Shown: positions 1 to 64,000 of the stretch, piece after piece
Layout of the letters: every line of letters begins with the position of its first letter
Numbering within the stretch: the first letter of the stretch is position 1
Assembly (NCBI GenBank): GCA_963841015.1
Contig: CAWJAX010000005.1
Coordinates: 533,855-597,854 of the forward strand
Length of the DNA stretch: 64,000 bases
Direction of reading: 5' to 3'
Source of the DNA: an uncultured Methanoregulaceae archaeon
GTDB lineage: Archaea > Halobacteriota > Methanomicrobia > Methanomicrobiales > Methanospirillaceae
The notes under the pieces: generated by a model
What the model saw: the letters and a program-made list of their open reading frames with translations, nothing else
Databases searched by the model: none
What the model was told of the DNA's origin: nothing
Position numbers and translations under genes: made by a program

Positions 1-10
1 GAAAAATTTC

Positions 11-466
11 CCGGATTTTGGTTTGACAATATTGCGTCTGTTGCTCCACGTTTGACAGAACAGACGCATTTTGTTAAAAATCTGGCTCTGTGATGCTGGT
101 ATGAATGAAGGAGGGGACAGTACCTGTCACCCCATGCCGCCTCTGCGCTGAGCGATGATGACGTAGCACCGGTTCGGGAGCTATCGCATCGGGGGGCCAT
201 AGTGGCGGGGGTGAAACCCCCCTGAGCGTTTCAGCTTGTAATTGAGCATATCCCATGAAAATCAACGTATTCAGATATAATATGGGGATTGCTGCTACTC
301 TCTGTCTCAGACACGATGATTGCCGCCGCCCCCGACGGGGTGCCGGGGCGGCGGATTGGTAAGCAAAATTCAAAAAAAGTCCCTGCCCCGCCGTGCCTCG
401 CAGAGGCCCTGAGGCGGGAGTCTATCGTATTAATTAAGATTTTCATGGATCGGGAGTGAACCCGAT
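11..466. repeat. Non-coding region with several GC-rich inverted repeats
   Basis: TGCGTCTGTT(33-42)/AACAGACGCA(59-68); CCGCCGCCCC...GGGGCGGCGG (~323-354); ATCGGG-agtgaa-CCCGAT (~449-466); no credible CDS. Confidence 0.6.
108..219 (+). repeat. Dispersed structured repeat family R1, copy 1
   Basis: Aligns along its length with the reverse complement of 38487-38599. Confidence 0.8.
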
Positions 467-690
467 GAGTTCATACCCGTTTCTACAGAGCAAAGAATCC
501 AAGATTCTTCAGGATTGAATTTCTTCCTGTGGGTTTATTAAAATGGTCATGGGATAAAAAATTTTGGAAATGTGGCTCTCGAGAAATTTTTTTGCCATGA
601 TATGAAATACAAAGCACTGGAATAATGAAGGAGGGGCCCTACCTGTCCCCCGATGTCTTCCTTAAAGCAGGGAGAGTCTTAAAAAATGCG

Positions 691-1287
691 TTATACTGCT
701 GCCATATACGCCATGATACCTGATGCTATAATATTAACCGCAATAGCGGCCACCAGCATTCCAAGGACTTTTCCCATGATATCGGTCACAACATCTCCTA
801 AAATGCGCTGGATGTATTCCGAATAGTACAGAACGAGCCACGTGGCAATGAGGGAGAGGGTAATGGCAATTAATGGGACGAGGAATCCATAATCTTTTGA
901 AAGAAGCATTACTGTTGTGATAGCACCCGGCCCACACAGAAGTGGTGTACCGATGACCACTCCGGCAGCAGTTGCTGAATGGTCTTTACAATGCCCGATT
1001 TCAATCCCCAGTGCTTCCTGAATCCCGAGAAGGAAAAGAAGAATTCCCCCGGCAATCTGGAAGCTGGCGATATTGAGCCCAAGGATATCAAAGATCATCT
1101 TATTGAAAATTAAGAAGAGATACATCAGCCCTCCTGCAACTGCAACTGCGATGAACGCCTGTTTATGTATTTCAGCAGGTGTCTGACCTTTGGTCATTGC
1201 CGCAAAGATAGGCACGGACAGAAGCGGGTCAAGAATGATGAACAGGGCAGCAAAAGCATAAATGATTTCGGAAAGTATCTCCTGCAT
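691..1287 (-). CDS. MarC family membrane protein
   Basis: ALFIILDP N-terminus, FQIAGGILLF and PLLCGPGAIT motifs, hydrophobic, 198 aa. Confidence 0.9.
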   Translation of the reverse strand: MQEILSEIIYAFAALFIILDPLLSVPIFAAMTKGQTPAEIHKQAFIAVAVAGGLMYLFLIFNKMIFDILGLNIASFQIAGGILLFLLGIQEALGIEIGHCKDHSATAAGVVIGTPLLCGPGAITTVMLLSKDYGFLVPLIAITLSLIATWLVLYYSEYIQRILGDVVTDIMGKVLGMLVAAIAVNIIASGIMAYMAAV

Positions 1288-1372
1288 GGTCTGAATTATG
1301 ATATAGGCTCTGATTGTGGATAAAATTGCGGGATCAGGGGTCGGTTTTTCATGTGCCGCAAGGGTACAATCT

Positions 1373-2533
1373 CTAAACGATAAAGTAAATAACGAGGATC
1401 GAAGCCGTTGAGATTGCTCCAGCGGCAGAAACCAGACGGGCTTTGATATCGGTCACCAGCACCCATGAAGCAAGACAGAAAAAAATGTAGGGGACAAGCG
1501 TTGTGATCACGGAAATTGTCGCGAGCTGGTCAAAATGGTTGGAAAAGAGCAGGAGCGCTGCACTGATTACGCTTCCGGTGATGAGTGCATACACCGGAGT
1601 ACCATGAAGGTTTAAATCCCTGATCTTAGGCACTGAAAACTGTGCGGACAGGGACTGGAGTATCCGTGAAGTTCCGATAATATAGGCGTTTATTGCCGAA
1701 AGCATTGCCACAATGCCGATTATTGCAATAAAGGTGCCTGAACGGTCAAAGACGATCGCAGCTGCAGTCGCAAGAGGAGCGGGTGATGCAGCAAGGGCTT
1801 GTGCACCAACACTGCCGATAAGGGCAACATTGAGAAGAAGATACAGTGACACTACAATACCCATGACCAGGATAAGCGATCGCCGGATAAGTTTTGGATC
1901 CCGCGTCTCTTCAACCATAATCGCGCTGATCTCAAAACCGGTAAACGGCCAGTACACAATAATGATTGTGGCGAGGAAACCAGTGACAGTGACCGGAGTC
2001 TGGGGGACAAAATTATCTGCTTTTATGAACGGTATAAGAAGGAAAGAGAGGAGCACCAGGGGGATAATCTTGAGCGTAGTGAGGATATTTTCAGTCATCC
2101 CCGAAAGAGAGATTCCCCTGATGTTCAGCCAGCAGAATGCGCCAATAATCACGATCTCGATGAGCAGAACGCTTGAGATGCCAAAATACGCAATGTACTG
2201 ACCTATCCCTGCTGCAATAGTAGAGATGCCAAAAACAGAAGAAACAAGGTACAGTATGATAAGCAGGAACGCAAACCGGGTGCCGAATACCGAAGAGAAA
2301 AGTGAATAAAAACCATTGGATGACGTAAACCGGAAAGAAACATAGGCAAGGGAAAGGAGAACACAGGATGCAGACACGGCAACAATCAGCCATGCAAGCA
2401 GTGACCAGGGACCGCTGAGTTTCGCAGCCACTCCGGGAACAACGAAGATACCTGAACCAATGGTCCCTCCTACCCCGAGGCTGACGAGTTCAAACAATCC
2501 CAGCGATCGTTTGTACTTACCCTCCTCCGTCAT
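1373..2533 (-). CDS. APC-family amino acid permease
   Basis: GGTIGSGIF (TM1) and FTGFE (TM6) signatures; many TM segments. Confidence 0.9.
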   Translation of the reverse strand: MTEEGKYKRSLGLFELVSLGVGGTIGSGIFVVPGVAAKLSGPWSLLAWLIVAVSASCVLLSLAYVSFRFTSSNGFYSLFSSVFGTRFAFLLIILYLVSSVFGISTIAAGIGQYIAYFGISSVLLIEIVIIGAFCWLNIRGISLSGMTENILTTLKIIPLVLLSFLLIPFIKADNFVPQTPVTVTGFLATIIIVYWPFTGFEISAIMVEETRDPKLIRRSLILVMGIVVSLYLLLNVALIGSVGAQALAASPAPLATAAAIVFDRSGTFIAIIGIVAMLSAINAYIIGTSRILQSLSAQFSVPKIRDLNLHGTPVYALITGSVISAALLLFSNHFDQLATISVITTLVPYIFFCLASWVLVTDIKARLVSAAGAISTASILVIYFIV

Positions 2534-2655
2534 ATTTCATCTTTCTTATTTGCATGAAACCAAATTTATAATAGCCGGTAATCTCCATTGTCAGCTATAC
2601 CTGGCTCTTTAAAAAAAAGATGTTGATGAAGGGCTTTGGAAGGTGTGAATTTCTT

Positions 2656-3126
2656 ATGGTAAAAGCAGCAACACCCTCAAAAAAGAGCAGTGCGACCAAA
2701 AAACCGGTTGCAGCAAAAAAGAAAGTCGCAGCAAAAAAGAAAAGTGTCTCCCTGATGAGATACAAATGCAGGGTCTGCGGGTATGTCTATTCACCACTTC
2801 GCGGGGAGCCGCATAATGGTATTCCTGCAGGAACCGCGTTTGATGATCTTCCTGACACCTACCTTTGCCCGGTCTGCGGATTTCAGGGAAAAGGCAAGGT
2901 TGGCAAGTGGGGTTTTGACGAATGGCGCCCGACACGCTATATCTGTTCCATGTGCGATTACATCTATGATGAAAAACGCGGGGAACCTCATCGTGGTATC
3001 AAACCCGGGACAAAATTTGAAGATCTTCCTGAAGATTATGTCTGTCCTGTCTGTGCAACCGATCCAAAAATTGTTTTACGGTATGGGAATGTTCTCAAGC
3101 AGGGTTTCTCCCCCCTGTATGAATGA
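2656..3126 (+). CDS. Tandem two-domain rubredoxin with Lys/Ala-rich N-terminal tail
   Basis: Two CxxC..Y....G.P..GI..GT.F.DLP..Y.CPVC units. Confidence 0.9.
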
Positions 3127-3683
3127 TTAATCAACTTCCCCTCTTTTTTTTATCATACAAGGAGATAGGCGTGTTTTTTTTTAAAGAATCACCCTCTTCC
3201 GGATTCAGGTGTTTTTGCCTGGTGTTTGGTTTTGGTACCTGATGCATAAACTCACCGGCAGTTTATTTGACAAAAAAACAGGAATTAATGCCTGTTCTTT
3301 ACTGCCCCGCGGTGAGGTCATTTTACCGATATACAATTGAATTGGTCTGATGTCCATACCTTCAGAAGTGTGTGGCGCAGTCTCCTGCCTCAAAGGGATG
3401 CAGGTACCCCCTTCTTAATTCGGACCTGGATAAAGTGAGGGGAGTAGCAAACCTGTGCCCGCTATGAGAGGCAATTCATCACCGAAGATCTTTCCATAGG
3501 ACCAAACCAAAAAAAAACAGATCCTGAAAATTTCAGAGAAAAGATTTCCGGACCGAAGATATCAGTGGATCTCAACGCCGATGGATAACCGCTTCACTGT
3601 CCATATGTGATTATGGAAAGAAACCTAAAAGATTTCTCATCGGGAGAAAATAGCCCGCATCGAAAAGAAAATACAAAAAAAAT

Positions 3684-4722
3684 TTAGATGAGTTTGAAGA
3701 TTGGGTGGTTTTCTGCTTTGCACTCGATACCCAGTTGACGGGTAGCCTCAAGGACCGTGATATCCGTGTAGGCCTGTGCGGTGATCATTGCTTCTACATT
3801 CTCGATGGGTCCGTACATAATCAGGTCTGCCCCAAGCGTGCTGGCAATCATGTTGCAGCCAATATCGGGGGCTGACCATGCTGCCTGCTTGATGCCTTCC
3901 ATTCCGCCGAGGTAGTGGTGGGACATCTGCTGGAGGAGGAGATCTTTGCCCTTGTATCCTTCTGCGAGTACCTGAGGGGGTCTTGCTTGTTCCCTTCCAG
4001 CGTTTGAGCCAGGTCCAGGAAACCGTCATGTTATGGTAGGCACCACCGGTCGGGTAGCCGTGAATTGCCTTGCATGCAAGGATCTCACGGTATGAACCAC
4101 CGCTTCCAAGACCGAGCGGTGTTGCTGCAGTGTCGAGAATCGGGCGTTTGATACCGCAATATTCTGCAATCTCCAGCATACCCTTGGCCTGTCCGGCAAC
4201 GCCACCCTCAACAAGAACCTTCTCCCTGCCGACAACGGATGGGTCAGCCGGGTTGAAGGCGAGGACGATGGCTGCATCGACGTCACTGTTCTTCAGTGCT
4301 TCGATGCTTTCGGGAAGGATCGAACCGTTGATCGAGTTGTAGATCGCACGGTGTGCAAGCCCGACATCAGTCACATACTTGCATGCGTGGGCAAGTGCCT
4401 TGGGAACTGATGAGTCCATCAGGAAGGCAGTCTTGTTGTCAATGCTGTCGAACCAGCTGATATAACTCTCGAATGCTTCCCCGTATTCCGCGATAATCTG
4501 GATGAAGTGCGGGATACCAGTCAGGTCAGAGAGGACCTGACAGCGGTTCCAGAGCGCCTCTGCTTTTGCCTTGTCAATAGTTCCTTTGTGGTCGTCAAGC
4601 ACCACTTCGTGCTTGTTATAGAAGATTGAGGCACCCAATACCGTCGGGTACTCCCCGGGTTGTCCACCGATCTTGGTGCCGTTGAAGTCCCAGACACTCT
4701 GTTCTTTTTCAAATTTGAACAT
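3684..4722 (-). CDS. mtrH: H4MPT S-methyltransferase subunit H (one frameshift near 3970)
   Basis: MFKFEKEQ...IGGQPGEYPTVL N-terminus; C-terminus (GADLIMYGPIEN...HPIFKLI) lies in another frame. Confidence 0.95.
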
Positions 4723-4738
4723 GTTATTTTACACCTCC

Positions 4739-5476
4739 TTATACCAATGTCATCAATTTCTGGTACAAAAACAACAGCATCACAAATACGGTTAGTCCTG
4801 CGACCAGGCCGTAGAGTATGCCGATATCTCGTCCGATCTTTCTTCCAACACGCTGCGCAACCTCAGCATCAACGAACTCAAGCTGCTTCTCGATCTTATC
4901 GAGTCGCTTCTCAATTTCGAGGAACTGGGGATTTGCACCTGCGGCAGCAGTCTCAACCCCACCTGCAGCTTCCTTGACCTCTACGACAATGGCATCAGCA
5001 GCGAACGCACCCGGGTCACGGGCTTTGAGTTCGTTGATTTTTGCCTTGATTACGTTGAGGTCTTCGCTTTCCATGATGTTGACGATTTCCGTCTGTTCCT
5101 GGAAGCGCTTGATGGCTGCATCATTGAGGTTCTCGATGAAAGGAATAGCACCTTCAGCACCGACAACTCTGCCTTCCTTGACACCGCCTTTATGGAGTGC
5201 CCCGAATGTCTGGCCGGATAGGTGGCCTTTGACTTCGGTACCGCAGAACAGCATGAACCTGATGTTGGGGTTGGCGATGACGTTGGCGATGACCTTTTCA
5301 AGACCGAGGTTTTCAGTCTTACAGGAACCGCACAATGCCGCACCTGCGTCACAGATGCCTTTTTCGTCGAGGTGTGAACCCATAGTGACAACAGCCACCG
5401 GACTGTTTGCGTCACCTGCGTAGAAGTCACCCTTGACGAGCGGCCAGCCACTTGCTGGTGATTTCTTGTCTGCCAT
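4739..5476 (-). CDS. mtrA: MtrA-MtrG fusion (second mtrA)
   Basis: MtrA domain ([16 protein letters not shown]) followed by MtrG motif [11 protein letters not shown]...[13 protein letters not shown]. Confidence 0.93.
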
Positions 5477-5485
5477 TTTTCCACC

Positions 5486-5698
5486 TCATCCCACCAGTAA
5501 TACCGGCAATACAATCAGGATCAATGCACAGAGCAATCCTGCCATGAACCCGATTATACCGTTCGCGCCGACTGCCGAGTCAATTTTATTGGTCCGTGCC
5601 AGGATTTGTGATTTATAGCGGATGTTTTCCACCATGTTTTCAATCGCAACCATCCTGACTGGTCCTGTATTCTTTGCGTCTTCTCCCATCTCTTTCAC
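5486..5698 (-). CDS. mtrF: Mtr subunit F
   Basis: [19 protein letters not shown] plus C-terminal TM helix; operon position. Confidence 0.9.
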
Positions 5699-6417
5699 CT
5701 CATCATCAGGAATCCGACCAGGGCGAACGAGACGATCAGACCGATCATCAGGCCTTCGATCTTACCTGCATAGACCCCGGCAGCAAATTTGTCCCGGTAT
5801 CCGATATTCGTCACCATTTTTTCGATGACTTTCATGCGGGCAGTGATAAGTGCCATTTCACCGGACAACGGGCGGACTTCGCCACCAGTCTCTTCTGCAC
5901 CACCTGCAGCTTCCTTGACCTCTACGACAATGGCATCAGCAGCGAACGCACCCGGGTCACGGGCTTTGAGTTCGTTGATTTTTGCCTTGATTACGTTGAG
6001 GTCTTCGCTTTCCATGATGTTGACGATTTCCGTCTGTTCCTGGAAACGCTTGATAGCTGCATCATTGAGGTTCTCGATGAAGGGAATAGCCCCTTCAGCA
6101 CCGACGACCCTGCCTTCCTTGACACCGCCTTTGTGGAGTGCCCCGAATGTCTGGCCGGATAGGTGGCCTTTGACTTCGGTACCGCAGAACAGCATGAACC
6201 TGATGTTGGGGTTGGCGATGACGTTGGCGATGACCTTTTCAAGACCGAGGTTTTCAGTCTTACAGGAACCGCACAATGCCGCACCTGCATCACAGATGCC
6301 TTTTTCGTCGAGGTGTGAACCCATGGTGACAACAGCCACCGGGCTGTTTGCGTCGCCTGCGTAGAAGTCACCCTTGACGAGCGGCCAGCCACTTGCTGGT
6401 GATTTCTTGTCTGCCAT
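5695..6417 (-). CDS. mtrA: Mtr subunit A (corrinoid protein)
   Basis: [12 protein letters not shown] cobamide-His motif; C-terminal AGKIEG plus TM helix. Confidence 0.97.
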
Positions 6418-6418
6418 A

Positions 6419-6712
6419 TCAGCCCACCTTTATCATTTGGAATGCAATGATTCCGGCGATGAATAGTCCGATTGCAAGCCCGTACCAGAATGAGGTAATA
6501 GCACCACCGATCTTGAGACCGTTCTCCCTGTTGGGGAATGATGCAAGCAGATTGCCTGTCCCCGAGAGCATGTTGATAAGGTCATCGCTTGTTGCTTCAA
6601 GGATAGCCACCTTTTCAAGCACGGGTGAGAGCGATTCCCCGGCTGAGGTCACGAGTCCCACAAGGGGATCTGCGACAAGCCCGAATTCCGGAAGTACCTG
6701 AATGTATGCCAT
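6419..6712 (-). CDS. mtrB: Mtr subunit B
   Basis: [16 protein letters not shown]...SFPNRE...FWYG; operon position. Confidence 0.92.
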
Positions 6713-6713
6713 G

Positions 6714-7568
6714 TCAGTGTCCCTCCATCTCAGGAATCGGCTTTGCATCAAGCCATGCAGCGGCATCGCGCTTTGACAGGCAGATATACTGGTTGTAGGT
6801 GTATGCCCACCCGATAATTCCAACAATCAGCGATATGACTGCAGCCCCCACGCTGATGAGCGCAAAGGACATGAATGCCGCGACGATCATGCTTAAAAAA
6901 CCACATTCTGCGGTCAACATGAGCATCCGGTCCTGTTTCCAGCCAGGTCCGAGAGTTGCGTTGAACGGGTGCTGGATTGCGATAGCTCCCAGCAGGAATG
7001 CAACGGCGATAAGTGCGCCACCGATGAATGAGTTCTCGGTAGAGGTTATGGATAACCCGAGCATCGAGACTTCGCCTGTGGTCAGGCCGGCAAAGGTGAA
7101 TCCACCGGTCATCAGTGCTGCGAATCCCATGAGAGAAAGTGCACCGACTATTGCCATCTCGGTAAGTGCCTGGACCATTGCCGGGATCTTCATGTTCAGG
7201 ATATTATTTGAAATATACCCGAGGATGAACCCGACAAAAGCTGCGAGAAGAGTTGCTACGATTGGAGCTGCCATACCGAATATTGGTTTAGTGGCAAGCA
7301 CCATTGCAATGACACCGGAACCGAATGCGATCATACCTGCTGACGGAACACCGGTACCAATACCGTAACTGCACAGCACCTTGATAGTGTGGCTTCCCCA
7401 GATCAATGCGATAACCATCGCAAGTCCACCAAAGAATGCGAACATTTCGGTGTTGGTGAGCACGTTGAGGTACGTCAGGTAGAGGCACACAAGTGTGCCC
7501 ACGAGTCCCCCAATCATGATCTTCTGGTGAGGAATGCCCCCTTCAATTACTTCAATTTTTACTGACAT
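6714..7568 (-). CDS. mtrC: Mtr subunit C
   Basis: SYGIGTGVPSAG and QHPFNATLGP motifs. Confidence 0.95.
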   Translation of the reverse strand: MSVKIEVIEGGIPHQKIMIGGLVGTLVCLYLTYLNVLTNTEMFAFFGGLAMVIALIWGSHTIKVLCSYGIGTGVPSAGMIAFGSGVIAMVLATKPIFGMAAPIVATLLAAFVGFILGYISNNILNMKIPAMVQALTEMAIVGALSLMGFAALMTGGFTFAGLTTGEVSMLGLSITSTENSFIGGALIAVAFLLGAIAIQHPFNATLGPGWKQDRMLMLTAECGFLSMIVAAFMSFALISVGAAVISLIVGIIGWAYTYNQYICLSKRDAAAWLDAKPIPEMEGH

Positions 7569-7578
7569 CTTCAACACC

Positions 7579-8413
7579 TCAAATTGCAACGATCAGGATA
7601 GCCAGAAAACCGCAGAGGGCTGATGCGACAGCGGATGCAACGATTGCCCGTGGCCAGCGCTTGAATTTCGGGTCGTGGGGTCCTTCGATGGTTCCCGTGA
7701 TGTTATATGCGGTCAGCACTGCATTCACGAGGAACAAACCAACAGCGAAAATACCTGCGGCTGAAACTGCAATTGGCATCACCTGTTCGGGACGCATACT
7801 CATAACGGCCGGGAGCGTTGCCTCGTAGAGGGTAAGAAGCTGCAGGTAAATGATTGTACCGCCAGCGCCTCCGAGAAAACCCCCGATGACACCACCGACG
7901 AATGATACAAACGGAAGACCGTGACCTTCAGTTCCCTGGGATTTGAATTCCTTCTGTGAATCTCCGGTGATGGGGTCATTAAGGACTTTACCTGATGCTG
8001 CAGGAATACCCATGCCGAAAACATAGACGTAATTCACCATCATACAGGTAATGGCCATCATGAGTCCGCCACCGACTCCACCGGTTATTGTCGCGACGAC
8101 AAGACCCTGTTCAGCAGCCCATGCACCGCCAAAGAGCCCTGCGAGACCAGCACCAGTCTGCAAGCATCGCTACACCAGTTGCGATACCGGGTGCCTGCCC
8201 CATTGCTGCGGGAGCACCACCGACCGGCACGAAGTGTGTACCGAATCCAATCAGGACCCCGCCGATGATGATACCGATCAGGGCCGTGATTCCCAGACCG
8301 GGTGAGATAGCGTATGCCAGACCAATGATGATAATCAGCATGACAACGCCGACTGCCATCGCGGCCGGGTTCACAGCGCCGCCAGCCTGTGGTTTTGCTG
8401 CAACTGCGCTCAT
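7579..8413 (-). CDS. mtrD: Mtr subunit D (frameshift near 8160)
   Basis: HFVPVGGAPAAMGQAPGIATG, then DPITGD...GTEGHGLP and GTIEGPHDPKFK in the next frame. Confidence 0.93.
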
Positions 8414-9310
8414 GAGGATGCCTCCTTGACTTCAGTGTACGGGCCGTAGTTCTTGCGTGCCCAGACCTCAATGTACCGGTCGATGACCGTGAAGATGAGG
8501 ATCATCAGGACACCGACAACGATTGCACCCCAGCCGGCACTGACCTGTTCAAAGAGAACCTGTACGCCAGATTTCCAGGAACACAATCAGACCAAAACAG
8601 ACTCCTGATGCTGAACCACCAATCTTTGCGGTAAACCATCCGTTGTCCAGTGAGTTGCGTTCGCCGGCTTCAGCGTACCGGACGATGTTCCCCGATGCTG
8701 AGATCGGGACACCTGCACCGAACTTCTGGTTCTGGTACTGGCGTTCCTTTCCATAGTACGGGTTGCCTGTCGCAGAACCTGCTGCACCAAGTGCAATACC
8801 CCAGATCAGACCGAGCAGCGGCAGCGGGAACGGGTGTCCCAGTGCACCGTTGATCAGGTGACAGAGTGTTACTACACAGAATATTGCGATAAAGGCATGT
8901 GCCATTGTGACCGATGTCATGGACTTGAGAACGTCCACGTAGACCGGCTGACCGAACTTGGCGAGACTTGCTGTCCTGCCAAGATACGCGGTTGTTGCAT
9001 AGACGCCCTGTACAAAGACTGCGAGTACACAGCCAAGGACAATTGCGAGAACCGCGTTAATCTGCATCGCCATAAAAGCCCAGGCCAGACCTGCGCCGAG
9101 TGCACACCAGAGACCGTATGCTGGGGGTTCACCGGCAACCGCCTTATTGAAGATGCGGTGCACGAAACCCATCTGCGGTGCGAGCTGAACCTGTGAGTTC
9201 GGGTCACCCTGGGACCCGATGTTGGATTCAGTATCTTCCGCAGAACCGGCTATAGTGGCAAGAGCTCCTGTCAATGCAGTAATTCCAATGCCAAATACAA
9301 TTTGTTCCAT
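8410..9310 (-). CDS. mtrE: Mtr subunit E (frameshift near 8560)
   Basis: EDTESNIGSQGDPNSQVQLAPQMG; C-terminus RKNYGPY in the shifted frame ends at 8410. Confidence 0.95.
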
Positions 9311-9410
9311 TTAGCCTCCTCCCTACGTGCGAATGCACGAGAGTATTCAAAATGCAATGCCACGCACATTGAGTTAAAACTCTTTGTGGTTAGTGTAAAA
9401 TTGGTGAGAG

Positions 9411-9431
9411 CTTAATTAAAAGGTTTCGAAA
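9411..9431 (-). promoter_or_regulatory. Candidate BRE/TATA promoter of the mtr operon
   Basis: Minus strand reads CGAAACC-TTTTAATTA about 100 bp upstream of mtrE. Confidence 0.4.
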
Positions 9432-9706
9432 CTTAATTTTCGAGATCGCACTGTAAATCGCCCGAATTATAAAACCAGCGATAATATTGGTTTATTTAAT
9501 CATGTAAATTTACTTTAACGAAAAAAAAGTTGAGTTAATGTGATCATCGGGTTTTTTCTGTGCCATACTCCTTAAAATTCAGTTATCTTATCCAAGGAGG
9601 GCAAATGGTACTGTCTCTCCTTGAATTTAGGAATCCCGGGAATATTCCCCTGGCCCGTCCTGAGAGAATGGAATCGTAGGAAAAATTGAATTTTTTTTTA
9701 ATTGTA

Positions 9707-10867
9707 TTATTGCGAAACTACCTTGTGCATCAATGCCATAACACCGGGTTTTGCTGCCTTGCGGGACCTTTTTGGGAAAGCATCCATCTCCATCATGGGG
9801 GATTCAAACATCTCCTTATTGAGCCGGTCATTGATCTCATCGAAGATCCGGGTGTAAGCAGTGCAATGAGGATCTACCCCGCGGATTTCACCGGGTGTTG
9901 GCGCCATGGCATTATACGGGCATCCTCCCCGGCAATATTTTATATGCCGGCACTCCCCGCAGGCTGTATCCACATAGTTCTTAAACCGGCTCATCAGTTT
10001 CCCTGCATCAGATTGCATGAGGTCATCCATCCCAGGATGATCCCGTACGTTACCCATAACGTATTCCGGCATTCCCACGAACCGATAACACGGGTAGATG
10101 CTCCCGTCAGGTCCGACAGCAAACGTGTTTCCCATGCAATCCACGTATGTGCAGACGGTCCCCCGGCGGGTGAACACGCACCGGCAGAGGTCGTTGATGT
10201 TCATCACATCGATATCCTGTATATGTTCAAGGGATTTATCCAGAAGGTAGACCAGGAGGTCCCCGTATTCCTCAGGGGGAAGAGCCCACTCCTTCGGATT
10301 CTCAGACCGAAGCGAGGGTAGTGCCGGATGTAATTTAAGCGTAAACCCGTTCTTTAAAAAGAAATCAAAAATCTCCTGACGGTGTTTTACTGATTTATTG
10401 GTAAATGTGCAGATAAACCGGACATTCAGACCCTGAGCCCTTGCGATCTCATAGCCCCGCATGGTCTTTTCAAAATATCCTTTTCCCCGTTGGGAGTCAG
10501 TAATGTCTTCGGGACCGTCAATACTTGAACCGATGGGAACATGGTACTCTGCCAGGATCTGGGCTATCTCCGGGGTCATCCGCCAGAGATTTGTCTGCAT
10601 GGCAAATTCCGGGTGAAGATCCTTCAATCCTTCGGCAAGCAGCGGCAGAGCCTGCCGGTAAAACTCCGGACCGGCAAGCAGCGGCTCACCCCCGTGGAAC
10701 GTGAAGGTAACCCGGTCCTTTCGGAAATTTTTAAGCCATGCCACAACTTCTTTGATAGTCTCGATACTCATGACCGGGGATCCTTCCTCAGAACTCCAGC
10801 AATAACTGCACTTGGAAGGACAGCCCAATGTCGGGATGAGCATGATGTGAAAAGGATTTTTCATCAC
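9707..10867 (-). CDS. Radical SAM/SPASM enzyme, likely TIGR04083 (Mhun_1560-like) putative peptide-modifying family
   Basis: CPSKCSYC, FHGGEPLL, SPASM C..C...G.IYPC...CGECRHIKYCRGGCP...C. Confidence 0.8.
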   Translation of the reverse strand: MMKNPFHIMLIPTLGCPSKCSYCWSSEEGSPVMSIETIKEVVAWLKNFRKDRVTFTFHGGEPLLAGPEFYRQALPLLAEGLKDLHPEFAMQTNLWRMTPEIAQILAEYHVPIGSSIDGPEDITDSQRGKGYFEKTMRGYEIARAQGLNVRFICTFTNKSVKHRQEIFDFFLKNGFTLKLHPALPSLRSENPKEWALPPEEYGDLLVYLLDKSLEHIQDIDVMNINDLCRCVFTRRGTVCTYVDCMGNTFAVGPDGSIYPCYRFVGMPEYVMGNVRDHPGMDDLMQSDAGKLMSRFKNYVDTACGECRHIKYCRGGCPYNAMAPTPGEIRGVDPHCTAYTRIFDEINDRLNKEMFESPMMEMDAFPKRSRKAAKPGVMALMHKVVSQ

Positions 10868-11142
10868 ACGTTTTTCATTTCGTCAGAGTATAATTGTTTT
10901 CATAGTGCCGGTATTTTTCAAAACCGATAAAAATTTGCGCGTTTTCTAAAATACGGGGTCTTTGGATTGGCAATCTATTTCCCCCCATCTCATGGCTGAT
11001 GTTCTGCTTCGCCACGTAAAATTGTCCTTGCCGGGTATTGTCCCGTGCGGGAAGTTGGTTCCGGAATGAAGCTCGAGTGGTAGCTCTTTTTTCCGATTTT
11101 TTCTGTCTGCGGTAACATCATTAGAGCAGGGGATTGACTAGT

Positions 11143-11436
11143 CTACGCAGTATCGCACTCCTCTTTTCCTTTCGGGTTCAGAGCCTTGTTAATATGGCGG
11201 AAAAATTTCCAGTGCAGGAGCAGGTGAATAATCAATAAGGCAGCGAATATCAGGCTCGTGTTATTATGCATGGTCACCCACTGGTTTTTTGCAATCCCAA
11301 GGTACGTTAACCAGCTGCTGCCTCTCCCGCCACCTTCCGGAAATATGAAATACAGGATAAGTCCGGAAACAAGCGATGGGATGAACATGATCAGGCAGCC
11401 GATGTCCACAAGTGCGTTGATGGTAATGCGTTTCAT
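11143..11436 (-). CDS. DUF4405-like small membrane protein
   Basis: Two TM helices, VSGLIL, W..MH...S......IIHLLLHW His pattern. Confidence 0.75.
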   Translation of the reverse strand: MKRITINALVDIGCLIMFIPSLVSGLILYFIFPEGGGRGSSWLTYLGIAKNQWVTMHNNTSLIFAALLIIHLLLHWKFFRHINKALNPKGKEECDTA

Positions 11437-11665
11437 GAAAACCTCATATCTATTCAGGAATGTGCTGGTAAAAAAATATTTTCCACGAATCCTGCGTATG
11501 TCATCTCCATACATTCGAATCCGGTCCTGGTGAAGTATTGAGATTGAACATATATTTTTTGAGCTTTGAGAGTGAAAGGTAATTTGCCAGTTCCTTTTTG
11601 ATGGGATGTATCGCTTTTCATTCAATTCTTTTATTTTATAATACTTCGTCGGAAAAAAACAGCCT

Positions 11666-11897
11666 CATAGTGGTGTTCTGGCAGGGTTTCCAGTGTCTGG
11701 ATGGGCTAAAGTATGGGGCCAAAAACAGCTCAAATTAATGGGCTTTAGAAGCCGATGGATGAGGTGCAAATCTGCCGCATTTTGGCAAACAGAGCGATTA
11801 TTGGGCTTAACCTCCACACGAACCGAAAAGAAGGAATTATACGGCTTTTCAGGAAGTGGCGGGGGTGTGAAAAAGGGAAATGGAGCACGAAATGGGC
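11666..11897 (+). repeat. Dispersed repeat family R2, copy A
   Basis: Shares collinear identical blocks with 49461-49691. Confidence 0.85.
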
Positions 11898-12150
11898 GAA
11901 TTCTCCCCCGTGTCTGCATACCTGATTTTTTTAGGCATTATTCACGTTCATCACCCTCTGCTGTAATCTCTGGCACAAGGCATTTATACAAATATACCCT
12001 CCCGGGCACGTGCCCGGTGCTCAGCAACCATCTCGCCACAGCGCACATTGAACGGACGTGAAGATCGTTGCCCTGACCGGAATCTCCGGTTTGCACCCGA
12101 ACCTGAACCGGTTATCGATCCTTAATTAAAAAAAAGTGATTGATATGATC

Positions 12151-13843
12151 TTACCTTGACGGTATGATCAGTGAGCGCTCTCCAGCGGGCATGAACTCGC
12201 GGATTGCACCCTTCGCGAACTCGCGGCGTGGTTCGGAGAAGTCGAACTTGAGCGACGGGTCGGCAAACGTGATCTTCATCAGTGGGGATAGGGTCCATGC
12301 ATCTCCGCGTGCCGTAGTGGGCAGGCTGCGGCGATTGCTGCGTATTCTCCCTGGTGGCCGACGTTCATTGCATAGTTCGGGTAGTTCGGTCCACGGAGCT
12401 CGCCGAGTACATCCCTCGTCGGGACGGATCGACATGGAGTTTGCGGAACCGCACTGGTCCTGCAGGTCGTAGCCGAAGAAGCCGAGACGTGACCAGCCTT
12501 CCTTGTGCATGAGCATGGACAAGTACCAGCCGTTCAGGCCGGCGTTGGAGTTTGCAGTTGCCAGTGAACAGGAGATACCTGATGCTGCTGCAAGGACGGA
12601 GGCACGCTGGGATCCACCGAAGTGGCTCTCGAGGGCGGTCGGGTATGTCTCGTACTGCTCCATACCGTAGAGGTTGACCTCGGTTGCGATGTCGCTGACG
12701 ACTTCCTGGGTCGACTTTGCCTTGCCGATGCCACCGTGTTTCTTCTTGATGTAGTCAATACCGTAGTAGGTGTAGTCATCGAGGATGTTGTCGGTGTATG
12801 CAGCGGTTGCATACTGGGTGAAACCGACACCACCGGACATGTAGGATCCGAGCCAGATCTGGTCGAACAGCATGGTACCTGCACCGACGACTTCAAGAGA
12901 TTGCCTTGACGGGGTCGTTGGGGTACTTGCGGTCTGCCTGGATCATGTCGCAGAAGTGTCCGAACTTGATGCCACCTGGCTCGTTCGGGCCACGGGCACG
13001 GCGGGCGGGCAGGATATCTGCCATCTGGATAACACCGGCGTGCTTTGCGGCGAATGCGAGGTCAGCGACTGCTGCCTCACCGGCGCACATCTTGTACGCT
13101 CCGATGAAGGACATACCGATCTGCATTGCAGACCAGCGGGAGGTGGTTCCACCATCGCATGTCCTGCTGACGGTTGTGGGGATGTGCACTGCCTGCCACA
13201 TCGACTTGCCGACCGCTGCCTTGAGTGCGGCTGCCTGCTTTGCCGGGAAGAGTTTGTCGACGTTGAGCACGAACTGGGGCTCGAGGTCGTCTGCCATCTC
13301 GTCGTCACCCGTGAAGACCTTGACGTAACAGTCGTCCACGAGTGACGGGTGAGTCTCGACCATGTGTTCCTGAACAACGGCTGCACCGGGCATGGCGTGG
13401 TTCAGCACGTGGAGGTACTCGTTGATGGTTTCTGGGGTGACTTCCTTACCGAGACGCTTCTGGAGCGTGCCGTGGGCGAGGTCGAGGCCGACAATGATCG
13501 TCCTGCGGATATCATCCCACATCTGCTGCATCGCGGCGTTGTTGACAAAGTGCAGGTCATCGCCTTCGACGAAGACGCCCGTTGCGCTGACTTCGTAGGT
13601 TGTCAGCTGGCGCTGGCCGAGCGGGATACCGCCGCAGTGGCAGCGCTTCGGGTCGTACATGGAGATGCCGCGGTCCATCTCGGCCTTCTTACCGGCCTTC
13701 ATGAACTCGACTTTTCTCGGGGACTGCTCAAGACCCTTGCGCTCAAAGACCGTGGACATTGCCTGGGGGTCTTCGGCAAACTTTGTCTTCATTGCCTTCA
13801 GGAAGAGCTTCTGGGTCCTTTCGATTTTTGCTGCTTTTGCCAT
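12151..13843 (-). CDS. mcrA: Methyl-coenzyme M reductase alpha (frameshifts near 12900, 12410, 12325)
   Basis: [49 protein letters not shown]. Confidence 0.98.
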
Positions 13844-13845
13844 GT

Positions 13846-14613
13846 TCAGGCCTCCTTGGGCATGAAGCCGTATTTAACCCGCAGTTCATGGATGCGGGTG
13901 ATGTACTCAACATATTCGGGGTCGTCACGGAATCCCGTACCTACCATTGAGTGGTACATGGTGGTGTGTGCTTTGAGCCACTTTGCGTCCTGTGCCTTGC
14001 CGACCTTGACTTCTGCGTCAAGGGGTACACCGACCTGGTCCTTGATGTACTTGATGCCGCCGGTCTTCTTGTCGATGACAAAGCGCTGGAGCATGTCGAA
14101 CATCATACCGTTCTCATCGAGACGGAGGGAGTGGCCGTGCACCGTGCATCCACGGATACCGGTGAGTGCTGCATCAAAGAGCTCGGTGTTGATGAGTTCC
14201 TTTGCATATTTCTCGAGGTCGCGTTCGCGGCACTCGACAATCTGACGCCCTGAGAGAGTACCCGGGTCAATACCGCGGAAGCGGTATGCTTCGACGTAGC
14301 TTCTCTGGTAGGGCTGGCAGGGTGCGTTGTACATCGAGTCGGTGAACTGGATGTAGCGGACGCGGTCGCCGGCCTTTGCGCCGTCGGTTGGGGTCACGAG
14401 CTTGCGGATCGGGCATGCGGGTTCCTGCTGCTCTGCGAGCGGCGGGTGTGCACTTGGATAGGCTGAGCCGGGGGCTCTGTGTCCCATAACGAGGACGATG
14501 TCCTTGTCACTGACGTCGCGAAGCTTTTCCAGCTTGTGGGTCGGGTCCATCTGCTTACGCCTGTTCTCGGCGATCTGAGTCTGGCCGGGACCATACTGGG
14601 GTTTGTATGCCAT
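13846..14613 (-). CDS. mcrG: MCR gamma subunit
   Basis: [40 protein letters not shown]. Confidence 0.98.
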
Positions 14614-14620
14614 TATTTTA

Positions 14621-15256
14621 TCACTCCAATGTTTCCTTCTTTTTCACGATTCTCATTACTGACGAAATGACTTCCGCCATCTTCTCGCGTGTCGGGGTCT
14701 GACCCCGGGTTACACCGCTCACGATGGCCATCACCGTACCTTTGGTACGGATCCTGTCAGCGGGGGGCATCACCACGGCGGTCTTCACTCCCTCTTTTGC
14801 GAGATCCTCGTAATCAATCGGGGCCTGGGAAACCACAATCGCCTTCACATCACAGGCCTGGAGAATAAACCTGACCTTGTGCACCACATGGGAACGTACG
14901 TTCCCGTGGTGAAGGATGGCAACTTTGTGTTTCTCTATCTGCGCGATTTCCTTGTCGGTAAGCCCAAATGAAGCGCCGAGGACGCCACCGGAAATTTTTG
15001 GTGCGTCCGGCGGCACGCCACTGCCGGCATACAGCACCAGCGTACTGATGCTGTATTCAACGCCCTGTTGTCGCAGGCCTGAGGTGATATCGCACACCGG
15101 CTTTGTCACGTGGCGGCGTCCGGGAGACATCCCGACCACAATGACATCCGGGTAACGGCACTCGGAGATGGTGCCCCGCTGGGCAATACCGCCTCCTTTA
15201 CCCATGCCCATCGCCTCGCGGCAGTCAACAACCTGGGTTACTCGACCAATCGGCAT
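14621..15256 (-). CDS. mcrC: MCR operon protein C
   Basis: MPIGRVTQVVDCR...GGGIAQRGT...SPGRRHVTKPVCDIT. Confidence 0.96.
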   Translation of the reverse strand: MPIGRVTQVVDCREAMGMGKGGGIAQRGTISECRYPDVIVVGMSPGRRHVTKPVCDITSGLRQQGVEYSISTLVLYAGSGVPPDAPKISGGVLGASFGLTDKEIAQIEKHKVAILHHGNVRSHVVHKVRFILQACDVKAIVVSQAPIDYEDLAKEGVKTAVVMPPADRIRTKGTVMAIVSGVTRGQTPTREKMAEVISSVMRIVKKKETLE

Positions 15257-15263
15257 AATTTAT

Positions 15264-15732
15264 TTATCTTCCCTGAAGGATTACGGGTCTGGACTTGCTG
15301 GTAGGATCAGTAAGTCCGATGATCGTTTTGTCCGCGTCCGGGCCATACTTACAGTAATCGGAAAGTGATGGATCGGTCTTCATAAACCTGCCTTCCTGGA
15401 TATAGAAACTATAGTCCGTGAAGACTGGTTTGCACGCGGCTTGCAGTGCGGGTATGACGTCGCGGTTCTCAAGCTCGAGAAGTATGGTACCAACATGCAC
15501 CTGCAGTTCCAGATCCTCGTCCCCGACACGGATCGTCTTCCTCATGGTATGAGGATTGGCGAGTCCTTTGGCGGGTCCGTAGGTAATTGTTGCGGGAAGG
15601 CGTGGTCCGTTGAGGACCATGCGCCGGACTACCGGCAACAGAACAAATCTGGTTCAGCAGGCGCTCGGTCGTCTCGGGGTTAAGTAACCGCTCGGTGACA
15701 ATCCGGCACTGGGGGAACGTGGCTTCGGTCAT
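15264..15732 (-). CDS. mcrD: MCR operon protein D (frameshift near 15630)
   Basis: ERLLNPETTERLLN, then GPRLPATITYGPAKG...SDYCKYGP. Confidence 0.93.
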
Positions 15733-15751
15733 TCGTATCCGCTTTTGGGGC

Positions 15752-17064
15752 TTATACGCCCTTGGCAATTGCCTGGATCGGCTTCTTGAATGCATCGAGC
15801 TGCCCGAAGGTGTCCTGGTAAATCTTTGAGGTTGCTTCGGGGCCGAACATCTGGGTGCCTGCATCAAGACAGCATGCTGCTACGATACAGGGCATACCGA
15901 CACCGGCTGCGTGACGGGTAACGACGTGGTTACCGTTGAAACCGCCGGGGCCGCCGCCACCGTAGATCGAGTGGCTGAAGAACGAGAAACCGACTGCTAC
16001 ACCCATGGTACGACCGAAGTCGGAGCCGGGGAGGCCGGTCTCGTGCTCGAGCAGGTCGTTGAAGTAGAGCAGGGTTGCTGAGACTGCCTGGGCAAACCGC
16101 CCGGCACCACAGTTGACCATGGTTGCTGCAAGGGTTCCTGCCGATGCAGTAGGCATTCCACAGCATCGGGTCCTTGGTGTCGTAGAAGATATAACCGCTC
16201 TTGCCCTTCTTGCCTGCCTTGATGACTTTGTCCTCAATGGCACGCTCGACAAGGCTCTGCACGACAGTACCGATGGTACCGGTCTTGCCGTTTGCCTTGA
16301 CAAGGTCGTAGACCAGGTTGTTTGCATTCAGTCCCTGGTATGCATAGAGCAGGAGCTGGGCACGCTCGAACGGGCCGATTGCCATACCCATCTCGAACTC
16401 CCCTGCCTGTTCAAAGGTCGAACAGAGTGCTGCACCCTGCATGGCATTCCGGTGGGTCATCATTGCCGCATGGTTTGCGGGAATGTTACGAAGTGCGTAG
16501 CCGAGACCTTCGTTGTTCTGCGGGATGTTCAGGATTGAGACTACGTTGCCGCCGTCCATGTGCATGGTCTGCGGGTAGGTACCCCAGACAGCTCGCCTTG
16601 ATGTAGGAGCCGTCGAACATACCGACCTTGTACTGGTCAACCAGTGCATAGGTGGTGGCTGCTGCAACGGCCGTTGATGCTGCATCATAGGTTGCTGCTG
16701 CATCCAGTCGTGCGCTCGGGACCTCGACTAAGATCATCTTGCCGCCGCCGACCTTGGTGATCTTGGTGTTGTCGCCGTCGGTGACCTGGACCATGTCCTT
16801 GATCTTTGCGGAGAGTGCGTCGCAGTCCTTGACACAGCTGCAGTTCATGCTGCGGCCGAGAACCTGGTTCGTTTTGCCGCCGATCTTTCCGGTCTTTAAG
16901 GCGTCTTCGATACCAGCGAAGTTGACTGCCACGGTCCTCTTGGTGAGGTCGATGACATTGAGTGCACCCTTGTTGACCAGCGGGCTGATCTTGTCAAGAG
17001 TTACATTGCTCTTTAAGAGCTTACCCTCATCGTCGTAGAGGTCGATTGTGTCTTTATATTTCAT
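15752..17064 (-). CDS. mcrB: MCR beta subunit (frameshifts near 16600 and 16150)
   Basis: [40 protein letters not shown]. Confidence 0.97.
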
Positions 17065-17495
17065 GTGAATTCCTCCAAATTTCCATTTAATTGCGATACA
17101 TTACAGTCTCTGAACGAAAGTGTAACCTAGTTAAGTACACTGGTAATGAATGAAAGTCACTATTGCACGTCCCCTAATGGGACATGAAATAATACCAGAT
17201 TTCGCCATATAAGCATTACTATTTTTTACCGGGATAAAATTTTATATTAAATAAAAAATAATAATCCAGAATGAAGGAATGTTCAAATACATCATATAAA
17301 TTACATTTCAAAGTTTTACGCAGTATTACAAAATAAAAGAAATGTATCACGTATTGCTATAAGGAATTAGCAATTTTTTTTATTTTTTTGCGCGCTCTGT
17401 ATAAAAAATATGGGGTTGGGGAATTGCCCGGGTGCTAAATGGTACCGGACTCCCCCCTCGAATGATTTGCAGTGCATTCGGGTATAAAAAGAAGA

Positions 17496-18296
17496 TCAGA
17501 TCTTCTGGTACAGGTTTGCGTACACCATCTGACCTTTCTTCTTCTTGTGACGCTCGCCCATGTCACCGATGTAGTGGGCGAATTTTGCCTTAACCCCGTC
17601 GACTTCGAGCTCCACTTCACCTGCGGGTTTGAAACCGGGCATCATGGTATCGATCGTGCCAAAGACGTAGATTGTACCGTCGACCATCTGGCCGCCGACT
17701 TTGCTCTTGCAGTTTCCTTTGATGATGACTTTTCCGCCTTCGGCATGGGTGCAGACATGGACATCTGCATTCCCGTTGATGATCATCTCGCCGCCGAGCA
17801 TGTACATGCCGATGTCACTCCCGGCATTTCCTTTCACGAGGATCTTGCCACCGGACATCCCGCGCCAGTCGCCACGGTATGCAGCACCAAGGTAGTTACC
17901 GGCATTCCCTTCAATGGTAAGTTCGCCGCCCTTCATGGCGGTTCCGGCAAATGCATCAACATTGCCTTTGACCAGCATCTTTCCACCGGTCATCCAGCCA
18001 CCGGCGTACTGGTCCATGCCGCTTTCAACAACAAGTTCCCCGGCACTCATTTTGAAGCCGAGGTACTTGACCTTCTTCACATCGCCCTTGACAATAATCT
18101 TCGTGTCAGCTGCGGTTGCACCTGCATTGCCGCTCACCTCGAAATACTTGCCAAGGGTGGAAGTTATGTTTCCTTCGTGAACGTGCAGCTCAGCGATCTG
18201 CGCTGCAGTCTTTCCGGCAAATCCATCAGGCGATACATTGTCTGCCTCAAGATAGAGTGCAGGCGGATTTTTCATGGTGATAGTTACTGTTTCCAT
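17496..18296 (-). CDS. fwdC: Formylmethanofuran dehydrogenase subunit C
   Basis: Gly-rich beta-helix repeats, GAAYRGDWRGMSGG. Confidence 0.95.
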   Translation of the reverse strand: METVTITMKNPPALYLEADNVSPDGFAGKTAAQIAELHVHEGNITSTLGKYFEVSGNAGATAADTKIIVKGDVKKVKYLGFKMSAGELVVESGMDQYAGGWMTGGKMLVKGNVDAFAGTAMKGGELTIEGNAGNYLGAAYRGDWRGMSGGKILVKGNAGSDIGMYMLGGEMIINGNADVHVCTHAEGGKVIIKGNCKSKVGGQMVDGTIYVFGTIDTMMPGFKPAGEVELEVDGVKAKFAHYIGDMGERHKKKKGQMVYANLYQKI

Positions 18297-18311
18297 CTTC
18301 CACACCTGCAC

Positions 18312-20018
18312 TTAGGTTGCATCTACCTCTAAGGTATACGGGTTCGGGACAAAGTGGTGTCCGAGAGCTTCGTAGTTCGCCTGGGTCATGCTGTAGTACT
18401 TCAGGAATTTCTCGTTGATGTCACGCATGACCTGCGGGTTGTCCTTCACTTTTGCATTCACCCAGAGTGTACGCTTGTGACCGTTGCTGACGATCTCTCC
18501 GTTGGTAACGACCTCGACACCACTCTTGAAGACATGGGCACAGCGTGAGAATGCCTTTTCGATGTCATCGGGGTTGGCTACCGGTTTGTCCGGGTTGAAG
18601 TTGTACACGGCAACATCTGCATCCATGCCGGGCTTCAAGCCTCCGCACATGCTGGCAAGGCCGAGCGATTTTGCCGGGCCGGCACGGGTCATCTGGGCGA
18701 GTTCGTAGAGCGAGATCTCGCGGTCCAGCGAACCGATACTGGTCTGTGAGAGAACCTTGTCCTTGTGCTTGAATGCATTGACCTGTGCTTCACGGGCCTT
18801 GGCAGACATCAGCCACTTGATAACCCGCGGGTACCGGGTAAACGGACCTGCGTTGGGGTGGTCGGTGGTGATGTAGCAGCGCATGGGATCCTTTGACATC
18901 AGGGCAATTTCAAGACCAATCGCCCACTGGATGGCACAGACCGAGATGCTCGGGCTGTAAATGTAAGGCACGACACCGGCGGCGGTCTCGAGTTCGACGT
19001 CACAGTTGGCCCACTTGAGGTTGTTAAGACCGGTGAGGTGGTGCTCGAACGGACCGTCCGCGGTCATGGTCGTTGTCTCATCGAGGGTTACGTTGCCCGT
19101 GTCAATAGTGATGTTCTTGTGACTGTTGACATAGTCGGTAACCTCTTTTGCCTTGGACTCAAAGTCGCCCCAGTTGGTTCCGCCATACGAGTGGAACTGC
19201 GAATGGGTCAGGTGCATCACCTGTTCACGACCGAACTTGTTCTTGGCCTTGAAGCCCTCAGCAAGTTTCAGCGTGTCAAGCGTGGTCTCGTAACATCCCG
19301 GGTTCCCGAGATTGTTGGGGTGGATGTGCATGGAATGGGGGAGACCAAGGTACTCGTTTGCCTCGATCAGTCCGGTGACGATTTCAGCCGGGGTGATGTC
19401 GAAGTACGGGACCGGATCGTTCACGGAAAGACAGTTCAGTCCCCATGCCCATGCTTCCGTTCCGCCGGGATTGACAACCTTGACAGCATATCCTTTGGTT
19501 ACCCGGATGAGCCAGGCGATATATGCCGCAGTGTTCTCGACCTCTTTGTTTTTGAGGTATTCCAGCACGAACCAGTTGTTGCCAAAGACCGGGAATGCTC
19601 CCTCGTCAATGATAGGAGTGTCGCGGATCTCCTCGTGCACGTGACGGGAGAACATCGGGGGCATTGCTGCCTCCATGGCGGTCGTGTATCCCATCTTGGC
19701 ATACTCGTAGCCGGTCTTGAACGTGGTAGGGATCGATGCCCCGCCGCCCATCCGCTCCATGCCTTTTGTCGGCGTGCAGGAGAAGAGCTTGTCCTCGGGA
19801 CGGTAAATCCTGCCAAGGTTTACTTTAGGACCTGCAATGTGGGCGTGGATCTCAACGGCACCTGCCATGACGGTCTTGCCCGTGGCATCGACGACCTTTG
19901 CACCGGAACCGACTTTGTCAACGATCTTTCCATCTTTTATGGCGATATCTTTCTTGTCGCCTTTGATGCCCTGGACCGGGTCGAATACGTGCCCGTTTTT
20001 GATGATATATTCTGACAT
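18312..20018 (-). CDS. fwdA: Formylmethanofuran dehydrogenase subunit A
   Basis: EIHAHIAGPKVN, KVVNPGG, TTDHPNAGPF amidohydrolase motifs. Confidence 0.97.
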   Translation of the reverse strand: MSEYIIKNGHVFDPVQGIKGDKKDIAIKDGKIVDKVGSGAKVVDATGKTVMAGAVEIHAHIAGPKVNLGRIYRPEDKLFSCTPTKGMERMGGGASIPTTFKTGYEYAKMGYTTAMEAAMPPMFSRHVHEEIRDTPIIDEGAFPVFGNNWFVLEYLKNKEVENTAAYIAWLIRVTKGYAVKVVNPGGTEAWAWGLNCLSVNDPVPYFDITPAEIVTGLIEANEYLGLPHSMHIHPNNLGNPGCYETTLDTLKLAEGFKAKNKFGREQVMHLTHSQFHSYGGTNWGDFESKAKEVTDYVNSHKNITIDTGNVTLDETTTMTADGPFEHHLTGLNNLKWANCDVELETAAGVVPYIYSPSISVCAIQWAIGLEIALMSKDPMRCYITTDHPNAGPFTRYPRVIKWLMSAKAREAQVNAFKHKDKVLSQTSIGSLDREISLYELAQMTRAGPAKSLGLASMCGGLKPGMDADVAVYNFNPDKPVANPDDIEKAFSRCAHVFKSGVEVVTNGEIVSNGHKRTLWVNAKVKDNPQVMRDINEKFLKYYSMTQANYEALGHHFVPNPYTLEVDAT

Positions 20019-20020
20019 GA

Positions 20021-21337
20021 TTATGCTGCCCCCTTGAGCTGCCTGACCCGGTCGCGGACCTTGATTAAGAACTGCTCATCGGTGAGCATACCCTCGGGTG
20101 CATCGACGACCTTGCGGCAGTCAATGGGTACATTGTCCATACGATAGCAGTTCCCACCGGTTTCTACACCGTTGAATGCCACTGGCACATGCAGTTTTGA
20201 TACACCGCTGGTCGGTGTAAGGTGGGGATCAATGCAGACCGAGGGAATATGGGCGAATTGTTTGACGGCACTGATGGGGAAGTGGGCACCAGGATCACTG
20301 CCTATGGTGAACATGGCATCGATCTCACCGCGTACGAGCAGATCAATGGAGCTGGTCTCACCCGGGTTGTACCGGGCAAATCCTCTGGTCAGGTCCACGG
20401 AATACGGAAACCCGAACTGCCAGGCAAACACTTCGCCGGAGCCGGTCACATTGTAGTGACCCCTCATCGGCATGATCGAGAATTTTGTATATTCGTTGAG
20501 GTCTTTTGTGACGGCAATCGCTTCATCGATGTTATGGTTCTTGCCCAGAGACTGGGTTACTCCCATACCGAAGAAGATAATCCCGAAACGACCGCTCTTC
20601 ATCATGTCTGCGGCTTCCCGGATCTTCTCCTTGGGGATACCTGCAACAGTATCGGGAAGCCATTCTCCCCGGAAGGCAACGCGGAGTGCATTGAGCAGCT
20701 CATAATCTTTGCCCTGTTCTACCTGCAGGTGGACATCGGCGAGTTTGGCTGTATCAGTGACCCGGGGGTCAACAACAATCATTTTCCTGCTCATCTGTCC
20801 CTTACCGGTAAAGAATCCGCGGGGATAGATCGAGTACCGTGACATGTGCCGGGGGTGGGCGTGAACCGGGTTGCATCCCCAGAAAATGATCCGGTCTGCA
20901 CGGTTCTTGACCTCACCAAGGGTACAGGTCGGGAGACCGATATCCTGCACGGCAATGAGGGTTGTTCCATGGCAGACTGCAGCAGTATTGTCACAGCATG
21001 CCCGGGTGATTTCGGCAATCTCGTTCCCAACGCTCTGTGCTTCACAGTTGGTGGAGCTCCAGCCGTACATCAGGGGTTTTTTTGCCTTTGCCAGCATTTG
21101 TGCTGTGTACTCGACTGCATCGTCATAACTGACCTCTTTCCAGGTCCCGTCAGGCTGATGCATTCTTGGTCGGGTAACACGGTCCTTTGACTGGGAGTGC
21201 AGGAACTTCTCCGTCCCGATGACGCAGGCGTTGTAGACTTCGAGGAGCTGTTTTCCGTCATCGGATACAACCACTTCAAGGTCATCGCAAAGCGTCCCGC
21301 AGAAAGGACAAATGACATCCGGTATAGTCTTGGTCAT
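20021..21337 (-). CDS. fwdB: Formylmethanofuran dehydrogenase subunit B (Cys ligand)
   Basis: CPFCGTLCDD, AVCHG, MRGHYNV. Confidence 0.97.
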   Translation of the reverse strand: MTKTIPDVICPFCGTLCDDLEVVVSDDGKQLLEVYNACVIGTEKFLHSQSKDRVTRPRMHQPDGTWKEVSYDDAVEYTAQMLAKAKKPLMYGWSSTNCEAQSVGNEIAEITRACCDNTAAVCHGTTLIAVQDIGLPTCTLGEVKNRADRIIFWGCNPVHAHPRHMSRYSIYPRGFFTGKGQMSRKMIVVDPRVTDTAKLADVHLQVEQGKDYELLNALRVAFRGEWLPDTVAGIPKEKIREAADMMKSGRFGIIFFGMGVTQSLGKNHNIDEAIAVTKDLNEYTKFSIMPMRGHYNVTGSGEVFAWQFGFPYSVDLTRGFARYNPGETSSIDLLVRGEIDAMFTIGSDPGAHFPISAVKQFAHIPSVCIDPHLTPTSGVSKLHVPVAFNGVETGGNCYRMDNVPIDCRKVVDAPEGMLTDEQFLIKVRDRVRQLKGAA

Positions 21338-21338
21338 T

Positions 21339-21752
21339 TTATTTCACCCCGCATAATTTCTGCACCAGTTCAATGCCGAGAAGGATAGGTTCGTTCATCG
21401 CAACGTCGACTTTGACCGGAGTTCCTTTGAATGTTGGCATACCTGTTGAGTAGGTATTGGGGTCGATTATGGAATTTGCCCAGGGTCCCATGGGGATGAA
21501 CCCGACGCCCGGGTGTGGTCCCTGCGTGGTCTCGATAGCCTTCACGATAACGCTGCCATGATCGCTCGTGACTCTCACATTTGTATTTTTCCACGCCCCA
21601 AGTTTTTTCAAATCTGACGCATCAAGCTCGATGATCCCAGAGGCAGTGCGATAGAGGGGTTTTTCCTTACCGCCTTCAATCGCAACACCCTGCTGGATGC
21701 TCCGGCCTGATATCAGGTTCACGTTAATCGTTGCCACTGTATATTCCTCCAA
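21339..21752 (-). CDS. fwdD: Formylmethanofuran dehydrogenase subunit D
   Basis: GRSIQQG, FIPMGPWAN, TGMPTFKG. Confidence 0.95.
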   Translation of the reverse strand: MEEYTVATINVNLISGRSIQQGVAIEGGKEKPLYRTASGIIELDASDLKKLGAWKNTNVRVTSDHGSVIVKAIETTQGPHPGVGFIPMGPWANSIIDPNTYSTGMPTFKGTPVKVDVAMNEPILLGIELVQKLCGVK

Positions 21753-21882
21753 TAATCGGGTAATTTAAGCAAAACAATGTATCCTGCCCGCCATTACATA
21801 AATCCCACCATTGTGACAACGGCCTTTTTCAGCCATTGTAAAAATGGGATGGGGGGATAGCATTGCCACACTCCATACACCC

Positions 21883-22341
21883 TTATTTATTGAACTCCTT
21901 GATGGGGCTTGGTCCGAGTTCATTGATTGTTTTCACTACATCGGTGATGACGGCACCCCACTTGGCACCCTCGGATGCGGATACAAAGGTCATCCTGAAG
22001 CGGCGGTCATCAAGACCGATGCTCTTCATAAGGCGCTTGACCATGAACATACGCTTTGCACCTTTGTAGTTGCCTTCAAGATAATGGCAGTCACCGAAGT
22101 GGCAACCAGAGACAAGGACTCCATCTGCACCATCGGCAAATGCCTTGAGGACGAACAATGCATCAATACGTCCGGTACACATGACACGGACTACCCGGAC
22201 ATCTGGCGGGTACTGTATGCGGCCACCACCGGCAAGGTCTGCACCGGCATACGAGCACCAGTTACAGAGAATACCAAGTATTTTTGGCTGCCAGACTCCT
22301 GGCTCACGTTTTGGAATAGGGAATTCGGGTGCAGCTGACAT
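21883..22341 (-). CDS. mvhD: MvhD [2Fe-2S] subunit
   Basis: CNWCSYAGAD, VMCTGR, GCHFGDCHY. Confidence 0.96.
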   Translation of the reverse strand: MSAAPEFPIPKREPGVWQPKILGILCNWCSYAGADLAGGGRIQYPPDVRVVRVMCTGRIDALFVLKAFADGADGVLVSGCHFGDCHYLEGNYKGAKRMFMVKRLMKSIGLDDRRFRMTFVSASEGAKWGAVITDVVKTINELGPSPIKEFNK

Positions 22342-24467
22342 TACTGCTCACCTCCGAGCAGGAATGCATCGATCTGCGCCACGATCTGCGGGGTAGCAAA
22401 GTGATTCATCCAGATTGCCCCGCCGGGGCAGAAACCACCGCAGGTACCGCAACCCTTGCATTTGGCTTCGGTTACTTCCATAACTGTGCGACCATCCTTT
22501 TCTACAAGTGCAAGCGCACTGTAGGGACAGAGGCTGATGCACATACCGCAGCCTGCACACCGCTCTTCAATGCACATGGCAAAGTACGGCTCAAGTTCGA
22601 CCTCACCCGTGTGGATGGGGATACTTGCTGCAGATGCTGCACCTTCGGCAGATGCGACGGTATCAGGAATATCCTTTGGACCCTGGCAGACACCGGCAAG
22701 GAATACACCGGCAGTTGTCGTTCCGCAGGGGTTCAGCTTCGGGTGGGCTTCTAAGAGCCAGCCGTCCATTGAACAGGAAACCCCAAAGAGCTTGCGGGTC
22801 CTGTTGGTATCTGCTTTCGGCTGTACTGCCGCTGCAAGAACCACGAGATCGACTTCCATATCAACCGGTCGGTTCAGCAGGGTATCATCTGTATAGACAT
22901 GAAGGTTCTTGGTTGCCGGGTCCTCGAGTATGTTTGCAACACGCCCGCGGATGAACTTGGCACCCTCGTCCTGGATACGGTAATAGAACTCCTCGTACAT
23001 CTTACCGAACGAACGGATATCCATGTAGAAGAGATATGCCTGTACACCGGGTATCTTCTCATATATCTGGTGGGCGTGTTTTAAGGAATACATGCAGCAG
23101 AACCGCGAACAGTACGGTTTGCCATTGCCCGTGTTATCACGGGAGCCGGCACACAGCACGAAGGCGACTCTCTTGGGTGTTTCCCCGTCGCTTGGTCGTA
23201 CAAGGTGACCGCTGGTCGGACCGGATGCACAGATGAGGCGCTCAAACTCAAGGCTCGAGATGACATTTTCGAACTTCTTGTATCCCCATTCTGTTTTGTT
23301 CTCGACTGGGAACATGTCGTAACCCGTTGCGAGAATTGCTGTCCCGACTTTGACCTTGACAAATTCGTCCTTATCCTCAAGAACAATGGCATTCTTCTCG
23401 GGACCGCAGGCGGTAACGCACAGCCCGCATTTTATGCAGGAGTCAAAATCGATCGTGTAGAGAAGTGGTACAACCTGCGGGTGACTGATGTAGATTGCCT
23501 TTCGGGGCTTCATACCCACTTCGAAGTCATTGGGTTTGATAACCGGGCACGGTGCTTCACAGTCACCGCAGCCGTTACAGCCGCCACCGACCATACCTTT
23601 CGCTGCTGCATCCGCCATGGAGAGGACACCGCGTGCCTTCTTGCGGATGGTCACATCGAAGTTGCCGATGTAACCTTCGACTGAATCAACCTCTGAGTAG
23701 GTCATCAGCTCGATATTTGCGGCTCTGCCTACATCCACCATCTTTGGTGTTAAGATACACTGCGAGCAGTCGAGGGTCGGGAATGTCTTGTCCAGCTGGG
23801 ACATGCGCCCGCCAATGGTGGGGGATGATTCAATGAGGTAGGTCTTGATCCCTGCATTTGCGAGGTCAAGGGCTGCCTGCATACCGGCAACGCCGGCGCC
23901 GACTACCATCGCCGCGTGCTCAACCTTCACTGCCTTCGGGAACAGGTCCTGCAGGAGTGATGCTTTTGCGACCGCAATCCTGATAGCGTCTTTTGCCTTG
24001 TCTGTTGACCCTTCCTGGTCATGCATGTGCACCCACGAGTTCTGCTCGCGGATGTTTGCCATCTCAAACCGGAACGGGTTCAGGCCACCTTCTTTTGTTG
24101 CTGTCCTGAATGTTGGTTCGTGAAGACGTGGTGAACATGCTGCCACAACGACCCCGGTAAGGTTGTTGTCCTTGATTGCCTTGTTAATTACAGCCTGCCC
24201 GGGCATCGAGCACATATACTTGTAATTGTCAACATAGGCGACATTCGGGATGGTTTTTGCATATTCCCCCACGGCCTCGATATCCATGGAACCGGCAATG
24301 TTGGTACCGCAGTGACAGATAAAGACACCAACACGTGGCTGTTCTTTTGAGGTACTGCCGACTGATGGGGCTGCCTGCTTTTTGGCTTCCTGTTTTACGG
24401 GGGCTTCCTGTTTCTTTGCTTCCGTCTTTTTGGTAGTTGTTTTCTTCTTTTCGGCCATTATTCCCAC
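22341..24467 (-). CDS. hdrA: Heterodisulfide reductase subunit A
   Basis: FICHCGTNIAG, VVGAGVAG, DKTFPTLDCSQC, YCSRFCCMY, C-terminal ferredoxin. Confidence 0.97.
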   Translation of the reverse strand: MGIMAEKKKTTTKKTEAKKQEAPVKQEAKKQAAPSVGSTSKEQPRVGVFICHCGTNIAGSMDIEAVGEYAKTIPNVAYVDNYKYMCSMPGQAVINKAIKDNNLTGVVVAACSPRLHEPTFRTATKEGGLNPFRFEMANIREQNSWVHMHDQEGSTDKAKDAIRIAVAKASLLQDLFPKAVKVEHAAMVVGAGVAGMQAALDLANAGIKTYLIESSPTIGGRMSQLDKTFPTLDCSQCILTPKMVDVGRAANIELMTYSEVDSVEGYIGNFDVTIRKKARGVLSMADAAAKGMVGGGCNGCGDCEAPCPVIKPNDFEVGMKPRKAIYISHPQVVPLLYTIDFDSCIKCGLCVTACGPEKNAIVLEDKDEFVKVKVGTAILATGYDMFPVENKTEWGYKKFENVISSLEFERLICASGPTSGHLVRPSDGETPKRVAFVLCAGSRDNTGNGKPYCSRFCCMYSLKHAHQIYEKIPGVQAYLFYMDIRSFGKMYEEFYYRIQDEGAKFIRGRVANILEDPATKNLHVYTDDTLLNRPVDMEVDLVVLAAAVQPKADTNRTRKLFGVSCSMDGWLLEAHPKLNPCGTTTAGVFLAGVCQGPKDIPDTVASAEGAASAASIPIHTGEVELEPYFAMCIEERCAGCGMCISLCPYSALALVEKDGRTVMEVTEAKCKGCGTCGGFCPGGAIWMNHFATPQIVAQIDAFLLGGEQ

Positions 24468-24468
24468 C

Positions 24469-25386
24469 TCACAGCACCTTCTGCAGGAACGGTTCGCAGC
24501 TGATCCCGTGGAGGTCCAGCCCGAGGTCCTGCGGACTCATTCCCTGTGCCAGTCCGAGTAGTTCAGCAAAGTGCAGTACGGGTAAATTGTATGACACGCC
24601 AAACTTTTCCTGAATTTCAATCTGGCCACGGTCAAACTGGAGCTGACAGAACGGGCAGATGTCCGTAAGAGCGTCAACCTTCGCCTCTTTGAGGTTGATC
24701 AGCTTTTCGTTGGCGATGTCCAGCGCATGTACAATATCGTAGCCACGGACACCCCCACCGGCACCGCAGCACTGCATTTTATTGCGGTATTCGACCGGTG
24801 TTGCACCGATTGCAGCAACCAGCTCTTCCATCCACGTCGGGTGCTCGGTGTTCAGCATGACCTCATCTTCAAACTCCCGGTCTTTGTGGGGTTTTGTCAG
24901 GTGACAGCCATAGTGAACAGCGATACGTGCACCCGTGAGAGGGTTGGTCACGCTGGCGCGGACTTTCTCGACACCAATGAATTTGTCGTTGTAGAGAAGC
25001 TCGGCGGTATGGTAGACATTGATCGTGCCCTTGTACTCCATATCGATTTCTTTGAGCACTTCATTGACCCCATCACGGAGGTCCTTGTTGTGCTTGAGCT
25101 TGTGGTTGACTTCCCAGATCGATTTATAGCAGCCGTTGCAGACAAGAGCGATATCCATTTTCATCTGTTCAGCAAGGACAAGGTTGCGGGCTGCCATTGC
25201 GTAAAAGACATTGAGATCAATCGATCCAAAAGCACCTGGTGCGGGGCAGCAGCTTGCACCCTTGAGAGGAACCAGCTCAACGCCAAGTTTTTTCATGGCC
25301 TTGATGGAAGCGGATTCAACACCCGGGTAACGGTTGGGGGCGATACAGCCAAGATAGAATGCGAATTTGTGTTTTGCTTCTGACAT
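24469..25386 (-). CDS. hdrB: Heterodisulfide reductase subunit B
   Basis: Two CCG-type domains (SCCPAPG; CCGAGGG...CPFCQLQFD). Confidence 0.97.
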   Translation of the reverse strand: MSEAKHKFAFYLGCIAPNRYPGVESASIKAMKKLGVELVPLKGASCCPAPGAFGSIDLNVFYAMAARNLVLAEQMKMDIALVCNGCYKSIWEVNHKLKHNKDLRDGVNEVLKEIDMEYKGTINVYHTAELLYNDKFIGVEKVRASVTNPLTGARIAVHYGCHLTKPHKDREFEDEVMLNTEHPTWMEELVAAIGATPVEYRNKMQCCGAGGGVRGYDIVHALDIANEKLINLKEAKVDALTDICPFCQLQFDRGQIEIQEKFGVSYNLPVLHFAELLGLAQGMSPQDLGLDLHGISCEPFLQKVL

Positions 25387-25392
25387 GGTATC

Positions 25393-25974
25393 TTACCCCT
25401 CCCTTTCCTTGACAATCCGGTCGGCATTTGCTTTGAGTTTGTAGTGGTCCAGAATCTTCTGGATACCCTTGACGTATTCCGGATACATGTGGGTGGTCGG
25501 CGGGTCACGGGAAAGTCCAATCCTCTCGCGGGCAGCACGGTTCACATCATTGTTGGGCACACCGTGTCCTGAACTGTAAATCGCCTGCACGGTCTTGAGG
25601 AAGTTCACGGGAATGATGTCTCTCTTGAAGGCGAGATTCCTCATTGCCATAATGACATCTGTTGGTGCGATATCACGGGGGCATCTGTCAGTACAGCTGT
25701 AACACGTTGTGCAGAGCCAGAGATCCGGATCCGTGAGGGACTCGTTCTCGAGACCGAGCACCGCTCTCCTCATAAATTTTCGGATGCGGTACGTGCTCCG
25801 GGGAGCAGACGGGCACGATCCGGTACAGGTTCCGCACTGGTAGCACATATGGGCGATGGTGCGTGAGATTCCTTTCACGTTTTTCGTGAATTCCGGGTTT
25901 GCGTCATCATTGAAATATCGTTGGTCGCGGAGTTTCTTCTCCAGCGCTTCCGGGTAACCTTTTGATCTAACCAT
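25393..25974 (-). CDS. hdrC: Heterodisulfide reductase subunit C
   Basis: CYQCGTCTGSCP and WLCTTCYSCTDRCPR. Confidence 0.96.
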   Translation of the reverse strand: MVRSKGYPEALEKKLRDQRYFNDDANPEFTKNVKGISRTIAHMCYQCGTCTGSCPSAPRSTYRIRKFMRRAVLGLENESLTDPDLWLCTTCYSCTDRCPRDIAPTDVIMAMRNLAFKRDIIPVNFLKTVQAIYSSGHGVPNNDVNRAARERIGLSRDPPTTHMYPEYVKGIQKILDHYKLKANADRIVKEREG

Positions 25975-25983
25975 AGTACTCCC

Positions 25984-27174
25984 TCACGCCTTCTCCATTA
26001 CTTTGAGATTGACCTGTCCTTTCACGTCTTCTTTCACTTTTGAAGTTCGCTTCGTGAAAAGTTTCTCTTTTATCTTCTTGAACAGGTCTGTTTCCGTACC
26101 CTTTACGCGGACGCCGGTCCTCTGCATGACTATGATATCCTCACCGGGACATGCATTGACACAGGCACCGCACAGGATACAATAGTCCTTGTTAACGGCA
26201 ATGGTCGGCTCTACCACGCCCTTCATGTCGGCCGCAGGCTTTGCTGTCGGGAGATAGATCGCATTTGCCGGGCAGATTTCGATGCAGGTCGAGCAGCCTC
26301 CGGGACATTTCTCGGCATGGAACTCGATATCTCCTTCAAAAATCTTCTCAACCGTTATTGCCTCGGGCGGGCAGTTCCGCGAACACCACTGGCAGGTGCA
26401 GCAGTTGTCCTGGATAATGCTGACCTTTCCGTCAATTTTATCGCTGATAACTTCGCGCTCGACAGTGATGCACTCTTCGGGACATGCTTCAACACATACC
26501 TTGCACGCATCACATTTGGACTCTTCCCACGGGAGCCCGGTGACCGGGTCAGCAACTGACTCGACCTTTCCGGTTTCTGCGGTGAACTCCTTGTGTTTGA
26601 CGGTGATTGCCGGGCAGAGTGCGCCACAAATACCGCACAGCGAACATTTTTCCATATCGACTTTAAACGTCGTCTTGGTTTTGATCGCAGCCTGCCGGTC
26701 TTTTGCTCCGCTTACCGGTCCTTTATAGGTTCCTTCGTAGGCAGGGACGTTCCGGTCAATTGCATCACGGGGGCAGACCTCTTCACAGATCGTGCACCGG
26801 GTGCATTTCTCGTCATCAATCTCCGCCTTCATATCATATTGCGGGAACCCTTCCTTCTCAAGGATCGGAAGTTTCTCCTGTCCATCAACTTTCAGAGTCA
26901 ATGCATTGAACGGGCACATTACGACGCATACGCCGCAATACGAGCACTTGACCTCGTCAACATCGACCGGTGCAGCGTAATTGATTGCACCACGCCTTGA
27001 TGCACCGACGAGCCCGAGCACAATTGCTTCTTCGGGGCAAGCCTCGACACAGATACCACATCCTGTGCAGGTCTCTGAATTCAGAATGAGGTTGTTCACG
27101 CTCTGAAGGAGGCGCTGCTCCATTACAACGTTAACACCCTCTCGCTTTTTAGAAAACTTTGGAAACAATGCCAT
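25984..27174 (-). CDS. fwdF: Polyferredoxin FwdF
   Basis: About eight CxxCxxCxxxCP motifs; operon context. Confidence 0.9.
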   Translation of the reverse strand: MALFPKFSKKREGVNVVMEQRLLQSVNNLILNSETCTGCGICVEACPEEAIVLGLVGASRRGAINYAAPVDVDEVKCSYCGVCVVMCPFNALTLKVDGQEKLPILEKEGFPQYDMKAEIDDEKCTRCTICEEVCPRDAIDRNVPAYEGTYKGPVSGAKDRQAAIKTKTTFKVDMEKCSLCGICGALCPAITVKHKEFTAETGKVESVADPVTGLPWEESKCDACKVCVEACPEECITVEREVISDKIDGKVSIIQDNCCTCQWCSRNCPPEAITVEKIFEGDIEFHAEKCPGGCSTCIEICPANAIYLPTAKPAADMKGVVEPTIAVNKDYCILCGACVNACPGEDIIVMQRTGVRVKGTETDLFKKIKEKLFTKRTSKVKEDVKGQVNLKVMEKA

Positions 27175-27198
27175 GAATAAACCCTCAACCTTGTTCCT

Positions 27199-27465
27199 TT
27201 ATTGTACCTTTGCCTGTGCTCTGGACTCCCAGGGCCCTGTCAGCTTGATAACATCATGCGGGCATGCCTGGACACAAACGCCGCAACCGGCGCAGAGTTC
27301 ACCTTTAAAATCAAGCACTATGGATTTCCCATCCTTGACTTTGTAGATCTTTTCCTTTGAGGAAGGATCCACCGTGTGAAGCTCCAAAGCGTCCACAGGG
27401 CACGCGACGACACAATTGTTACAGCCGGTACAATTTTCCATGTTTATGTGCACTGCAAATGCCAT
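27199..27465 (-). CDS. fwdG: 2x[4Fe-4S] ferredoxin, FwdG-like
   Basis: CTGCNNCVVACP and CAGCGVCVQACP; first gene of the operon. Confidence 0.8.
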   Translation of the reverse strand: MAFAVHINMENCTGCNNCVVACPVDALELHTVDPSSKEKIYKVKDGKSIVLDFKGELCAGCGVCVQACPHDVIKLTGPWESRAQAKVQ

Positions 27466-27729
27466 TTTTTTTCACGCACCAGCTATGATCGATTTCAAAA
27501 ATCGACTATCAAAAAGTGGTCGAAGAAGATAGATAAATGTTCTGAAATAAGCCCATAAAAAAGGGGAATTTATTCAGGATTTTTAATTTTTATAAATATA
27601 CTCTTGAATCATGTTAATTTAAAAAAATTTACTCAATTCGCCATTTTCCATGCGCTGTATAAACCGGATTAAATTAGAAAATTTATTCAATAAACATCAT
27701 TGTACCTTTGTAGTACCGGAGGTTATCAA

Positions 27730-28614
27730 ATGGAAATCAACGGAGTTACTATTGATAATACGTACGCAGAGGCATTCCCGACCTGGGTCTGCCGTGTAAT
27801 CATCACTGCGGTGACGAAGGAATGGGCAGAGAAAGCAGCAACGGAAGCAACCGGATTTGCAACATCGTCTATTGGCTGCCCATGCGAGGCAGGAATTGAA
27901 GGATTTGTGCCGGCAAGTGAGACTCCCGATGGAAGACCGGGTGTTGCCATCCTGATCTGTGCCAGCAAGAAGAAACTCAAGGAACAGGTCGTGGAACGCC
28001 TTGCAGAATGTGTCCTCACTGCACCTACCACAGCAGTTTTTAACGGGATCACCAATGCAGAGGAAAAAATCCCGGTCAAGCTTCACTTCTTTGGTGATGG
28101 CTACGAATACCAGAAAGAGGTAGGCGGGAGAAAGTGCTGGGCTATTCCCATTATGCAGGGTGAATACGTTGGCGAAGAGGAGTTTGGCATCGTCAAGGGT
28201 GTTGCCGGCGGAAACTTCTTTGTGATGGGTGAGAACCAGATGGCAGCTCTCATGGGAGCAAAAGCTGCAGTTGACGCGATTGACAGGGTGCCGGGCACTA
28301 TCACGAGTTTCCCGGGTGGTATTGTCGGGAGCGGTTCAAAAGTGGGCAGCCTGAAATACAAGTTCATGATTGCTTCGACCAATGAGAAGTACTGTCCGAC
28401 ACTCCGGGAAAAAGTTGCTGACACCAAGGTCCCGGCTGGAATCAAGGCAGTCTATGAGATTGTTATTGACGGGATTGATGAGAAGTCTGTTGCAGCGGCA
28501 ATGGGAGCCGGTGTCAGGGCAGCTGTCATGGTTCCGGGCGTGAAGTTCATCTCTGCTGGAAACTTTGGCGGTACTCTTGGACCATTTAAGATTGATCTGC
28601 ACAAAGTGCTCTGA
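27730..28614 (+). CDS. ftr: Formylmethanofuran:H4MPT formyltransferase
   Basis: MEINGVTIDNTYAEAF, TPDGRPG, GVAGGNF, SAGNFGG. Confidence 0.97.
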   Translation: MEINGVTIDNTYAEAFPTWVCRVIITAVTKEWAEKAATEATGFATSSIGCPCEAGIEGFVPASETPDGRPGVAILICASKKKLKEQVVERLAECVLTAPTTAVFNGITNAEEKIPVKLHFFGDGYEYQKEVGGRKCWAIPIMQGEYVGEEEFGIVKGVAGGNFFVMGENQMAALMGAKAAVDAIDRVPGTITSFPGGIVGSGSKVGSLKYKFMIASTNEKYCPTLREKVADTKVPAGIKAVYEIVIDGIDEKSVAAAMGAGVRAAVMVPGVKFISAGNFGGTLGPFKIDLHKVL

Positions 28615-28918
28615 AATTTTCTCTTTTTTTAATTTATTGCGATCACATCGATCGTTATTTATATTTTTATTGCCGATTCTTTTGTTAACGAAATTTTCGG
28701 CGATAACATGATCACCCTGACACACAAGGACGTGAATCCCCGATTCCGACCTCTTTTCAGCCCGATCTTTCGCCTGGGGGTTGGCGGATTCAATGGTACC
28801 TCAGCGATCATCGGACGATGCATTGCCCGAAGCACCAGTACAGCGGATATGATGAACCGATTGTGTACCTGGGATGGGGTAATACAGGAAATCAAAGGAA
28901 TTGAGATGGCTGGACACT

Positions 28919-29815
28919 ATGACGAACATCCCTGAACCGTATGTCATACACTACCCGCGGATTGTGGCAGTAGCTGATGAAGCAGGCAGTCATGTGGAGC
29001 TCATTGAGTTCTTTGACTGTGTTGGCGGGGCAATGTGGTCAAAGCACCACTATGCCCAAAGCCCGGTGGTAAAAAATGTCCGCTGTGTTGGCCAGACCAT
29101 GCGGTACCTCTTAACCACGGGTACCGTGGACCTTGCTCTTGAAGGATCCAGGTTTCCGGCCGGTATCTCCTCGTGCATTGTCGAAAAATCTGAGATCGCT
29201 GTCACCTACATCGGAATGGGTGGGGGCGGGGTAGGTGCAGCAGCATGCCGTTCTGATGCAGCTGGTGTCCTGCGGAGCAGGTGCGATGAATCCGGGGGTG
29301 GGAAAGTTGCCGGTTCCACGATATGGCTGCCCCGCATGCAGCGGGTTCTCATTGGTGTCGATGATACTGATACCCCTGACGAGGGAGCCACGTGGACGCT
29401 TGTCCATAATATTGCAAAAGCGGTTGAGGATGAGCATTCGGTATACCTCTCGCACACGATAGTCCAGCTCTTCCCGGTGCCGTACCGTACCAAGAACTGT
29501 GTGAGTCTTGTGGCAGAGTTCGCGACAACGGATACCAAGGGACTGACAGAAAGGTTCCGGCAACTCCTCGAACGGTACACTCTCTCCCAAAAAACGGGGA
29601 TGGCAGTCTATACCGGGTTTACACTCTCAGAAAAACTGCTTGAATACGGGCGAAATGTCAAACGGGGAGAGATTAAACCGGGAGTGCTCGGAGGCCTGGA
29701 TGACAAAAACCTGCAGATAATACTGGATGGCAGGGGCATAATCGGGGCGGTTGCCGCCATCCCTTTTTACACCCGGTACGAGGAGGCGCTGGAATTATGC
29801 AGTGGACGGACCTGA
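28919..29815 (+). CDS. mmp11: Methanogenesis marker protein 11 (TiaS-like/DUF1743 C-terminal domain)
   Basis: VELIEFFDC, Y.GMGGGGVGA, IGVDDTD...GATW, QLFPVPYRTKNC. Confidence 0.85.
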   Translation: MTNIPEPYVIHYPRIVAVADEAGSHVELIEFFDCVGGAMWSKHHYAQSPVVKNVRCVGQTMRYLLTTGTVDLALEGSRFPAGISSCIVEKSEIAVTYIGMGGGGVGAAACRSDAAGVLRSRCDESGGGKVAGSTIWLPRMQRVLIGVDDTDTPDEGATWTLVHNIAKAVEDEHSVYLSHTIVQLFPVPYRTKNCVSLVAEFATTDTKGLTERFRQLLERYTLSQKTGMAVYTGFTLSEKLLEYGRNVKRGEIKPGVLGGLDDKNLQIILDGRGIIGAVAAIPFYTRYEEALELCSGRT

Positions 29816-30766
29816 AAGCCCGGCTTCTGGCGGTTGGTCAGGCACACCTGACCGGTGAACCGGCAGAAAACTATATCGCCCGTTCAGCTGCAGGTACCCG
29901 GTGCCGGTGGCAGCGGTGCAGTTTTTTTTGCCATGGGAAGTCACCGGGTCAAGCTTGCGCTCAGCCCGGTAAGCAGTATCGAGATTGCACACCGTGGCAA
30001 CGGAACTGCCGATCTGTTCTTTGAAGGACAGAAAATCTCCGGACACCTGCTGGAACCCGGGTTCCATTGCCCTGATCAGGCTTTTATCACCGTGACCGGC
30101 AGCTGCATTTTTTCCTGCAGCTATTGTTCCGTCCCCCGGATCGGGGGAAAACGCAAGACCATCAAAGAGATCACAGCGATGGTGGAATCGGTACGTGACC
30201 ATATCCATGCAATCTCCATAACAAGCGGGGTCCTCACGAGCATTGAAGAAGAAGAGGCCTATGTTCTTGAAGTGGTAAAACACCTCGCTTCGTTTAACCT
30301 GCCTGTTGGTGTCTCCATCTACCCGACCACAACGACACCCGACCGGTTAAAGGAGCTGGGCGTGGCTGAGGTGAAATTCAATCTCGAAGCGGCAACCCCG
30401 GAACTGTTTTCTCAGATGTGCCCGGGTCTGGATTACGGGGTACTCTGGCAGGTACTGGATCGCTCGGTGAAGCTGTTCGGGAAAAACCGTGTCTTTTCCA
30501 ATGTCATCATAGGCCTGGGGGAGACTGATGCGGAGCTGGAAACCTGTATCCAGAAGCTGACAGCGCTCGGGGTGATTCCGGTTCTGCGCCCACTCAATCC
30601 GGTAGCCGGGCTTGCAGGCTCACCACGGCCATCTGCACAACGGCTGATGAAAATCTTTGCCATACATGCACGGGCTCTTGACCAGGCTGGTCTTGATCCA
30701 AAACTTGCAGTTACGATGTGCACGAATTGTGCAGGTTGTGATCTCGTGCCGGGGAGGGACCAATGA
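29797..30766 (+). CDS. Radical SAM protein, biotin-synthase-related (frameshift near 29896)
   Basis: CIFSCSYC; NVIIGLGETD; additional C-terminal CTNCAGC; N-terminus MQWTDLKARLL in another frame. Confidence 0.85.
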
Positions 30767-32034
30767 AAGGGGTTGACGTAATCACCCGGGCAATCCTTGC
30801 CTGCACCGACCGGCAGTATACCGTGCCGGGTTTTCCCATCACTGAGCTTGGTGAGCGGACAGGAGCGGAACTGGTGATCAACGAGAAGACTGCGCTGGAA
30901 TATGCACTCGGGGATTCCCTCTCTGGCAGGAGGGCCGCGGTTATCATCAAAAATGTCGGGGTGAACGCGTGTGCCGATCCCCTGCTCCAGGCAACAGCGC
31001 AGGGGCTCATAGGGGGGGTGATCCTTGTAGCCGGGGATGACCCGGAAGCAAAAGGTTCACAGACCTCCCAGGACTCACGCTACTTCGGGGAGCTTGCGGA
31101 ACTCCCGGTGATAGAACCGGATGAAACCACCTGTTATGCCGGTGTGGAGGCGGCGCTTGAAGCCTCCGAGGAGTTCTCCCGGGTAGCCATGCTCCGCCTG
31201 ACACCACAGATCCTGGAACAGGAGGTAACAGGTAATCCTGTTCCCCGGAATGACCGGCGAGGGAGGCTCTCCGACCGGACCTGGACTATGAACGGCAGGG
31301 TCACTGCAGCAGAGGAGCTGTACCGCACGATGTTTGCCTGGTCAGACCGGTCAGCCCTGAACCAGTGGAAGGGAGAACCCGCCGGTGTTGGTGCAGCAGA
31401 GGGGAATACCCGGATAGTGACCGTGAATCCTCTGCCGTTGCAGGCTGCCGGGATGCACAATGTGCATGAACAGGGCCGGACCTTTGTCCGTGACCACCGT
31501 GGTATCCAGCCACCGCTTCCCCAGAAACGCCCCCAGGCGATGGAGGACCGCGGATACTACCGCACATTCTGCACCTCATGCCCGTTTAAACCCTTCATGA
31601 ATATCGTAAAGGAACGGAACATGAAGATGATCTGCGATGCCGGGTGTTCCGTGCTGGGAATGAATCCGCCGTATGATCTGGGTGTGGCAAGTTATGGTAT
31701 GGGTGCGAGCATCGCGGTAGCCGCACGGAGTACGCAGGTTGCCCTTATCGGTGATTATGCCCTCCTGCACTCCGGTCTGAACGCACTCATCGATGTCTAT
31801 GAGAAGCGGCTCCCGCTGCTCTGCATAGTAATGAATAACAAATGCACCGCAATGACCGGCAAACAGCCGGCCTATAATCCTGTGCCCTATATCCGCTGGG
31901 CAGACCCGGTTATCTGCAGTGCCGATGACGAACCGATGCTGAAACAGGAGCTTGTGGTCACGGACAGGCCGCGAACGCTGGTGATTGAAGGGACCTGTCC
32001 GGGAGGAAGCAGCCATGAAACCGTGGAATATTGA
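30763..32034 (+). CDS. ThDP-dependent enzyme, truncated IorA-like
   Basis: TVPGFP, INEKTALEYA, AGDDP...SQ..QDSR, FCTSCP, GDYALLHSG...NN; no C-terminal ferredoxin domain. Confidence 0.85.
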   Translation: MKGVDVITRAILACTDRQYTVPGFPITELGERTGAELVINEKTALEYALGDSLSGRRAAVIIKNVGVNACADPLLQATAQGLIGGVILVAGDDPEAKGSQTSQDSRYFGELAELPVIEPDETTCYAGVEAALEASEEFSRVAMLRLTPQILEQEVTGNPVPRNDRRGRLSDRTWTMNGRVTAAEELYRTMFAWSDRSALNQWKGEPAGVGAAEGNTRIVTVNPLPLQAAGMHNVHEQGRTFVRDHRGIQPPLPQKRPQAMEDRGYYRTFCTSCPFKPFMNIVKERNMKMICDAGCSVLGMNPPYDLGVASYGMGASIAVAARSTQVALIGDYALLHSGLNALIDVYEKRLPLLCIVMNNKCTAMTGKQPAYNPVPYIRWADPVICSADDEPMLKQELVVTDRPRTLVIEGTCPGGSSHETVEY

Positions 32035-33143
32035 GATATGTGATGTAACGCTCAGAGACGGAGAACAGACACCGGGAGTATCATTTTCCTGTGAGGAAAA
32101 GGTGAGGATTGCCCGGATGCTGGATACCATCGGGATTGAGGTGATCGAGGCCGGGTTTCCTGCAGTATCCCCCCACGAAAAGGAGTGCGTAAAGGCCGTT
32201 GCGAACCTCGGGCTCGACTGCCCGTATCTGCGGGTTTGCACGCGCCCGGGAAGCAGATGTTGCAACAGCGATAGACTGCAATGTGGACATGGTAAGCATC
32301 TTTATCCCGACATCCGAGCTGCATGTCCGGCTCAAATTCAAAAAAACGCGGGAGCAGGTGCTTGACGATGCACTCGGGATTATTGATTATGCCACGGATC
32401 ACGGTGTTCAGGTGCGGTTTGCAGCCGAAGATGCGTCCCGGACGGATCTTCCCTTCTTAAAAGAGGTGTACCGTCGTGCGTCAGAGCACGGTGCAGTGCT
32501 GCTGAGCTTTGCCGACACCGTTGGCTGCCTGATCCCGACCGAAATGCAGCGGGTCATGACCGAACTGGTTGCATCGGTGGACAAACCGCTCTGTGCTCAC
32601 TGCCATAACGATATGGGCTGTGCGGTCGCAAATACGATTACCGCTGCAGAAGCCGGGGCTTTCCAGCTGCATACAACGGTAAACGGGATCGGGGAGCGGG
32701 CTGGCAATGCATCCCTGGAAGAAGTGCTTGTAGCCCTGCGGATGAAAGGGGGTATTGATCGGTACGATCTCTCACACCTGACGGAACTCTCCCACATGGT
32801 CGAAAAATTCTCCGGCATCACGCTCCCGAGGAACAAGCCCGTCACCGGCGAACTCGCGTTCTCGCACGAAAGTGGTATCCACATCGCGGCAATTCTTGAA
32901 GACCCGTCCTCGTACGAATACTTCCCGCCCGATATGGTCGGGAGCGAACGCAGGTTCATTCTCGGGAAACATACAGGTAAGAAAGCGCTTGAACATGTAG
33001 TGGCATCGATTGGCTGCGAACTTACCGAAAAACAGGTCTGCCGGGTTCTTGACCTTGTCAAGGACAAATCAGAGCATAAATGCAACATCACCCCGGATGT
33101 CTTAAAAAAACTGATCCGGAAAGCAAAAGAGGAGAATGCCTGA
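32015..33143 (+). CDS. aksA: Homocitrate synthase family (frameshift near 32218)
   Basis: DVTLRDGEQTPG, HCHNDMG, GIGERAGNA, HESGIH; no LeuA regulatory domain. Confidence 0.85.
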
Positions 33144-34357
33144 TGGGGACATTATCAGAAAGGATCCTTCACGGGACTGCGGGAGAGTATGTTGACCGGG
33201 CCATCGACCGGGCGTATGTCCATGACGGCACCGGGGTACTTACTCTTGAAGCCTGGAAGAGTATGGGAGAGCAGAGGATACAGGATGCGTCACATATTCA
33301 CGTCCTTTTCGATCATATCGTGCCGGCAAACAACAGCACAACTGCGACTCTCCAGCACGAGCTGCGTGAGTTCGCCCGCAGTTCGTTCCTGCATTTTTCT
33401 GATATCGGGAGTGGGATCTGTCACCAGATCATGAGCGAGGGGATAGTGCTCCCGGGTGAAGTCGTGGTCGGCGCTGATTCCCACAGCTGCACGCTCGGGG
33501 CCTTCGGTGCATTTGCCACGGGTGTCGGTGCAACGGATATGGCAGCGATCTGGATGACCGGGGAGACATGGTTCCGGGTTCCGGAATCAACAGGGATGCA
33601 CCTTTCCGGAACCTTTACTGGTGCCGCCGAGGCAAAAGACCTTGCACTTACCTATGTCAGCAAACTCGGTATGGACGGTGCCAGCTACCAGGCTCTGGAA
33701 TTTATTGGTGAAGGCACAGCTGCCCTGCCCATGGACGACCGGCTCACGCTCTGCAACCTTGCTGTTGAGACCGGTGCCAAGGCCGGAATGTTCTATGCAG
33801 ATGCTATAACCGTGCAGTATCTTGCAGCGGCAGGTCACACGGTAAAACCCCAGACGCCGGAGCCTTGCAGGTATATCCGGGAGCTGGATTTCGATCTTTC
33901 CGATATTGTCCCGGTCATTGCTGTGCCTCCAAGGGTGGACACCGTAAAACCCGTGCATGATCTCGCCGGGCTGCCGCTCGATCAGGTTTTTGTGGGTACC
34001 TGCACAAACGGCCGCTACACGGATCTTGCACGGTTCGCACGGGTTGTGAAAGGGAAAAATGTTGCAATCCGCACTATCATTGTTCCGGCTTCCCGTGCCG
34101 TGCTGCAGGAAGCACTCCGGACCGGGGTACTTGCTGATCTTGTGGCGGCCGGATGCACTATCGGAACCCCGGGCTGCGGTCCCTGCCTTGGAGCCCATAT
34201 GGGTGTACTGGGCGAAGGGGAGGTCTGCCTGTCAACAGCAAACCGCAACTTCAAAAACCGGATGGGTGTTGGCGGGGAGATTTTCCTGTCCTCCGTTGCC
34301 ACGGCCGCAGCCAGTGCACTTGAAGGAGAAATAACCGAGCCGGAGGCGGGCCCATGA
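33143..34357 (+). CDS. aksD: Homoaconitase large subunit
   Basis: HDGT, GICHQ, GADSH, GTCTNGR, CGPCLG, NRNFKNRMG. Confidence 0.85.
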   Translation: MGTLSERILHGTAGEYVDRAIDRAYVHDGTGVLTLEAWKSMGEQRIQDASHIHVLFDHIVPANNSTTATLQHELREFARSSFLHFSDIGSGICHQIMSEGIVLPGEVVVGADSHSCTLGAFGAFATGVGATDMAAIWMTGETWFRVPESTGMHLSGTFTGAAEAKDLALTYVSKLGMDGASYQALEFIGEGTAALPMDDRLTLCNLAVETGAKAGMFYADAITVQYLAAAGHTVKPQTPEPCRYIRELDFDLSDIVPVIAVPPRVDTVKPVHDLAGLPLDQVFVGTCTNGRYTDLARFARVVKGKNVAIRTIIVPASRAVLQEALRTGVLADLVAAGCTIGTPGCGPCLGAHMGVLGEGEVCLSTANRNFKNRMGVGGEIFLSSVATAAASALEGEITEPEAGP

Positions 34358-34824
34358 TGGGAAAAGGGCGGGCTGTCTGCGTCGGTGCAGATATTGACAC
34401 GGATCTTGTAATCGCCGGGCGCTACCTGCGGACAAAGGATCATAGTCTCTGGGTTGCACACGTGTTCGAAGATCTCGATCCAACGCTCGCCAGCCGCCTG
34501 AACGGTGCCGTGATCGTGGCAGGAAAAAATTTTGGCTGCGGTTCCTCCCGGGAACAGGCAGCGATTGCCATCCATGAGGCCGGCGTGGTTGCCGTGGTGG
34601 CACCATCCTTTGCCCGGATATTTTTCCGGAATGCAATCAATGTCGGGCTCCCGCTTATTGAATGTAATCTCTTCTGCACAGAGGGAAGTCTCGTGACGTT
34701 CGACCTTGCAGAAGGATGGGTTGAGGCAGAGGGTAAGAAGTATACCACCTGCCCGCTCTCTCCACGGATGCAGGAGATCCTTGCAGCGGGCGGCCTCGTC
34801 AACTACTGGAGGTCCGGCAGATGA
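34354..34824 (+). CDS. aksE: Homoaconitase small subunit
   Basis: IDTD...YLRT loop typical of homoaconitase; GKNFGCGSSREQA. Confidence 0.85.
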   Translation: MMGKGRAVCVGADIDTDLVIAGRYLRTKDHSLWVAHVFEDLDPTLASRLNGAVIVAGKNFGCGSSREQAAIAIHEAGVVAVVAPSFARIFFRNAINVGLPLIECNLFCTEGSLVTFDLAEGWVEAEGKKYTTCPLSPRMQEILAAGGLVNYWRSGR

Positions 34825-35621
34825 TCTTTCCGGAACAGTGCAAGCAGGTCGGGTATGCTGCAACAAAACCCTGCGGTGACAAGGTCTATTTCCTGAGCCG
34901 CTACCTGGTGCGGGACACGGGTGACGGGTATGAGCTGCTCGAAATCACGCTTGATTCTGCAGGGAAAGGTCTGATGCGTACAATTGTGGCGTCCAACGTG
35001 GTCGCAACTGCAAAGGAAACGTACCGTTACCCCGAAAAAGTGCAGATCCATGACCGCACGCGACTTATCAGGCTTGCACGGGATACGGGCTTTCGCTGCA
35101 CGATCTTTACCGGGCTTGACGAACATATGACGTTCGTGCTTGACCCTGATATCTCCGGGCTGCTTGAGATCCATGTTTATGATGTAGCGCCTCCCCGCCC
35201 GAGTCTCTCTTCCTGTATCCGGGAGCTGGAGTCTGACGGGCTCTTTGGGGATCTTTCGGTCACGTTCTGCCACCATACCCGCGATATCACGCAGGTCCAG
35301 GCGGATGTCTACCCCTGTCGTGCCGCAGGGTATACCCGTACGCTCGATGCCGACCCGATGCAGGGGGGGGAACGGGTAGCCGGGTGCCAGACAGGTTCAC
35401 AGTTCTACACCGAATGCTACGGGAAGGACTTTGCGCTTGAGAATATCTGCCCGCTGGAATCCGTGCAGGAGGAACCGTTCATAGCCCGTTGTTGTCGCTC
35501 CGAACGTGCAGGTACAGGGATCTCTAAAGGGAAGTTTGGAGCCGTAGTCCACTGGGGTGCAAATCCGGCACAGATCGCCCGTGCGGTGAATGATCTGGCA
35601 GTGGAGTGGAGGAAGCAATGA
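34821..35621 (+). CDS. Cys-rich protein of unknown function
   Basis: 266 aa, ATGA overlaps with both neighbours; YPC, GC, ICP and RCCR motifs. Confidence 0.85.
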   Translation: MIFPEQCKQVGYAATKPCGDKVYFLSRYLVRDTGDGYELLEITLDSAGKGLMRTIVASNVVATAKETYRYPEKVQIHDRTRLIRLARDTGFRCTIFTGLDEHMTFVLDPDISGLLEIHVYDVAPPRPSLSSCIRELESDGLFGDLSVTFCHHTRDITQVQADVYPCRAAGYTRTLDADPMQGGERVAGCQTGSQFYTECYGKDFALENICPLESVQEEPFIARCCRSERAGTGISKGKFGAVVHWGANPAQIARAVNDLAVEWRKQ

Positions 35622-36583
35622 CCCGGATCGCGATTGTTGAAGGTGATGGTATCGGCCATGAGGTGATCCCGGTTGCACAACAGGCTCTTGAACTGCTCCA
35701 TCCCGAATACGAATTCTTCGCAGTTGATGTCGGGTACCACCGCTGGGAACAGACCGGATGCCCGTGTGCAGATCACGATATTGCGGAACTGAAGACCGCA
35801 GATGCAATCCTCTTTGGTGCGATCACGACACCCCCGATGAAGGATTACCAGAGCGTAGTGCTGCGGCTGAGAAAAGCGCTCGATCTCTACGCAAACCTGC
35901 GGCCGGTCAAAGGGAACGGGTTCGATATCATGATCGTGCGGGAAAATACCGAAGGACTCTATTCCGGTATCGAACAGGTCAGCAATGACCGGGCAACAAC
36001 CCTCCGGGTGGTGTCCCGGCGGGGTACTGAGCGGATCGTGCGTGCTGCAATCCGGCTCGCACTACGGCGGAGCGGCAGGCTGACTATCGGACATAAGGCA
36101 AATGTGCTCAAATCCGATGTATTGTTCCGTGACATCTGCCTTGCCGAAGCGAAAGCAGCGGGTGTTTCCTGCAATGACAAATACATCGACGCTCTCGCGC
36201 TGGACATCCTCCAGCATCCCGCGTCGTATGATGTCGTTGTCACGACGAACATTTTCGGGGACATCCTTTCAGACGTGGCTTCGTATCTTGTCGGGGGACT
36301 GGGGCTGGTGCCCAGTGCCAATATCGGTGACCACCATGCCCTTTTTGAACCTGTGCATGGGAGTGCCCCGGATATTGCCGGCAAAAATATCGCCAACCCG
36401 ATCGCTGCCCTGCGGAGTGCAGGCATGCTCCTTACCTATTGTAATGATCCATCAGGATCAGGGAGGATCGAAGAAGCAATACAGGAAGTACTTGCAGAAG
36501 GCATCCGGACCCGGGATCTTGGTGGTTCAGCCGGGACCCGTGAGTTCGGGAATGCGGTGCTCCGCAGGCTCCAAAAAATATAA
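35618..36583 (+). CDS. aksF: Homoisocitrate/isopropylmalate-family dehydrogenase
   Basis: GDGIGHEV, RENTEGLY, HKANVLK, NIFGDILSD, EPVHGSAPDIAG. Confidence 0.85.
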   Translation: MTRIAIVEGDGIGHEVIPVAQQALELLHPEYEFFAVDVGYHRWEQTGCPCADHDIAELKTADAILFGAITTPPMKDYQSVVLRLRKALDLYANLRPVKGNGFDIMIVRENTEGLYSGIEQVSNDRATTLRVVSRRGTERIVRAAIRLALRRSGRLTIGHKANVLKSDVLFRDICLAEAKAAGVSCNDKYIDALALDILQHPASYDVVVTTNIFGDILSDVASYLVGGLGLVPSANIGDHHALFEPVHGSAPDIAGKNIANPIAALRSAGMLLTYCNDPSGSGRIEEAIQEVLAEGIRTRDLGGSAGTREFGNAVLRRLQKI

Positions 36584-36629
36584 GGTATCAGGTGATCTCT
36601 AACCTGACCGATAACAGATGTGCATTACT

Positions 36630-36752
36630 ACCATGGGTAATTTGGAGGTTGCCTTTTTATCAGAGCACCCGCGTTTGGGCATTACCCCAGCCTCCCTTAT
36701 GGGAGGACGGGCTCCAGACCAGGACCCACGAACATCGCCCGGGGGATCCACT
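36630..36752. ncRNA. Candidate structured RNA or mobile-element remnant
   Basis: Dense stems: GGGTAAT/ATTACCC, CCTCCC-ttat-GGGAGG, GGGCTCC..GGACCC; no family recognised. Confidence 0.3.
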
Positions 36753-36853
36753 TGTAGCGAAGCGTCAATCCTATCATTTTTGCGATTTTTCACAACAGAC
36801 TGTATGTTTTTTAAAAAAAGAGTCTCGTTCATGGGAAAAAGAGGTAAGAGAGG

Positions 36854-37501
36854 TTATGGAGTGACCACTACATTCTCAAACTTGATGACGAACTCGTGGT
36901 CATCTGCTCCATCCGGAAGTGAGCAGAACATCATGGTATCTGTTGTCGCATGTCCTCCGGCTTTTATCGTCCCGAAGTATACCTTCACCCAGCAGAGTTG
37001 CTGGTCATTGTAATACAGGTTTGCCGATGAAGTGACGATCCGTGCATCCCCGGTGCCGACATTGTCTCCCTCAGCATGAACCAGGAGCGGAATCGGATTG
37101 GTATAACTTCTTAATGCCGGGTAAGTCCAGTAACCGTTAACATGCATCTCCGGGGCGACTTTTTTTGTTACTGATGGTGTAAAGGTCGGGACTAGTGCAG
37201 GAATTGTGGTCGCCAAAGGTACGAGCACGGGGGAGAAGGATTCAGTAGCTCCGGAAATAACAGTTATGTTCTGGGACCAGGTCTTATACCCGTTTTCACG
37301 AACCTCAACCATATGGTTACCGGCTGCTACATCCTTGATGGTACCGGGCGTAGTGCCATGGTATTCATTATCGAGGTAGACCTCTGCACCGGAGGGTGAT
37401 GAGGTGATCGTGATTGACCCCGTTTTTTCCGGGAGTGGCGCTGTACACCCGCACAGAAAAACACCGAGGACTAATATGCAGATTGCAATTTTCTGGAGCA
37501 T
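36854..37501 (-). CDS. PEGA-domain surface lipoprotein
   Basis: Signal peptide with FLCGC; GSITITSSPSGAEVYLDNEYHGTTP. Confidence 0.88.
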   Translation of the reverse strand: MLQKIAICILVLGVFLCGCTAPLPEKTGSITITSSPSGAEVYLDNEYHGTTPGTIKDVAAGNHMVEVRENGYKTWSQNITVISGATESFSPVLVPLATTIPALVPTFTPSVTKKVAPEMHVNGYWTYPALRSYTNPIPLLVHAEGDNVGTGDARIVTSSANLYYNDQQLCWVKVYFGTIKAGGHATTDTMMFCSLPDGADDHEFVIKFENVVVTP

Positions 37502-37712
37502 GGTTCACACCTGTTCATTGGATACTAACTTGCATGAGCTGTTGAGTAATAGGCTTTCTGCTCGGATCACGGGTCAGAAGAAATGAATCGAGTCATCTCA
37601 TCAAAGGTAAAAATTCCACCTTTTTGACCATTGGAAGTACATGCATCGCCGGTCCCACCTTCCCCGGGTATTCTGCCACAGGTGAAACGAATGGACCCCC
37701 GGCTCCAATCAC

Positions 37713-38354
37713 CTAACGCCGGAAACGGGCAGCAATCTCTTCGAATCCTGGTTCGAGCAACAGGTCCGCCCAGTCGGTGGCACTTTTCCGTTTGAGGTAA
37801 AATGTTCCCAGGACAGCAATGATCAACCCTCCGCAAAGGTCAGTGATCAGGTCAATCATGGTGTCGGTATTGCTGTGCTGGAGAGGTTTTGTCAGGTACG
37901 CCCCTGCCAGAGTATCAAGGGTGAATTCCCAAATCTCCCAGATTGCCCCAAATGCCAGCGTGAAGATTACAATGAAAAAGAAGATCTGCCATCGCTCAAA
38001 CTGGAGGCCGTTACTGACCCGCATGAGGATAAGGACCGCCAGAAACCCGAGCAGGGCAACAGTTATGGATGCAACCAGGTGAGCAACCTTGTCATAGTAA
38101 GGATAGAGGTCCACGTACCAGTGATACGAGTACCCGGCGATATGGAGGAAAAGGGTCAGGGCGATGAGAAACGTGACTTCCCAGGGGACCACAATATGCA
38201 CTTTCCGGTGGACAAGGGTTGGAATAAGGGATAGTCCGACTGCAACCAGTCCGAAGAAGGTACCGGCATAATATCCTATGTGAAAGCTGTAGACTGCCGT
38301 CAGGATGATAAGGGCCTGCATGATGTAGGTCAGGTAAAAAAAATTATACTTCAT
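37713..38354 (-). CDS. Membrane protein (DUF2238/VanZ-like)
   Basis: YYDKVAH, GAIWEIWEF, DTMIDLITD; start uncertain. Confidence 0.75.
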   Translation of the reverse strand: MKYNFFYLTYIMQALIILTAVYSFHIGYYAGTFFGLVAVGLSLIPTLVHRKVHIVVPWEVTFLIALTLFLHIAGYSYHWYVDLYPYYDKVAHLVASITVALLGFLAVLILMRVSNGLQFERWQIFFFIVIFTLAFGAIWEIWEFTLDTLAGAYLTKPLQHSNTDTMIDLITDLCGGLIIAVLGTFYLKRKSATDWADLLLEPGFEEIAARFRR

Positions 38355-38486
38355 GCAGATGGAGATTGTTTGTCCATGATAATTAATCCGCGGTGGATCT
38401 CTTCTGCGGTTCATCGGAGGATTATGGTTTTTTGTAAATTATTTTTCCGGCTCGGTAGATCTGTTTAAAAAAACCTGAACACTCAT

Positions 38487-38599
38487 GGGTTTCACCCCGC
38501 CGCTTCGGCTTCCCCAAATGCGATACACCGGAACAAGGTAATACATCATCATCGCAGTAAGCGCAGGGGCGGCAACGGGAACAGGAATTGCCCCCCCTT
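38487..38599 (-). repeat. Dispersed structured repeat family R1, copy 2
   Basis: Reverse complement aligns with 108-219. Confidence 0.8.
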
Positions 38600-38640
38600 A
38601 AATCTTAACTCAAGGGGGACAATCCTAATCAGCCGTTTTT

Positions 38641-39834
38641 TCATTCATTTCTCAATGCATCGATCGGGTCCATGTTCGATGCCCGCCATGCCGGGTAAAG
38701 CCCGGAAACAATACACACAATCATACCGATGAGCATCCCTCCGGGGATGTAGACTATGCTTTCGGGTAAGAAGAAATACGCAGTATTTCCAATCATGGCA
38801 CTCACCACGGAATACCCGATGATAACACTCATTATCCCACCGATAACAGCACCAATAATCCCCAGGATGAACGCTTCGTACAGGAACATCCGGCGTACCT
38901 CTCCTTTTTCTGTGCCAATAGAGAGCAGAATACCGATCTCCTGGACCCGTTCACTCACCGACATCATCATCACATTGAAAATACTGGTAGCAGCGACAAG
39001 GAGCGAAATACTGCCAATTGCAAGGATGAACGTGGTGAGAGAGCTCAGCGTTGAGGAGACACTGGTAATCCGGGAACTGGAATCAGAGATACGGACAACC
39101 TCTTTATTCCGGTTGACTTTTTTATCAATGGCGTCTTCAACATCGGTCAATGTGGTGACATCCTTTAAGTACACATTCACCTGGTCATACTCATTTCCCC
39201 CACCGAACTGGGAGGTATACCAGGTCTCAGACACGATAATGGCATTATCCGTATTAATGCCATTAGAAGAAGATAGCCCCGCTGAAGAGAGAATACCCAC
39301 AACACGGATGACCGGCCGTGTCACACTGACATTCGGTTCCCCAATCTTGATCCGTGTCCCTATTTTTAAGTTAAACCTGTTTGCAATCGTGGCACCAACG
39401 ATAGCATCACTCTCACCGCGAAGAGTTGATCCTTCCGAAACGTTCATGATATTTTTAATATCGTCCGGATCAAGGCCATAAATCGAACCTCTGCCATCAT
39501 TGGAACCGATCGAGAACTGGGTGCTGGTCCTGTCAATCGGGATAACTTCATTTATCCCCGCGGCATCACGGATCTCTCTGAGCTGGATTTCGGTTATCTT
39601 GTTGGAAGAGCTGACCGATGACCCGGGTTCGGCCCTCACAACATCAGGAGTAACCGTGATAATATTGATACCTGTAGTGAGTTGATCTTTTACCAGCAGC
39701 TGCATGTTGGTCCCGAGCATTCCCATGGAAGAAATTGCCACGACCCCTATAACAATCCCGATAGATGCAAGGAGAGACCGCAGAAAATTCAGCCTGACAC
39801 TGCGGACCGAGAGATCAAAAAAAATGTCCTTCAT
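38641..39834 (-). CDS. ABC transporter permease (MacB/FtsX type)
   Basis: RSLLASIGIVIGV, SVSERVQEIGILLSIG, YPAWRAS.MDPIDALR. Confidence 0.92.
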   Translation of the reverse strand: MKDIFFDLSVRSVRLNFLRSLLASIGIVIGVVAISSMGMLGTNMQLLVKDQLTTGINIITVTPDVVRAEPGSSVSSSNKITEIQLREIRDAAGINEVIPIDRTSTQFSIGSNDGRGSIYGLDPDDIKNIMNVSEGSTLRGESDAIVGATIANRFNLKIGTRIKIGEPNVSVTRPVIRVVGILSSAGLSSSNGINTDNAIIVSETWYTSQFGGGNEYDQVNVYLKDVTTLTDVEDAIDKKVNRNKEVVRISDSSSRITSVSSTLSSLTTFILAIGSISLLVAATSIFNVMMMSVSERVQEIGILLSIGTEKGEVRRMFLYEAFILGIIGAVIGGIMSVIIGYSVVSAMIGNTAYFFLPESIVYIPGGMLIGMIVCIVSGLYPAWRASNMDPIDALRNE

Positions 39835-40511
39835 GATCCTGCAACTCTCCCGTCCTCAAGCTGTATTGTCCGGTGTGCATAATCAGCAATTTTCGGGTCA
39901 TGCGTCACAAGAATGACGGTCTTTCCTTCCTTGTTCAGCCCGACAAGAATATCCATAATCTGGAAACCTGTCTTGCGGTCGAGATTGCCGGTGGGTTCAT
40001 CGCAGAGCAGAATCTTCGGGTCATTGACCAGAGCCCGGGCAATCGCGACCCGCTGCTGTTGACCCCCGGAAAGCTGGTTAGGGCGGTGAGAGCTCATTTC
40101 CTCATCGAACCCCACGGATTTGAGTACGGCCGCTGCCCTTCCCGTGGAGTCCCTCTTTTTGTACTTCAGGATGAGCGGGTATTCCACATTCTCGTATGCC
40201 GAGAGGAGCGGAATCAGGTAGAATTTCTGGAATACATATCCGATGGTGTCACGGCGCATATGGGTTCGTTCAAGGTTGGTCATTCCGGCCACATTTTTAC
40301 CGTCGATAAAGATCTCCCCGGTTGTGGGAACATCAAGGATTCCCAGTTGGTTCATCATGGTCGATTTACCGGAACCTGAAGGTCCCATCAGAGCAACAAA
40401 TTCGCCTTCATTGATATCAAGTGTGATGTGATTGAGTGCGGTAAAGTCACCACTCTCCAGATGGTACACCTTCGATACATCATTAAGCCGGATAAGAGGA
40501 GTACCATACAT
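39831..40511 (-). CDS. ABC transporter ATPase (LolD/MacB type)
   Basis: GPSGSGKS, LSGGQQQR, DEPTGNLD. Confidence 0.95.
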   Translation of the reverse strand: MYGTPLIRLNDVSKVYHLESGDFTALNHITLDINEGEFVALMGPSGSGKSTMMNQLGILDVPTTGEIFIDGKNVAGMTNLERTHMRRDTIGYVFQKFYLIPLLSAYENVEYPLILKYKKRDSTGRAAAVLKSVGFDEEMSSHRPNQLSGGQQQRVAIARALVNDPKILLCDEPTGNLDRKTGFQIMDILVGLNKEGKTVILVTHDPKIADYAHRTIQLEDGRVAGS

Positions 40512-40522
40512 AGCTGATCCCC

Positions 40523-41857
40523 TTATCGTCTCTTCAGTTTTGCAGCAATCCATTTCCGCTTCATCCAGAGCACAATGCCAATTATGATGATAATTCCTGC
40601 AGCAATGACAGGATAGAAGGAACTGATACCTCCTCCCCTGCTGCCCCCAAATCCGAAAATACTACCTCCGCCCGGCGGGCCTCCACTGAAGCCGCCACTA
40701 TTTCTTGCAGCGGAACTTCCTGTTGTTGCCGGGGTTACACTGCCGGATGAACTTACGGAACCGCCGGATACGGTGCCTGTGCTTCCGGAACCGGCATTTG
40801 TCCTGAGATTAAGGTTTTTTGTGATGCTGAACGAGTTCCCGTCATTATCTTTCCAGGTAATGACGAGGGGCACCGATGACAGGTCGGTTGCAGTAAAGGT
40901 AATCTCGAAACTCGAAAAGTCATCGGCTGCAAGCGAACCGATTGCGTACTGTGCATAGGGTTCTACAGCTTTTGCGGGTGCACCCACGGTTACAATCATC
41001 GATTTCGCATCGGTAAGGCCGGCATTATTTACGTCTCCGGTGAGGGTATAGGATGTTCCGAAAGATGCGAGTTCAACATTGTTGACCACGGGGATGGCCG
41101 CTTTTTTATTATCTCCCAGGATTATTGGCAGGACAATATCGGCAGTGTGATCATTGTCGCCGTTCTGGTAGCTGATATGGAAATTGAGACTGGATTGCTG
41201 GTTAGGAGTGACAGAAAACGGGATCTCAACAGAACTTTGTCCATTCAGTATGCTGACATATTTCTGGGACGGGCTTACATCAATTCCCTGGCCGGTGGGA
41301 GTAATAATAATATTTTTTATTGCTGCGCTACGGGGATTGATAATGTTCAGGGTTACGGTATCTTTTGTCGATAATGCAAAATTATCGGGTTTTTGCGAGA
41401 TGCTCGTTTGGATATCCGCGGAATCAACTTTGATTGTAATGGGATAATGGATGCTCCCGGCATTTTGCGCACCTACGGTAAACAGCGGAAAATAGGTCCC
41501 GTCCGGCGGATCTGCCTTTACCAGGAACGAGTACGTTATGGTCGATCCCGGCCCGATAAAACTCATGGTGTTCCAGCTATCCTTGTTCATGATATGGATC
41601 TTTTCGCTCAGGATGTCCGGATTTGAGAGCCCGACGGAAGATGTACCTGAATTGGCAAGCGTTACGGAGATGGTTCCCTGTTCATAAGGATAGAATACCT
41701 CAGGATCAATTTTTACCGATGATACATACACCAGCGATGCTGCATCCTGTGCGGTGGTCGAGGTACTATCTGATGAGGTGGCCAGGGTTGCTGCGTGTGC
41801 AGATGATATCAATACTATCAGTATTATCAGACAGGAAATGACGGATTTTCCCTTCAT
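40523..41857 (-). CDS. Secreted S-layer-like (COG1361-type) protein with C-terminal TM anchor
   Basis: Signal peptide, beta-rich repeats, Gly/Ser linker, terminal TM helix with basic tail; upstream of the ABC genes. Confidence 0.75.
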   Translation of the reverse strand: MKGKSVISCLIILIVLISSAHAATLATSSDSTSTTAQDAASLVYVSSVKIDPEVFYPYEQGTISVTLANSGTSSVGLSNPDILSEKIHIMNKDSWNTMSFIGPGSTITYSFLVKADPPDGTYFPLFTVGAQNAGSIHYPITIKVDSADIQTSISQKPDNFALSTKDTVTLNIINPRSAAIKNIIITPTGQGIDVSPSQKYVSILNGQSSVEIPFSVTPNQQSSLNFHISYQNGDNDHTADIVLPIILGDNKKAAIPVVNNVELASFGTSYTLTGDVNNAGLTDAKSMIVTVGAPAKAVEPYAQYAIGSLAADDFSSFEITFTATDLSSVPLVITWKDNDGNSFSITKNLNLRTNAGSGSTGTVSGGSVSSSGSVTPATTGSSAARNSGGFSGGPPGGGSIFGFGGSRGGGISSFYPVIAAGIIIIIGIVLWMKRKWIAAKLKRR

Positions 41858-42111
41858 ATTTCCTCCGGTTTTGTATTCAGGTTCATGGTGACGTGTCCTT
41901 TGATTTTCATGAATGCACTGTCATGATGTAATTTATATACGACATTTTGCCATTTAAAAGTTTCTAAATATCTGGTATAAGTAACAATTATAAGGGAAAA
42001 CGAACCTATTAGTATTAACCTTCAGATCTTCAGGCCTGAATTTTTTGACCTTGGCAGGACACTCCTAAAGGCTCAAAAAAAAGGTAAGGTGACCATTAAC
42101 AGAGTGACAGT

Positions 42112-42558
42112 ATGAAAAAAAATACCTTCTATCTTATATTCGGATGCATTGCCCTTGCCCTGCTCTTTCTTTTCTGGTACTCGGTAGAACTTCACACCCC
42201 ACTTCTCATTGAAATCGCTTTCATCCTCGGAATCGTGCTGGTATACCTGGCAAAGAGAAAGGTGACAGACAGTATCGAGGACGAACGGGATGTGAAGATC
42301 ACCGAACAGGCAACAGCCCGGACTATGCAGGTCTTCTGGGTGGTTTTCTGTGCATTTTCCATCGGAGCGGTCATGCAGGTACTCCATATCCCGACATTTC
42401 CCCGCGAGCCCCCCGGGGCGCGCCCTCCCGATCTCCTTGGCCCCCGTATGATGGGGTATATCCAGCTGGGTCTCCTCTGCCTGATGATCTTCCTGTATGT
42501 CGGTTTCCGGATCTATTACGCAAAAAAATATGGAGAATTTGAGACCGATGAAGAATAA
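42112..42558 (+). CDS. DUF2178-like membrane protein
   Basis: EDERD..I...A motif between TM helices; overlaps the HTH gene. Confidence 0.75.
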   Translation: MKKNTFYLIFGCIALALLFLFWYSVELHTPLLIEIAFILGIVLVYLAKRKVTDSIEDERDVKITEQATARTMQVFWVVFCAFSIGAVMQVLHIPTFPREPPGARPPDLLGPRMMGYIQLGLLCLMIFLYVGFRIYYAKKYGEFETDEE

Positions 42559-42766
42559 GATAAAAATATTCCGGGCCATGCATGATCTGACCCAGGAACA
42601 ACTTGCCCAGGCCATCGGTGTCAACCGGCAGACCATTCTTGCCATAGAAAAAGAAAAATACATCCCCTCCCTGGATCTCGCCTTTAAAATCTCACGCTAT
42701 TTTGGAGTAAATATCGAGGAAGTGTTTGTTTTTGATGAAAAAACACCGGGTATCAAGGATACATAA
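42548..42766 (+). CDS. XRE-family HTH regulator
   Basis: MKNKIKIFRAMHDLTQEQLA...RQTILAIEKEKYIPSLDLA. Confidence 0.92.
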   Translation: MKNKIKIFRAMHDLTQEQLAQAIGVNRQTILAIEKEKYIPSLDLAFKISRYFGVNIEEVFVFDEKTPGIKDT

Positions 42767-42908
42767 AAATGCTCTGGCAAACCTCTCTGGTATCCCTCCA
42801 GATAATTCCTGCCACCTGCCATTGAAAAAAAATAAGATTGTTCCTCTTTGCTGATGCTACCAACGTGTACAATACCGTTGACGAAAAACGGATTTCTTCG
42901 GGTGTATT

Positions 42909-44112
42909 TTACCTTTTAGCGGTAATACTGTTTTTTCCGACAAAACAGAAGGGATCCTCTGCCAGGAAATCCCCGTTCACCGCATGCGCCCGGACCCGGC
43001 ATCCACCCCCACAGAGATCCTGGTAACTACAATCCGCACACCTGCCCCCGAACCGGGCCTGTTTTTCACGGAATCGTGCGAGCACGGGATTAGCGGTGTC
43101 ATCCCAGATCCTGCTGAACGGTGTATCACGGATGTTCCCTACAAAAAAATGCTCAGAACGGGCAAACTGGCACGGATACACATTCCCGTGTGAATCGATA
43201 TTTGCTACGCGGGTTCCTGCACTGCACCCCCCGTTGAGGGACTGCAGGAGCTCGCGTGCTTCAGCAAGGTCAGGAGATCTATCCTGTTCCATCGATGCAA
43301 GCAGGTGGATACAATCCTGCGGGGCATCGACCGTGAGAAACTCCATGGACGAAGGATCGGTCTCTTTTGCCTTCCGGTAGAGGAGGTTGAGGGCCTCAGT
43401 GACCTCTCCGGAACCCAGCTGTAACCGTTCATAGGACTCAATCCCCCGGCCTGCGGGTACGAGCCAGTACAGGCAGAACCTGGATGCTCCGAGGGATAAG
43501 GCAAGATCAATCAGGGCTTCGAGCTCGCCGCAGTTCTCCTTTGTCAGGGTTACCCGGACCCCGCACCGGAGCCCTGCCTCCCGGCACGAGGCAAATGCTG
43601 CCACTGTCCGTTTAAAAGCACCCGGGGAATTCCTGAACCGGTCATGAGTCTCTGCCCGTGCACCGTCAAGTGAGATCCCGGCATATTCGATCCCGCTTTT
43701 TCGGATCCTGCGGGCAATATCGGTCGTAATAAGGGTCCCGTTCGTGCTGAGTGCCATTTTGATTCCTTTCTTTCGGGCATGCTCTGCCAGTTCCCAGATA
43801 TCCTCACGCATCAGGGGTTCCCCGCCGGTAAACAGGATAAGCGGAATACCCATATCCGCAAGGTCATCAATGAGAGCCGAGCGCCTCTGTTGTCGAAAGT
43901 TCTTCTACCGTCGTGCATCCGGGACCTGATCGGTTGTAGCAGTGGGTGCAGCTCAGATTACAGCGATCCGTGAGATTCCAGAATACCACTGGCCTGTACA
44001 TTCCCGAGAATGCAAGATACTTGCTTGGCACCTCTGTCAACGAGCCATGACGGTGCCGCATCACACCACTGACAGTTCCTTTCCCGTGCATGCACTGCGT
44101 AATCCGGTTCAT
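42909..44112 (-). CDS. ahbC: AhbC-type radical SAM enzyme (frameshift near 43880)
   Basis: PVVFWNLTDRCNLSCTHCY, GCSAG...YPCQF, CGGGCRVRA. Confidence 0.8.
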
Positions 44113-44597
44113 GTCGTAGTACTCCCATTCTCCCGGATACGGACATTCGGGACGCGTTTGAACTCTTCGGTACTGAACAGGACGACATACTCATGAACGC
44201 CGATGTGGTCGGCAAGTGTCCTGATCTCAGCAAGGACAGCATCCCTGCTATACCCGTGATGTACGGTATAGATTGTGTATTCCCACCTGCCCGGCACCGG
44301 CAGGCGTTCATAACAATGGGTGACACAGGGAAACGAGGCCAGCAGGGGTCCCATTTCACCCTTCGGTGAATCCGCACGTTTCCATGCAACCAGGGCATTT
44401 GCGGTTATACCGACCCGCCTCTGGTTGATGCGTGCCCGGAATTTCCGGATAATCCCCGCTGACCGAAGATTCTGGATTCTTTCCAGTACCTCACTGCCGG
44501 TAAGGTTCAGCCGCTTTCCGATCTCTTCATAGGGTTCTTCTACGAGAGGAAGTCCGTTCTCGAGTTCAGACAGCAGGTGGATATCAGGAGGATCCAA
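44109..44597 (-). CDS. ahbB: Siroheme decarboxylase beta subunit
   Basis: Lrp-like HTH; VTHCYER...WEYTIYTVHH...LFSTEEFK. Confidence 0.85.
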   Translation of the reverse strand: MDPPDIHLLSELENGLPLVEEPYEEIGKRLNLTGSEVLERIQNLRSAGIIRKFRARINQRRVGITANALVAWKRADSPKGEMGPLLASFPCVTHCYERLPVPGRWEYTIYTVHHGYSRDAVLAEIRTLADHIGVHEYVVLFSTEEFKRVPNVRIRENGSTTT

Positions 44598-45097
44598 TGG
44601 TGCCCTCCTGTTCTTCAGTGTTCAGGAATGAAAAACGCACATCGACTTTCAGTTTTTTTACCGTGGGAAGGTTCAGGACATCCGTATCCGGAACACCTGT
44701 CCGCTGCAGGATTTCAGCCAGAACGCTTTGGATAGCTTCTTCGTTTTTACCCGAGAGCGTAAACCAGAGAGCGTAGGAGTGGTCCCGCCGGAAATTATGG
44801 GAGACTTCCGGATAGCCTGCTGATGATAGCGGCGATCTCGTGAACCCGGTGATCGGGAACATGGAGGGCTATCAGGGTTGCTGCAGCCAGTCCCATATGC
44901 CGGGATTCAAGGATGGGGGATATCCCCCGTACAATGCCTTCATCCTGGAGCCGTTTCAACCGCTCAAGAAGAACCTGCTCGGGTATTCCCAGCCGCCGGG
45001 CGATTGCAGCAAAGGGACGGGATACCAGCGGGATATCATCCTGGAGGGCGTCAAGGATGTGCAAATCTGTCATGTCAGGAAAAACAGGGTTCGTCAT
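44584..45097 (-). CDS. ahbA: Siroheme decarboxylase alpha subunit (frameshift near 44820)
   Basis: LQDDIPLVSRPF; VSHNFRRDHSYALWFT. Confidence 0.85.
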
Positions 45098-46195
45098 ACC
45101 ACGAGCCCTCCAGGTTCGTAGGGGCACCAGGGATCTTCAGCGCAGATATCCCCGCTGAGTACATCCGGTGGAGCAAGCCCGTCACACCAGCCGGGAGAAA
45201 CGGCATCGGCTCCCCGGTATGCCCGGGCCCTGCAACCCCCGCAGATGGTTTTATAGTGGCACTTCCCGCACTTTCCTGAAAGGTGATCCGGATCGCGGAG
45301 TGCTGCAAAGATTCTGGAATTGGCCCAGATTTCAGGAAATGGTGTAGTCCGTACATTACCCGCACTCACCGGGAGGTACGGGCAGGGAGTAACGTCGCCG
45401 TTTGCATAAATCCGGCAATAGCTGATGCCCGCGATGCACCCCCGGCCCCATGCAGGATTCGTAATCCCGAGTTCCTCTGCAATACGGCGGAACTGCGGGG
45501 CACAGGTCGGGCGGATGTTGAGATCACTGTCCCGGTATCTGATCAGGATCTGCCGTATAAGTTCCTCGTATTCCTTTGCACTGCCGGGTTCAATCAGTTG
45601 TGCCCTTCCGGTCGGTACCGGGAAAAAAAGCTGGTAATCGCGGACCCCGAGTGCAGTTCCCACTTCGATCACTTCCCTGACATCGCTCATCTCCGATTGC
45701 ATGACCGACATATTGATCTGGACGCTGATGTCCTCATCCCTGCAAAAACGAATGGCCTGTACAGCCCGTTCCCAGACTCCGTCTGAACCGCGGAATGCGT
45801 CATGGACAGACGGGTCAGCTGAATCAATGCTGATGGCCACGGCCCTGATCCCGGCTTCCTTACATTTTTTTGCCATGGCCTGATCCAGCAGGTACCCGCT
45901 TGTACCCATGACCATCCGGAGCCCCTGCTCAGTACCCGTACCGGGCGATGGCAAAGATATCCTCTCTCAGGAGTGGCTCACCCCCGCTCAGCACAACGAC
46001 GGGTTTCCCGGTTGCCCGGATCTGATCTATGACGGAGAATGCTTCCTCCGTGGAGAGCACTCCGACTGCCTCCCGTTCACCTGCGTTCACGTAACAGTGG
46101 GAACACTTCAGGGGGCACCTGAGGGTTATGTTCCACGAGATGATACGCGGTGCTCCTGCTGTGCTGTTCAAGACATCAGTCCCTTTTCCACACAC
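45094..46195 (-). CDS. ahbD: AhbD-type radical SAM heme b synthase (frameshift near 45940)
   Basis: ISWNITLRCPLKCSHCY, PTCAPQF, RGCIAG...TPCPYL, CGGCRARA. Confidence 0.8.
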
Positions 46196-46251
46196 TGCAC
46201 GGGTTCCTTATCCCCCTTCGTGAAATTCTCCACCATAAAAAGATGGTTATG

Positions 46252-48489
<2,238 letters not shown>

Positions 48490-48803
48490 CTAAGAAACAC
48501 CGGGTTATGCTACCCGGCAGTGAAAGGGCTCTGGTTTTCCGCAACCGGAATCCCCTGTTTTGTCGTAAGGAGTATATTCGCCACGATCGATCACATCTAA
48601 CCTTGTCACTGCATTATAAAAGTATTAGGTTTCGGGCACACAAAATTTTTATAACGTAGATCAATATACTGGATGTCTTTTCTCTCATCGATAGTTACGG
48701 GGCTTCATCTTTTTTACCGGATCCTCATCCGATTACTGGTCGTCTTTTTTTGTGCCCGTGTGTTCCCAAAACTATTTGCATCTTTTTTCCCCATATTGCC
48801 CGT

Positions 48804-49415
48804 ATGACTCCCGGCAGGATACCGTCCGGTTCTCCAGCCCATTACGGAAATCTTCGTCACAGCGTTTTTCCCGCAGAACATGCCGCTCATCTGGATTCCC
48901 GGCTGCGAAGGTTCATCTATCGCCCTGAGCAGCTTGCGGAACGGTACGTGAAATCTGGCAACCGGGTCCTCGATTTCGGCTGCGGGCCGGGCTTCTTTAC
49001 CCGGGAATTTGCAAAGAGGGTTGGCGATACCGGTATGGTGCTTGCCGTAGACCTGCAGGAGGAGATGCTCCGCATTCTGAGGGAAAAATTAGGGCCGGAA
49101 GGCTTGCTGCACCGGATCAAAACGCACCGGTGCGACCCGGATTCCCTCACCCTCTCTCCCGAGAATGATGGGAAGATCGATGCTGCTTTCACGATCTTTG
49201 TCGTCCACGAAGTTCCTGATGCAGCAAAACTGTTCCGGGAAATCTCGACCCTGCTTGTGCCTGGAGGCCTGCTCTTTATCTCGGAACCCCCGATCATTGT
49301 TTCCGGGAAGGAATTCCGGGATACGCTTTCGCTGGCTCAGGAAGCAGGACTACAGCTTGTCGAGAAGCGGTTATTTTTCGTGAACCGTGCAGCTGTGCTG
49401 AGAAAAGAGGGGTAG
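48804..49415 (+). CDS. Class I SAM-dependent methyltransferase
   Basis: VLDFGCGPGFFT, VDLQEEML, VVHEVPD. Confidence 0.9.
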   Translation: MTPGRIPSGSPAHYGNLRHSVFPAEHAAHLDSRLRRFIYRPEQLAERYVKSGNRVLDFGCGPGFFTREFAKRVGDTGMVLAVDLQEEMLRILREKLGPEGLLHRIKTHRCDPDSLTLSPENDGKIDAAFTIFVVHEVPDAAKLFREISTLLVPGGLLFISEPPIIVSGKEFRDTLSLAQEAGLQLVEKRLFFVNRAAVLRKEG

Positions 49416-49460
49416 GTACGCTGCTCCACTTTTTTTGTTCTCTCTTGAAAAAACGACCTT

Positions 49461-49691
49461 CATAGTGGTGTTCTGTTGGCAAAAGTCCTGATAAACGGGA
49501 TAAACTAAGTAGCGAAATTCACCTCGGTTTAAAGACCCTTACAAGCCACCAGGTGAGGTGCAAATCAGTCGTATTTTGGCAAACAGGACGATATTTGTGT
49601 GTATTCTCCACACGAACCGAAAACAGGCATTTTACGGGTTTTTCCGGTATTGACAAATTTTTCCATGAGAGAAATAGAGCCTGGAATGGGC
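49461..49691 (+). repeat. Dispersed repeat family R2, copy B
   Basis: Collinear with 11666-11897. Confidence 0.85.
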
Positions 49692-49933
49692 TTATTTTTC
49701 CTCAAAACAGAGACTCTCCAATTCCCGGTATCTTTGAGGGAGAATACATGAGGGGGAGATCACCTGTCCATGGTACAACCTGAATACCGGACGTGAGAGT
49801 ACTCTTTTTTCCGTGATTGTTCCAACAGAAATTATACGGTTCTTCCAGGTAAACAGGAGTGACGATCACGGTTTTTGAAAAATACAAATAATTATAAATA
49901 TATATATATGAAATAGAACCCCGGTGAAAACCT

Positions 49934-50473
49934 ATGAAGAAATTCTTTGTTATTCTCGCGATCCTGTTTATAGGGATTCTTGTTGCTGGCTGCACATCCC
50001 AGCCACCGGCACCGGTAGTTACTCCAACACCGACAGCGGCCCCGACAACTGCTGCACCAGCAATGAAAAACATTGTGGAAACTGCTGTCGCAGATGGACG
50101 TTTCACGACCCTTGTTGCAGCGGTGCAGGCAGCAAAACTCGATGGGGCACTGAGCGGCCCCGGTCCGTTCACGGTATTTGCACCAACGGATGATGCATTC
50201 AAAAATTTACCGGCCGGTACAGTTGAATCCCTGTTAAAGCAACCCGAGGGACAATTAAAGCAGATCCTTCTGTATCACGTTGTTGACGGGAAAGTAATGG
50301 CTGCTGATGTTGTCAAGCTGAGCTCCGCAAAAACACTTCAGGGATCGAACGTGAATATCACGGTGAAAGAGGGCGTTGTTAAAATCAATGATGCCACGGT
50401 AAAAATTACTGACATTCAGACAAAGAACGGTGTGATCCACGTTATCGATAAGGTGCTTATACCTCCCAAGTAA
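49934..50473 (+). CDS. Fasciclin (FAS1) lipoprotein
   Basis: Lipobox LVAGC, Pro/Thr linker, [29 protein letters not shown]. Confidence 0.93.
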
Positions 50474-50490
50474 CCCGGTCCGAAGGTGAC

Positions 50491-50528
50491 CAGAGACCCG
50501 GTATATAATTCCGGGTCCTTATTTTTCA
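50491..50528 (+). terminator. Hairpin plus T-tract after fasciclin 1 (similar element at 52519-52553)
   Basis: GACCCGG-loop-CCGGGTC followed by CTTATTTTTC. Confidence 0.5.
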
Positions 50529-50721
50529 CTTCTTCATTGACAGTAAGATACACTTTGCACCTCCTCGTAATCGATATCCGTTTATCATCTCACGGTAATC
50601 CTCTCCTGCTACAATAATGACCCGCCCAAAGAGGCCTTTTTTGGAAACCCACGGAGCCCTAAAAAAAAGTATGGTATCACTCTTCCCGCTTTCTATCAGG
50701 ATATATTCTTAACAAGACCGT

Positions 50722-51555
50722 TCATTCCGTGACCGGCACGAGTTTTTCTTTCAGCTTTGATTCGATATCGAGCCTCATGAGTTCGATAACATTGTTCACG
50801 ACGCCCCTTGTCTGGCGGATGATCAGTTCATCGTTCCGGAAGAACTTCCGGTCCGTGCTGCTGTTGAACTGCGAACCGTGCGTCCTGAATGCAATACCGA
50901 ATGGCGCAGGCACATATCCCATCTGCTGGAAATTCAACCAGATATCCATGGAGGTCTTGATTGCCCCGTCCTCGTGGCCGCAGACAAGGATGCCCGCCAC
51001 CTTTCCCTCGGTCAGGCCGGGCTTGTTGAGGTGGTAGAGATTTTCAAGACAGGTCGTCCGGTCAAGGAAGATCTTGAGGCGTGCTGACATACCGTTCCAG
51101 TTGATCGGTGAGGCAACAATGACGGCTTTCGATGCGATAAGCATGTCGTGGAAGGCGGGCGCATCGTCGTTCTTGTTCCGGCACGGGTATATGCAGGACT
51201 CGGCGCGCACGGAATAACAACACCAGCAGGGATCGATGCGGTACTCGCTCAGGTTATACCTGTGATAACTCACCCCCCGTTCACGGAGATACTCTTCAGC
51301 AATATCGACCATATAACTGGTATTCCCGGCCCGGTGCGTGCTGCCATTGATCAGCAGGACATCAAATGGCCTGCCATCATGGGTGAGTTGTGCCCGGTCC
51401 GTTTCCTGAATAAATTCATGGGACGGGCTGTGGCATACGGGACATCCCCTTGGCGGGTTTTCCCCTGTGAAAATAAAACCACAGACGGTGCATCTCCAGG
51501 TTTTTTTCGGGTCTGTGTTACTCTCTGTTTTCTCTCCCGATGTCATAGCAGACAT
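50722..51555 (-). CDS. Rubredoxin-like domain fused to flavodoxin/iron-sulfur flavoprotein
   Basis: CTVCG...CPVC; INGS...GNT; CWCCY...C...C; ASPINW. Confidence 0.85.
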   Translation of the reverse strand: MSAMTSGEKTESNTDPKKTWRCTVCGFIFTGENPPRGCPVCHSPSHEFIQETDRAQLTHDGRPFDVLLINGSTHRAGNTSYMVDIAEEYLRERGVSYHRYNLSEYRIDPCWCCYSVRAESCIYPCRNKNDDAPAFHDMLIASKAVIVASPINWNGMSARLKIFLDRTTCLENLYHLNKPGLTEGKVAGILVCGHEDGAIKTSMDIWLNFQQMGYVPAPFGIAFRTHGSQFNSSTDRKFFRNDELIIRQTRGVVNNVIELMRLDIESKLKEKLVPVTE

Positions 51556-51798
51556 TTTCTTTTTTCTCCCAGATATATCTCTCATCCTTGTTGTCCATTG
51601 GTTGCTCTCTCAACACCTGAAATAAGGGAATATAACCGAAAGATGGCAAAAAAAGGAGCAATAGTCCGATGAAAAGTGAAATATCTCAGAGAATTACTCT
51701 GTTCATCAGTATACCCCTGAGTATTTGTTACAGTTTTTGAAAAGTAACAAGATGAATAAATATTTGACCAATTATATAATCCGCTGGTGAAACACACC

Positions 51799-51966
51799 AT
51801 GGTATCGTTTAAGTGCAAGGATATTGGTATGGACTGCAAGTTCGAGGCGACTGCAGCCAATGTACAGGATCTGGATGACAAGGTCGCCCAGCATGCCCGC
51901 GAAGCGCATAAAATTCCCTCGCTGGACAAAGAGATGTGGATGAAGATCCACAAGGCAGAAAAGTAA
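51799..51966 (+). CDS. DUF1059-like small metal-binding protein (55 aa, absent from the ORF track)
   Basis: Translated by hand: MVSFKCKDIGMDCKFEATAANVQDLDDKVAQHAREAH...; GGTGA RBS upstream. Confidence 0.85.
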   Translation: MVSFKCKDIGMDCKFEATAANVQDLDDKVAQHAREAHKIPSLDKEMWMKIHKAEK

Positions 51967-52086
51967 ATTTTTTTTTGGTACCGCGCGTTTGTGCTGTTCT
52001 TTTTTCAAAATCTGTAACTTATAAGAATGGTTAAATAAATTGTGAGATATTCTTTCAAATCCCATAAAGGGTACGAGGTTTATGAA

Positions 52087-52494
52087 ATGAAAACGATTGT
52101 TGATGTTGCTGTCGCGGACGGGAGATTTAAAACTCTTGTAGCCGCAGTCAAGGCAGCTAAACTCGATGGTGCACTGAGCGGAACCGGCCCCTTCACGGTA
52201 TTTGCACCTACAGACGATGCATTCAAAAAATTACCTGCCGGTACTGTTGAAACTCTGTTAAAAGATCCTGAAGGAAAATTAAAACAGATCCTTCTCTACC
52301 ATGTCGTTTCGGGCAGGCATATGGCCGCAGACGTGGTGAAAATGACGAGCCTGAAAACTCTCCAGGGCGGAAACCTGACGGTGAATGCGACCAAGGACGG
52401 GGTGTATGTAAACAAAGCAAAGGTCATCATCCCCGATATCAAGCCGGACAATGGCGTCTGTCATGCTATTGACTCGGTGTTGTTGCCGCCGTAA
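52087..52494 (+). CDS. Fasciclin (FAS1) protein without signal peptide
   Basis: Close paralog of 49934-50473. Confidence 0.92.
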   Translation: MKTIVDVAVADGRFKTLVAAVKAAKLDGALSGTGPFTVFAPTDDAFKKLPAGTVETLLKDPEGKLKQILLYHVVSGRHMAADVVKMTSLKTLQGGNLTVNATKDGVYVNKAKVIIPDIKPDNGVCHAIDSVLLPP

Positions 52495-52741
52495 GTGATG
52501 CTGTCCAGGAATGTAACTCAGATACCCGGTACCTTAACCGGTCCTCATTTTTCAGGTAATTTTTATGTACCTTTTTTAAAAAACGACCTATCCCTGGATA
52601 TTTGTTTTGAACATATGATGAGCGAGAAGAGAAAAATATGCTCATGAATCAGCCGTAAAAATTCAAAGGATGATAACTTTTTGGATCTAAAATCCATCAT
52701 TGGGAATTATTCATCAGAAAATGACTATGGGTCTGGAGGCT

Positions 52742-53440
52742 TTACCGATCAACGATATACCGTTTGAGGAACAACGGCCGTATCCCGGCTGTATTCAGGA
52801 CAATTGCAAGCAGGTACACCGCGGTCAGTTTCACTCTGCCGATACGCCGGAACCGGCGCGGAGAACTCCTGATGACCCGGTGGATCTGCTTCATCCTGCC
52901 GAACCTCCGGGCAGAGCGGCAGAATTCAAGATCCTCACAGAACGGGATGAGCTCAAACCCACCTGCCTGAAAAAAAACATCCCGCTGTACAAAAATACCA
53001 AAATCCCCAAAAAAAGTCCGGGAATATTTTGTACAGGTATTCACAAGAAGTCCGATGACCGCGTGAAAGAGACCGGGTTCCCCGAAACTGTGCGTGAACG
53101 CTCCCCCACAGACACCCTGTTCTGTGCACACCTGAGTAATAACCTGCAGGGAATCTTCAGGGATCCTGCAATCAACGTGAAGAAAGAGCAGGATCTCTCC
53201 CTGTGCCGCTGCTGCACCGGTATTCATCTGGCCACTCCGTCCTGCCGGTGCAGAAAGAAGGTGCAGCGGTGCGGGGAAGGGTGAGGCATACTGCTGAATA
53301 CGGGTACAGGTTGCATCAGAACTGCCCCCGTCTACGATGACAAGTTCAAATGGTCCCTGCAGCAGCACAAGGTGATCGAGGAAGGGAATGATCATGTCCT
53401 CCTCGTTCAGCACCGGGGTGATAATGGAGATACGTGGCAT
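52742..53440 (-). CDS. GT2 glycosyltransferase, TIGR04283-like
   Basis: SIITPVLNE, VDGGSSD, GR..QMN.GA, LFLHVD, FGD.GIF, EDLEF, SPRR. Confidence 0.85.
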   Translation of the reverse strand: MPRISIITPVLNEEDMIIPFLDHLVLLQGPFELVIVDGGSSDATCTRIQQYASPFPAPLHLLSAPAGRSGQMNTGAAAAQGEILLFLHVDCRIPEDSLQVITQVCTEQGVCGGAFTHSFGEPGLFHAVIGLLVNTCTKYSRTFFGDFGIFVQRDVFFQAGGFELIPFCEDLEFCRSARRFGRMKQIHRVIRSSPRRFRRIGRVKLTAVYLLAIVLNTAGIRPLFLKRYIVDR

Positions 53441-53502
53441 ACACGGTTCCGTCACAGGACTAAATCCAAATATTTATCCGTCATGATGAGGACTTCCCTT
53501 CC

Positions 53503-54159
53503 ATGAAATTCGAACCCGGGCCGTGGCTGACAACCGGGGCCGGTATTTTCCTCCTGGGAGTGGCGTGGCTCTTGTTCTGGCTCGGCCCTGCCTTCAGACT
53601 GTACGAGGCAGATGCCCGCTGGGCCCACAATTTTGCGTTTGCGCTCATCCTTATCATGGTCGGGATTGCGTATTACCGGCCATCGGTATCCACATGGATC
53701 ATCTCAATGATCGCCTCCTTTATTACCATTCCGACAGAACTTGCGTACTGGTCAGGGATGACCGCCACGTTCATCGAACTTGCATTGCTGGGGCTCCTTC
53801 TTATTGTGGTGGCAGGGGAATGGCGGTTGAAGCGGCCACTTATCACTCCGGATCCGAAATCGGCATTCTGGCTGAAGATCCATCTTCCGGTCCTGACGTA
53901 TCTCGGCATTGTCCATATGCCCCTGATTTTTTTCATGATACGGTGGACCCATTCCGCCCCATTCCTCACCTACCTCCCGGTAGAGCACGAATACTCGACT
54001 ACTATCTTCAATGCGATGATCCTTGTCCTCATGGTAATCGCCATAGCCGAGCGATACGTGAAAGACATCCGGGGATTCAGTGTCACACGGGCAGGATTTT
54101 ACTGGGCCGTCCTGATGCTGATCATCCCGCTGGCATCGATCGGCATCTTCGGGCAGTGA
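53503..54159 (+). CDS. Membrane protein of unknown function
   Basis: About seven TM helices with intramembrane His residues. Confidence 0.8.
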   Translation: MKFEPGPWLTTGAGIFLLGVAWLLFWLGPAFRLYEADARWAHNFAFALILIMVGIAYYRPSVSTWIISMIASFITIPTELAYWSGMTATFIELALLGLLLIVVAGEWRLKRPLITPDPKSAFWLKIHLPVLTYLGIVHMPLIFFMIRWTHSAPFLTYLPVEHEYSTTIFNAMILVLMVIAIAERYVKDIRGFSVTRAGFYWAVLMLIIPLASIGIFGQ

Positions 54160-54162
54160 GAG

Positions 54163-55305
54163 GTGATGGAAGTTCAGTCCCCGTCACCTGCAACAGAACA
54201 ACCGGAACCAGGATTCGTGAGCGGTACGCCTATCCCGGGAGATCCCGGTGCAGTCTTCACCAATGGGTGTTTTCATCCCGACCATGCAGAAGTCATCAGG
54301 TTTTTTGAAAAAAACCTGGTCTATGCAGTACAGATCGAATCCTGCCTTTCCTGTGAGGGAGGCTGCCGGTACTGTTACGCATCAGCAAAGAATCCCCTTA
54401 CTGCTGAACTCCCGGCGGCCTGTATACACCGCATCCTCCACGAGGTAAAGGAAGCGGGAGTCCGGGCAATCGACTGGCTCGGGGGAGATCCCCTCATGCG
54501 GAAGGACTGGTACGAGCTCGCCCGTGCTGCACAGGACCTCGGACTTATCAACAATATCTGGACGAGCGGGATCCCGCTTGCTGATCCCCGGGTTGCACAG
54601 CAGGTTGCCGAGGTAACTTCCGGGGGTTTTGTCAGTGTCCACCTCGACAGCCTGGATGAAGAGATCTACCGGGTACTTCATACCGGGGACCCCGGCACCA
54701 AAATCCGGTCAATTCTGACGGGCATTGAGAATCTTATCAGGGCCGGAAAACCTCCCCGGGAGATCATCAACTGTATCACGTTCACCCGCCCGCTTGCGGG
54801 TAAAGACGTGGAATGCACCATCCGCTCCTTCTCGGATAAAGGGATCAGGACCTGCCTGACCCAGATCTGTATGGCTGGTCTCGGCAAAGAGCACCCTGAA
54901 TGGGTACCGTCAGGACCCCAGATCCGGCATGCCATCGGGGTTCGGGATCGGATCAACTATCCTGGATCTGATCTCTCGATGAGCTCTATGGACGTGAACA
55001 AGTATTACTGTGGAGGGACCGTCTGTATCACGGTTGAAGGGGATGTAACCCCGTGTTCTGTCATCCGGCAGGGATTCGGGAACATCCACCACCTGCCCTT
55101 TGCAGAGATTATCAGCAGGCACCGGAGCGAGTTGCTCTTTCTCCCGCTCCGGGCTGAGGGAAGCGGAGACGGGTGCAGCAGCTGTAAAAACCATCCGGTC
55201 TGCTGGGGGTGCCGGGCCACAGCACACTATACAACAGGGGACCTTATGGCAGATGACCCCAACTGCAGGGTCAGGGAAAGATACGATCATGAAAAAACAT
55301 ATTGA
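54163..55305 (+). CDS. Radical SAM/SPASM protein
   Basis: CEGGCRYC, GGDPL, C...GDVTPC...CSSC....CWGCRA...DPNC. Confidence 0.9.
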   Translation: MMEVQSPSPATEQPEPGFVSGTPIPGDPGAVFTNGCFHPDHAEVIRFFEKNLVYAVQIESCLSCEGGCRYCYASAKNPLTAELPAACIHRILHEVKEAGVRAIDWLGGDPLMRKDWYELARAAQDLGLINNIWTSGIPLADPRVAQQVAEVTSGGFVSVHLDSLDEEIYRVLHTGDPGTKIRSILTGIENLIRAGKPPREIINCITFTRPLAGKDVECTIRSFSDKGIRTCLTQICMAGLGKEHPEWVPSGPQIRHAIGVRDRINYPGSDLSMSSMDVNKYYCGGTVCITVEGDVTPCSVIRQGFGNIHHLPFAEIISRHRSELLFLPLRAEGSGDGCSSCKNHPVCWGCRATAHYTTGDLMADDPNCRVRERYDHEKTY

Positions 55306-56088
55306 CGTCAGCATAGCAGAAGTCAGTGAAGCCTATGCGGGGGCTGTCGGCACCCTGTGGGAAATGGTGATGGGAGAAGAGATCCATATCGGCGGTACCA
55401 TAGCTACCCGGGAACTGGCAGTCATGGGAGGAATCCGAAAAGATTCAAGGGTGCTGGACATCTGCAGCGCCCTGGGGGGACCGGCCCGCCATCTCGCTAA
55501 AGAGTTCGGTTGCCGGGTTACCGGAATCGATGCAACACCGGCAATGGTGGAGGAAGCCACCCGGAGGACGGCTGCTGCCGGTCTCGATGGCCGGGTAACG
55601 TTCCGGCTCGGAAACGCCCTTGACCTGCCGTTCAGGGGATCTTCCTTTGATACGGTCTGGGGCCAGGATGCCTGGTGCTATGTTACCGATAAGGCACGGC
55701 TGATTCGCGAAGCAGCCCGGGTGACTAGACCCGGGGGCACTATTGCATTCACGGACTGGATCCAGCTGCGGGATGTTCCTGACAAAAATCTCGATCCCCT
55801 CCTGAGTTTCATGCTCTTCCCCTACATGGAGACACCTGAAGGCTACCCGCGGTTACTTGAAGAGAACGGCTGGGAGGTGACCACTGCTGATGATCTGAGC
55901 AGGGATTTTGCAGAACAGTTCACGATGTACCGTACGAAAATCCTGGGGAACTCCGGCCGGAGATCATCCGGCAATTCGGCAACAGTTTCTTTTCAGCGGT
56001 TGAAGAGGGAATAGTCCTCTGGGAGAATGCAGCCCACGAGGGGATAGTCGGTCGCGGACGATGGATTGCACGCAGGACCGGGACCTGA
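55289..56088 (+). CDS. SAM-dependent methyltransferase, sarcosine/dimethylglycine-MT-like (frameshift in G-run near 55947)
   Basis: IHIGG, VLDICSALGGPAR, WGQDAW; shifted frame gives ELRPEII...GRGRWIARRTGT*. Confidence 0.8.
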
Positions 56089-56804
56089 ACCAGCCGCCAT
56101 GCGCCATCGTAGTGATGGCAAAACAGCCGGAGCCCGGTAAGGTCAAGACCCGGCTCTGTCCCCCACTGAGCCCAAAACAGGCCGCGGATCTCTACACAGC
56201 GTTTTTTACTGACACCCTTTCTCTGGTTGCCGGAATTGAACACACCGATTTATTCGTTGCATATGATCCTGACACAGCCCTGGACTTCTTCACCCGGATA
56301 TGTTCTCCTTCCATGGAATGCATTCATCAGGGTCCGGGTGATCTCGGAGACCGGCTCCTGAGGATATCCCGGAGAATGTTTGTCCTTGGATACCGGAAAC
56401 TCATCATCCTTGCAAGCGATACCCCCCATCTCCCGCGGGATGTTATCAGGAGTGCAATCGCACGGCTGGATGAGATTGATGTGGTGCTCGGGCCATGCGA
56501 TGACGGGGGGTATTACCTGATAGGATTACGTTTCTGTGCACCGGCGCTGTTTGTGGGAATTCCCTGGAGCACATCCCAGGTACTGGACCGGACATTACAA
56601 CGTGCTCAGGAAGCGGGAATGACCTGGGAGCTGCTGTCACCAGGTTATGATATTGATACGTGGAAAGATGCAGAGAGGCTGAGTAAGGATCTGATTGGCA
56701 ACGCTGCCGGTGATTCAGACAGGTGTCTGAGGACAAAAAAAGCACTCAGGAACCTGGTTCCTCTCCTCTTTGTGACCGGGGAAAAAATGGCGGATGAGAA
56801 ATAA
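56061..56804 (+). CDS. TIGR04282/DUF2064-like transferase (CofC-like fold)
   Basis: MAKQPEPGKVKTRL, QG.GDLG.RL, SDTP, VLGP.DDGGYYLIG, IPWST, DIDT. Confidence 0.88.
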   Translation: MDCTQDRDLNQPPCAIVVMAKQPEPGKVKTRLCPPLSPKQAADLYTAFFTDTLSLVAGIEHTDLFVAYDPDTALDFFTRICSPSMECIHQGPGDLGDRLLRISRRMFVLGYRKLIILASDTPHLPRDVIRSAIARLDEIDVVLGPCDDGGYYLIGLRFCAPALFVGIPWSTSQVLDRTLQRAQEAGMTWELLSPGYDIDTWKDAERLSKDLIGNAAGDSDRCLRTKKALRNLVPLLFVTGEKMADEK

Positions 56805-56850
56805 AATCTGCGTATGTCTGCTCGGAGAATCTTGCCAAAAGACAAGGTGC

Positions 56851-57297
56851 TTACCATAATTGCACCCGGTCCAGTTCCGAGGCGATGAAGGATCGGAGGG
56901 CACCACCTTCATTTGGATCAACGACCCTGTTCTTTAGCTCCTGAATCGCACCATAACTCCTGATGGTCGCCAATGCTACAACAGAACGTTTCCGGATTTC
57001 ATACAATTCTCTCTTATCCATGAGGCGTTCAATCAGAACTTCAACCGACCTGCCGCTTCTCAGATTTTGCAACCCTTCGATTGCATGGAGCCTGATCTCC
57101 GGATTCCGATCCCGGCAGCAGTCAATCAGCGACTTTACCGCACGAGGGTCCTGGCTGTTACCGAGGACTATCACCGCTGATATCCGCGCTTGTAGATCCC
57201 TGTCATCCAATTTTTTTTCGATGATGTGGGAGATCCCATCCGGTTTTGGCAGGGAATTGACCCGCTCATCGACCATACTATCCGCAATCATACCCAT
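56851..57297 (-). CDS. HEAT-repeat protein
   Basis: Repeated R..A...LG / AV..LI....D....IR..A units. Confidence 0.75.
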   Translation of the reverse strand: MGMIADSMVDERVNSLPKPDGISHIIEKKLDDRDLQARISAVIVLGNSQDPRAVKSLIDCCRDRNPEIRLHAIEGLQNLRSGRSVEVLIERLMDKRELYEIRKRSVVALATIRSYGAIQELKNRVVDPNEGGALRSFIASELDRVQLW

Positions 57298-57577
57298 AAT
57301 TTACCTGAAATTTTAATCAGAATTCAATGCCGGTTCTGTCGTTTACCGACAGAAGATATCCAGATTTTTATCTAATGAAAAGAAGCTGCCGCTTAGTCAG
57401 TGCGGTATGTACCCGTCCTGGTCTGATGGTACCCGGATGTAAAAGATGGTACATTAAATGATATTTTTTCCCGCAATTATAAATAATTAATCATGATAGA
57501 TTCGAGCATTACCGGGTTTGCCCTAAACCACTTTGTTATGCTTTTATCTTCTGCCAACGGCTCCCTGAGAAATGTCT

Positions 57578-58234
57578 TCACCTGTTCACTGGAGTCCCTG
57601 TCCCTGCCGGGTGAGGAATGAACCTGTTTTTCTCGCGGAGCGGGGGTGGGGTGAGCCTGGTTTCAAGACGGGAAAGGCAGAAATCAGCAATAAGGGTAAT
57701 TGCTATGGCGGGGAGGATTCCAATAAGAATTTCGGGAACATAGAACCGTGCCAGCCCTCTGAGAACAATGACTCCAAGACCCCCGCTCCCGATTAATACC
57801 GTAACAATGGCTACCCCGTTGGCGATGATGGAAGAGAACTTAATTCCTGAAAAAATCGCATGCAGGGAAAGGGGAACCCTTACTTTTGTCACCGTCTCGG
57901 TCCAGGAAAGACCGATGCCCGCTGCAGCATCAGCAAGTTCAGGGTCCACCGATGAGATCCCGGCATAGGTGTTCCGGACAATGGGCATCAGGGTGCTGAT
58001 AACAATCACCAGCACCGACGGCATAAAACCGATTCCTGCCAGCGGCACCATAAATGCTACCAGGGCTAATATCGGAATTGCCTGCCCGATCCCCGTGATG
58101 GTAGAGATGATTGCGCCTGCTGTCCGGGAACGGAGCGAGAGCACCGCGAGCGGGATGCCGATTGCTACAGCAATGGCAAGTCCGCTGTAAGCGAGGAGTA
58201 TGTGGACGACGGTCGCTTCCAGGAGTGTGGTCAT
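57578..58234 (-). CDS. Osmoprotectant ABC permease (ProW/OpuBB-like)
   Basis: QAIP.LAL, PIVRNTY.G, IG.GGLG. Confidence 0.88.
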   Translation of the reverse strand: MTTLLEATVVHILLAYSGLAIAVAIGIPLAVLSLRSRTAGAIISTITGIGQAIPILALVAFMVPLAGIGFMPSVLVIVISTLMPIVRNTYAGISSVDPELADAAAGIGLSWTETVTKVRVPLSLHAIFSGIKFSSIIANGVAIVTVLIGSGGLGVIVLRGLARFYVPEILIGILPAIAITLIADFCLSRLETRLTPPPLREKNRFIPHPAGTGTPVNR

Positions 58235-58875
58235 GGTCTCCCTCCGAACCGCACAGAGACGAACCGGCCAAAGCCCCCAGCAATCCCATCCATTCCCACG
58301 GCAAGAAAGGTCACCCAGCACCCGGTTACAAGGATCAGGAGATCGTTTCCCGTTGTGATCCCGGTCTGGAGGGGGGCTCCGAGCCCGCCGGCCCCGATAA
58401 TACCGCCGAGTGTCACAATTCCCATGCAGAAAATTACCGCAATCCGGACACCGGCAGTGATCAGGGGCAGGGCAAGGGGAATCCGTATATGATACAGGGT
58501 ATCTTGTTTGTTCAGGCCGACTGCGGTGGCAGTCTCAATAAGATCAGGATTTACTCCCCGTAAACCTGTAGTGGTATTCCGGGCAACCGGGAGGAGCGAG
58601 TAGAGAACCGCAGCACAAATGGTTGGCGGGAACCCGATGCCAACGAACGGAATGAGGAGAATGAGGAGGGCTATATCGGGAATCATCTCGATAACCGTAA
58701 GGGTGGATAAACCGACCACGCGGATAGGGATCGAAGAAAAGAACAGGATCCCAAGGGCGATACCCGCAACAACGGTGATCAGGAAGGACAGGGCAAACAT
58801 TTCCAGGTGCTGCACGGTCCTGAGTGTCAGGTCATAGGTCTGCCATGTTTCCGCAATCAAAGCCAGTGTATCCAT
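58231..58875 (-). CDS. Osmoprotectant ABC permease
   Basis: YSLLPVARNT..G, IGAGGLG. Confidence 0.88.
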   Translation of the reverse strand: MDTLALIAETWQTYDLTLRTVQHLEMFALSFLITVVAGIALGILFFSSIPIRVVGLSTLTVIEMIPDIALLILLIPFVGIGFPPTICAAVLYSLLPVARNTTTGLRGVNPDLIETATAVGLNKQDTLYHIRIPLALPLITAGVRIAVIFCMGIVTLGGIIGAGGLGAPLQTGITTGNDLLILVTGCWVTFLAVGMDGIAGGFGRFVSVRFGGRP

Positions 58876-58890
58876 ATTCTGTGTGTCCTG

Positions 58891-60020
58891 TTACAACAGC
58901 CGTTTCATAATTTCATCCATTACCAAAAGACCCCGGGTTCCTTCAGGTCCTGAGATAAGAGCGGTAGATGCTCCCTGCCGTTTCATGGCAGATAACGCTT
59001 CATAAGCCATGGCGGACGAATCAAAGACCGGGAGCTTGTGTGCCTGTTCCCCGAGCCGTATATCCTTCCCCCCCGCAGTGAGAAGGTCATGCGGGTAGGC
59101 AATCCCTTCCACTACTCCCTCACGCCCCACGAGGATATAATCCGCATGTGATGCCATCATGACGTCACGGGCATCATCGATGAAAAGATCCCCGTCAAGG
59201 ATGTGGGAAGGATCGATCGGGATCATCATTGCCTTCACCGAGAGGTGGTCCAGATACCGCATCTTCTGCTCTGCGCCGGTTAAGGATGCAACGGCAGAAG
59301 AACCCGGGTTCATAATGAGATCTTCAGGTGTCCCGACCCGGATCAGTTTACCTTCTGCAACGACACCCACCCGATCGCCCAGACGGAAGGCTTCTTCAAC
59401 ATCATGGGTTACAAAAAGGATGGTCTTGTTCAGCTGTTTTCGTATCCCCAGGAACTCCTGCTGGAGCTGGTGGCGAAGCACCGGGTCAAGTGCACCAAAG
59501 GGCTCATCCATAAGGAGCAGTGGAGGATCCATGGCCAGGGAGCGGGCAAGGCCTACCCGCTGCTGCTGGCCACCGGAGAGTTCCCGGGGATAGCGATCCA
59601 TGAAAAGTTCAGGAGAGAGTTTGACGAGGGAAAGAAGGTGCCTGATCCTCTCCTGCAGAAGGCCTCCGGACATTCCTGCCAGTGTCGGTACAAGTCCAAT
59701 GTTGCCCGAAACGGTCAGGTGGGGAAAAAGACCGATATGCTGGATAACATACCCGATATTACGCCGCAAATCTACCGGGTCAAGGAGGGTGATATCGTTA
59801 TCATTGATAAGAATCCTTCCTTCATCGGGCTCCACGAGACGGTTGACCATCCTGAGCATGGTTGTCTTGCCGCTTCCGGAAGGGCCGATCAGAACAAAAA
59901 GCTCACCACGATTGATTTCCAGATCGAGATGGTCTACTGCAGTAATTGAACCATACCGTTTGGTAACACTCTCGAACCTGATATTCGCAGTCCCCTGGTT
60001 GTCTATGGATAGGGGTGGAA
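58891..60020 (-). CDS. Osmoprotectant ABC ATPase with CBS domains (start uncertain)
   Basis: GPSGSGKTT, GYVIQHIGLFPH, MDEPFGALD. Confidence 0.9.
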
Positions 60021-60031
60021 CGATATCCCTC

Positions 60032-60928
60032 CTACTTCGTGAGCAGTCCGCGGGAGACCAGGTAATCCCGTGCAATGAGTTTCGGGTCCTCTTTGTCCAC
60101 GTCAAACCGGCTGTTGAGCTCACGCATGGTTGCTGCGTCGATCCCATCGATAAGGGGCGAAAGGGCGGCTAAGAGCTTACCATCCTTTGCCCGGTCCCCG
60201 TTCACCAGCAGGATGGCATGATACGGGGGCATGGCATACAGGTCATCATCCAGCGGTGTCAGGTTGAAGAGGCTAATCCGTGAATCGGTCGAATACGCTA
60301 CGATCGCATCAACCTTGCCGGACTCGAGTGCTATAAAGGTGAGTGCCGGGTCCATGGACCTGACCTCCCCAAAAGAGAAATTATACACCTTCTCCACGTG
60401 GGGAAGACCGTCTTCTTCTGCAGCATGGAAGACCAGGTCACTGCCAAACACTATATCTTTGGCATACGGGGCAAGATCGCTTATCTTACTGACGTTTCTT
60501 TGGGCAGCCCAGGATGAGGGCACTACGATGACATTATCATTCCGGAAGCCTGCCCTTCCAGCCAGCAGGATGCCATCTCTGGCCAGGCCTTTTTCCACGA
60601 TAGAATACACCTCGTCGGGAGCCCACCGGTCAACGGGTGCACGATCGGGAAGCTGGTAGTAGACGGAACTGGTGTAATCGATATACATGTCTACCTGGCC
60701 GGATTTTACCGCCTCATAGAGGGCAGCGTTGTTCATGCCGGACCGGATCTCCGTGGGATAACCCCCTTTTTCGAGCAGGAGCGCTGTCATCTCACCGAGT
60801 ATGTACTGCTCATTGAACGGCATCACGCCAATCACCACGGTTTTTGGACCTGGTGGAATCACCTGACTGCATCCGGCAGTCATCATACTCAGCGCGATCA
60901 AAACACTCATTATGGCCAGGTATCTCAC
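60032..60928 (-). CDS. Glycine betaine/choline-type substrate-binding lipoprotein
   Basis: TAGC lipobox, EQYILG, DMYIDYT, YSTDSRI, PPYHA. Confidence 0.9.
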   Translation of the reverse strand: MRYLAIMSVLIALSMMTAGCSQVIPPGPKTVVIGVMPFNEQYILGEMTALLLEKGGYPTEIRSGMNNAALYEAVKSGQVDMYIDYTSSVYYQLPDRAPVDRWAPDEVYSIVEKGLARDGILLAGRAGFRNDNVIVVPSSWAAQRNVSKISDLAPYAKDIVFGSDLVFHAAEEDGLPHVEKVYNFSFGEVRSMDPALTFIALESGKVDAIVAYSTDSRISLFNLTPLDDDLYAMPPYHAILLVNGDRAKDGKLLAALSPLIDGIDAATMRELNSRFDVDKEDPKLIARDYLVSRGLLTK

Positions 60929-61173
60929 GGGAATCGCTCACGTTGTTGGTTAACCCGGGGCTTTGTTAAGTATTTCGGTAGCTGCCGGGGGTGCTGCCTT
61001 CCTGCTGGTTGCCCGCCGTCTCCGTCCACACAGAGAGTATCTTGGAATGACAGGGTCGGGCTGGAGGGGAGCCCTTTGGGAGCATATTTCGGTTCTCGGA
61101 AAACAAGGGAATGTCCGGTCACTCCAGGAACCGGCAGAAAGAGCCATAAACCCTGCAGGATGAGAGGATACGT

Positions 61174-62523
61174 ATGATCACCCGGGTTGCAGAGGAGCGT
61201 GTCCGGATCCTCAATGGTGCCACGGTCCGGGCCGGCGATTATGTCCTCTACTGGATGCAGTCCTCGCATCGCACGGATGAGAACCCGGCACTACAGTATG
61301 CAATCGAACGGGCGGATCAGGCACATCTCCCGCTCATCGTCTATTTCGGGCTCTGGCAGTCCTACCCGGAAGCCAATCTCCGTCACTTCCGGTTCATGCT
61401 GGAAGGGCTTGCTGTAGTTGCCCGATCGCTTGAGGTAAAGGGAATCCGGTTTGTGCTCAGGACTGAGCCCCCGGACAAAGGAGTCTGTGCCCTTGCGAAG
61501 GACGCAGCAGTCGTAATTGTCGACCGGGGCTACCTGCGGCAGCAGCAATCATGGTACCGTACCGTTGCTGAACAGTGCCGCTGCCCGCTGGTGCAGGTTG
61601 ACGGGAATGTGGTTGTGCCGGTTGAAATGGCATCGCAGAAAGAGGAATATTCGGCAGCCACCTTTCGCCCGAAAATTACCCGCCTGTTTGACAGGTTTCT
61701 GCACCCGGCTGAAACGGGCAGTCCGCAGCGTTCTTCCCTCTCCCTTGACCTTCCCACCCTTGCTGATGAATCAACAGATGCCCTCCTTATACCCCTCAAC
61801 ATTGACCGCACGGTTCCTGCATCGGGATTGTTCACCGGAGGCACAGCAGAAGCGAACCGGCGGTTTGAGCAGTTCCTGAAAAACCGGCTTGACGGGTTTG
61901 CTGATAACCGCAATGATCCCGGTGGCGATGGTGGTTCCGACATGAGCCCTTACCTCCATTTTGGCCAGGTATCGCCGGTTACGCTTGCGCTCCGTGCTCA
62001 TGACCAGGGAGGAAGCGGAACGCCGGCATTTCTTGAAGAATTGATTGTGCGCCGTGAACTTGCCGTGAATTTTGTGCGGTATAATGATCACTACGATACC
62101 TTTGCATCACTTCCTGCATGGGCACAGAAAACGCTGGCACTGCATCAGGCTGATCTGCGGGAGTATCAGTATTCACCTGATGAACTCGAGCAGGCTGCAA
62201 CCCATGATCCGTACTGGAATGCTGCCCAGCAGGAAATGATGAAGACCGGCAAGATGCAGGGCTATATGCGGATGTACTGGGGCAAAAAGATACTTGAATG
62301 GAGCAAAACACCGCAGGACGCTTATTCAGTCGCCCTGCATCTTAATAATAAATATGAGATTGACGGACGGGATCCCAACGGGTACGCCGGAGTTGCATGG
62401 TGCTTTGGTAAACACGATCGCCCCTGGGGTGAGCGTGAGGTATTCGGCATGGTACGATACATGAATGCGCAGGGACTCAGGCGAAAGTTTTCCATGGACA
62501 GTTATATCGAAAAGGTCAGGTAG
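61174..62523 (+). CDS. phr: Class II CPD photolyase
   Basis: YVLYWMQ, SPYLHFGQ, EELIVRREL, YMRMYWGKKILEW, DGRDPNGY. Confidence 0.95.
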   Translation: MITRVAEERVRILNGATVRAGDYVLYWMQSSHRTDENPALQYAIERADQAHLPLIVYFGLWQSYPEANLRHFRFMLEGLAVVARSLEVKGIRFVLRTEPPDKGVCALAKDAAVVIVDRGYLRQQQSWYRTVAEQCRCPLVQVDGNVVVPVEMASQKEEYSAATFRPKITRLFDRFLHPAETGSPQRSSLSLDLPTLADESTDALLIPLNIDRTVPASGLFTGGTAEANRRFEQFLKNRLDGFADNRNDPGGDGGSDMSPYLHFGQVSPVTLALRAHDQGGSGTPAFLEELIVRRELAVNFVRYNDHYDTFASLPAWAQKTLALHQADLREYQYSPDELEQAATHDPYWNAAQQEMMKTGKMQGYMRMYWGKKILEWSKTPQDAYSVALHLNNKYEIDGRDPNGYAGVAWCFGKHDRPWGEREVFGMVRYMNAQGLRRKFSMDSYIEKVR

Positions 62524-62648
62524 GTACGCTGAAAAGACCCGGTGGTTGCATGGTCCCTGCAGAATCCTTTATGCTACCATCACAGCGGTCATGACGAGCA
62601 CAGTACCGTTGCGGATATTTGGCGTTGCTCTTATCTTGGGTCTTTATA

Positions 62649-64000
62649 CTATCCTGAGTTCCTCCCGTGCGGCTTCCGGCGCTTCGTTGGTTTTCCTTCA
62701 CCCGATGAAGACATTGGTACTCCTGAACATGCCCCAATGGAGGTGAGGTAGTGTTCGGCTTTAGCAATGAGCGGGGCCCGTTTCTCTTCCGGCATGCGGG
62801 TAATATAGGTGATGAAGGGCGCCATCCGCACATTATGCTCGAATATGTCCCGGTGGACATACAGGAAACGCCAGTAGAGGGCATCCCAGAGATCGCACCA
62901 CGGACCTTCGTTGAAATTGCTCATCTTCAGCACGTACCGGGAACCCGATATGTAAGGTTTGGAACTCATCAGCCCTCCGTCGGAAAACTGGCTCATGCCG
63001 TAGACATTGGGGACCATGACCCAGTCATATGCATCAATGAAGAGTTCCGAGAACCAGTCATAGACCCGGTCCGGGTGGAATTCGGCAAGGAGCATGATGT
63101 TGCCCAGCACCATGAGGCGCTCAATATGGTGGCAGTAGGCATTATTGAGAACCCGGCGTATCGATGTATCAACGGGTTCAATACCCGTTGAAGCCGTCCA
63201 GAAACAGGGGGGTACCGGATGAACCAGGCCCAGTACGTTTGAGGTCTGTTCTTTTTTTCCGGCGATCAGATAAACCGCCCTGATGAACTCGCGCCAGCCG
63301 ATCATCTGGCGGATAAAACCCTCCAGGGAAGTGATAGGGATCTCGTGCTCCCGTGCATGACTCAGTGCAGCATCCACCACATTCCGAGGGTTCAGGAGCC
63401 CGATATTCAGCAGGGGACTGAGCGCCGAATGGAAAAGAACCGTTTCATCACGGTGAATCGCGTCTTCGTACCGCCCGAACAGTTCCAGCCGGTTCCTGAG
63501 AAAATCGTCAAACCAGCGGTTCGCATCCTCATACGTGACCGGCCAGGAAAATGCGTTGACATCACCATAAGCCCCTGGAAAATGTTCCTGCACGTATCTG
63601 ATCGCTTCGGTTACATACTCGTTCTGAACGGGGTGCCAGACCGGAGGTATGGGGAAATCCTTTGGGAGCGGTTCCCGGTTAAGGGTATCAAACGTCCAGC
63701 GCTTGCCGACCGGTTTTCCATCCTCTTCCAAAAGGATCTTATGGCGTTTTCGCTGTTCGATATAGAATTCTGTGAGGTAGAACCTCCTGTCTTCCTTGTA
63801 AAACTCTTTGAGGTACTCCCGGGTGCACAGGAAGAGGGGACTCTCGTAGGTGACCAGCCGGATTCCGTGGCCGGAACAGGCCTGCTCAATTTGCTCGATC
63901 AGGCCATTTTCCAGCGGATCGCACAAATGGACCTCTGAAACCCCGTTTCCGGCAAGCTTTTCATAGATGTCAGCACTTTTCTCCAGTGCTGCTGTTTCAA
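62649..64000 (-). CDS. Prokaryotic (6-4) photolyase/cryptochrome-family protein, 5' end outside the window
   Basis: W.FD..NR, EGFIRQMIGWREF, HHIERLMV, DAYDWVMVPNVYGM, KPYISGS.Y. Confidence 0.9.
   Translation of the reverse strand, partial: ETAALEKSADIYEKLAGNGVSEVHLCDPLENGLIEQIEQACSGHGIRLVTYESPLFLCTREYLKEFYKEDRRFYLTEFYIEQRKRHKILLEEDGKPVGKRWTFDTLNREPLPKDFPIPPVWHPVQNEYVTEAIRYVQEHFPGAYGDVNAFSWPVTYEDANRWFDDFLRNRLELFGRYEDAIHRDETVLFHSALSPLLNIGLLNPRNVVDAALSHAREHEIPITSLEGFIRQMIGWREFIRAVYLIAGKKEQTSNVLGLVHPVPPCFWTASTGIEPVDTSIRRVLNNAYCHHIERLMVLGNIMLLAEFHPDRVYDWFSELFIDAYDWVMVPNVYGMSQFSDGGLMSSKPYISGSRYVLKMSNFNEGPWCDLWDALYWRFLYVHRDIFEHNVRMAPFITYITRMPEEKRAPLIAKAEHYLTSIGACSGVPMSSSGEGKPTKRRKPHGRNSG

What the first reader, a model, noticed from the sequence alone, without database searches (positions are those of the whole stretch)
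28919..36583. Coenzyme B operon carrying candidate enzymes for the unassigned late steps
Seen: eight same-strand genes with overlapping start/stop codons: mmp11, radical SAM, IorA-like ThDP enzyme, aksA, aksD, aksE, Cys-rich unknown, aksF. The operon lies beside ftr and the hdr/fwd and mcr operons. Established: AksA/D/E/F elongate 2-oxoglutarate to 2-oxosuberate, and the YLRT loop marks homoaconitase rather than isopropylmalate isomerase. To my knowledge the enzymes for decarboxylation, thiolation to 7-mercaptoheptanoate, threonine ligation and phosphorylation are not assigned. Inference: the four extra genes supply some of those steps.
Basis: partly seen in the sequence, partly recalled or inferred. 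Interest (0 to 1): 0.9.

Follow-up and report, generated by a model that had tools for sequence, protein, structure and literature searches.

The report
Coenzyme B operon with late-step candidates
A Methanoregula gene cluster joins the known chain-building genes for coenzyme B, a cofactor needed to make methane, to four other genes, one related to an enzyme that makes the thiol of coenzyme M in bacteria, so the cofactor's unknown last steps can now be tested.

Summary
The eight same-strand genes are real: mmp11, a radical SAM gene, an IorA-like ThDP gene, aksA, aksD, aksE, DUF7714 and aksF. They sit beside ftr, hdr, fwd and mcr. The order is kept in 12 of 12 order-level relatives and 60 of 60 Methanoregula-type loci long enough to judge.

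Outside the order the cluster is rearranged but the links persist:
- DUF7714 sits beside aksE/aksF in 14 of 14 loci.
- The ThDP gene sits beside mmp11 (37 of 37 and 8 of 8 genomes in two families) or beside aksA.

New here:
- DUF7714 is a homolog of bacterial XcbA, the [2Fe-2S] enzyme that reduces a thioaldehyde to coenzyme M (hhalign 98.6%, five shared cysteines).
- mmp11 carries a TiaS-type ATP kinase domain (Z 19.3).

Limits:
- DUF7714 and the ThDP gene were not found in several McrA-bearing families or in M. jannaschii.
- mmp11 with its radical SAM partner also occurs in 10 genomes without McrA.
- The operon's radical SAM gene is a lineage-specific paralog.
- The aksA frameshift is an assembly error.

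All function assignments are inferred.

The parts
28919..29815 (+). g1, methanogenesis marker protein 11 (the ORF opens at TTG 28901; first ATG at 28919). It has an N-terminal domain of about 140 aa with no known fold, followed by a TiaS-type TCKD kinase domain.
   Evidence: TIGR03280 scores 344 bits against a cut-off of 255.8. Pfam finds TiaS_TCKD at 5.6e-12 and TiaS_FLD. A PDB profile search hits TiaS entries at 6e-12 to 3.5e-7. The model has pLDDT 87. It matches TiaS 3amt_A by Foldseek at 1.1e-7 and by VIA at Z 19.3, rmsd 2.1 over 150 residues.
29855..30766 (+). g2, a radical SAM protein of the BioB/LipA-like type, with a conserved C-terminal CxxCxxC motif. It is a Methanomicrobiales-specific paralog of a wider family.
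   Evidence: PF04055 at 9e-15. It reaches only sub-threshold scores for LipS2, variant_rSAM and BioB. Nearest solved chains are BioB 1r30 at 6.8e-6 and LipA 5exi at 4.6e-3. Conserved cysteines are listed, the tree is, and the paralog lies at C2:222764-223648.
30763..32034 (+). g3, an IorA-like ThDP protein. It keeps the ThDP motifs and the four cysteines of the proximal [4Fe-4S] site. It lacks IorA's ferredoxin domain and, in this order, the middle domain as well.
   Evidence: PF02775 at 4.5e-10, and TIGR03336 at 156 bits against a cut-off of 651. The alignment with the genome's own IorA and 15 relatives is, and the profile search is.
32015..33143 (+). aksA (homocitrate-synthase type). It is read in two frames because of one extra base near 32219 in this assembly.
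   Evidence: HMGL-like and HCS_D2 matches split over two frames. The extra base is absent from 8 of 8 aligned relatives and from every public contig that bridges the site.
33143..34357 (+). aksD, homoaconitase large subunit (the ORF opens at 33080; the likely start is ATG 33143).
   Evidence: NF001614 at 485 bits and TIGR02086 at 472 bits, both above cut-off. HacA_Meth scores 413 against a cut-off of 550. The junction is shown.
34354..34824 (+). aksE, homoaconitase small subunit with the YLRT loop.
   Evidence: TIGR02087 scores 163 bits against a cut-off of 109. The loop reads GRYLRTKD here and GRFLTIYD in the genome's LeuD-like paralog.
34821..35621 (+). g7, DUF7714, an archaeal homolog of the bacterial thioaldehyde reductase XcbA.
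   Evidence: PF24830 at 303 bits. NF052538, the XcbA family, at 59 bits and E 4.5e-16, below its cut-off of 150. tblastn hits genes inside bacterial xcb clusters. Five cysteines are invariant. hhalign against Xaut_5070 gives 98.6%. The model has pLDDT 89 and no solved relative.
35618..36583 (+). aksF, homoisocitrate-type dehydrogenase (the ORF opens at GTG 35606; an ATG at 35618 overlaps the g7 stop codon).
   Evidence: PF00180 at 307 bits. TIGR02088 scores 380.5 against a cut-off of 409.8, and AksF2_Meth 327 against 540. The junction is shown.
27700..28614 (+). ftr, formylmethanofuran--H4MPT formyltransferase. This is an upstream neighbour and is not counted as part of the operon.
   Evidence: NF002554 at 445 bits and TIGR03119 at 404 bits.

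Best explanation
This is a coenzyme B (CoB) biosynthesis operon of a Methanoregula species. All step assignments below are inferred.

- Chain building. AksA, AksD/E and AksF lengthen 2-oxoglutarate to 2-oxosuberate. This is established for the M. jannaschii enzymes. Here it rests on homology, the YLRT loop and the presence of separate leu paralogs.
- Decarboxylation. The IorA-like ThDP protein (g3) decarboxylates 2-oxosuberate to 7-oxoheptanoate.
- Thiol formation. After sulfur is added to the aldehyde, DUF7714 (g7) reduces the resulting 7-thioxoheptanoate to 7-mercaptoheptanoate. It would do this as an XcbA-type iron-sulfur thioaldehyde reductase.
- Threonine steps. mmp11 (g1) uses ATP through its TiaS-type kinase domain. 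It would activate the carboxylate for amide formation with threonine, phosphorylate the threonine hydroxyl, or do both.
- Radical SAM protein. The role of g2 is least clear. It is a BioB/LipA-like enzyme with an extra cysteine motif and recurs next to mmp11. It most likely works with mmp11 or supplies sulfur.

This route belongs to the lineages that carry DUF7714 and g3. Other CoB users must perform the late steps differently.
For: Conserved order:
- 12 of 12 order-level loci keep the eight genes in order.
- 60 of 60 Methanoregula-type loci long enough to judge do the same (from the 80 loci).

Links that survive rearrangement:
- DUF7714 lies directly beside aksE and/or aksF in 14 of 14 loci from five other families.
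- A g3-type gene lies beside aksA in 5 of those 14 loci.
- In family f10, g3 lies within about 6 kb of DUF7714 in 20 of 23 genomes.
- g3 is adjacent to mmp11 in f7 (37 of 37), f24 (8 of 8) and f30 (1 of 1). In f14 it is adjacent or within 4.5 kb in 11 of 15 (coordinates).

Shared distribution:
- DUF7714 and g3-type genes have the same family distribution in 301 genomes of the phylum.
- Two f12 and two f15 genomes, which lack both genes, also gave no close AksF homolog.

DUF7714 is related to XcbA:
- NCBIfam XcbA family, E 4.5e-16.
- tblastn hits at 2e-10, 1e-7, 6e-7 and 1e-4. In the three regions I fetched the hit gene lies beside phosphosulfolactate synthase in a bacterial CoM cluster. One of the three is the weak Xanthobacter hit.
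- Five cysteines are invariant across 8 DUF7714 and 3 XcbA sequences.
- hhalign gives 98.6%, E 8.8e-16, over 237 columns against the characterised Xanthobacter protein.
- XcbA's function comes from PMC9457059 (passages read).

mmp11 is related to TiaS:
- The DDTD motif and the Thr aligned to TiaS Thr18 are invariant in 14 sequences.

Other points:
- g3 keeps the ThDP and cluster motifs.
- aksA is intact in public contigs.
- No bioB was found in this genome.
- The late CoB steps were called unknown in 2025 (PMC12068725, passages read).
Against: - Not universal. DUF7714 was not found in the M. jannaschii control.
- DUF7714 and g3-type genes were not found in several McrA-bearing groups: f8 genus g21 (5 genomes), f12 (5), f16 (3 with McrA) and f15 (33 of 38 with a divergent McrA). 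Groups f20, f29 and f32 also lack them.
- mmp11 is absent from f12, f29 and nearly all of f15.
- mmp11 scores above its cut-off in 10 genomes with no McrA match: 8 in f8, plus G085 and G248. In the four loci examined it is fused in an operon with a distant radical SAM gene. Its job therefore need not be CoB-specific.
- g2 is a lineage-specific paralog. The wider family's gene is not near aks or mmp11 except in one f14 genome.
- g3 retains all four cysteines of the redox cluster of oxidoreductases. That fits oxidative chemistry better than the non-oxidative decarboxylation recalled from White's labelling work.
- DUF7714 scores below the XcbA family cut-off (59 against 150). Plain tblastn to the Xanthobacter protein itself gives only E = 6.
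- COG1900 proteins (MMP16, L-ASST) have been proposed for the same aldehyde-to-thiol step (PMC12068725). This genome has one such gene.
- Nothing was tested at the bench.
Confidence: 0.6

Rival explanations
1. mmp11 and its radical SAM partner form a separate two-enzyme module that makes or modifies something other than CoB. This could be another thiol or small molecule shared with some non-methanogens. The module was merely fused to the aks cluster in Methanomicrobiales. On this reading only g3 and DUF7714 belong to CoB synthesis.
For: - mmp11 is above its cut-off in 10 genomes with no McrA match.
- mmp11 and a radical SAM gene abut or overlap, in either order, in L032, L033, L035 and L043.
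- The neighbours there are a thioredoxin-reductase-like gene (L032, L033), a class-V aminotransferase (L043) and an AIRS-domain gene (L035).
- The C-terminal CxxCxxC motif is kept in all 17 radical SAM proteins compared.
- mmp11 is absent from McrA-bearing f12 and almost all of f15.
Against: - mmp11 is adjacent to the g3-type gene in 37 of 37 f7, 8 of 8 f24 and 1 of 1 f30 genomes. g3 in turn sits beside aksA elsewhere.
- Within f8 genus g21, the 5 genomes with strong mmp11 are exactly the 5 with McrA.
- CoB synthesis needs ATP-dependent ligation and phosphorylation (recalled from White 1994). mmp11 is the only ATP-using candidate in the operon.
Confidence: 0.2
2. The extra genes serve other pathways that draw on the same precursors. 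DUF7714 would reduce sulfoethanethioaldehyde for coenzyme M, as XcbA does. g3 would oxidatively decarboxylate 2-oxosuberate to a pimeloyl thioester for biotin, and the BioB-like g2 would fit the same theme.
For: - XcbA's known substrate is the CoM thioaldehyde (PMC9457059, passages read).
- g3 keeps the oxidoreductase-type cluster cysteines.
- The nearest solved relative of g2 is biotin synthase.
Against: - DUF7714 sits between or beside aksE and aksF in 14 of 14 loci outside the order and in all loci inside it. I saw no CoM gene in those loci by tblastn with the operon proteins, but the other neighbours were not annotated.
- This genome has no bioB above cut-off: the best score is 47 bits against 225.
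- g2 scores 31 bits on the BioB model.
- g3 has no IorB-like partner in the operon.
- MMP16 is the primary CoM synthase in M. acetivorans (PMC12068725, abstract and passages read).
Confidence: 0.1
3. The clustering carries no shared function. The four genes are housekeeping or unknown genes that hitch-hike in a methanogenesis gene island next to ftr, hdr, fwd and mcr.
For: The operon lies in a dense island of methanogenesis genes. Conservation of order within one order of archaea could simply be inherited.
Against: The pairwise links recur after rearrangement in at least five other families. There the genes are far from one another as groups, and DUF7714 stays with aksE/F while g3 stays with mmp11 or aksA. 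DUF7714 and g3 also share one phyletic pattern.
Confidence: 0.05

Closest known systems
XcbA of Xanthobacter autotrophicus Py2 (Xaut_5070), the last enzyme of bacterial coenzyme M synthesis
   Same: - Homologous over about 237 columns (hhalign 98.6%).
- Five invariant cysteines plus PP, Y and V-W positions are shared.
- The size is similar.
- The gene sits inside a thiol-cofactor biosynthesis cluster.
- XcbA is a [2Fe-2S] protein that reduces a thioaldehyde to a thiol (PMC9457059, passages read).
   Different: - Only 23-28% identity.
- Below the NCBIfam family cut-off, 59 against 150.
- Archaeal.
- Its neighbours are aks genes, not xcbB-E.
- The presumed substrate is a C7 carboxylate thioaldehyde rather than sulfoethanethioaldehyde.
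- Neither a cluster nor any activity has been shown for DUF7714.
TiaS, tRNA(Ile2) agmatidine synthetase (PDB 3amt, 3amu, 4rvz, 3u02)
   Same: - Residues of about 140-295 of mmp11 have the TCKD fold: Z 19.3, rmsd 2.1 over 150 residues and Foldseek 1.1e-7.
- The G-x-DDTD motif and the Thr aligned with TiaS Thr18 are invariant.
- Recalled, not checked here: TiaS uses ATP to phosphorylate a carbonyl oxygen, which an amine then displaces, and it phosphorylates its own Thr18.
   Different: - mmp11 is about 300 aa against about 420 aa for TiaS.
- Pfam finds only the TCKD and FLD parts.
- mmp11 has a distinct N-terminal domain of about 140 aa, with a glycine-rich loop and no structural match in the lists.
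- A separate, weaker TiaS-like gene exists in the genome at C3:384488-385306, 24% identical.
IorA, the indolepyruvate:ferredoxin oxidoreductase alpha subunit (2-oxoacid:ferredoxin oxidoreductase superfamily)
   Same: Pyr- and PP-domain motifs, the ThDP-binding G-D ... N ... MTGGQ stretch, and the CxxC, DxGC and C-terminal Cys that bind the proximal [4Fe-4S] cluster in this superfamily.
   Different: - It lacks the C-terminal double-ferredoxin domain.
- In Methanomicrobiales it also lacks a middle domain of about 90 aa.
- There is no iorB next to it.
- It scores 156 bits against a cut-off of 651 on the IorA model.
- On its own profile it separates cleanly from true IorA paralogs: 515-721 bits against about 300-327 bits.
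Biotin synthase, lipoyl synthase and LipS2 (sulfur-inserting radical SAM enzymes)
   Same: - The CxxxCxxC radical SAM motif.
- The nearest solved chains are BioB 1r30 (6.8e-6) and LipA 5exi (4.6e-3).
- Further conserved cysteines could hold a second cluster.
   Different: - Far below every family cut-off: LipS2 68 against 270, BioB 31 against 225, LipA 23 against 310.
- The extra cysteines are a C-terminal CxxCxxC motif. I did not compare their positions with the auxiliary-cluster ligands of BioB or LipA.
ComDE plus MMP16/ComF, the late steps of archaeal coenzyme M synthesis
   Same: The logic is the same as the route proposed here: a ThDP enzyme decarboxylates a 2-oxoacid to an aldehyde, which is then turned into a thiol (PMC12068725, passages read).
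   Different: No homology with g3 or DUF7714 was tested or is claimed. MMP16 is a COG1900 protein, and this genome has one COG1900 gene elsewhere, at C3:450953-451966.
AksA, AksD/E and AksF of Methanocaldococcus jannaschii
   Same: The same three enzyme families. The small subunit carries YLRT, while the genome's LeuD-like paralog does not. Separate leuA/cimA and leuCDB-like copies exist elsewhere in the genome.
   Different: Scores are below the NCBIfam methanogen equivalog cut-offs: HacA 413 against 550, HacB2 157 against 230, AksF2 327 against 540. Substrate range was not tested. The meaning of YLRT is recalled (Jeyakanthan et al. 2010) and was not found in the searchable library.

Membership tests
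Methanogenesis marker protein 11 (TIGR03280) | Whole-protein score over the curated cut-off of 255.8 bits. | tested here: met
   344.4 bits, covering 1-291 of 292 profile positions.
Methanogenesis marker protein 11 (TIGR03280) | Found only in methane-metabolising archaea. This is the idea behind the 'marker' name, recalled from the model's description. | tested here: not met
   10 genomes score above the cut-off but have no McrA match at E <= 1e-20: G073, G253, G083, G091, G098, G229, G288, G298, G085 and G248.
DUF7714 (PF24830) | Score over the gathering cut-off of 25 bits, over the full length. | tested here: met
   303 bits, covering 1-280 of 280 positions.
XcbA family (NCBIfam NF052538) | Score over the curated cut-off of 150 bits. 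| tested here: not met
   59 bits, E 4.5e-16, covering positions 38-289 of 293. g7 is a homolog, not a family member by NCBI's rule.
XcbA family (NCBIfam NF052538) | Homology to the characterised protein, with shared cysteines. | tested here: met
   hhalign 98.6%, E 8.8e-16, 237 columns. Five cysteines are invariant in 8 DUF7714 plus 3 XcbA sequences.
XcbA family (NCBIfam NF052538) | A [2Fe-2S] cluster and thioaldehyde reductase activity. | not testable with these tools
   This needs purified protein. The properties are known only for Xanthobacter XcbA (PMC9457059, passages read).
TiaS (tRNA agmatidine synthetase) | The TCKD kinase-domain fold with the DDTD motif. | tested here: met
   Z 19.3 to 3amt_A. 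PF22641 at 5.6e-12. The motif is invariant.
TiaS (tRNA agmatidine synthetase) | The full TiaS architecture with RNA-binding OB-fold and zinc-ribbon domains (recalled). | tested here: inconclusive
   Only TCKD and FLD were found by Pfam, and the protein is about 120 aa shorter than TiaS chains. I ran no specific search for the OB or zinc-ribbon domains.
Radical SAM superfamily (PF04055) | The CxxxCxxC motif and a Pfam score over cut-off. | tested here: met
   55.7 bits against a cut-off of 29.5. C84, C88 and C91 are conserved in 17 of 17 sequences.
Biotin synthase, lipoyl synthase, LipS2 | Score over the family cut-offs. | tested here: not met
   BioB 31 against 225, LipS2 68 against 270, LipA 23 against 310.
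IorA (TIGR03336) | Score over the 650.9-bit cut-off, and a C-terminal 2x[4Fe-4S] domain. | tested here: not met
   156 bits. The ferredoxin domain is absent in the alignment with the genome's own IorA.
ThDP-dependent enzyme (PF02775) | The ThDP-binding PP domain. | tested here: met
   40 bits against a cut-off of 21.9. The motif is conserved in 16 of 16 g3-type sequences.
Methanogen homoaconitase (HacA_Meth / HacB_Meth) and AksF equivalogs | Score over the equivalog cut-offs. | tested here: not met
   413 against 550, 157 against 230 and 327 against 540. The subfamily models TIGR02086 and TIGR02087 are met.
Methanogen homoaconitase (HacA_Meth / HacB_Meth) and AksF equivalogs | A YLRT loop in the small subunit (recalled criterion). 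| tested here: met
   GRYLRTKD in aksE, against GRFLTIYD in the LeuD-like paralog.

The most novel reading that the evidence does not exclude
XcbA-type iron-sulfur thioaldehyde reductases are an ancient archaeal invention for making the thiol of coenzyme B, and alkene-oxidising bacteria borrowed the enzyme to finish coenzyme M. In addition, mmp11 would be the first TiaS-type kinase domain that works on a small molecule. It would use the same chemistry as on tRNA (phosphorylate an oxygen, then let an amine displace it, and phosphorylate a threonine hydroxyl) both to attach threonine to 7-mercaptoheptanoate and to phosphorylate it. Together with the cluster-bearing ThDP decarboxylase, this would give a complete late CoB pathway for the DUF7714-bearing methanogens. 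It would also imply that a second, still unknown route exists in M. jannaschii-type methanogens and in the McrA-bearing families that lack these genes.
Probability: 0.3. Interest if true: 0.9.

Novelty: new variant of a known kind. Interest (0 to 1): 0.8.

Why it matters
Coenzyme B is needed for every turnover of methyl-coenzyme M reductase. Its synthesis after 2-oxosuberate has had no assigned genes since the pathway was traced by labelling around 1990, and a 2025 paper still calls it unknown (PMC12068725, passages read).

What this cluster and its rearranged forms provide:
- A short, testable list of genes.
- For one of them, a specific predicted reaction borrowed from a characterised bacterial enzyme.

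If the assignments hold, several things follow:
- They would open a route to making CoB in other hosts, which is needed for heterologous methane or alkane enzymes.
- They would offer methanogen-specific targets for methane mitigation.
- They would show that the bacterial CoM and archaeal CoB pathways share an enzyme, which qualifies the view that they arose fully independently.

The patchy distribution also shows that at least two solutions for the late steps must exist.

Tried and rejected
- Complex prediction with the radical SAM alignment A3 and the mmp11 alignment A1 gave no verdict. It counts neither for nor against binding.
- The protein-atlas search with DUF7714 gave no usable hit.

**Searches that did not reach their goal**
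- The search for related loci on genome contigs with the mmp11 alignment found 559 species-level stretches but kept only the best 80, all Methanoregula-type. It did not reach other phyla. I had no handle outside the window's phylum. Methanococcales, Methanobacteriales, Methanomassiliicoccales and others were therefore not profiled, apart from the named control M. jannaschii.
- The phylum search with the single g3 protein at E <= 1e-30 found only 53 of 301 genomes and missed the f7 homologs already seen. The cut was too strict for split matches. I replaced it with the profile search.

**A test that proved uninformative**
- I asked whether AksF-like genes track mmp11 within family f8. All 10 genomes tested, 5 with mmp11 and 5 without, have one 45-48% identical copy. 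AksF identity therefore does not discriminate there. The 45% hit in G073 cannot be read as an aks pathway.
- For the same reason, the 'no close AksF' result for f12 and f15 (2 genomes each) is only suggestive.

**Structure and neighbourhood searches with nothing specific**
- Foldseek against the PDB gave no match at E <= 0.001 for the DUF7714 model. VIA-wide gave only generic alpha/beta matches, best Z 7.8, for residues 114-266.
- phmmer of g3 against PDB sequences found nothing.
- Neighbours of the wider radical SAM family showed no conserved partner except a small ORF of about 110 aa.

**Literature searches**
- Searches found no paper linking mmp11, DUF7714, an XcbA homolog or an IorA-like gene to CoB.
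- 'methanogenesis marker protein 11', 'TIGR03280', '2-oxosuberate decarboxylase' and 'YLRT'+'homoaconitase' each gave 0 papers.
- 'DUF7714' had 0 occurrences in each of the 15 papers listed by the combined search; the other 65 of its 80 hits were not shown.
- Subscription journals and supplements were not searchable, so prior mention elsewhere cannot be excluded.

**Reading considered and rejected**
- That aksA is a real pseudogene or a programmed frameshift. The extra base is missing in 8 of 8 aligned relatives and in every bridging public contig. mcrA, mcrB and leuC are also split in this assembly.

**RNA evidence**
- Metatranscriptome contigs of run X15 cover 31969-32572. Contigs from an RNA library do not prove transcription, so I do not count this as evidence.

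Full report
**Observation**

The window (G000:C5:533855-597854) holds eight + strand ORFs between 28901 and 36583. Pfam and NCBIfam name them as follows:

- g1: methanogenesis marker protein 11, TIGR03280, 344 bits against a cut-off of 255.8, with TiaS TCKD and FLD domains.
- g2: a radical SAM protein, with only sub-threshold LipS2, variant-rSAM and BioB matches.
- g3: a ThDP protein with a partial IorA match, 156 bits against 651.
- aksA: HMGL-like plus HCS_D2.
- aksD: aconitase-family large subunit.
- aksE: small subunit.
- g7: DUF7714, 303 bits.
- aksF: Iso_dh.

Six of the seven junctions overlap. These are ATGA at g2/g3, g5/g6, g6/g7 and g7/g8, TGATG at g4/g5, and 20 nt at g3/g4. The g1/g2 junction has a 39-nt gap.

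aksE carries YLRT, while the genome's LeuD-like paralog does not. Separate leuA/cimA-like and leuCDB-like genes lie elsewhere in the genome.

Upstream lie ftr, a polyferredoxin, hdrCBA, fwdBA and mcr. Names attached to near-identical proteins and loci place the organism in Methanoregula.

**A flaw in the assembly, not in the gene**

aksA is read in two frames because of one extra base near 32219.

- All 8 relatives that aligned out of the 11 I offered lack that base.
- Contigs from four public runs were laid on 31900-32600. Every contig that bridges the site leaves one base out there. One of them is an 803-nt contig with no other difference.
- mcrA, mcrB and a leuC-like gene are also split in this genome.
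- Among the 80 Methanoregula-type loci, only one other (L081) has aksA in two frames.

The gene is therefore intact in nature.

**Conservation of the cluster**

- DUF7714 was found in 30 of 31 relatives.
- Twelve loci from six families of the order all carry the eight genes in the same order (12 of 12).
- Of the 80 loci, 60 have at least 7.8 kb downstream of mmp11, and all 60 hold the eight genes colinearly. The 20 shorter loci are colinear as far as they reach.

**Links that survive rearrangement**

Family and genome names are the tool's codes. The searches used one sample of 301 genomes from the window's phylum.

- *Around mmp11, 20 genomes outside the order.* A g3-type gene is adjacent in 10. 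A g2-like radical SAM gene is adjacent in 5. Neither is adjacent in 5.
- *Around DUF7714, 14 genomes outside the order.* It lies directly beside aksE and/or aksF in 14 of 14. In 5 of them a g3-type gene lies beside a divergently oriented aksA.
- *mmp11 and g3, from the coordinates.* They are adjacent in f7 (37 of 37), f24 (8 of 8) and f30 (1 of 1). In f14 they are adjacent or within 4.5 kb in 11 of 15. In f10 they are not linked.
- *g3 and DUF7714 in f10.* g3 lies within about 6 kb of DUF7714 in 20 of 23 genomes.

The four gene groups therefore form a chain of recurring neighbours: mmp11 with g3, g3 with aksA, and DUF7714 with aksE/F. Methanomicrobiales has fused this chain into one operon.

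**Phyletic pattern in the 301-genome sample**

| Gene | Genomes with a match |
|---|---|
| McrA (TIGR03256), E <= 1e-20 | 179 (138 over the cut-off) |
| DUF7714 | 135 |
| mmp11 over its cut-off | 150 |

- *DUF7714 by family.* Found in f1-f6 (47 of 47), f7 (37 of 37), f10 (23 of 24), f14 (15 of 15), f24 (8 of 8), f28 (2 of 2), f30 (1 of 1) and f34 (1 of 1). Found in none of f8 (0 of 46), f12 (0 of 5), f15 (0 of 38), f16 (0 of 4) or the rest.
- *g3-type by profile A4.* Scores fall into two groups. g3-type proteins give 515-721 bits in ORFs of about 490-620 aa and occur in the same families as DUF7714. True IorA paralogs give about 300-327 bits in ORFs of about 600-650 aa. These are all that f8, f9, f12 and f15 have. 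The shortened Methanomicrobiales form scores lower or splits. f28 is an exception, with only a weak partial match in one of its two fragmented genomes. f19 and f31 hold intermediate forms.
- *McrA-bearing genomes without DUF7714 and g3-type.* Five in f8 (genus g21), five in f12, three in f16, 33 of 38 in f15 (divergent McrA), plus f20, f29 and f32.
- *Controls.* M. jannaschii has mmp11 and McrA but no DUF7714 match. M. acetivorans has all three.
- *mmp11 is wider in one direction.* Ten genomes score above its cut-off with no McrA match: eight in f8, plus G085 and G248.
- *mmp11 is narrower in another.* It is absent from f12, f29 and almost all of f15.
- *Within f8 genus g21.* The five genomes with strong mmp11 are exactly the five with McrA.

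**What DUF7714 is**

- NCBIfam gives a sub-threshold but full-length match to the XcbA family (E 4.5e-16).
- tblastn against plasmids finds four full- or near-full-length homologs in Methylocystis (two records), Mycolicibacterium chubuense NBB4 and Nocardioides JS614, with E between 2e-10 and 1e-4. It also finds a weak hit on Xanthobacter pXAUT01.
- In the three regions fetched, the hit gene lies beside phosphosulfolactate synthase and near the two lyase-family genes of the bacterial CoM cluster. A PLP-dependent enzyme gene is annotated in two of the three regions.
- A profile of 18 archaeal sequences aligns to the Xanthobacter protein with 98.6% probability over 237 columns.
- Five cysteines are invariant in all 11 sequences compared.
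- According to PMC9457059 (passages read), XcbA is a [2Fe-2S] protein with nine cysteines. It reduces sulfoethanethioaldehyde to CoM and had no known homolog.
- The AlphaFold model is confident (pLDDT 89) but has no specific solved relative.

Inference: in the aks context, the enzyme reduces the thioaldehyde of 7-oxoheptanoate to 7-mercaptoheptanoate.

**What mmp11 is**

- Its C-terminal half is a TiaS TCKD domain. The evidence is sequence profile hits at 6e-12 to 3.5e-7, Foldseek at 1.1e-7, and Z 19.3 standing far above the next rows.
- The DDTD motif and the Thr aligned with TiaS Thr18 are invariant.
- The first 140 residues or so, with an invariant glycine-rich loop, match nothing in the lists.
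- From memory, not checked here: TiaS uses ATP to phosphorylate a carbonyl oxygen that an amine then displaces, and it phosphorylates a threonine. White's work showed that CoB needs an ATP-dependent amide bond to threonine and then phosphorylation.

The fit is suggestive but inferred.

**What g3 and g2 are**

- *g3* keeps the ThDP motifs and the four cysteines of the proximal cluster of 2-oxoacid oxidoreductases. It has lost the ferredoxin domain and has no beta subunit beside it. It is the natural candidate for acting on 2-oxosuberate. Whether the reaction is a plain decarboxylation or involves the cluster remains open.
- *g2* is nearest to biotin and lipoyl synthases among solved structures. 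It has a C-terminal CxxCxxC motif conserved in all 17 relatives compared.
- In the tree of those 17 proteins, the operon copies form their own clade on a long stem. A general family includes a second copy in this genome and single copies in four of the five other genomes tested, with two copies in the fifth.
- The radical SAM genes fused to mmp11 in four other lineages form a third, distant clade.
- mmp11 therefore pairs with a radical SAM gene of this kind repeatedly, but not always with the same one.

**Rivals**

- *Biotin.* This reading of g3 and g2 is weakened by the lack of bioB in this genome.
- *CoM.* This reading of DUF7714 is weakened by its constant place among aks genes and by MMP16 being the main CoM synthase (PMC12068725).
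- *A separate mmp11-radical SAM module.* This remains a serious rival for those two genes.

**Known or new**

- PMC12068725 (2025, abstract and passages read) states that the CoB pathway is still unknown and suggests COG1900 proteins for it.
- PMC3087415 (section 14.5 read) lists only the Aks steps.
- My nine literature searches found nothing that links these four families to CoB.
- Subscription journals and supplements were out of reach.

**Verdict**

It holds only for the lineages that carry these genes.

Noticed in passing
window 12151-16703 (mcrA, mcrB); genome C4:75113-76295 (leuC-like): Essential genes are split by frameshifts in this assembly. The mcrA ORF at 12893-13843 covers only model positions 1-300 of 548. 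The mcrB ORF at 15930-16703 covers only 149-303 of 433. The leuC-like gene is split over two frames. The genome has 5 contigs and 94% completeness, which suggests many indel errors.
   Followed up: partly
families f12 (G036, G047, G057, G067, G076) and f15 (33 of 38 genomes) of the phylum sample: These genomes carry McrA, canonical at about 1000 bits in f12 and divergent in f15. They have no mmp11, DUF7714 or g3-type gene. In the 2+2 genomes tested there was also no close AksF homolog. How they obtain coenzyme B is unexplained.
   Followed up: partly
L032:8523-11496, L033:8284-11417, L035:9566-11573, L043:8491-10512: mmp11 and a distant radical SAM gene overlap or abut as a two-gene operon, in either order. 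Three of the four source genomes (G073, G091, G248) have no McrA match; G040 (L035) does. In L032 and L033 a thioredoxin-reductase-like gene lies divergently next to them. L043 has a class-V aminotransferase beside the pair, and L035 an AIRS-domain gene.
   Followed up: partly
L148:10692-11039, L143:10468-10800, L142:8789-9124: A small ORF of about 110 aa with no NCBIfam match follows the general-family radical SAM gene on the same strand in three distant genomes.
   Followed up: no
L046 (Methylocystis iwaonis plasmid NZ_CP143315.1, 189767-202558): A methanotroph plasmid carries a full xcb-like coenzyme M cluster: phosphosulfolactate synthase, an XcbA homolog, two lyase-family genes and a PLP enzyme. 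Next to it, on the other strand, lies an MSMEG_0568-family radical SAM / nitrilase cluster. That is the same radical SAM family that gives g2 one of its weak matches.
   Followed up: no
G040:C1:831970-835505: Two McrA-like matches (911 and 872 bits) lie in tandem, 264 bases apart, in one genome of family f16.
   Followed up: no
G058:C1:1767811-1769229, G216:C50:5003-6418, G248:C1:3097-4572: These are intermediate g3-like proteins, scoring 343-362 bits on the g3 profile in ORFs of 493-512 aa. They occur in genomes without McrA, and they are neither the g3 type nor the IorA type.
   Followed up: no
window 31969-32572: Contigs from a sediment metatranscriptome run (X15) cover the g3/aksA junction and the first part of aksA. 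This hints at expression but proves neither transcription nor a single transcript.
   Followed up: no

Follow-up and report, generated by a model that had tools for sequence, protein, structure and literature searches.

A radical SAM gene of the Methanomicrobiales coenzyme B cluster as a testable, non-universal candidate for the missing sulfur step

Our analysis of the window, the whole stretch of 64,000 nucleotides of archaeal DNA under study, points to a radical SAM gene as a testable, non-universal candidate for the missing sulfur step of coenzyme B synthesis. Its product is a member of an archaeal family without characterised function, termed 'biotin synthase-related' in some sources, and we infer that it acts as a module with a Cys-rich DUF7714 protein. 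In our preferred but tentative reading, to which we assign a probability of roughly 0.4, this module performs a sulfur-related step which was recruited into coenzyme B synthesis in some lineages and which in Methanomicrobiales is a late step on the C7 chain. The protein is not the universal thiol-installing enzyme of coenzyme B synthesis: whole methanogen lineages are without the family, and some McrA-lacking archaea possess it.

The radical SAM gene (29797..30766, plus strand) is embedded in a cluster of genes on the same strand. The preceding gene, for methanogenesis marker protein 11 (Mmp11; 28901..29815; TiaS TCKD/FLD-like; TIGR03280 at 344 bits, cut-off 255.8), ends 19 nt inside the radical SAM gene, and the radical SAM stop in turn overlaps the ATG of a gene for an IOR-alpha-like TPP enzyme of 423 aa (ATGA; 30763..32034; IOR_alpha 156 bits, which is under the cut-off, and a TPP_enzyme_C domain). 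These are followed by genes for an AksA-like homocitrate synthase (31985..33143, frame-split into 32015-32239 in frame 2 and 32133-33134 in frame 3), the HacA-like large and HacB-like small subunits of homoaconitase (33080..34357 and 34354..34824), DUF7714 (34821..35621; PF24830 with 303 bits) and an AksF-like homoisocitrate dehydrogenase (35606..36583). The order Mmp11-rSAM-IORlike-aksA-hacA-hacB-aksF is kept, densely packed, in all seven loci of the window type, which represent six Methanomicrobiales families and Methanocorpusculum, and DUF7714 is located between hacB and aksF in five of them and beside Mmp11 in two. This conserved packing in 7/7 loci supports a link to coenzyme B and shows that the aks/coenzyme B cluster around the gene is conserved across Methanomicrobiales.

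The window copy of the gene is interrupted by a frame break. Its span of 970 nt equals 323 codons plus one nucleotide, and the reading passes from frame 1 (29797-29894) to frame 2 (from 29897); according to the ORF tables and the sequence, the frame-1 ATG at 29797 opens only 75 aa, and the frame-2 ORF at 29855-30766 comprises 303 aa. Read through, the protein has 322 aa, as do its intact homologues, and the best of these, P0001, is 96% identical and has ...SAAGPGAGGSGAVFFAMG... at the site of the window's frame change. The frameshift that the first-pass annotation had reported could thus be confirmed and traced to a single surplus base at 29895 (plus strand, within ggtAccc). This base is missing from every covering contig of close relatives (one contig from sequencing run X1, two from X4 and one from X15, an RNA library; 29895 is outside the coverage of the X2 contigs) and is the sole indel listed over 2001 bases between the relatives' contigs and the window. 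The runs stem from near-identical environmental relatives rather than from the source organism, as no run contained more than 0.57 of the sampled words. Furthermore, comparison with the same-genus genome G064 reveals frame breaks in three other genes of this 20-kb region (mcrA, aksA and one more), and a leuC-like gene on contig C4 was recovered as two overlapping tblastn pieces, possibly a further break. Because the relatives are without the base and mcrA and aksA are likewise broken, an assembly error is the most likely cause of the frameshift. That the one-base insertion has made the gene a true pseudogene is markedly improbable: the inserted base does lie outside any homopolymer run, and the same genome carries a 330-aa paralogue on contig C2, but the remaining frame is intact at the high identity to P0001, and both the relatives' contigs and the accumulation of breaks in this region count against such an inactivation.

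Both cysteine motifs named by the first-pass annotation were located. Alignment and motif positions place the radical SAM CxxxCxxC (CIFSCSYC, 30104..30127, plus strand) at C103/C107/C110 of the intact protein, and the C-terminal CxxCxxC (CTNCAGC, 30719..30739, plus strand; C308/C311/C314) lies inside a family-wide tail, TMCxxCxxCD[IL]xP. Among 53 full-length relatives of 25-57% identity, no substitution occurs at C107, C311 or C314 (P0001 numbering), and each of C103, C110, C208 and C308 is retained in at least 90%, a conservation far beyond chance. Beyond the CxxxCxxC motif, four extra cysteines are therefore conserved, namely the C-terminal three and Cys208 (in MCPGLDY; codon at 30419..30421, plus strand), which could act as the fourth ligand to an auxiliary cluster; the 90 N-terminal consensus positions of the same alignment show no conserved cysteine.

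At the level of curated profiles, the protein belongs to the radical SAM superfamily (Pfam PF04055, 55.7 and 57.4 bits, cut-off 29.5) and misses the cut-off of every other curated family. The best NCBIfam match is LipS2 NF053743 (68.3 bits, E 7.2e-19, cut-off 270), next to variant_rSAM NF045502 (67.9 bits, cut-off 125), MSMEG_0568 TIGR04043 (67.2 bits, cut-off 303.7), bioB TIGR00433 (31.1 bits, cut-off 225) and lipA TIGR00510 (23.1 bits, cut-off 310.25). The paralogue on C2 reaches 100.7 bits against variant_rSAM NF045502, likewise below 125. In the ESM Atlas, the only clusters retrieved were the unnamed radical SAM clusters to which the protein itself belongs. The label 'biotin-synthase-related' thus holds as a description of resemblance and fails as an assignment to bioB.

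Structural comparisons point in the same direction as the profiles. The best PDB profile matches are BioB 8vdw (E 9.8e-14) and LipA 5exi (E 3.3e-11), and an AlphaFold model of the protein (pLDDT 96.4) retrieves BioB 8vcw as its top Foldseek match (E 1.5e-9). In VIA-align the top match is LipA 4u0p_B (Z 19.1, rmsd 3.4, 245 residues aligned, model residues 7-312), and BioB 8vcw (Z 18.1) covers model residues 92-322 only. As modelled, the protein is a barrel of the LipA/BioB/HydE type that follows an N-terminal domain of about 90 residues. Residues 1-90 were matched solely through the LipA-spanning alignment; folded alone from the single G064 sequence, this domain gave a pLDDT of 44.6 and the model was not used. 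Alignment, profile and fold matches together back the earlier description of a BioB/LipA-like protein whose extra conserved cysteines are candidate holders of an auxiliary cluster.

Several enzymes with no role in sulfur insertion also matched at near-equal Z scores (MqnE 18.9, PylB 18.0, HydG 17.5 and ThiH 17.2). They would suit a reading in which the radical reaction inserts no sulfur and is instead, for example, a C-C rearrangement, decarboxylation or condensation on a 2-oxoacid, and in which the second cluster binds substrate or relays electrons. TYW1 and MoaA, where a second cluster binds the substrate, offer an analogy. The operon supplies 2-oxoacids, and the auxiliary ligands of BioB, as far as they are given in the accessible text of the source cited below, are not conserved. 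We nevertheless consider such chemistry quite unlikely: in sequence the protein is closest to enzymes that do insert sulfur (BioB, LipA and LipS2), sulfur-metabolism neighbours recur in at least four lineages, and the partner DUF7714 has five invariant cysteines.

For the preferred reading, a sulfur-related step by the radical SAM and DUF7714 module, we propose that Cys208 and the C-terminal CxxCxxC would hold an auxiliary [4Fe-4S] cluster near the place of LipA's own auxiliary cluster. SAM would be cleaved to the 5'-deoxyadenosyl radical, hydrogen would be abstracted from a small acid substrate, and the auxiliary cluster could serve as sulfur source or as substrate-binding site, with the enzyme working together with the DUF7714 protein. 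This proposed module lies within the coenzyme B cluster of Methanomicrobiales, that of the present organism among them, in translational coupling with its neighbours (Mmp11, a TPP decarboxylase-like enzyme, aksA, hacAB and aksF), and there it most likely serves a late sulfur-related step on the C7 chain derived from 2-oxosuberate.

The partnership itself is suggested by co-occurrence. All 16 DUF7714 carriers among 30 named genomes also carry the radical SAM family, as do 27 of 28 DUF7714 genomes in a Thermoplasmatota sample. The Halobacteriota families that contain DUF7714 are f1-f7, f10, f14, f24, f28 and f30, all of which are among the families with strong-tier radical SAM matches, the comparison being made among the matches listed; some f15 genomes and a single f12 genome have strong radical SAM matches without DUF7714. 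DUF7714 was also detected in the control genome of Methanosarcina acetivorans. Moreover, G473 carries the two genes side by side. No PDB entry was matched by a DUF7714 profile at E values up to 1.

Carriers of the radical SAM family were sought by genome search and a McrA-motif DNA scan. The first-pass annotation had proposed that the enzyme installs the C7 thiol of 7-mercaptoheptanoate, and had named absence of orthologues from most coenzyme B producers as evidence against this. On that point, strong full-length members are present in 18 of 30 named McrA-bearing genomes, and none was found in the other 12, including all six Methanococcales and Methanobacteriales. Those six are Methanocaldococcus, Methanothermococcus, one Methanobrevibacter, one Methanobacteriaceae and two Methanobacterium genomes; no class I methanogen among the 30 carries the family, and Methanosarcina (G407) does. 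The Methanomethylicota and Methanofastidiosia genomes examined are also among the 12 non-carriers, and the McrA-bearing Halobacteriota families f12, f16, f20 and f29 gave, with the exception of one genome, only weak-tier matches (about 1e-30 to 1e-46), DUF7714 being missing there. Conversely, 20 of 134 McrA-negative Thermoplasmatota contain the family, 11 of these 20 together with DUF7714, which indicates that the module can function without a requirement for MCR. Three results therefore speak against a universal C7-thiol insertase, namely the 12/30 McrA-bearing genomes without the family, the 20/134 McrA-negative Thermoplasmatota with it, and the lack of aks linkage outside Methanomicrobiales.

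A dedicated insertase for the C7 thiol, in which a carbon radical of, for example, a heptanoyl or 7-oxoheptanoyl substrate attacks an auxiliary cluster sulfide as in LipA and BioB, is accordingly quite improbable. It would fit the presence of the gene in the aks/Mmp11 operon throughout Methanomicrobiales, the LipA-like architecture with its conserved extra cysteines, LipS2 as the best NCBIfam match and the sulfur genes that adjoin it elsewhere. Against it stands, besides the phyletic pattern, the chemistry of an aldehyde route to the coenzyme B thiol, which involves no radical C-H activation. Labelling work by R. H. White is said to show that the thiol arises from the aldehyde 7-oxoheptanoate, so that C-H activation is unneeded. 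In addition, other enzymes have been proposed for the same step: the accessible part of one paper calls the coenzyme B pathway 'still unknown' and points to COG1900 enzymes (MMP16, L-ASST) for its thiol in Methanosarcina acetivorans (PMC12068725). The general role in thiol formation that had been suggested at first is thus not upheld.

We also regard it as unlikely that the radical SAM and DUF7714 module forms a lineage-specific sulfur route onto an aks-derived acid. In this scenario the 7-mercaptoheptanoate thiol of Methanomicrobiales, Methanosarcinales, Methanotrichales, ANME-2 and Methanomassiliicoccales would come from the module or depend on its help, different enzymes would take its place in class I methanogens, and in non-methanogenic Thermoplasmatota the product would be another thiol or sulfur metabolite. 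The aks-Mmp11 cluster of Methanobacterium has a SufS-like gene in the equivalent spot.

Outside the window-type clade we compared 13 loci, 12 from other orders and one second-type copy from the Methanomicrobiales genome G416. Over a distance of about 10 kb, 12 of them are free of aks, Mmp11 and IOR-like genes, and neighbourhood clustering of these 13 and 16 Thermoplasmatota loci yielded no single universal neighbour. Sulfur-metabolism genes adjoin the gene in other lineages: larE lies beside it in G416 and G005, G418 shows a cysK-cysE-cysS-rSAM arrangement, cysS, cysE and an ncsA-like gene are found near it in G420, and a sulfite-reductase-like gene in Methanolobus. G416 has an aks operon without the radical SAM gene and a second-type copy adjoining larE, which suggests that the two copy types are equivalent. 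These observations, together with the 11 McrA-negative Thermoplasmatota that combine both genes, would also suit a function of the module independent of coenzyme B, in sulfur trafficking or in making another sulfur-containing metabolite or cofactor, and common to class II methanogens, Methanomassiliicoccales and a part of the non-methanogenic Thermoplasmatota; its place within the aks operon would then be lineage-specific, and G416 indeed manages on a copy outside the operon. We hold this to be possible though somewhat unlikely, as the place in the operon and the overlapping start and stop codons are kept across six families and Methanocorpusculum, and in G418, G451 and G445 the radical SAM gene again has aks-like genes in its vicinity.

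Mmp11 is linked to aks genes also in two Methanobacterium genomes, in Methanomethylicota and in 'Nitrososphaerota' G427, with a SufS-like gene or an ALS-like TPP gene alongside, and in Methanosarcina, Methanothrix and Methanolobus it adjoins an IOR-like gene. Other phyla, too, thus link aks genes with Mmp11 and a TPP enzyme. Some Methanomicrobiales clusters contain an Mmp11 paralogue. On the way from 2-oxosuberate to coenzyme B, the decarboxylation, thiol formation, threonine coupling and phosphorylation steps are without assigned genes, and the Methanomicrobiales cluster, in which the unassigned Mmp11, radical SAM enzyme, IOR-like TPP enzyme and DUF7714 adjoin aksA, hacAB and aksF, provides a short list of testable candidates. 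The phyletic data further imply that late coenzyme B steps probably differ between methanogens. Literature searches, with subscription journals outside their coverage, returned no description of the radical SAM family in methanogens and none of methanogenesis marker protein 11. A search for DUF7714, PF24830, COG2516 or 'biotin synthase-related' returned one nitrilase paper alone, which uses the terms COG2516 and 'biotin synthase-related' (PMC1199592).

The resemblance of sequence and fold to BioB, LipA and LipS2 could also be taken to indicate an alternative biotin or lipoyl synthase, and no bioB above the cut-off was found in G000 (the host genome, 94% complete), G414 and G418. With all curated cut-offs missed, we consider this extremely improbable. 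Among five genomes tested, bioD (TIGR00347) was present only in Methanocaldococcus G401 and not found in G000, G407 (Methanosarcina), G414 or G418, and Methanosarcina holds a canonical bioB (408 bits) in addition to this family; on the missing bioD in the carriers tested and this canonical bioB, an alternative biotin synthase was rejected. A true GcvH (>150 bits) together with an LplA-like match was found, among the tested genomes, only in Thermoplasmatota G418 and G451. GcvH gave no match in G407 and only partial ones in G000 (23.7 bits) and G414 (21.2 bits), inside ORFs of about 590 aa (589 aa in G000), and LplA-like (TIGR00545) gave none in G000, G407 and G414. For the Halobacteriota carriers, an alternative lipoyl synthase was rejected on the lack of a true GcvH and of an LplA-like match in those tested.

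Among known systems, LipA shares with this family a radical SAM barrel with an N-terminal extension, and a second Fe-S cluster is expected in LipA and LipS1/LipS2 as well as here. LipA and LipS2 place sulfur on a terminal acyl carbon or thiolate an acyl chain. The auxiliary cluster of LipA is held by an N-terminal Cys motif, whereas the candidate ligands of this family are Cys208 and the C-terminal CxxCxxC, and the family scores far under the LipA and LipS2 cut-offs (23 against 310 and 68 against 270); the enzyme would represent a new arrangement of auxiliary-cluster ligands within the LipA/BioB clade. With MSMEG_0568 and variant_rSAM the family has a C-terminal region in common, the alignments reaching the model ends (348/354 and 349/357), but gene context and taxa differ and the scores are below cut-off. 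The nitrilase paper that uses 'COG2516' reportedly deals with a radical SAM gene located in the Nit1C nitrilase cluster. The type II BioB of the anaerobes B. obeum and V. parvula is described, in the accessible part of its source, as having an auxiliary 4Fe-5S cluster as proposed sulfur source, with auxiliary ligands C97, C128, C188 and R260 in E. coli BioB and C52, C138 and C198 in boBioB (PMC10813225). In profile alignments with 8vcw and 8vdw, the columns equivalent to the BioB auxiliary cysteines, as given there, are occupied by G/V and S, so that this family differs from type II BioB in having non-Cys residues at C52, C138 and C198, and also in its additional N-terminal domain and C-terminal Cys tail. 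Finally, the COG1900 aldehyde sulfurtransferases (L-ASST MA1821-22 and MMP16/ComF) are candidate enzymes that would likewise place a thiol on an aks- or aldehyde-derived carbon, but have an unrelated fold and mechanism outside radical SAM chemistry, and represent a rival or complementary system rather than relatives.

The radical SAM gene (rSAM) in the coenzyme B (aks) gene cluster occupies positions 29797-30766 on the plus strand as one gene in two frames. Frame 1 begins with the ATG at 29797 and stays open for 75 codons, and frame 2 is a 303-codon ORF that begins at 29855 and ends with the stop at 30766; publicly available homologues measure 321-322 aa. The frameshift proposed in the first-pass annotation was borne out by comparison with relatives: the closest intact homologue, P0001 (96% identity), runs on as ...ARSAAGPGAGGSGAVFFAMG... 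precisely at the frame switch, which is caused by a single extra base at 29895. Omission of this one letter is the sole indel recorded over 29300-31300 relative to contigs of close environmental relatives, and the base is missing from each covering contig (one in set X1, two in X4 and one in X15, an RNA library; X2 contigs do not cover the position). Within the same 20-kb part of the window, comparison with a complete genome of the host's genus (G064) revealed two-frame splits also in aksA (31985-33143), mcrA (12151-13843, minus strand) and a third gene (16419-17061, minus strand), and a leuC-like gene elsewhere in the host genome (G000:C4:75113-76295), recovered as two overlapping tblastn pieces, may contain one more frame break. 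To our knowledge, mcrA is not dispensable for any methanogen, and we therefore read these breaks as assembly errors. Scattered single-base indel errors thus seem to occur in this assembly and broken ORFs here are therefore not to be taken for pseudogenes; that the interrupted rSAM copy is a true pseudogene is unlikely.

rSAM is the second gene of a tightly packed run consisting of methanogenesis marker protein 11 (Mmp11; TIGR03280, TiaS-kinase-like; 28901-29815), rSAM, an IOR-alpha-like TPP enzyme (30763-32034), aksA-, hacA- and hacB-like genes, the Cys-rich DUF7714 gene (34821-35621) and an aksF-like gene ending at 36583. The Mmp11 stop and rSAM start overlap by 19 nt, and the rSAM stop shares the sequence ATGA with the ATG of the following gene. 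Because the host genome also carries a further leuC/D/B-like set (contig C4) and two additional aksA paralogues (contig C3), the window leuC/D/B-type set is plausibly the aks set of the host. All seven window-type loci retrieved, which represent six Methanomicrobiales families and a named Methanocorpusculum, share the order Mmp11-rSAM-IORlike-aksA-hacA-hacB-aksF, with DUF7714 in the hacB-aksF interval in five and adjoining Mmp11 in two. The operon of one Methanomicrobiales MAG (G416) has no rSAM and a second-type copy lies elsewhere, next to larE, which suggests that the two types of copy are interchangeable. At 423 aa, the IOR-alpha-like protein is short relative to a 595-position model and has no adjoining beta-subunit partner. 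Between ftr and Mmp11 (28666-28860), all that is left of a second Mmp11-like paralogue is a 65-aa remnant (54% identity); G064 has this paralogue as a complete 338-aa gene, and it also occurs at several further Methanomicrobiales loci. Another radical SAM-like ORF (9998-10864, minus strand), with CPSKCSYC near its N-terminus, is found directly downstream of the mcr genes.

The first-pass annotation had suggested that rSAM inserts the C7 thiol of 7-mercaptoheptanoate. The operon context supports a sulfur and coenzyme B link in Methanomicrobiales, but the phyletic pattern speaks against a general role. At E ≤ 1e-10, the rSAM profile matched 279/401 genomes of Halobacteriota in two score tiers; the strong tier includes all 67 Methanomicrobiales genomes, all 52 of family f7, and families f10, f14, f24, f28, f30 and others, and the McrA-lacking families f13, f21, f22 and f25 gave almost no matches. 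Among 30 named genomes picked by a neutral McrA-motif scan and then searched with the rSAM profile, strong full-length members were present in 18: Methanosarcina, Methanimicrococcus, Methanolapillus, Methanolobus, Methanosalsum, two Methanotrichaceae, Methanocorpusculum, two further Halobacteriota, four Methanomassiliicoccales, one Bathyarchaeia MAG, ANME-1 and two ANME-2. The other 12 (Methanocaldococcus, Methanothermococcus, two Methanobacterium, a Methanobacteriaceae, Methanobrevibacter, Methanomethylicota, Methanofastidiosia, two Thermoproteota-like MAGs and two horse-gut MAGs) gave weak core-only matches (E 1e-7 to 1e-22) or none. In a Thermoplasmatota sample (n=151), the family was found at E ≤ 1e-50 in 36 genomes, namely in 16 of the 17 with McrA and in 20 of the 134 without, and source names of distant cluster members include non-methanogenic Thermoplasmata. 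The family is therefore neither universal among, nor confined to, coenzyme B users. One Thermoplasmatota genome on a single 3.58-Mb contig (G580) has the rSAM family, no DUF7714 and no McrA match, and its Mmp11 scored 328 bits, over the curated cut-off, which is unexpected for a "methanogenesis marker" where MCR is lacking.

The distribution of DUF7714 is almost identical to that of rSAM. DUF7714 occurs in 16/30 named McrA-bearing genomes, all 16 with rSAM and none of them a class I methanogen, and in 28/151 Thermoplasmatota (27 with rSAM, 12 without McrA), although these co-occurrence counts overstate independence as the genomes are related to one another. Within Halobacteriota it is found in f1-f7, f10, f14, f24, f28 and f30, and it is absent from all 64 f8 and all 54 f15 genomes and from the McrA-bearing f12, f16, f20 and f29. 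The two genes are adjacent in one genome (G473) and 6-8 kb apart in several f14, f10 and Methanomassiliicoccales genomes. Five cysteines of DUF7714 are invariant (C166, C189, C210, C224 and C225), and over its full length the protein weakly resembles the ComA/XcbA phosphosulfolactate-synthase family (59 bits versus a cut-off of 150); a profile search of the PDB found no relative.

In a 97-sequence tree, P0001, two other homologues (P0122 and P0123) and the Methanocorpusculum copy form the window-type clade (SH-aLRT 96). The host carries a second, intact copy (G000:C2:222680-223648; locus L002 1483-2475) of 330 aa, with 42% identity and the same Cys pattern. Its placement with family f15 sequences rather than Methanomicrobiales (SH-aLRT 99) suggests lateral transfer; the copy of an ANME-1 Methanophagaceae genome is identical to one f15-group sequence. 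We compared 13 loci outside the window-type clade (Methanosarcina, Methanimicrococcus, Methanolobus, Methanotrichaceae, ANME-2c, three Methanomassiliicoccales, the second-type copy of G416 and four other lineages). Window-operon neighbours were absent within about 10 kb of rSAM in 12 of them; the exception, G418, has aksA and DUF7714 at 7-9 kb. Sulfur genes are frequent near rSAM in such loci: larE adjoins it in G416 and G005 and lies 6 kb off in G009, G418 has the arrangement cysK-cysE-cysS-rSAM, G420 has cysS, cysE and an ncsA-like thiolase nearby, and in Methanolobus the neighbour is a sulfite-reductase-like gene.

Mmp11 exceeded its cut-off in 19/30 named genomes, among them every one of the six class I methanogens. 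In two Methanobacterium genomes, hacA-hacB-aksF is close by, separated from Mmp11 by a SufS-family cysteine desulfurase-like gene and lumazine synthase; in Methanomethylicota and G427 Mmp11 adjoins an acetolactate-synthase (ALS)-like TPP enzyme and aks genes, and in Methanosarcina, Methanothrix and Methanolobus it directly adjoins the IOR-alpha-like TPP gene. Such repeated grouping of aks genes with a TPP enzyme and Mmp11 is consistent with late steps of coenzyme B synthesis, and its occurrence across distant methanogen lineages points to Mmp11 and the ALS-like or IOR-alpha-like enzymes as candidates for them. The TPP enzyme may decarboxylate 2-oxosuberate, and Mmp11, as a TiaS-kinase-like protein, could perform an ATP-dependent step. 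In this frame, the aks-Mmp11 cluster holds a sulfur-handling gene in two lineages, SufS-like in Methanobacterium and rSAM with DUF7714 in Methanomicrobiales. This forms the principal argument for a sulfur role in coenzyme B synthesis. We tentatively regard rSAM as an uncharacterised, probably two-cluster enzyme that acts with DUF7714 in a sulfur-related step and is wired into coenzyme B synthesis in Methanomicrobiales (probability about 0.4).

It is not the general C7-thiol insertase of coenzyme B synthesis: besides the 12 McrA-bearing genomes without a strong member, the rSAM/DUF7714 module also occurs without McrA. Moreover, White's labelling studies reportedly derive the thiol from 7-oxoheptanoate, an aldehyde, and known aldehyde sulfurtransferases carry out aldehyde-to-thiol chemistry without radical steps. 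Furthermore, a 2025 genetic study, which states the coenzyme B pathway as unknown, proposes COG1900 enzymes for it and reports that no M. acetivorans mutant lacking both MMP16 and L-ASST could be obtained, even when CoM and methionine were supplied (PMC12068725). Since the genus Methanosarcina carries the rSAM family, the family does not obviously bypass this requirement. The literature searched, mostly outside subscription journals, yielded no paper on the family in methanogens.

A role as alternative biotin synthase is unlikely, as bioD was found only in Methanocaldococcus among five genomes tested and Methanosarcina has a canonical bioB besides rSAM. Lipoyl synthase activity is likewise unlikely for methanogens: of the genomes tested, only the two Thermoplasmatota yielded a true GcvH and an LplA-like protein, and searches of Methanosarcina (G407), the host and G414 gave no LplA-like protein and, for GcvH, no match in the first and only 21-24-bit partial matches inside long ORFs in the other two.

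Both cysteine motifs highlighted in the first-pass annotation, CIFSCSYC (30104-30127, plus strand) and the C-terminal CTNCAGC (30719-30739, plus strand), are real and conserved, and a further cysteine lies within MCPGLDY (30419-30421, plus strand). A search of 1.84 billion cluster representatives returned 728 relatives at E ≤ 1e-3, of which 79 reached E ≤ 1e-30. Across an alignment of 53 full-length relatives (25-57% identity), C107, C311 and C314 (P0001 numbering) are invariant and C103, C110, C208 and C308 are retained in at least 90%; the tail reads TMCxxCxxCD[IL]xP, with a conserved N-terminal signature KAxLL...AGPGAG. Pfam Radical_SAM is the only model over its threshold, and the best NCBIfam matches are all far under their cut-offs (LipS2, 68 bits versus 270; variant_rSAM NF045502, 68 versus 125; MSMEG_0568 family, 67 versus 304; bioB, 31 versus 225; lipA, 23 versus 310). 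An AlphaFold model from the 53-row alignment was confident (pLDDT 96.4, pTM 0.93), and the top Foldseek matches were type II biotin synthases (8vcw and 8vdw), then HydE, E. coli BioB, NifB and LipA, each match covering ~220 residues of the barrel. An independent structure search placed LipA 4u0p_B on top (Z 19.1, with 245 residues aligned over model residues 7-312) and aligned human LIAS over residues 9-320; BioB, HydE and PylB aligned only from about residue 92. In that search several non-sulfur enzymes fit the fold almost as well as sulfur insertases, and non-sulfur radical chemistry on a 2-oxoacid is a conceivable alternative to the sulfur-related step that we favour. In B. obeum BioB, the auxiliary-cluster cysteines are C52, C138 and C198 (PMC10813225), and in our profile alignment these correspond to non-Cys columns of the rSAM family. 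Given the missed cut-offs, the fold matches and these ligand columns, rSAM is a separate family within the LipA/BioB clade, in which the candidate auxiliary ligands appear to be relocated to Cys208 and the C-terminal tail, four cysteines that would together bind the cluster.

Follow-up and report, generated by a model that had tools for sequence, protein, structure and literature searches.

The gene mmp11, at positions 28919–29815 (+) of the window (the whole 64,000-nucleotide stretch of archaeal DNA analysed here), encodes methanogenesis marker protein 11 (Mmp11), a protein of 298 amino acids. The predicted structure supports the assignment of its C-terminal half to a TiaS-type kinase domain, and gene order in several families speaks for a link of the protein to coenzyme B. 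We infer, with confidence a little short of even, that Mmp11 is a two-domain enzyme that uses ATP to catalyze one of the late steps in the synthesis of coenzyme B, its substrate, its position in the pathway and its use of ATP all being part of this proposal. Methyl-coenzyme M reductase depends on coenzyme B in each turnover and, to our knowledge, the enzymes leading from 2-oxosuberate to 7-mercaptoheptanoylthreonine phosphate have escaped identification for decades. In a 2025 paper the late pathway is still called unknown (PMC12068725). A literature search, which covered papers without their supplementary files, found none that assigns a function to Mmp11, in agreement with the initial annotation, where it was described as a marker of unknown function.

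The open reading frame extends over 28901–29815 (+), and the ATG at 28919 gives the same length as that of most close homologues. The family model TIGR03280 (methan_mark_11) is matched over its full length (residues 11–292 on model positions 1–291 of 292) with 344.5 bits at a cut-off of 255.8. Pfam detects TiaS_TCKD (46.4 bits, cut-off 27) and TiaS_FLD (28.9 bits, cut-off 21). There are 1645 homologues at E≤1e-5, with an identity of 80–92% in the best 120. Contigs from RNA libraries overlap parts of mmp11; such contigs cannot show transcription.

The motifs pointed out in the initial annotation are present in the protein and are conserved across family members. IGVDDTD (residues 145–151, 29351–29371 (+)) is aligned with VGIDDTD of TiaS. 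GAT (residues 156–158, 29384–29392 (+)) places T158 opposite the first threonine of the TiaS sequence CTTY in the HMM alignment, and the glycine-rich loop GMGGGGVG (residues 99–106, 29213–29236 (+)) lies in the model between strand 92–100 and helix 102–112. In a set of 39 family sequences, paralogues among them, T150 and T158 never vary, conservation reaches at least 90% at D148, D149, D151, G156, A157, G99 and G102, and KTxN and GxxGxIGA vary hardly or not at all. G99, G102 and G104 are invariant in 16 Mmp11 orthologues from different families, and G99 and G102 also among 25 orthologues. Conservation of this extent means that the motifs are not a product of chance. The aspartates of DDxD (D148, D149 and D151) presumably bind metal, a role that we take over from TiaS, and T158 is assumed to correspond to the autophosphorylated Thr18 of TiaS.

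The AlphaFold model of Mmp11 (pLDDT 93.7, pTM 0.92) consists of two domains, namely a family-specific N-terminal domain (residues 1–139, 28919–29335 (+)) and a TiaS-type kinase (TCKD) and ferredoxin-like domain (residues 140–298, 29336–29815 (+)). A prediction from the single sequence was unusable (pLDDT 32.6). Residues 140–296 of the model superpose on TiaS (3amt_A) with Z 19.7 and an rmsd of 2.2 Å over 154 aligned residues (VIA-align), the matched regions being the kinase and ferredoxin-like domains of TiaS. The entry 3u02_A follows in the same comparison with Z 15.0 and the next row has Z 6.7; in Foldseek, all nine matches at E≤1e-3 are TiaS entries. TiaS sequences are found by the Mmp11 family profile at 1e-14 to 1e-24, and only by the profile, as a single-sequence phmmer search of the PDB returned no TiaS. 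The comparison with TiaS, which had been suggested as a check, thus identifies the C-terminal half of the model as a TiaS-type kinase domain in which the aspartate motif and the Thr18 equivalent are kept.

The N-terminal domain is also modelled with high confidence (pLDDT mostly >90) and harbors many residues that are invariant in the 16 orthologues: Y12, E30, C34, G37, W40, H44, G58, G68, L72, L74, G82, Y97, G99, G102, G104 and R111. None of the 16 orthologue segments has a Pfam match, a search of PDB sequences with its profile gives nothing below E 1, and a protein atlas search returned the family's own clusters only (scores of 0.79 or less). The glycine-rich loop of this domain may bind phosphate or another anion.

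In the window mmp11 is separated from ftr by a gap of 304 nt (28615–28918), which is likely to contain the promoter and the leader. The gap is AT-rich with a TATA-like TTTATATT near 28660; it contains no plus-strand open reading frame of at least 80 amino acids, and the region 28550–28960 has no Rfam match. The genes downstream overlap or abut each other. The radical SAM gene (29797–30766 (+), Pfam Radical_SAM) overlaps the mmp11 stop codon, with an overlap of 19 nt in the window and 4 nt in the related locus L013, and has an extra base near 29895, a position at which all covering contigs (runs X1, X15 and X16) are one letter shorter than the window. Its intact orthologue in L013 has 321 amino acids with CxxxCxxC and a C-terminal CxxCxxC. 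When Mmp11 and the radical SAM protein were co-folded, the ipSAE was 0.00 in two runs without controls, which is uninformative on binding. The next gene (30763–32034 (+)) encodes an IOR-alpha-like TPP protein of 423 amino acids with TPP_enzyme_C (IOR_alpha 156 bits, cut-off 651), in which 12 orthologues all keep C270, C273, C295 and C412. The profile of this protein also catches ordinary IorA at about 300 bits, so that counts made with it do not tell presence from absence; a match had to exceed roughly 500 bits to be accepted as an orthologue.

It is followed by an aksA-type homocitrate/isopropylmalate synthase gene (31985–33143 (+)) with HMGL-like and HCS_D2 in two frames. The gene is split by an extra base near 32218–32220, is in one frame in relatives, and the contigs are again one letter shorter there. 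The aksD/aksE-type homoaconitase large and small subunits are encoded by hacA and hacB (33080–34824 (+); Aconitase, Aconitase_C), for which hacA_fam and LEUD_arch score over their cut-offs; the small subunit carries YLRT, which we take to be a homoaconitase marker. Then come a DUF7714 gene (34821–35621 (+), PF24830 303 bits) and an aksF-type homoisocitrate/isopropylmalate dehydrogenase gene (35606–36583 (+); Iso_dh 307 bits, AksF2_Meth 327 bits with a cut-off of 540). Since the aks genes score below the NCBIfam equivalog cut-offs for Aks and Hac, the aks naming rests on subfamily matches, gene order and the YLRT motif. The DUF7714 protein is a distant relative of XcbA (XcbA_fam 59 bits, cut-off 150), a [2Fe-2S] thioaldehyde reductase according to PMC9457059.

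The order mmp11, radical SAM, IOR-alpha-like, aksA, hacA, hacB, DUF7714, aksF is found in 12 of 12 Methanomicrobiales loci across six families. The initial annotation had placed mmp11 at the head of an aks operon. This holds for the window's genome, with its 304-nt gap and the overlapping or abutting genes that follow, and fails in 11 of the 12 related loci, where a paralogue (paralogue A, missing beside mmp11 in the window's genome) lies directly upstream of mmp11. Among 20 loci from other families, mmp11 has one of these two genes as its direct neighbour in 15, namely the IOR-alpha-like TPP gene in 8 and the radical SAM gene in 7. In seven loci of families f10 and f14, which were picked for TPP and DUF7714 matches lying close together, the TPP gene abuts aksA/hacAB/aksF/DUF7714 in all seven and mmp11 joins them in three. 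It counts against the coenzyme B reading that linkage of mmp11 to aks genes is seen in Methanomicrobiales and f14 only; elsewhere it is indirect, via the TPP gene. A search for related loci with a narrower Mmp11 alignment yielded only Methanoregula-type loci in the best 80 of 594.

The phyletic distribution was examined in 301 genomes of the phylum with a McrA threshold of E≤1e-30. Mmp11 and McrA co-occur in Methanomicrobiales, including the window's own genome as to McrA, and in f7, f10, f14, f23, f27 and f29. TIGR03280 is described as restricted to methanogens; ten sampled genomes (eight of f8, one of f17 and one of f30) exceed its cut-off without a McrA match. Conversely, of the 42 genomes of f15, 35 have McrA and one has Mmp11 (below cut-off), while f12 (McrA 4/4) and f28 (2/2) have Mmp11 in none; in f20 the Mmp11 match is seen only at E about 1e-39. 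This imperfect co-occurrence, in both directions, counts against the coenzyme B reading. It is possible that in f15, f12 and f28 Mmp11 is replaced by an unrelated enzyme.

In the proposed mechanism, Mmp11 would act after 2-oxosuberate has been made by the Aks enzymes. The C-terminal domain would bind ATP and Mg and phosphorylate the substrate on an oxygen, and the N-terminal domain, with its glycine-rich strand-loop-helix, would take the place of TiaS's tRNA-binding domains and hold a small molecule. Decarboxylation (TPP enzyme) and thioaldehyde reduction (XcbA-like protein) have candidates of their own in the cluster, which leaves the ATP-dependent steps for Mmp11. It may phosphorylate the carboxylate of 7-mercaptoheptanoate, with the amine of threonine then displacing the phosphate to give the amide, or it may phosphorylate the threonine hydroxyl of 7-mercaptoheptanoylthreonine. 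The initial annotation proposed the coupling of 7-mercaptoheptanoate to threonine or phosphothreonine; the data are matched just as well by phosphorylation of 7-mercaptoheptanoylthreonine or by an activation with ATP that prepares for sulfur incorporation.

A wider reading, which we regard as rather doubtful, is that the TiaS kinase fold was recruited for small molecules, that Mmp11, together with the paralogue in genomes that have it, links 7-mercaptoheptanoate and threonine, phosphorylates the resulting compound, or does both, and that the cluster is the complete missing half of coenzyme B synthesis. The IOR-alpha-like protein would then decarboxylate 2-oxosuberate, sulfur would be delivered by the radical SAM protein, the COG1900 protein or both, the XcbA-like DUF7714 protein would reduce the thioaldehyde, Mmp11 would be the ligase or kinase, and a second paralogue (B) would serve the homoserine/threonine branch as a related kinase. 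If true, this would fill a gap in methanogen biochemistry and mean that a tRNA-modifying kinase fold was reused in cofactor synthesis, and new targets for methane inhibitors would be available. The candidate set (Mmp11, the radical SAM enzyme, the IOR-alpha-like TPP protein and the XcbA-like protein) is small and conserved, and each member can be expressed and assayed.

Both paralogues have the two-domain layout and the DDTD and GAT motifs of Mmp11, and both fall below the TIGR03280 cut-off (A 210 bits, B 104 bits). Paralogue B lies directly after an ACT-homoserine dehydrogenase gene in 13 of 13 fetched loci and in the window's genome, an amino-acid-type context that differs from that of Mmp11; this position ties the family to hydroxy-amino-acid metabolism. 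The window's genome has no thrB over cut-off but a split ApgM-like gene for a ‘proposed homoserine kinase’, and paralogue B is a candidate at most for the missing homoserine kinase.

Sulfur incorporation by Mmp11 together with the adjacent radical SAM enzyme would be a different use of the same kinase domain, which we consider improbable. Here Mmp11 would phosphorylate an oxygen of 7-oxoheptanoate (or of a thiohemiacetal, or of the carboxyl), sulfur would replace it, and the DUF7714 protein would reduce the thioaldehyde to 7-mercaptoheptanoate; O-phosphorylation followed by nucleophilic substitution is the logic of TiaS-type enzymes, and the distantly related XcbA does reduce a thioaldehyde (PMC9457059). 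The close pairing of the two genes described above is in keeping with this, as is the similarity of the radical SAM protein to the sulfur-inserting enzymes LipS2, BioB and LipA (all below cut-off), with the second CxxCxxC invariant. Of 16 loci from lineages without Mmp11, nine have a COG1900 gene (HcyBio+CBS) next to the radical SAM gene or close to it (called by Pfam in the three where it was run and by clustering in the others), and a COG1900 sulfurtransferase at this place suits a sulfur-incorporation role as well as it suits a late step of coenzyme B synthesis. However, the COG1900 gene may be a mere housekeeping homocysteine enzyme; it is found elsewhere in the window's genome and in five of five Mmp11-bearing genomes of f8, f17 and f30. 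Moreover, no precedent was found for such chemistry on an aldehyde, and both ATP-dependent late steps would be left without a candidate in the cluster. With a similarly low probability, the pair of Mmp11 and the radical SAM enzyme has another task in methane- or Wood-Ljungdahl-type archaea, for example in the maturation of MCR or in making another cofactor, and its placement among aks genes is secondary. This would agree with mmp11 adjoining ycaO-tfuA (L111, L112 and L124), mcrB of the mcr operon (L126) and a PTA_PTB/MtxX-like gene (L115 and L120), with the mismatch to McrA in both directions and with the far wider spread of the radical SAM gene (201 of 301 genomes). But a role specific to MCR cannot account for Mmp11 in genomes that lack McrA, the TPP gene found next to mmp11 in 8 of the 20 loci from other families is itself joined to aks genes in f10 and f14, and the linkage in Methanomicrobiales is complete across six families.

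That Mmp11 is a TiaS paralogue which modifies tRNA or another RNA is very improbable despite the common kinase domain and catalytic motif: the OB fold and zinc ribbon are missing, the NCBIfam TiaS model (NF040849, equivalog cut-off 600 bits) has no match to Mmp11 at E≤0.01, the neighbours are metabolic genes, and the same genome has a separate TiaS-like open reading frame of 407 amino acids, which covers model positions 4–415 of 422 with 396 bits. Just as little probability is given to a non-catalytic scaffold or sensor that retains the TiaS fold. Its ferredoxin-like part does resemble ACT- and PII-like folds at Z about 6, but the (near-)invariance of DDxD, T158, KTxN and GxxGxIGA in the 39 sequences argues for a working active site.

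Among known systems, the closest are TiaS itself, the tRNA(Ile2) 2-agmatinylcytidine synthetase (PDB 3amt, 3amu, 3au7, 4rvz and 5xob), and the short TiaS-like protein of Pyrococcus furiosus (PDB 3u02, a structural genomics entry of 252 amino acids), which is the best sequence match of the Mmp11 family profile (E 1.3e-24). A further possible parallel is the carbonyl O-phosphorylation of YcaO-type enzymes, which would resemble the proposal for Mmp11 in that ATP activates an oxygen that is then replaced by a nucleophile; YcaO is unrelated to Mmp11 in fold and family. With TiaS, in contrast, Mmp11 has in common GxDDTD, the threonine aligned with Thr18, KTxN and GRGxIGAxAA, at an identity of only 18–23%. 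It covers only positions 0–253 of the TiaS chain and ends at residue 298, so that the OB fold and zinc ribbon by which TiaS holds tRNA(Ile2) are absent, and its metabolic gene context is unlike that of TiaS. The protein 3u02, for which our searches turned up no function, likewise lacks the tRNA-binding domains; it also lacks an N-terminal domain of the Mmp11 type, and this 139-residue domain, added relative to TiaS, is specific to the Mmp11 family.

The mmp11 gene of the window lies in the plus-strand ORF 28901–29815, and its ATG at 28919 yields methanogenesis marker protein 11 (Mmp11) of 298 amino acids, the length of nearly all of its best 120 homologues (80–92% identity). Most of these go by the name 'methanogenesis (imperfect) marker protein 11' and come from Methanoregula-type sources. 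Against TIGR03280 the window's protein reaches 344.5 bits (cut-off 255.8), and it matches two Pfam models, TiaS_TCKD (46.4 bits) and TiaS_FLD (28.9 bits), each above its cut-off. The family is small, with 157 matches at E≤0.001 among 1.84 billion representative proteins. The motifs are found where the initial annotation had placed them: IGVDDTD at residues 145–151, GAT at 156–158 and the Gly-rich GMGGGGVG at 99–106. They are not a product of chance, since they are conserved both across the family and among orthologues. Thr150, Thr158, Gly273 and Gly276 are invariant in 39 full-length family members (paralogues included), Asp148, Asp149, Asp151, Gly156, Ala157, Thr191, Asn193, Gly99 and Gly102 are at least 90% conserved in the same set, and Gly99, Gly102, Gly104 and Arg111 are invariant in 16 N-terminal orthologue segments from different families.

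Structure prediction from the single sequence gave a pLDDT of 32.6 and that from a 39-row alignment 93.7 (pTM 0.92); the latter model was used. All nine Foldseek matches at E≤1e-3 are entries of TiaS, the tRNA(Ile2) 2-agmatinylcytidine synthetase, the top one being 3amt_A (E 1.9e-7, 150 columns, rmsd 2.6 Å, identity 22%). The same chain ranks first in an exhaustive VIA-align comparison with 48,161 chains (Z 19.7, rmsd 2.2 Å, 154 residues), with residues 140–296 of the model superimposed on positions 0–253 of the chain; 3u02_A comes second (Z 15.0) and the following row reaches only Z 6.7. TiaS was not found by a search with the single Mmp11 sequence, and the family profile was needed to reach TiaS sequences (E 1e-14 to 1e-24). 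Foldseek, VIA-align and the profile agree that the C-terminal half is predicted to be a TiaS kinase domain, in line with the likeness proposed initially. Residues 1–139 form a separate, well-predicted domain of the model; none of the 16 orthologue segments matches a Pfam family, and no PDB sequence is reached at E below 1. The Gly-rich loop of this domain connects strand 92–100 with helix 102–112, and such a predicted strand-loop-helix would be a typical anion-binding arrangement.

On the 5' side of mmp11, hdrACB and a polyferredoxin gene on the minus strand are followed by ftr (27700–28614, plus strand) and a 304-nt gap, after which the genes are tightly packed or overlapping: mmp11 (28919–29815), a radical SAM gene (29797–30766, ATG at 29797), the gene of an IOR-alpha-like TPP protein (30763–32034), an aksA-type synthase (31985–33143), hacA (33080–34357), hacB (34354–34824), DUF7714 (34821–35621), which closes the hacAB block, and an aksF-type dehydrogenase (35606–36583). 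The aks names rest on scores (hacA_fam and LEUD_arch above their cut-offs, the Aks/Hac equivalog models below theirs), on gene order and on the YLRT motif in the small subunit, which we take to be a homoaconitase signature. The radical SAM gene and aksA contain one frame change each (window positions 29890–29900 and 32215–32222). One letter is missing at 29895 in every covering contig of public runs X1, X15 and X16 and, depending on the run, at 32218–32220 in some or all contigs, and relatives have each gene in a single frame; most likely, therefore, both frame changes are assembly errors, namely single-base insertions. The assembly also has a split McrA and a split ApgM-like gene.

The order from mmp11 to aksF is kept in all 12 loci from six Methanomicrobiales families, ftr being upstream in 11 of them. 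An Mmp11-like gene, paralogue A (TIGR03280 210 bits; e.g. L013:10857–11813), stands immediately before mmp11 in 11 of the 12 loci and is absent from this position in the window genome. Among 20 loci of other families in the phylum (one Mmp11 match being below cut-off), the TPP gene is directly beside Mmp11 in eight, the radical SAM gene in seven and neither in five. In families f10 and f14, where seven loci were selected for closely spaced TPP and DUF7714 matches, the TPP gene adjoins aksA, hacA, hacB, aksF and DUF7714 in 7/7, with aksA divergently transcribed; Mmp11 belongs to the cluster in three, accompanied by the radical SAM gene in one. These adjacencies therefore make up a linkage network, Mmp11-TPP-aks and Mmp11-radical SAM, which extends across several families, relatives not being independent samples. 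Other neighbours of Mmp11 are ycaO-tfuA in three loci (L111, L112, L124), mcrB or the mcr operon in one (L126) and a PTA_PTB-like gene in two.

In a sample of 301 genomes from the phylum, each no less than 80% complete, Mmp11 is found above cut-off in 146, McrA (E≤1e-30) in 180, DUF7714 in 130 and the radical SAM protein in 201. Mmp11 and McrA coincide in Methanomicrobiales and families f7, f10, f14, f23, f27 and f29; DUF7714 and true TPP orthologues are confined to these groups and f33. Family f15 has McrA in 35/42 genomes, the radical SAM gene in 42/42 and Mmp11 in 1/42 (233.7 bits); f12 (4/4) and f28 (2/2) have McrA and no Mmp11, and f20 has a sole Mmp11 match at E about 1e-39. Among the control genomes, Methanocaldococcus jannaschii has Mmp11 and no DUF7714. 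Pathway parts thus form a mosaic across the phylum. Any reading that involves coenzyme B has to assume non-orthologous replacement. An Mmp11-like cluster (P0140, 174 bits to the query) bears source names from an Undinarchaeales MAG; to our knowledge, methane metabolism is not known from this lineage.

The TPP protein, a shortened IorA relative with four invariant Cys, is a reasonable candidate for a 2-oxosuberate decarboxylase. Among the literature matches listed for methanogenesis marker, coenzyme B and TiaS, no assigned function was found for Mmp11 or TIGR03280, and those for Mmp11 with methanogen gave locus tags only. Tentatively, and at somewhat less than even chances, we regard Mmp11 as an ATP-dependent enzyme of late coenzyme B synthesis that O-phosphorylates a small molecule. 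The reaction could be the amide-forming step or phosphorylation of the threonine hydroxyl; the data would fit both alike. In all 13 loci from relatives (L150–L162), and likewise in the window genome (L025:8462–9427, G000:C3), Mmp11-like paralogue B (TIGR03280 104 bits) comes directly 3' of the genes for an ACT-domain protein and homoserine dehydrogenase, which ties the family to hydroxy-amino-acid metabolism.

Two main rival readings are each rather unlikely. In the first, Mmp11 would act with the radical SAM enzyme to convert an aldehyde into a thioaldehyde or thiol. The latter protein has the SAM-cluster Cys triad and an invariant C-terminal CxxCxxC, and weakly resembles LipS2, BioB and LipA, below cut-off. 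DUF7714 is distantly similar (59 bits, cut-off 150) to XcbA, which PMC9457059 presents as a bacterial [2Fe-2S] protein that forms coenzyme M by reducing a thioaldehyde. A COG1900 HcyBio+CBS sulfurtransferase gene is beside or near the radical SAM gene in 9/16 loci from lineages without Mmp11 (assigned by Pfam in three, by clustering in the rest); these loci (L127, L128, L132, L133, L135–L139) belong to lineages with McrA. COG1900 proteins turn aldehydes into thiols and are proposed for coenzyme B synthesis in PMC12068725. In f20 the radical SAM gene adjoins a CofD-like gene of the 2-phospho-L-lactate transferase family (L129:6964–7986, L140:9071–9979). The second main rival, a different function of the Mmp11-radical SAM pair that is not specific to coenzyme B, appears similarly unlikely. 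Both genes occur without McrA in eight f8, one f17 and one f30 genomes, and dsrA is present in one of five tested genomes of this kind.

The similarity to TiaS also bears on RNA modification by Mmp11, which seems very improbable. The genome has a separate 407-aa TiaS-like ORF spanning the whole TiaS model (396 bits, cut-off 600); therefore Mmp11 is not the cell's agmatidine synthetase. A non-catalytic Mmp11 is hardly to be expected either. In the profile alignment its GxDDTD matches VGIDDTD of TiaS, the acids of which are presumably Asp8, Asp9 and Asp11, and its invariant Thr158 matches the first Thr of TiaS CTTY, presumably the autophosphorylated Thr18. In contrast to TiaS, Mmp11 has neither an OB fold nor a zinc ribbon, because it ends where the ferredoxin-like domain of TiaS ends. 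The finding is a kinase domain of the TiaS type placed in a new architecture and gene context, for which a specific role that can be tested is proposed.

Follow-up and report, generated by a model that had tools for sequence, protein, structure and literature searches.

A short IorA-like ThDP protein encoded between a radical SAM gene and aksA: a candidate 2-oxosuberate decarboxylase for coenzyme B biosynthesis

To our knowledge, every methyl- and alkyl-coenzyme M reductase needs coenzyme B (CoB). The locus analysed here raises the question whether an IorA-like thiamine diphosphate (ThDP) protein, whose gene directly precedes and overlaps aksA, may decarboxylate 2-oxosuberate in the biosynthesis of this cofactor, as the original prediction had proposed. 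The CoB pathway is described as still unknown in the accessible part of a 2025 paper (PMC12068725), while the accessible part of PMC3087415 lists 2-oxosuberate and a semialdehyde among the intermediates and names genes just for the chain-elongation steps. Within the literature searched, no paper was found that names a 2-oxosuberate decarboxylase enzyme of this kind, and no genes were found to be assigned to steps beyond 2-oxosuberate. The window, i.e., the whole stretch of DNA analysed, comprises 64,000 nt (CAWJAX010000005.1, positions 533,855-597,854), and coordinates refer to it unless marked G000. The features considered are the following.

28901..29815, plus strand: methanogenesis marker protein 11, TiaS-like TCKD/FLD core, GVDDTDT motif (TIGR03280, Pfam TiaS_TCKD and TiaS_FLD)
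29855..30766, plus strand: radical SAM protein, weakly LipS2/BioB/LipA-like (Pfam, NCBIfam, motifs)
30763..32034, plus strand: short IorA-like ThDP protein, 423 aa (ORF listing, Pfam, NCBIfam, alignment A1)
30883..30885, plus strand: E41, conserved Pyr-domain glutamate of the NEK motif (alignment A1, family alignment)
31570..31647, plus strand: C270-x2-C273 ... C295, first three Cys of the OFOR proximal [4Fe-4S] motif (alignment A1)
31750..31839, plus strand: PP-domain GDY-X25-NN motif for ThDP/Mg binding, residues 330-359 (alignments)
31996..31998, plus strand: C412, fourth conserved cysteine (alignment A1, family alignment)
31985..33143, plus strand: aksA, homocitrate-synthase family (Pfam, NCBIfam, ORF listing)
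33080..34357, plus strand: aksD/hacA-type homoaconitase large subunit (Pfam, NCBIfam)
34354..34824, plus strand: aksE/hacB-type small subunit (Pfam, NCBIfam)
34821..35621, plus strand: DUF7714 protein with 11 Cys, distantly XcbA-like (PF24830, 303 bits)
35606..36583, plus strand: aksF-type homoisocitrate dehydrogenase (Pfam, NCBIfam)

Anatomy of the gene and its product

The ThDP gene starts with ATG and shares 4 nt (ATGA) with the stop of the preceding radical SAM gene, and its 3' end (stop at 32034) runs into aksA, which begins with TTG at 31985 or with ATG at 32015; the overlap with aksA had been described before. RNA-library contigs of run X15 cover parts of the gene; such contigs cannot show transcription, and no meaning attaches to the stretches that they leave bare. 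Among the neighbours, marker 11 was assigned with 344.4 bits (cut-off 255.8), the radical SAM protein carries CxxxCxxC at residue 84 and a C-terminal CxxCxxC at residue 289, and aksA lies in two frames in this assembly due to one extra base near 32217-32220. The DUF7714 protein matches the NCBIfam model of XcbA, an enzyme of bacterial coenzyme M synthesis, over residues 21-260 (4.5e-16) with 59 bits against a cut-off of 150, a distant likeness.

The 423-aa protein consists of a Pyr domain (residues ~1-160) and a PP domain (~256-423), between which a short linker replaces domain II. TPP_enzyme_C (residues 292-369, 4.5e-10) is the sole family found by Pfam, the scan revealing neither a Fer4 family nor TPP_enzyme_M, with TPP_enzyme_N staying below significance. 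The IorA-type Pyr and PP motifs reported earlier were recovered: E41 is found in 85 of 85 family sequences and is invariant in true IorA as well, and the GDY-X25-NN motif and the remaining ThDP-enzyme invariants are likewise intact. The loss of the C-terminal ferredoxin domain also holds, as the 2 x CxxCxxCxxxCP of true IorA are absent in alignment A1, which includes three true IorA; domain II and domain III/gamma (IorB) are missing too. Fused forms of at least 742 aa were searched for and none was found, which is weak evidence. At the positions of C270, C273, C295 and C412 true IorA has invariant cysteines too; the four are retained in 83 of the 85 family sequences, including all 83 of methanogen type, and a putative four-Cys proximal [4Fe-4S] site of the OFOR type is assigned to the protein. 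Since the profile alignments stop short of the Cys motif, mapping of these residues to a solved cluster site relies on the IorA alignment and on the accessible part of PMC5020499.

Structure prediction yielded an AlphaFold2 model with a pLDDT of 96.4 and a pTM of 0.95. While phmmer searches of PDB sequences with the whole protein and with its PP half gave no match, the A1 profile reached OFOR alpha 1yd7_A (7.3e-14) and beta 5b48_B (8.4e-8), profiles being the only queries to reach OFOR chains. Foldseek against the PDB ranked single-chain ThDP enzymes at the top (TMq ~0.58, rmsd 14-17), a result that does not discriminate. Profile and fold matches alike identify counterparts of OFOR domain I (Pyr) and domain VI (PP) in the protein, which is of OFOR ancestry.

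Relation to IorA and IorB

The best named match of the protein is IOR_alpha (TIGR03336), and a genuine iorA-iorB pair, which like the four cluster Cys and the missing domain II goes beyond the original prediction, is found on this contig ~70 kb further upstream (G000:C5:492362-494688). Both findings would suit a degenerate paralogue of IorA that relies on the distant IorB for the oxidation of aryl-pyruvates, a reading which we regard as very improbable. The match reaches 156.2 bits, with the cut-off at 650.9 and the true IorA of the same genome at 826.2 bits, and in a FastTree phylogeny with midpoint root all 40 Fer4-bearing IorA fall into one 77-row clade (support 100), outside of which the 423-aa protein is placed. 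IorB was found next to family members in 0 of 124 loci, whereas of 80 control metagenome loci 64 carry it immediately behind the IorA homologue, as in true iorAB. The absence of iorB from the window was borne out by tblastn, which revealed no IorB/POR-gamma homologue, and a free partner was not found in the genome either, each of its five POR-gamma domains adjoining its own alpha/beta genes. Finally, two genomes described below retain true IorA yet are devoid of the short ThDP gene. The protein is consequently classified, on sequence grounds, as derived from IorA but placed outside the true IorA clade.

Gene context, distribution and the likely substrate

The conserved gene order is marker 11, radical SAM, ThDP gene, aksA-aksD-aksE, the XcbA-like DUF7714 gene and aksF. 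Radical SAM, ThDP gene and aksA follow each other in 26 of 26 loci of the same order, with marker 11 also inside the short flank in 23 of them. A marker-11 search of genome contigs, with class I methanogens (Methanococcales, Methanobacteriales) left out of the ThDP-protein search, provided the set of the best 80 named marker-11 loci: the ThDP gene is present in 71, radical SAM, ThDP gene and aksA together in 55 and all eight genes in 48, while 15 loci are bare pairs of marker 11 and the ThDP gene (Methanosarcinales, Methanothrix or Methanoperedens records). In Methanosarcinales-type archaea a relative of 480-550 aa adjoins marker 11 and/or aks genes; as its clade and that of the 423-aa protein were not recovered as sisters in the tree, their orthology rests on this shared context. 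The ThDP gene furthermore adjoins marker 11 and/or aks genes in each of the 14 loci retrieved from five further families, and the same contexts were found in 6 of the 80 metagenome loci mentioned above, with IorB in none of these six. DUF7714 and the short ThDP family co-occur in families f1-f7, f10, f14 and f24, f19 being the exception, and a control search for DUF7714 gave no match in Methanocaldococcus jannaschii. Four marker-11-bearing genomes (G011, G033, G057, G059) gave no match to the short protein, a fifth (G047) contains just a 626-aa IorA-type frame and no short homologue, and in three named loci (ANME-2, Ca. Ethanoperedens and one labelled Nanoarchaeia) marker 11 has no ThDP gene nearby; the short protein is therefore not universal in CoB-needing archaea.

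A second line of evidence comes from Methanocorpusculum-type genomes. G201 (L113, Methanocorpusculum petauri strain MG) and G202 (L109) have neither the short ThDP gene nor an AksD orthologue; they retain marker 11, radical SAM and DUF7714, a single LeuC-like gene (38-39% identity) and true IorA in frames of 596-602 aa. The two missing genes are present in G203 (L111, Methanocorpusculum sp.), and G189 gave the same outcome in this comparison. The joint absence in two genomes may reflect one single loss event.

As a third line, a 476-aa ThDP homologue closes an operon (L054) in the order BioU-like, BioF (437.7 bits, cut-off 426.45), BioD (138.6 bits, cut-off 83.3), aksA-like, aksD, aksE, aksF-like. 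BioF requires a C7 pimeloyl unit, and this unit is the carbon skeleton left by 2-oxosuberate decarboxylation, hence the homologue fits 2-oxosuberate as substrate. A first metagenome scan with this homologue found no relative, and the homologue search for the clade returned one near-identical cluster and distant relatives of 33-39% identity but nothing else, so that this line rests on one genus (L046, L054).

From the synteny with aks genes, marker 11 and the XcbA-like gene, the joint absence with AksD and the biotin-operon homologue, 2-oxosuberate was derived as the probable substrate; these three independent comparative lines support the substrate and the pathway named in the original prediction. 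A role in thiol-cofactor or 2-oxoacid metabolism with a different substrate, such as 2-oxoadipate, 2-oxopimelate or, in coenzyme M synthesis, sulfopyruvate, or with carboligation instead of decarboxylation, appears unlikely, although not as remote as the IorA paralogue. It gains from XcbA, the closest named relative of DUF7714, acting in coenzyme M synthesis (PMC9457059, accessible part), from the Aks enzymes yielding three 2-oxoacids that differ in length (PMC3087415, accessible part) and from the general point that sequence cannot tell substrate specificity: residues specific for the family as compared to true IorA are few (V21, T175, G178, R263), and this screen, with few positions and five IorA rows, is too thin for a substrate-binding argument. 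These points are opposed by a separate ComDE-like ThDP gene in the same genome (G000:C3:148528-148963), by the joint absence involving AksD and not DUF7714, and by the C7 product required of the biotin-operon homologue.

Proposed reaction and comparison with known systems

The 423-aa protein would thus be a ThDP-dependent 2-oxosuberate decarboxylase on an OFOR (IorA) scaffold serving CoB biosynthesis, a reading to which we assign a probability of about 0.55; on comparative evidence it is the best candidate yet for the missing CoB step. While anatomy, gene context and phyletic pattern are observed, for substrate, product and cluster role we infer the following course. 2-Oxoglutarate would be elongated to 2-oxosuberate by AksA/D/E/F; ThDP/Mg would be held between the Pyr and PP domains, C1 of 2-oxosuberate would leave as CO2, and the ThDP-bound carbanion would be protonated with release of 7-oxoheptanoate. 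Protonation and aldehyde release are proposed because the protein has neither a ferredoxin domain nor an IorB module to bind CoA. For the later steps, i.e., sulfur insertion, thioaldehyde reduction and threonine ligation or phosphorylation, the radical SAM protein, the XcbA-like DUF7714 protein and marker 11 are candidates, and the retained [4Fe-4S] site would be structural or tune the enzyme.

Non-oxidative decarboxylation is a plausible proposal, but the premise behind it, a protein stripped of electron transfer, is half right, since the proximal-cluster Cys are kept and two-subunit OFORs without a ferredoxin domain, for which a CXGC motif is described, are working oxidoreductases in the accessible part of PMC5020499. 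The telling loss is that of the CoA-binding IorB/domain III rather than that of the ferredoxin domain. Retention of the four Cys throughout the methanogen-type sequences suggests that the cluster matters and leaves room for redox chemistry. With substrate and pathway unchanged, the ThDP-bound C7 unit might then be oxidised or passed on directly to a neighbour (marker 11, radical SAM, DUF7714) that inserts sulfur, leaving as acyl, thio-acyl or thioaldehyde and never as free 7-oxoheptanoate, an alternative to which we give a clearly lower probability. It is consistent with the four Cys being lost, all together, solely in the biotin-operon clade (2 of 85), whose genome is devoid of marker 11, radical SAM and DUF7714, and with the tight pairing with marker 11, stop and start often overlapping; according to the accessible parts of the sources, the sole cluster of an OFOR is redox-active (PMC5020499) and XcbA, to which DUF7714 is distantly akin, is a [2Fe-2S] thioaldehyde reductase (PMC9457059). 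Direct modelling of the 423-aa protein in complex with marker 11 returned a score of 0.00 and the verdict 'no answer', which weighs on neither side. Against this alternative stand the missing CoA-binding module and ferredoxin domain, the four further electrons needed from an oxidised C7 acyl to the thiol, and labelling work that reportedly proposed 7-oxoheptanoate as a free intermediate.

A similarly tentative extension joins the 423-aa protein, marker 11, the LipS2-like radical SAM protein and the XcbA-like DUF7714 protein into the whole missing late CoB pathway of Methanomicrobiales/Methanosarcinales-type archaea. Here the [4Fe-4S] cluster would be kept since the ThDP-bound C7 intermediate would go directly to sulfur insertion without a free aldehyde, aided by a TiaS-like ATP-dependent oxygen activation by marker 11; the thioaldehyde would then be reduced by DUF7714, and a cluster-free sister enzyme would supply the same C7 skeleton to archaeal biotin synthesis.

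For the decarboxylation step, the decarboxylase reading supplies a single defined candidate that can be cloned, along with a linked set of three more, a gene set which makes the open CoB question directly testable. If true, it would recast an oxidoreductase scaffold as a stand-alone decarboxylase, hint at the pimeloyl-unit source for biotin in some archaea, predict methanogens dependent on external CoB precursors and provide a methanogen-specific inhibitor target.

Compared to IorA (TIGR03336), the protein shares homologous Pyr and PP domains, the NEK glutamate, GDx-X25-NN and the four proximal-cluster Cys, but is ~170-220 residues shorter, lacks domain II, the C-terminal 2x[4Fe-4S] domain and an adjacent iorB, and belongs to a separate clade. 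With StOFOR1/2 (PDB 5b46-5b48; source accessible in part) it has in common ThDP, a single [4Fe-4S] site (predicted here) and the lack of a built-in ferredoxin domain, and its model aligns with domain I of the StOFOR alpha chain (5b47_A; 245 residues at rmsd 2.8, Z 22.7) and with the beta chain (5b48_B; 154 residues at rmsd 3.1, Z 14.0); StOFOR, however, is a CoA-dependent oxidoreductase with domains II and III, whereas here Pyr and PP reside on one chain with neither. The single-chain ThDP decarboxylases (PDC, IPDC, KdcA, AHAS, HACL) superpose over both domains at 12-16% identity (8x3x_A: Z 27.5, rmsd 3.3, 320 aligned; 8zk6_A: Z 25.2, rmsd 4.2, 329 aligned), yet a ThDP fold in common is no proof of membership, and unlike this Pyr-TH3-PP superfamily the protein has no middle TH3 domain. 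For XcbA, the accessible part of its description has a thioaldehyde being reduced to the cofactor thiol (PMC9457059), the step considered above for DUF7714. From the ComDE sulfopyruvate decarboxylase/phosphonopyruvate decarboxylase type the 423-aa protein differs by its OFOR ancestry and its cluster Cys, and families of this type are absent from its four NCBIfam matches (E <= 0.01); the Pyr half of the model nevertheless aligns with this type (9iz3_A: Z 12.3, 134 aligned; 9u8q_A: Z 14.9, 152 aligned), and the functional analogy is that of a minimal Pyr+PP ThDP enzyme which would convert a 2-oxoacid into the aldehyde for a methanogen thiol cofactor.

Gene neighbourhood of the short ThDP protein

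The short ThDP protein was found where originally predicted, with the radical SAM gene upstream (its stop shares ATGA with the ATG of the short ThDP gene) and aksA downstream, whose predicted overlap was borne out and covers the last 20-50 nt of the short ThDP gene. The features considered are:

28901-29815, methanogenesis marker 11, with a TiaS-like kinase core and a GVDDTDT motif
29855-30766, radical SAM protein with CxxxCxxC and a C-terminal CxxCxxC, weakly LipS2/BioB/LipA-like
30763-32034, + strand, short ThDP protein, 423 aa
34821-35621, DUF7714 protein between aksE and aksF, with 11 Cys, matching the XcbA family weakly but over the full length

Near-identical proteins and the closest named contig carry names that place the window in a Methanoregula species.

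Elsewhere in the same order, the short ThDP gene sits between the radical SAM gene and aksA in 26/26 loci from other genomes, and marker 11 lies inside the short flank in 23 of these. Among the best 80 named genome contigs centred on marker 11, the short ThDP gene is present in 71, at least the radical SAM gene, the ThDP gene and aksA in 55, and the complete order marker 11, radical SAM, ThDP, aksA, aksD, aksE, DUF7714, aksF in 48, while 15 records of Methanosarcinales, Methanothrix or Methanoperedens type possess the bare marker 11-ThDP pair. The nine contigs without the short ThDP gene comprise four that stop at the contig edge, two with marker 11-rSAM-DUF7714 and three with marker 11 alone (an ANME-2 record, a Ca. 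Ethanoperedens record and one labelled Nanoarchaeia). In five other anonymised families, the relative adjoins marker 11 (6 loci), aks genes (6) or both (2) in all 14 loci fetched. The marker 11-ThDP pair is the sole conserved feature of the Methanosarcinales-type loci (n=13), and a radical SAM orthologue (39-43% identity) was identified elsewhere in 4/5 such genomes tested, in one of them directly after marker 11. These varied pairings therefore describe a neighbourhood network and not a single fixed operon.

Across orders, no neighbour accompanies the ThDP gene as constantly as marker 11, and stop and start often overlap. In many Methanomicrobiales (L057, L060-L064 and many other loci) a tandem paralogue (~318 aa, 27-41% identity, ~200 bits on the marker 11 model TIGR03280) lies directly upstream of marker 11; in the window no paralogue was found at that place, which is occupied by Ftr (27700-28614). 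According to the accessible text of PMC9457059, XcbA is a [2Fe-2S] enzyme which in bacteria reduces a thioaldehyde to coenzyme M. By its family match, DUF7714 is a candidate for the reductase step that yields the 7-mercaptoheptanoate thiol. Taken together, we infer that the neighbouring proteins would account for the insertion of sulfur, the reduction and the attachment of threonine by ligation, an assignment which, like the TiaS mechanism, draws on general background.

The aksA gene (31985-33143) is read in two frames owing to a single additional base at about 32217-32220 when compared with loci L056, L058 and L099. This base is missing from one near-identical contig of an independent DNA run (X1) and from three contigs of an RNA-library run (X15), which makes an assembly error or a strain-specific change the probable cause. 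Elsewhere in the source genome, a LeuC-like gene (G000:C4:75110-76298, one internal TGA) and a ComDE-like ThDP gene (G000:C3:148528-148963, two pieces) look split, which fits indel errors.

Phyletic pattern and the biotin operon homologue

In a sample of 201 genomes from the phylum, families f1-f7, f10, f14 and f24 contain the short ThDP family as well as DUF7714, with f19 alone differing (as control, Methanosarcina acetivorans gave a DUF7714 match and Methanocaldococcus jannaschii gave none). Marker 11 above its cut-off is more widespread (102/201). Neither a short ThDP homologue nor DUF7714 was found in five genomes with marker 11 above cut-off (G011, G033, G057, G059 and G047; families f8, f16 and f17); the short ThDP protein is therefore not universal, and in these genomes the C7 thiol must be reached in a different way.

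In two Methanocorpusculum-type genomes, G201 (L113, the Methanocorpusculum petauri strain MG record) and G202 (L109), marker 11-rSAM-DUF7714 is retained, along with a true IorA and a single LeuC-like gene (38-39% identity); these genomes have neither the short ThDP gene nor an AksD orthologue, AksD being the aks protein searched for. G203 (L111, a Methanocorpusculum record) has the short ThDP gene, AksD (60% identity) and a 43% paralogue. Within the order of the source genome, the single genome without a short ThDP match is G189 (99% complete), with the same places as G201. The joint absence in G201 and G202 may reflect a single shared loss event, and it predicts that Methanocorpusculum-type genomes (L113, L109; G189) depend on an outside C7 precursor or coenzyme B. 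That the protein acts on a different 2-oxoacid is improbable, as this Aks-linked absence and the separate ComDE-like gene in the genome both speak against it.

A homologue of the short ThDP protein closes a biotin operon in family f19:

L054:6806-14963, minus strand, BioU-like, BioF, BioD, aksA-like, aksD, aksE, aksF-like, ThDP homologue last

Here BioF (437.7 bits, cut-off 426.45) and BioD (138.6, cut-off 83.3) exceed their cut-offs, and the BioU-like protein (342 bits) stays under its own. BioF condenses a C7 pimeloyl thioester, and 2-oxosuberate minus C1 yields a C7 skeleton, so that the biotin operon independently asks for the same reaction. This suggests that the archaeal genus of L046 and L054 would obtain the pimeloyl unit of biotin via 2-oxoacid elongation and decarboxylation; the biotin line concerns this genus alone, since no close relatives turned up outside it.

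Gene context, Aks-linked absence and the biotin operon homologue thus support the original prediction as to 2-oxosuberate as probable substrate and coenzyme B as probable pathway. The preferred reading is that ThDP-dependent 2-oxosuberate decarboxylation feeds coenzyme B synthesis. The protein would remove C1 of 2-oxosuberate and release 7-oxoheptanoate, the simplest outcome because a CoA-binding module and a ferredoxin domain are missing, and one to which a probability of roughly 55% is assigned. Labelling studies reportedly proposed 7-oxoheptanoate, and a Pyrococcus PFOR is said to possess a decarboxylase side activity. Among openly accessible main texts, no publication was found in which a 2-oxosuberate decarboxylase is named or the short ThDP family is given an assignment. 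In the accessible text of the respective reports, genes are named for the elongation steps only (PMC3087415), an AksA-type synthase is the sole coenzyme B gene treated (PMC11619418), and the coenzyme B pathway is called still unknown, with COG1900 proteins suggested as maybe involved (PMC12068725). With the short ThDP protein as candidate, a long-standing gap in methanogen biochemistry becomes open to direct testing.

Fold, cysteines and relation to IorA

Pfam identified ThDP-binding TPP_enzyme_C as the sole domain and no 4Fe-4S family, and the top NCBIfam model, IOR_alpha, scored 156 bits versus a cut-off of 651. Confidence in the AlphaFold2 model is very high (pLDDT 96.4, pTM 0.95): residues 1-249 (Pyr domain and linker) resemble OFOR alpha domain I (6n2n_A, Z 23.0; 5b47_A, Z 22.7), the PP half resembles OFOR beta (5b48_B, Z 14.0), and the chain in its entirety overlays ThDP enzymes of the single-chain kind (8x3x_A, Z 27.5, rmsd 3.3, 320 residues).

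Alignment with relatives and three true IorA, one of them encoded in the source genome, revealed that C270, C273, C295 and C412 coincide with invariant IorA cysteines, those of the proximal [4Fe-4S] cluster site of OFORs. All four are present in 83/85 family sequences gathered and are lost together in two f19 sequences (L046 and L054), whose genomes hold no marker 11 above cut-off and no DUF7714; a radical SAM orthologue was not found in G030, the one f19 genome searched. A cluster-dependent variant coupled to sulfur insertion, for which strict retention of the cluster cysteines in methanogen-type members and their loss solely in the absence of marker 11, rSAM and DUF7714 would speak, is accordingly entertained as a minority possibility beside simple decarboxylation.

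The original prediction had noted that the window holds no iorB, and the homologue search of the window agreed. Genome-wide, 5/5 POR-gamma/IorB-type domains adjoin their own alpha/beta genes, one of them as part of a genuine iorAB pair located ~70 kb upstream. The 124 loci around short ThDP family members contain no IorB homologue, whereas IorB lies directly downstream in 64/80 control metagenome loci fetched with generic IorA-like motifs; an IorB-dependent oxidation of aryl-pyruvates is thereby contradicted and very improbable. In a FastTree phylogeny of 132 sequences, 40/40 Fer4-bearing IorA fall into one 77-row clade (support 100), outside of which lie a 17-row clade with the short ThDP protein (support 100) and a 23-row clade formed by the 480-550 aa relatives (support 95), with a backbone between these two clades that lacks resolution. 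Many 386-570 aa IorA-like proteins without ferredoxin motif occur in bacteria (Ignavibacteriota, Myxococcota and Acidobacteriota clusters; P0170-P0267 representatives, Atlas clusters).

Judged by score, missing domains, lack of an IorB partner and tree position, the short ThDP protein is not an IorA. OFORs without a ferredoxin domain are still functional oxidoreductases, as stated in the accessible text of PMC5020499. As anticipated, the protein shares with IorA the Pyr and PP motifs, namely the NEK glutamate E41, GDY-X25-NN (residues 330-359) and the other invariants, next to the four aligned cysteines; in contrast to IorA, it lacks domain II (~100 residues, kept by the 480-550 aa relatives), an adjoining IorB and, likewise as predicted, the ferredoxin domain, since it ends before both CxxCxxCxxxCP motifs.
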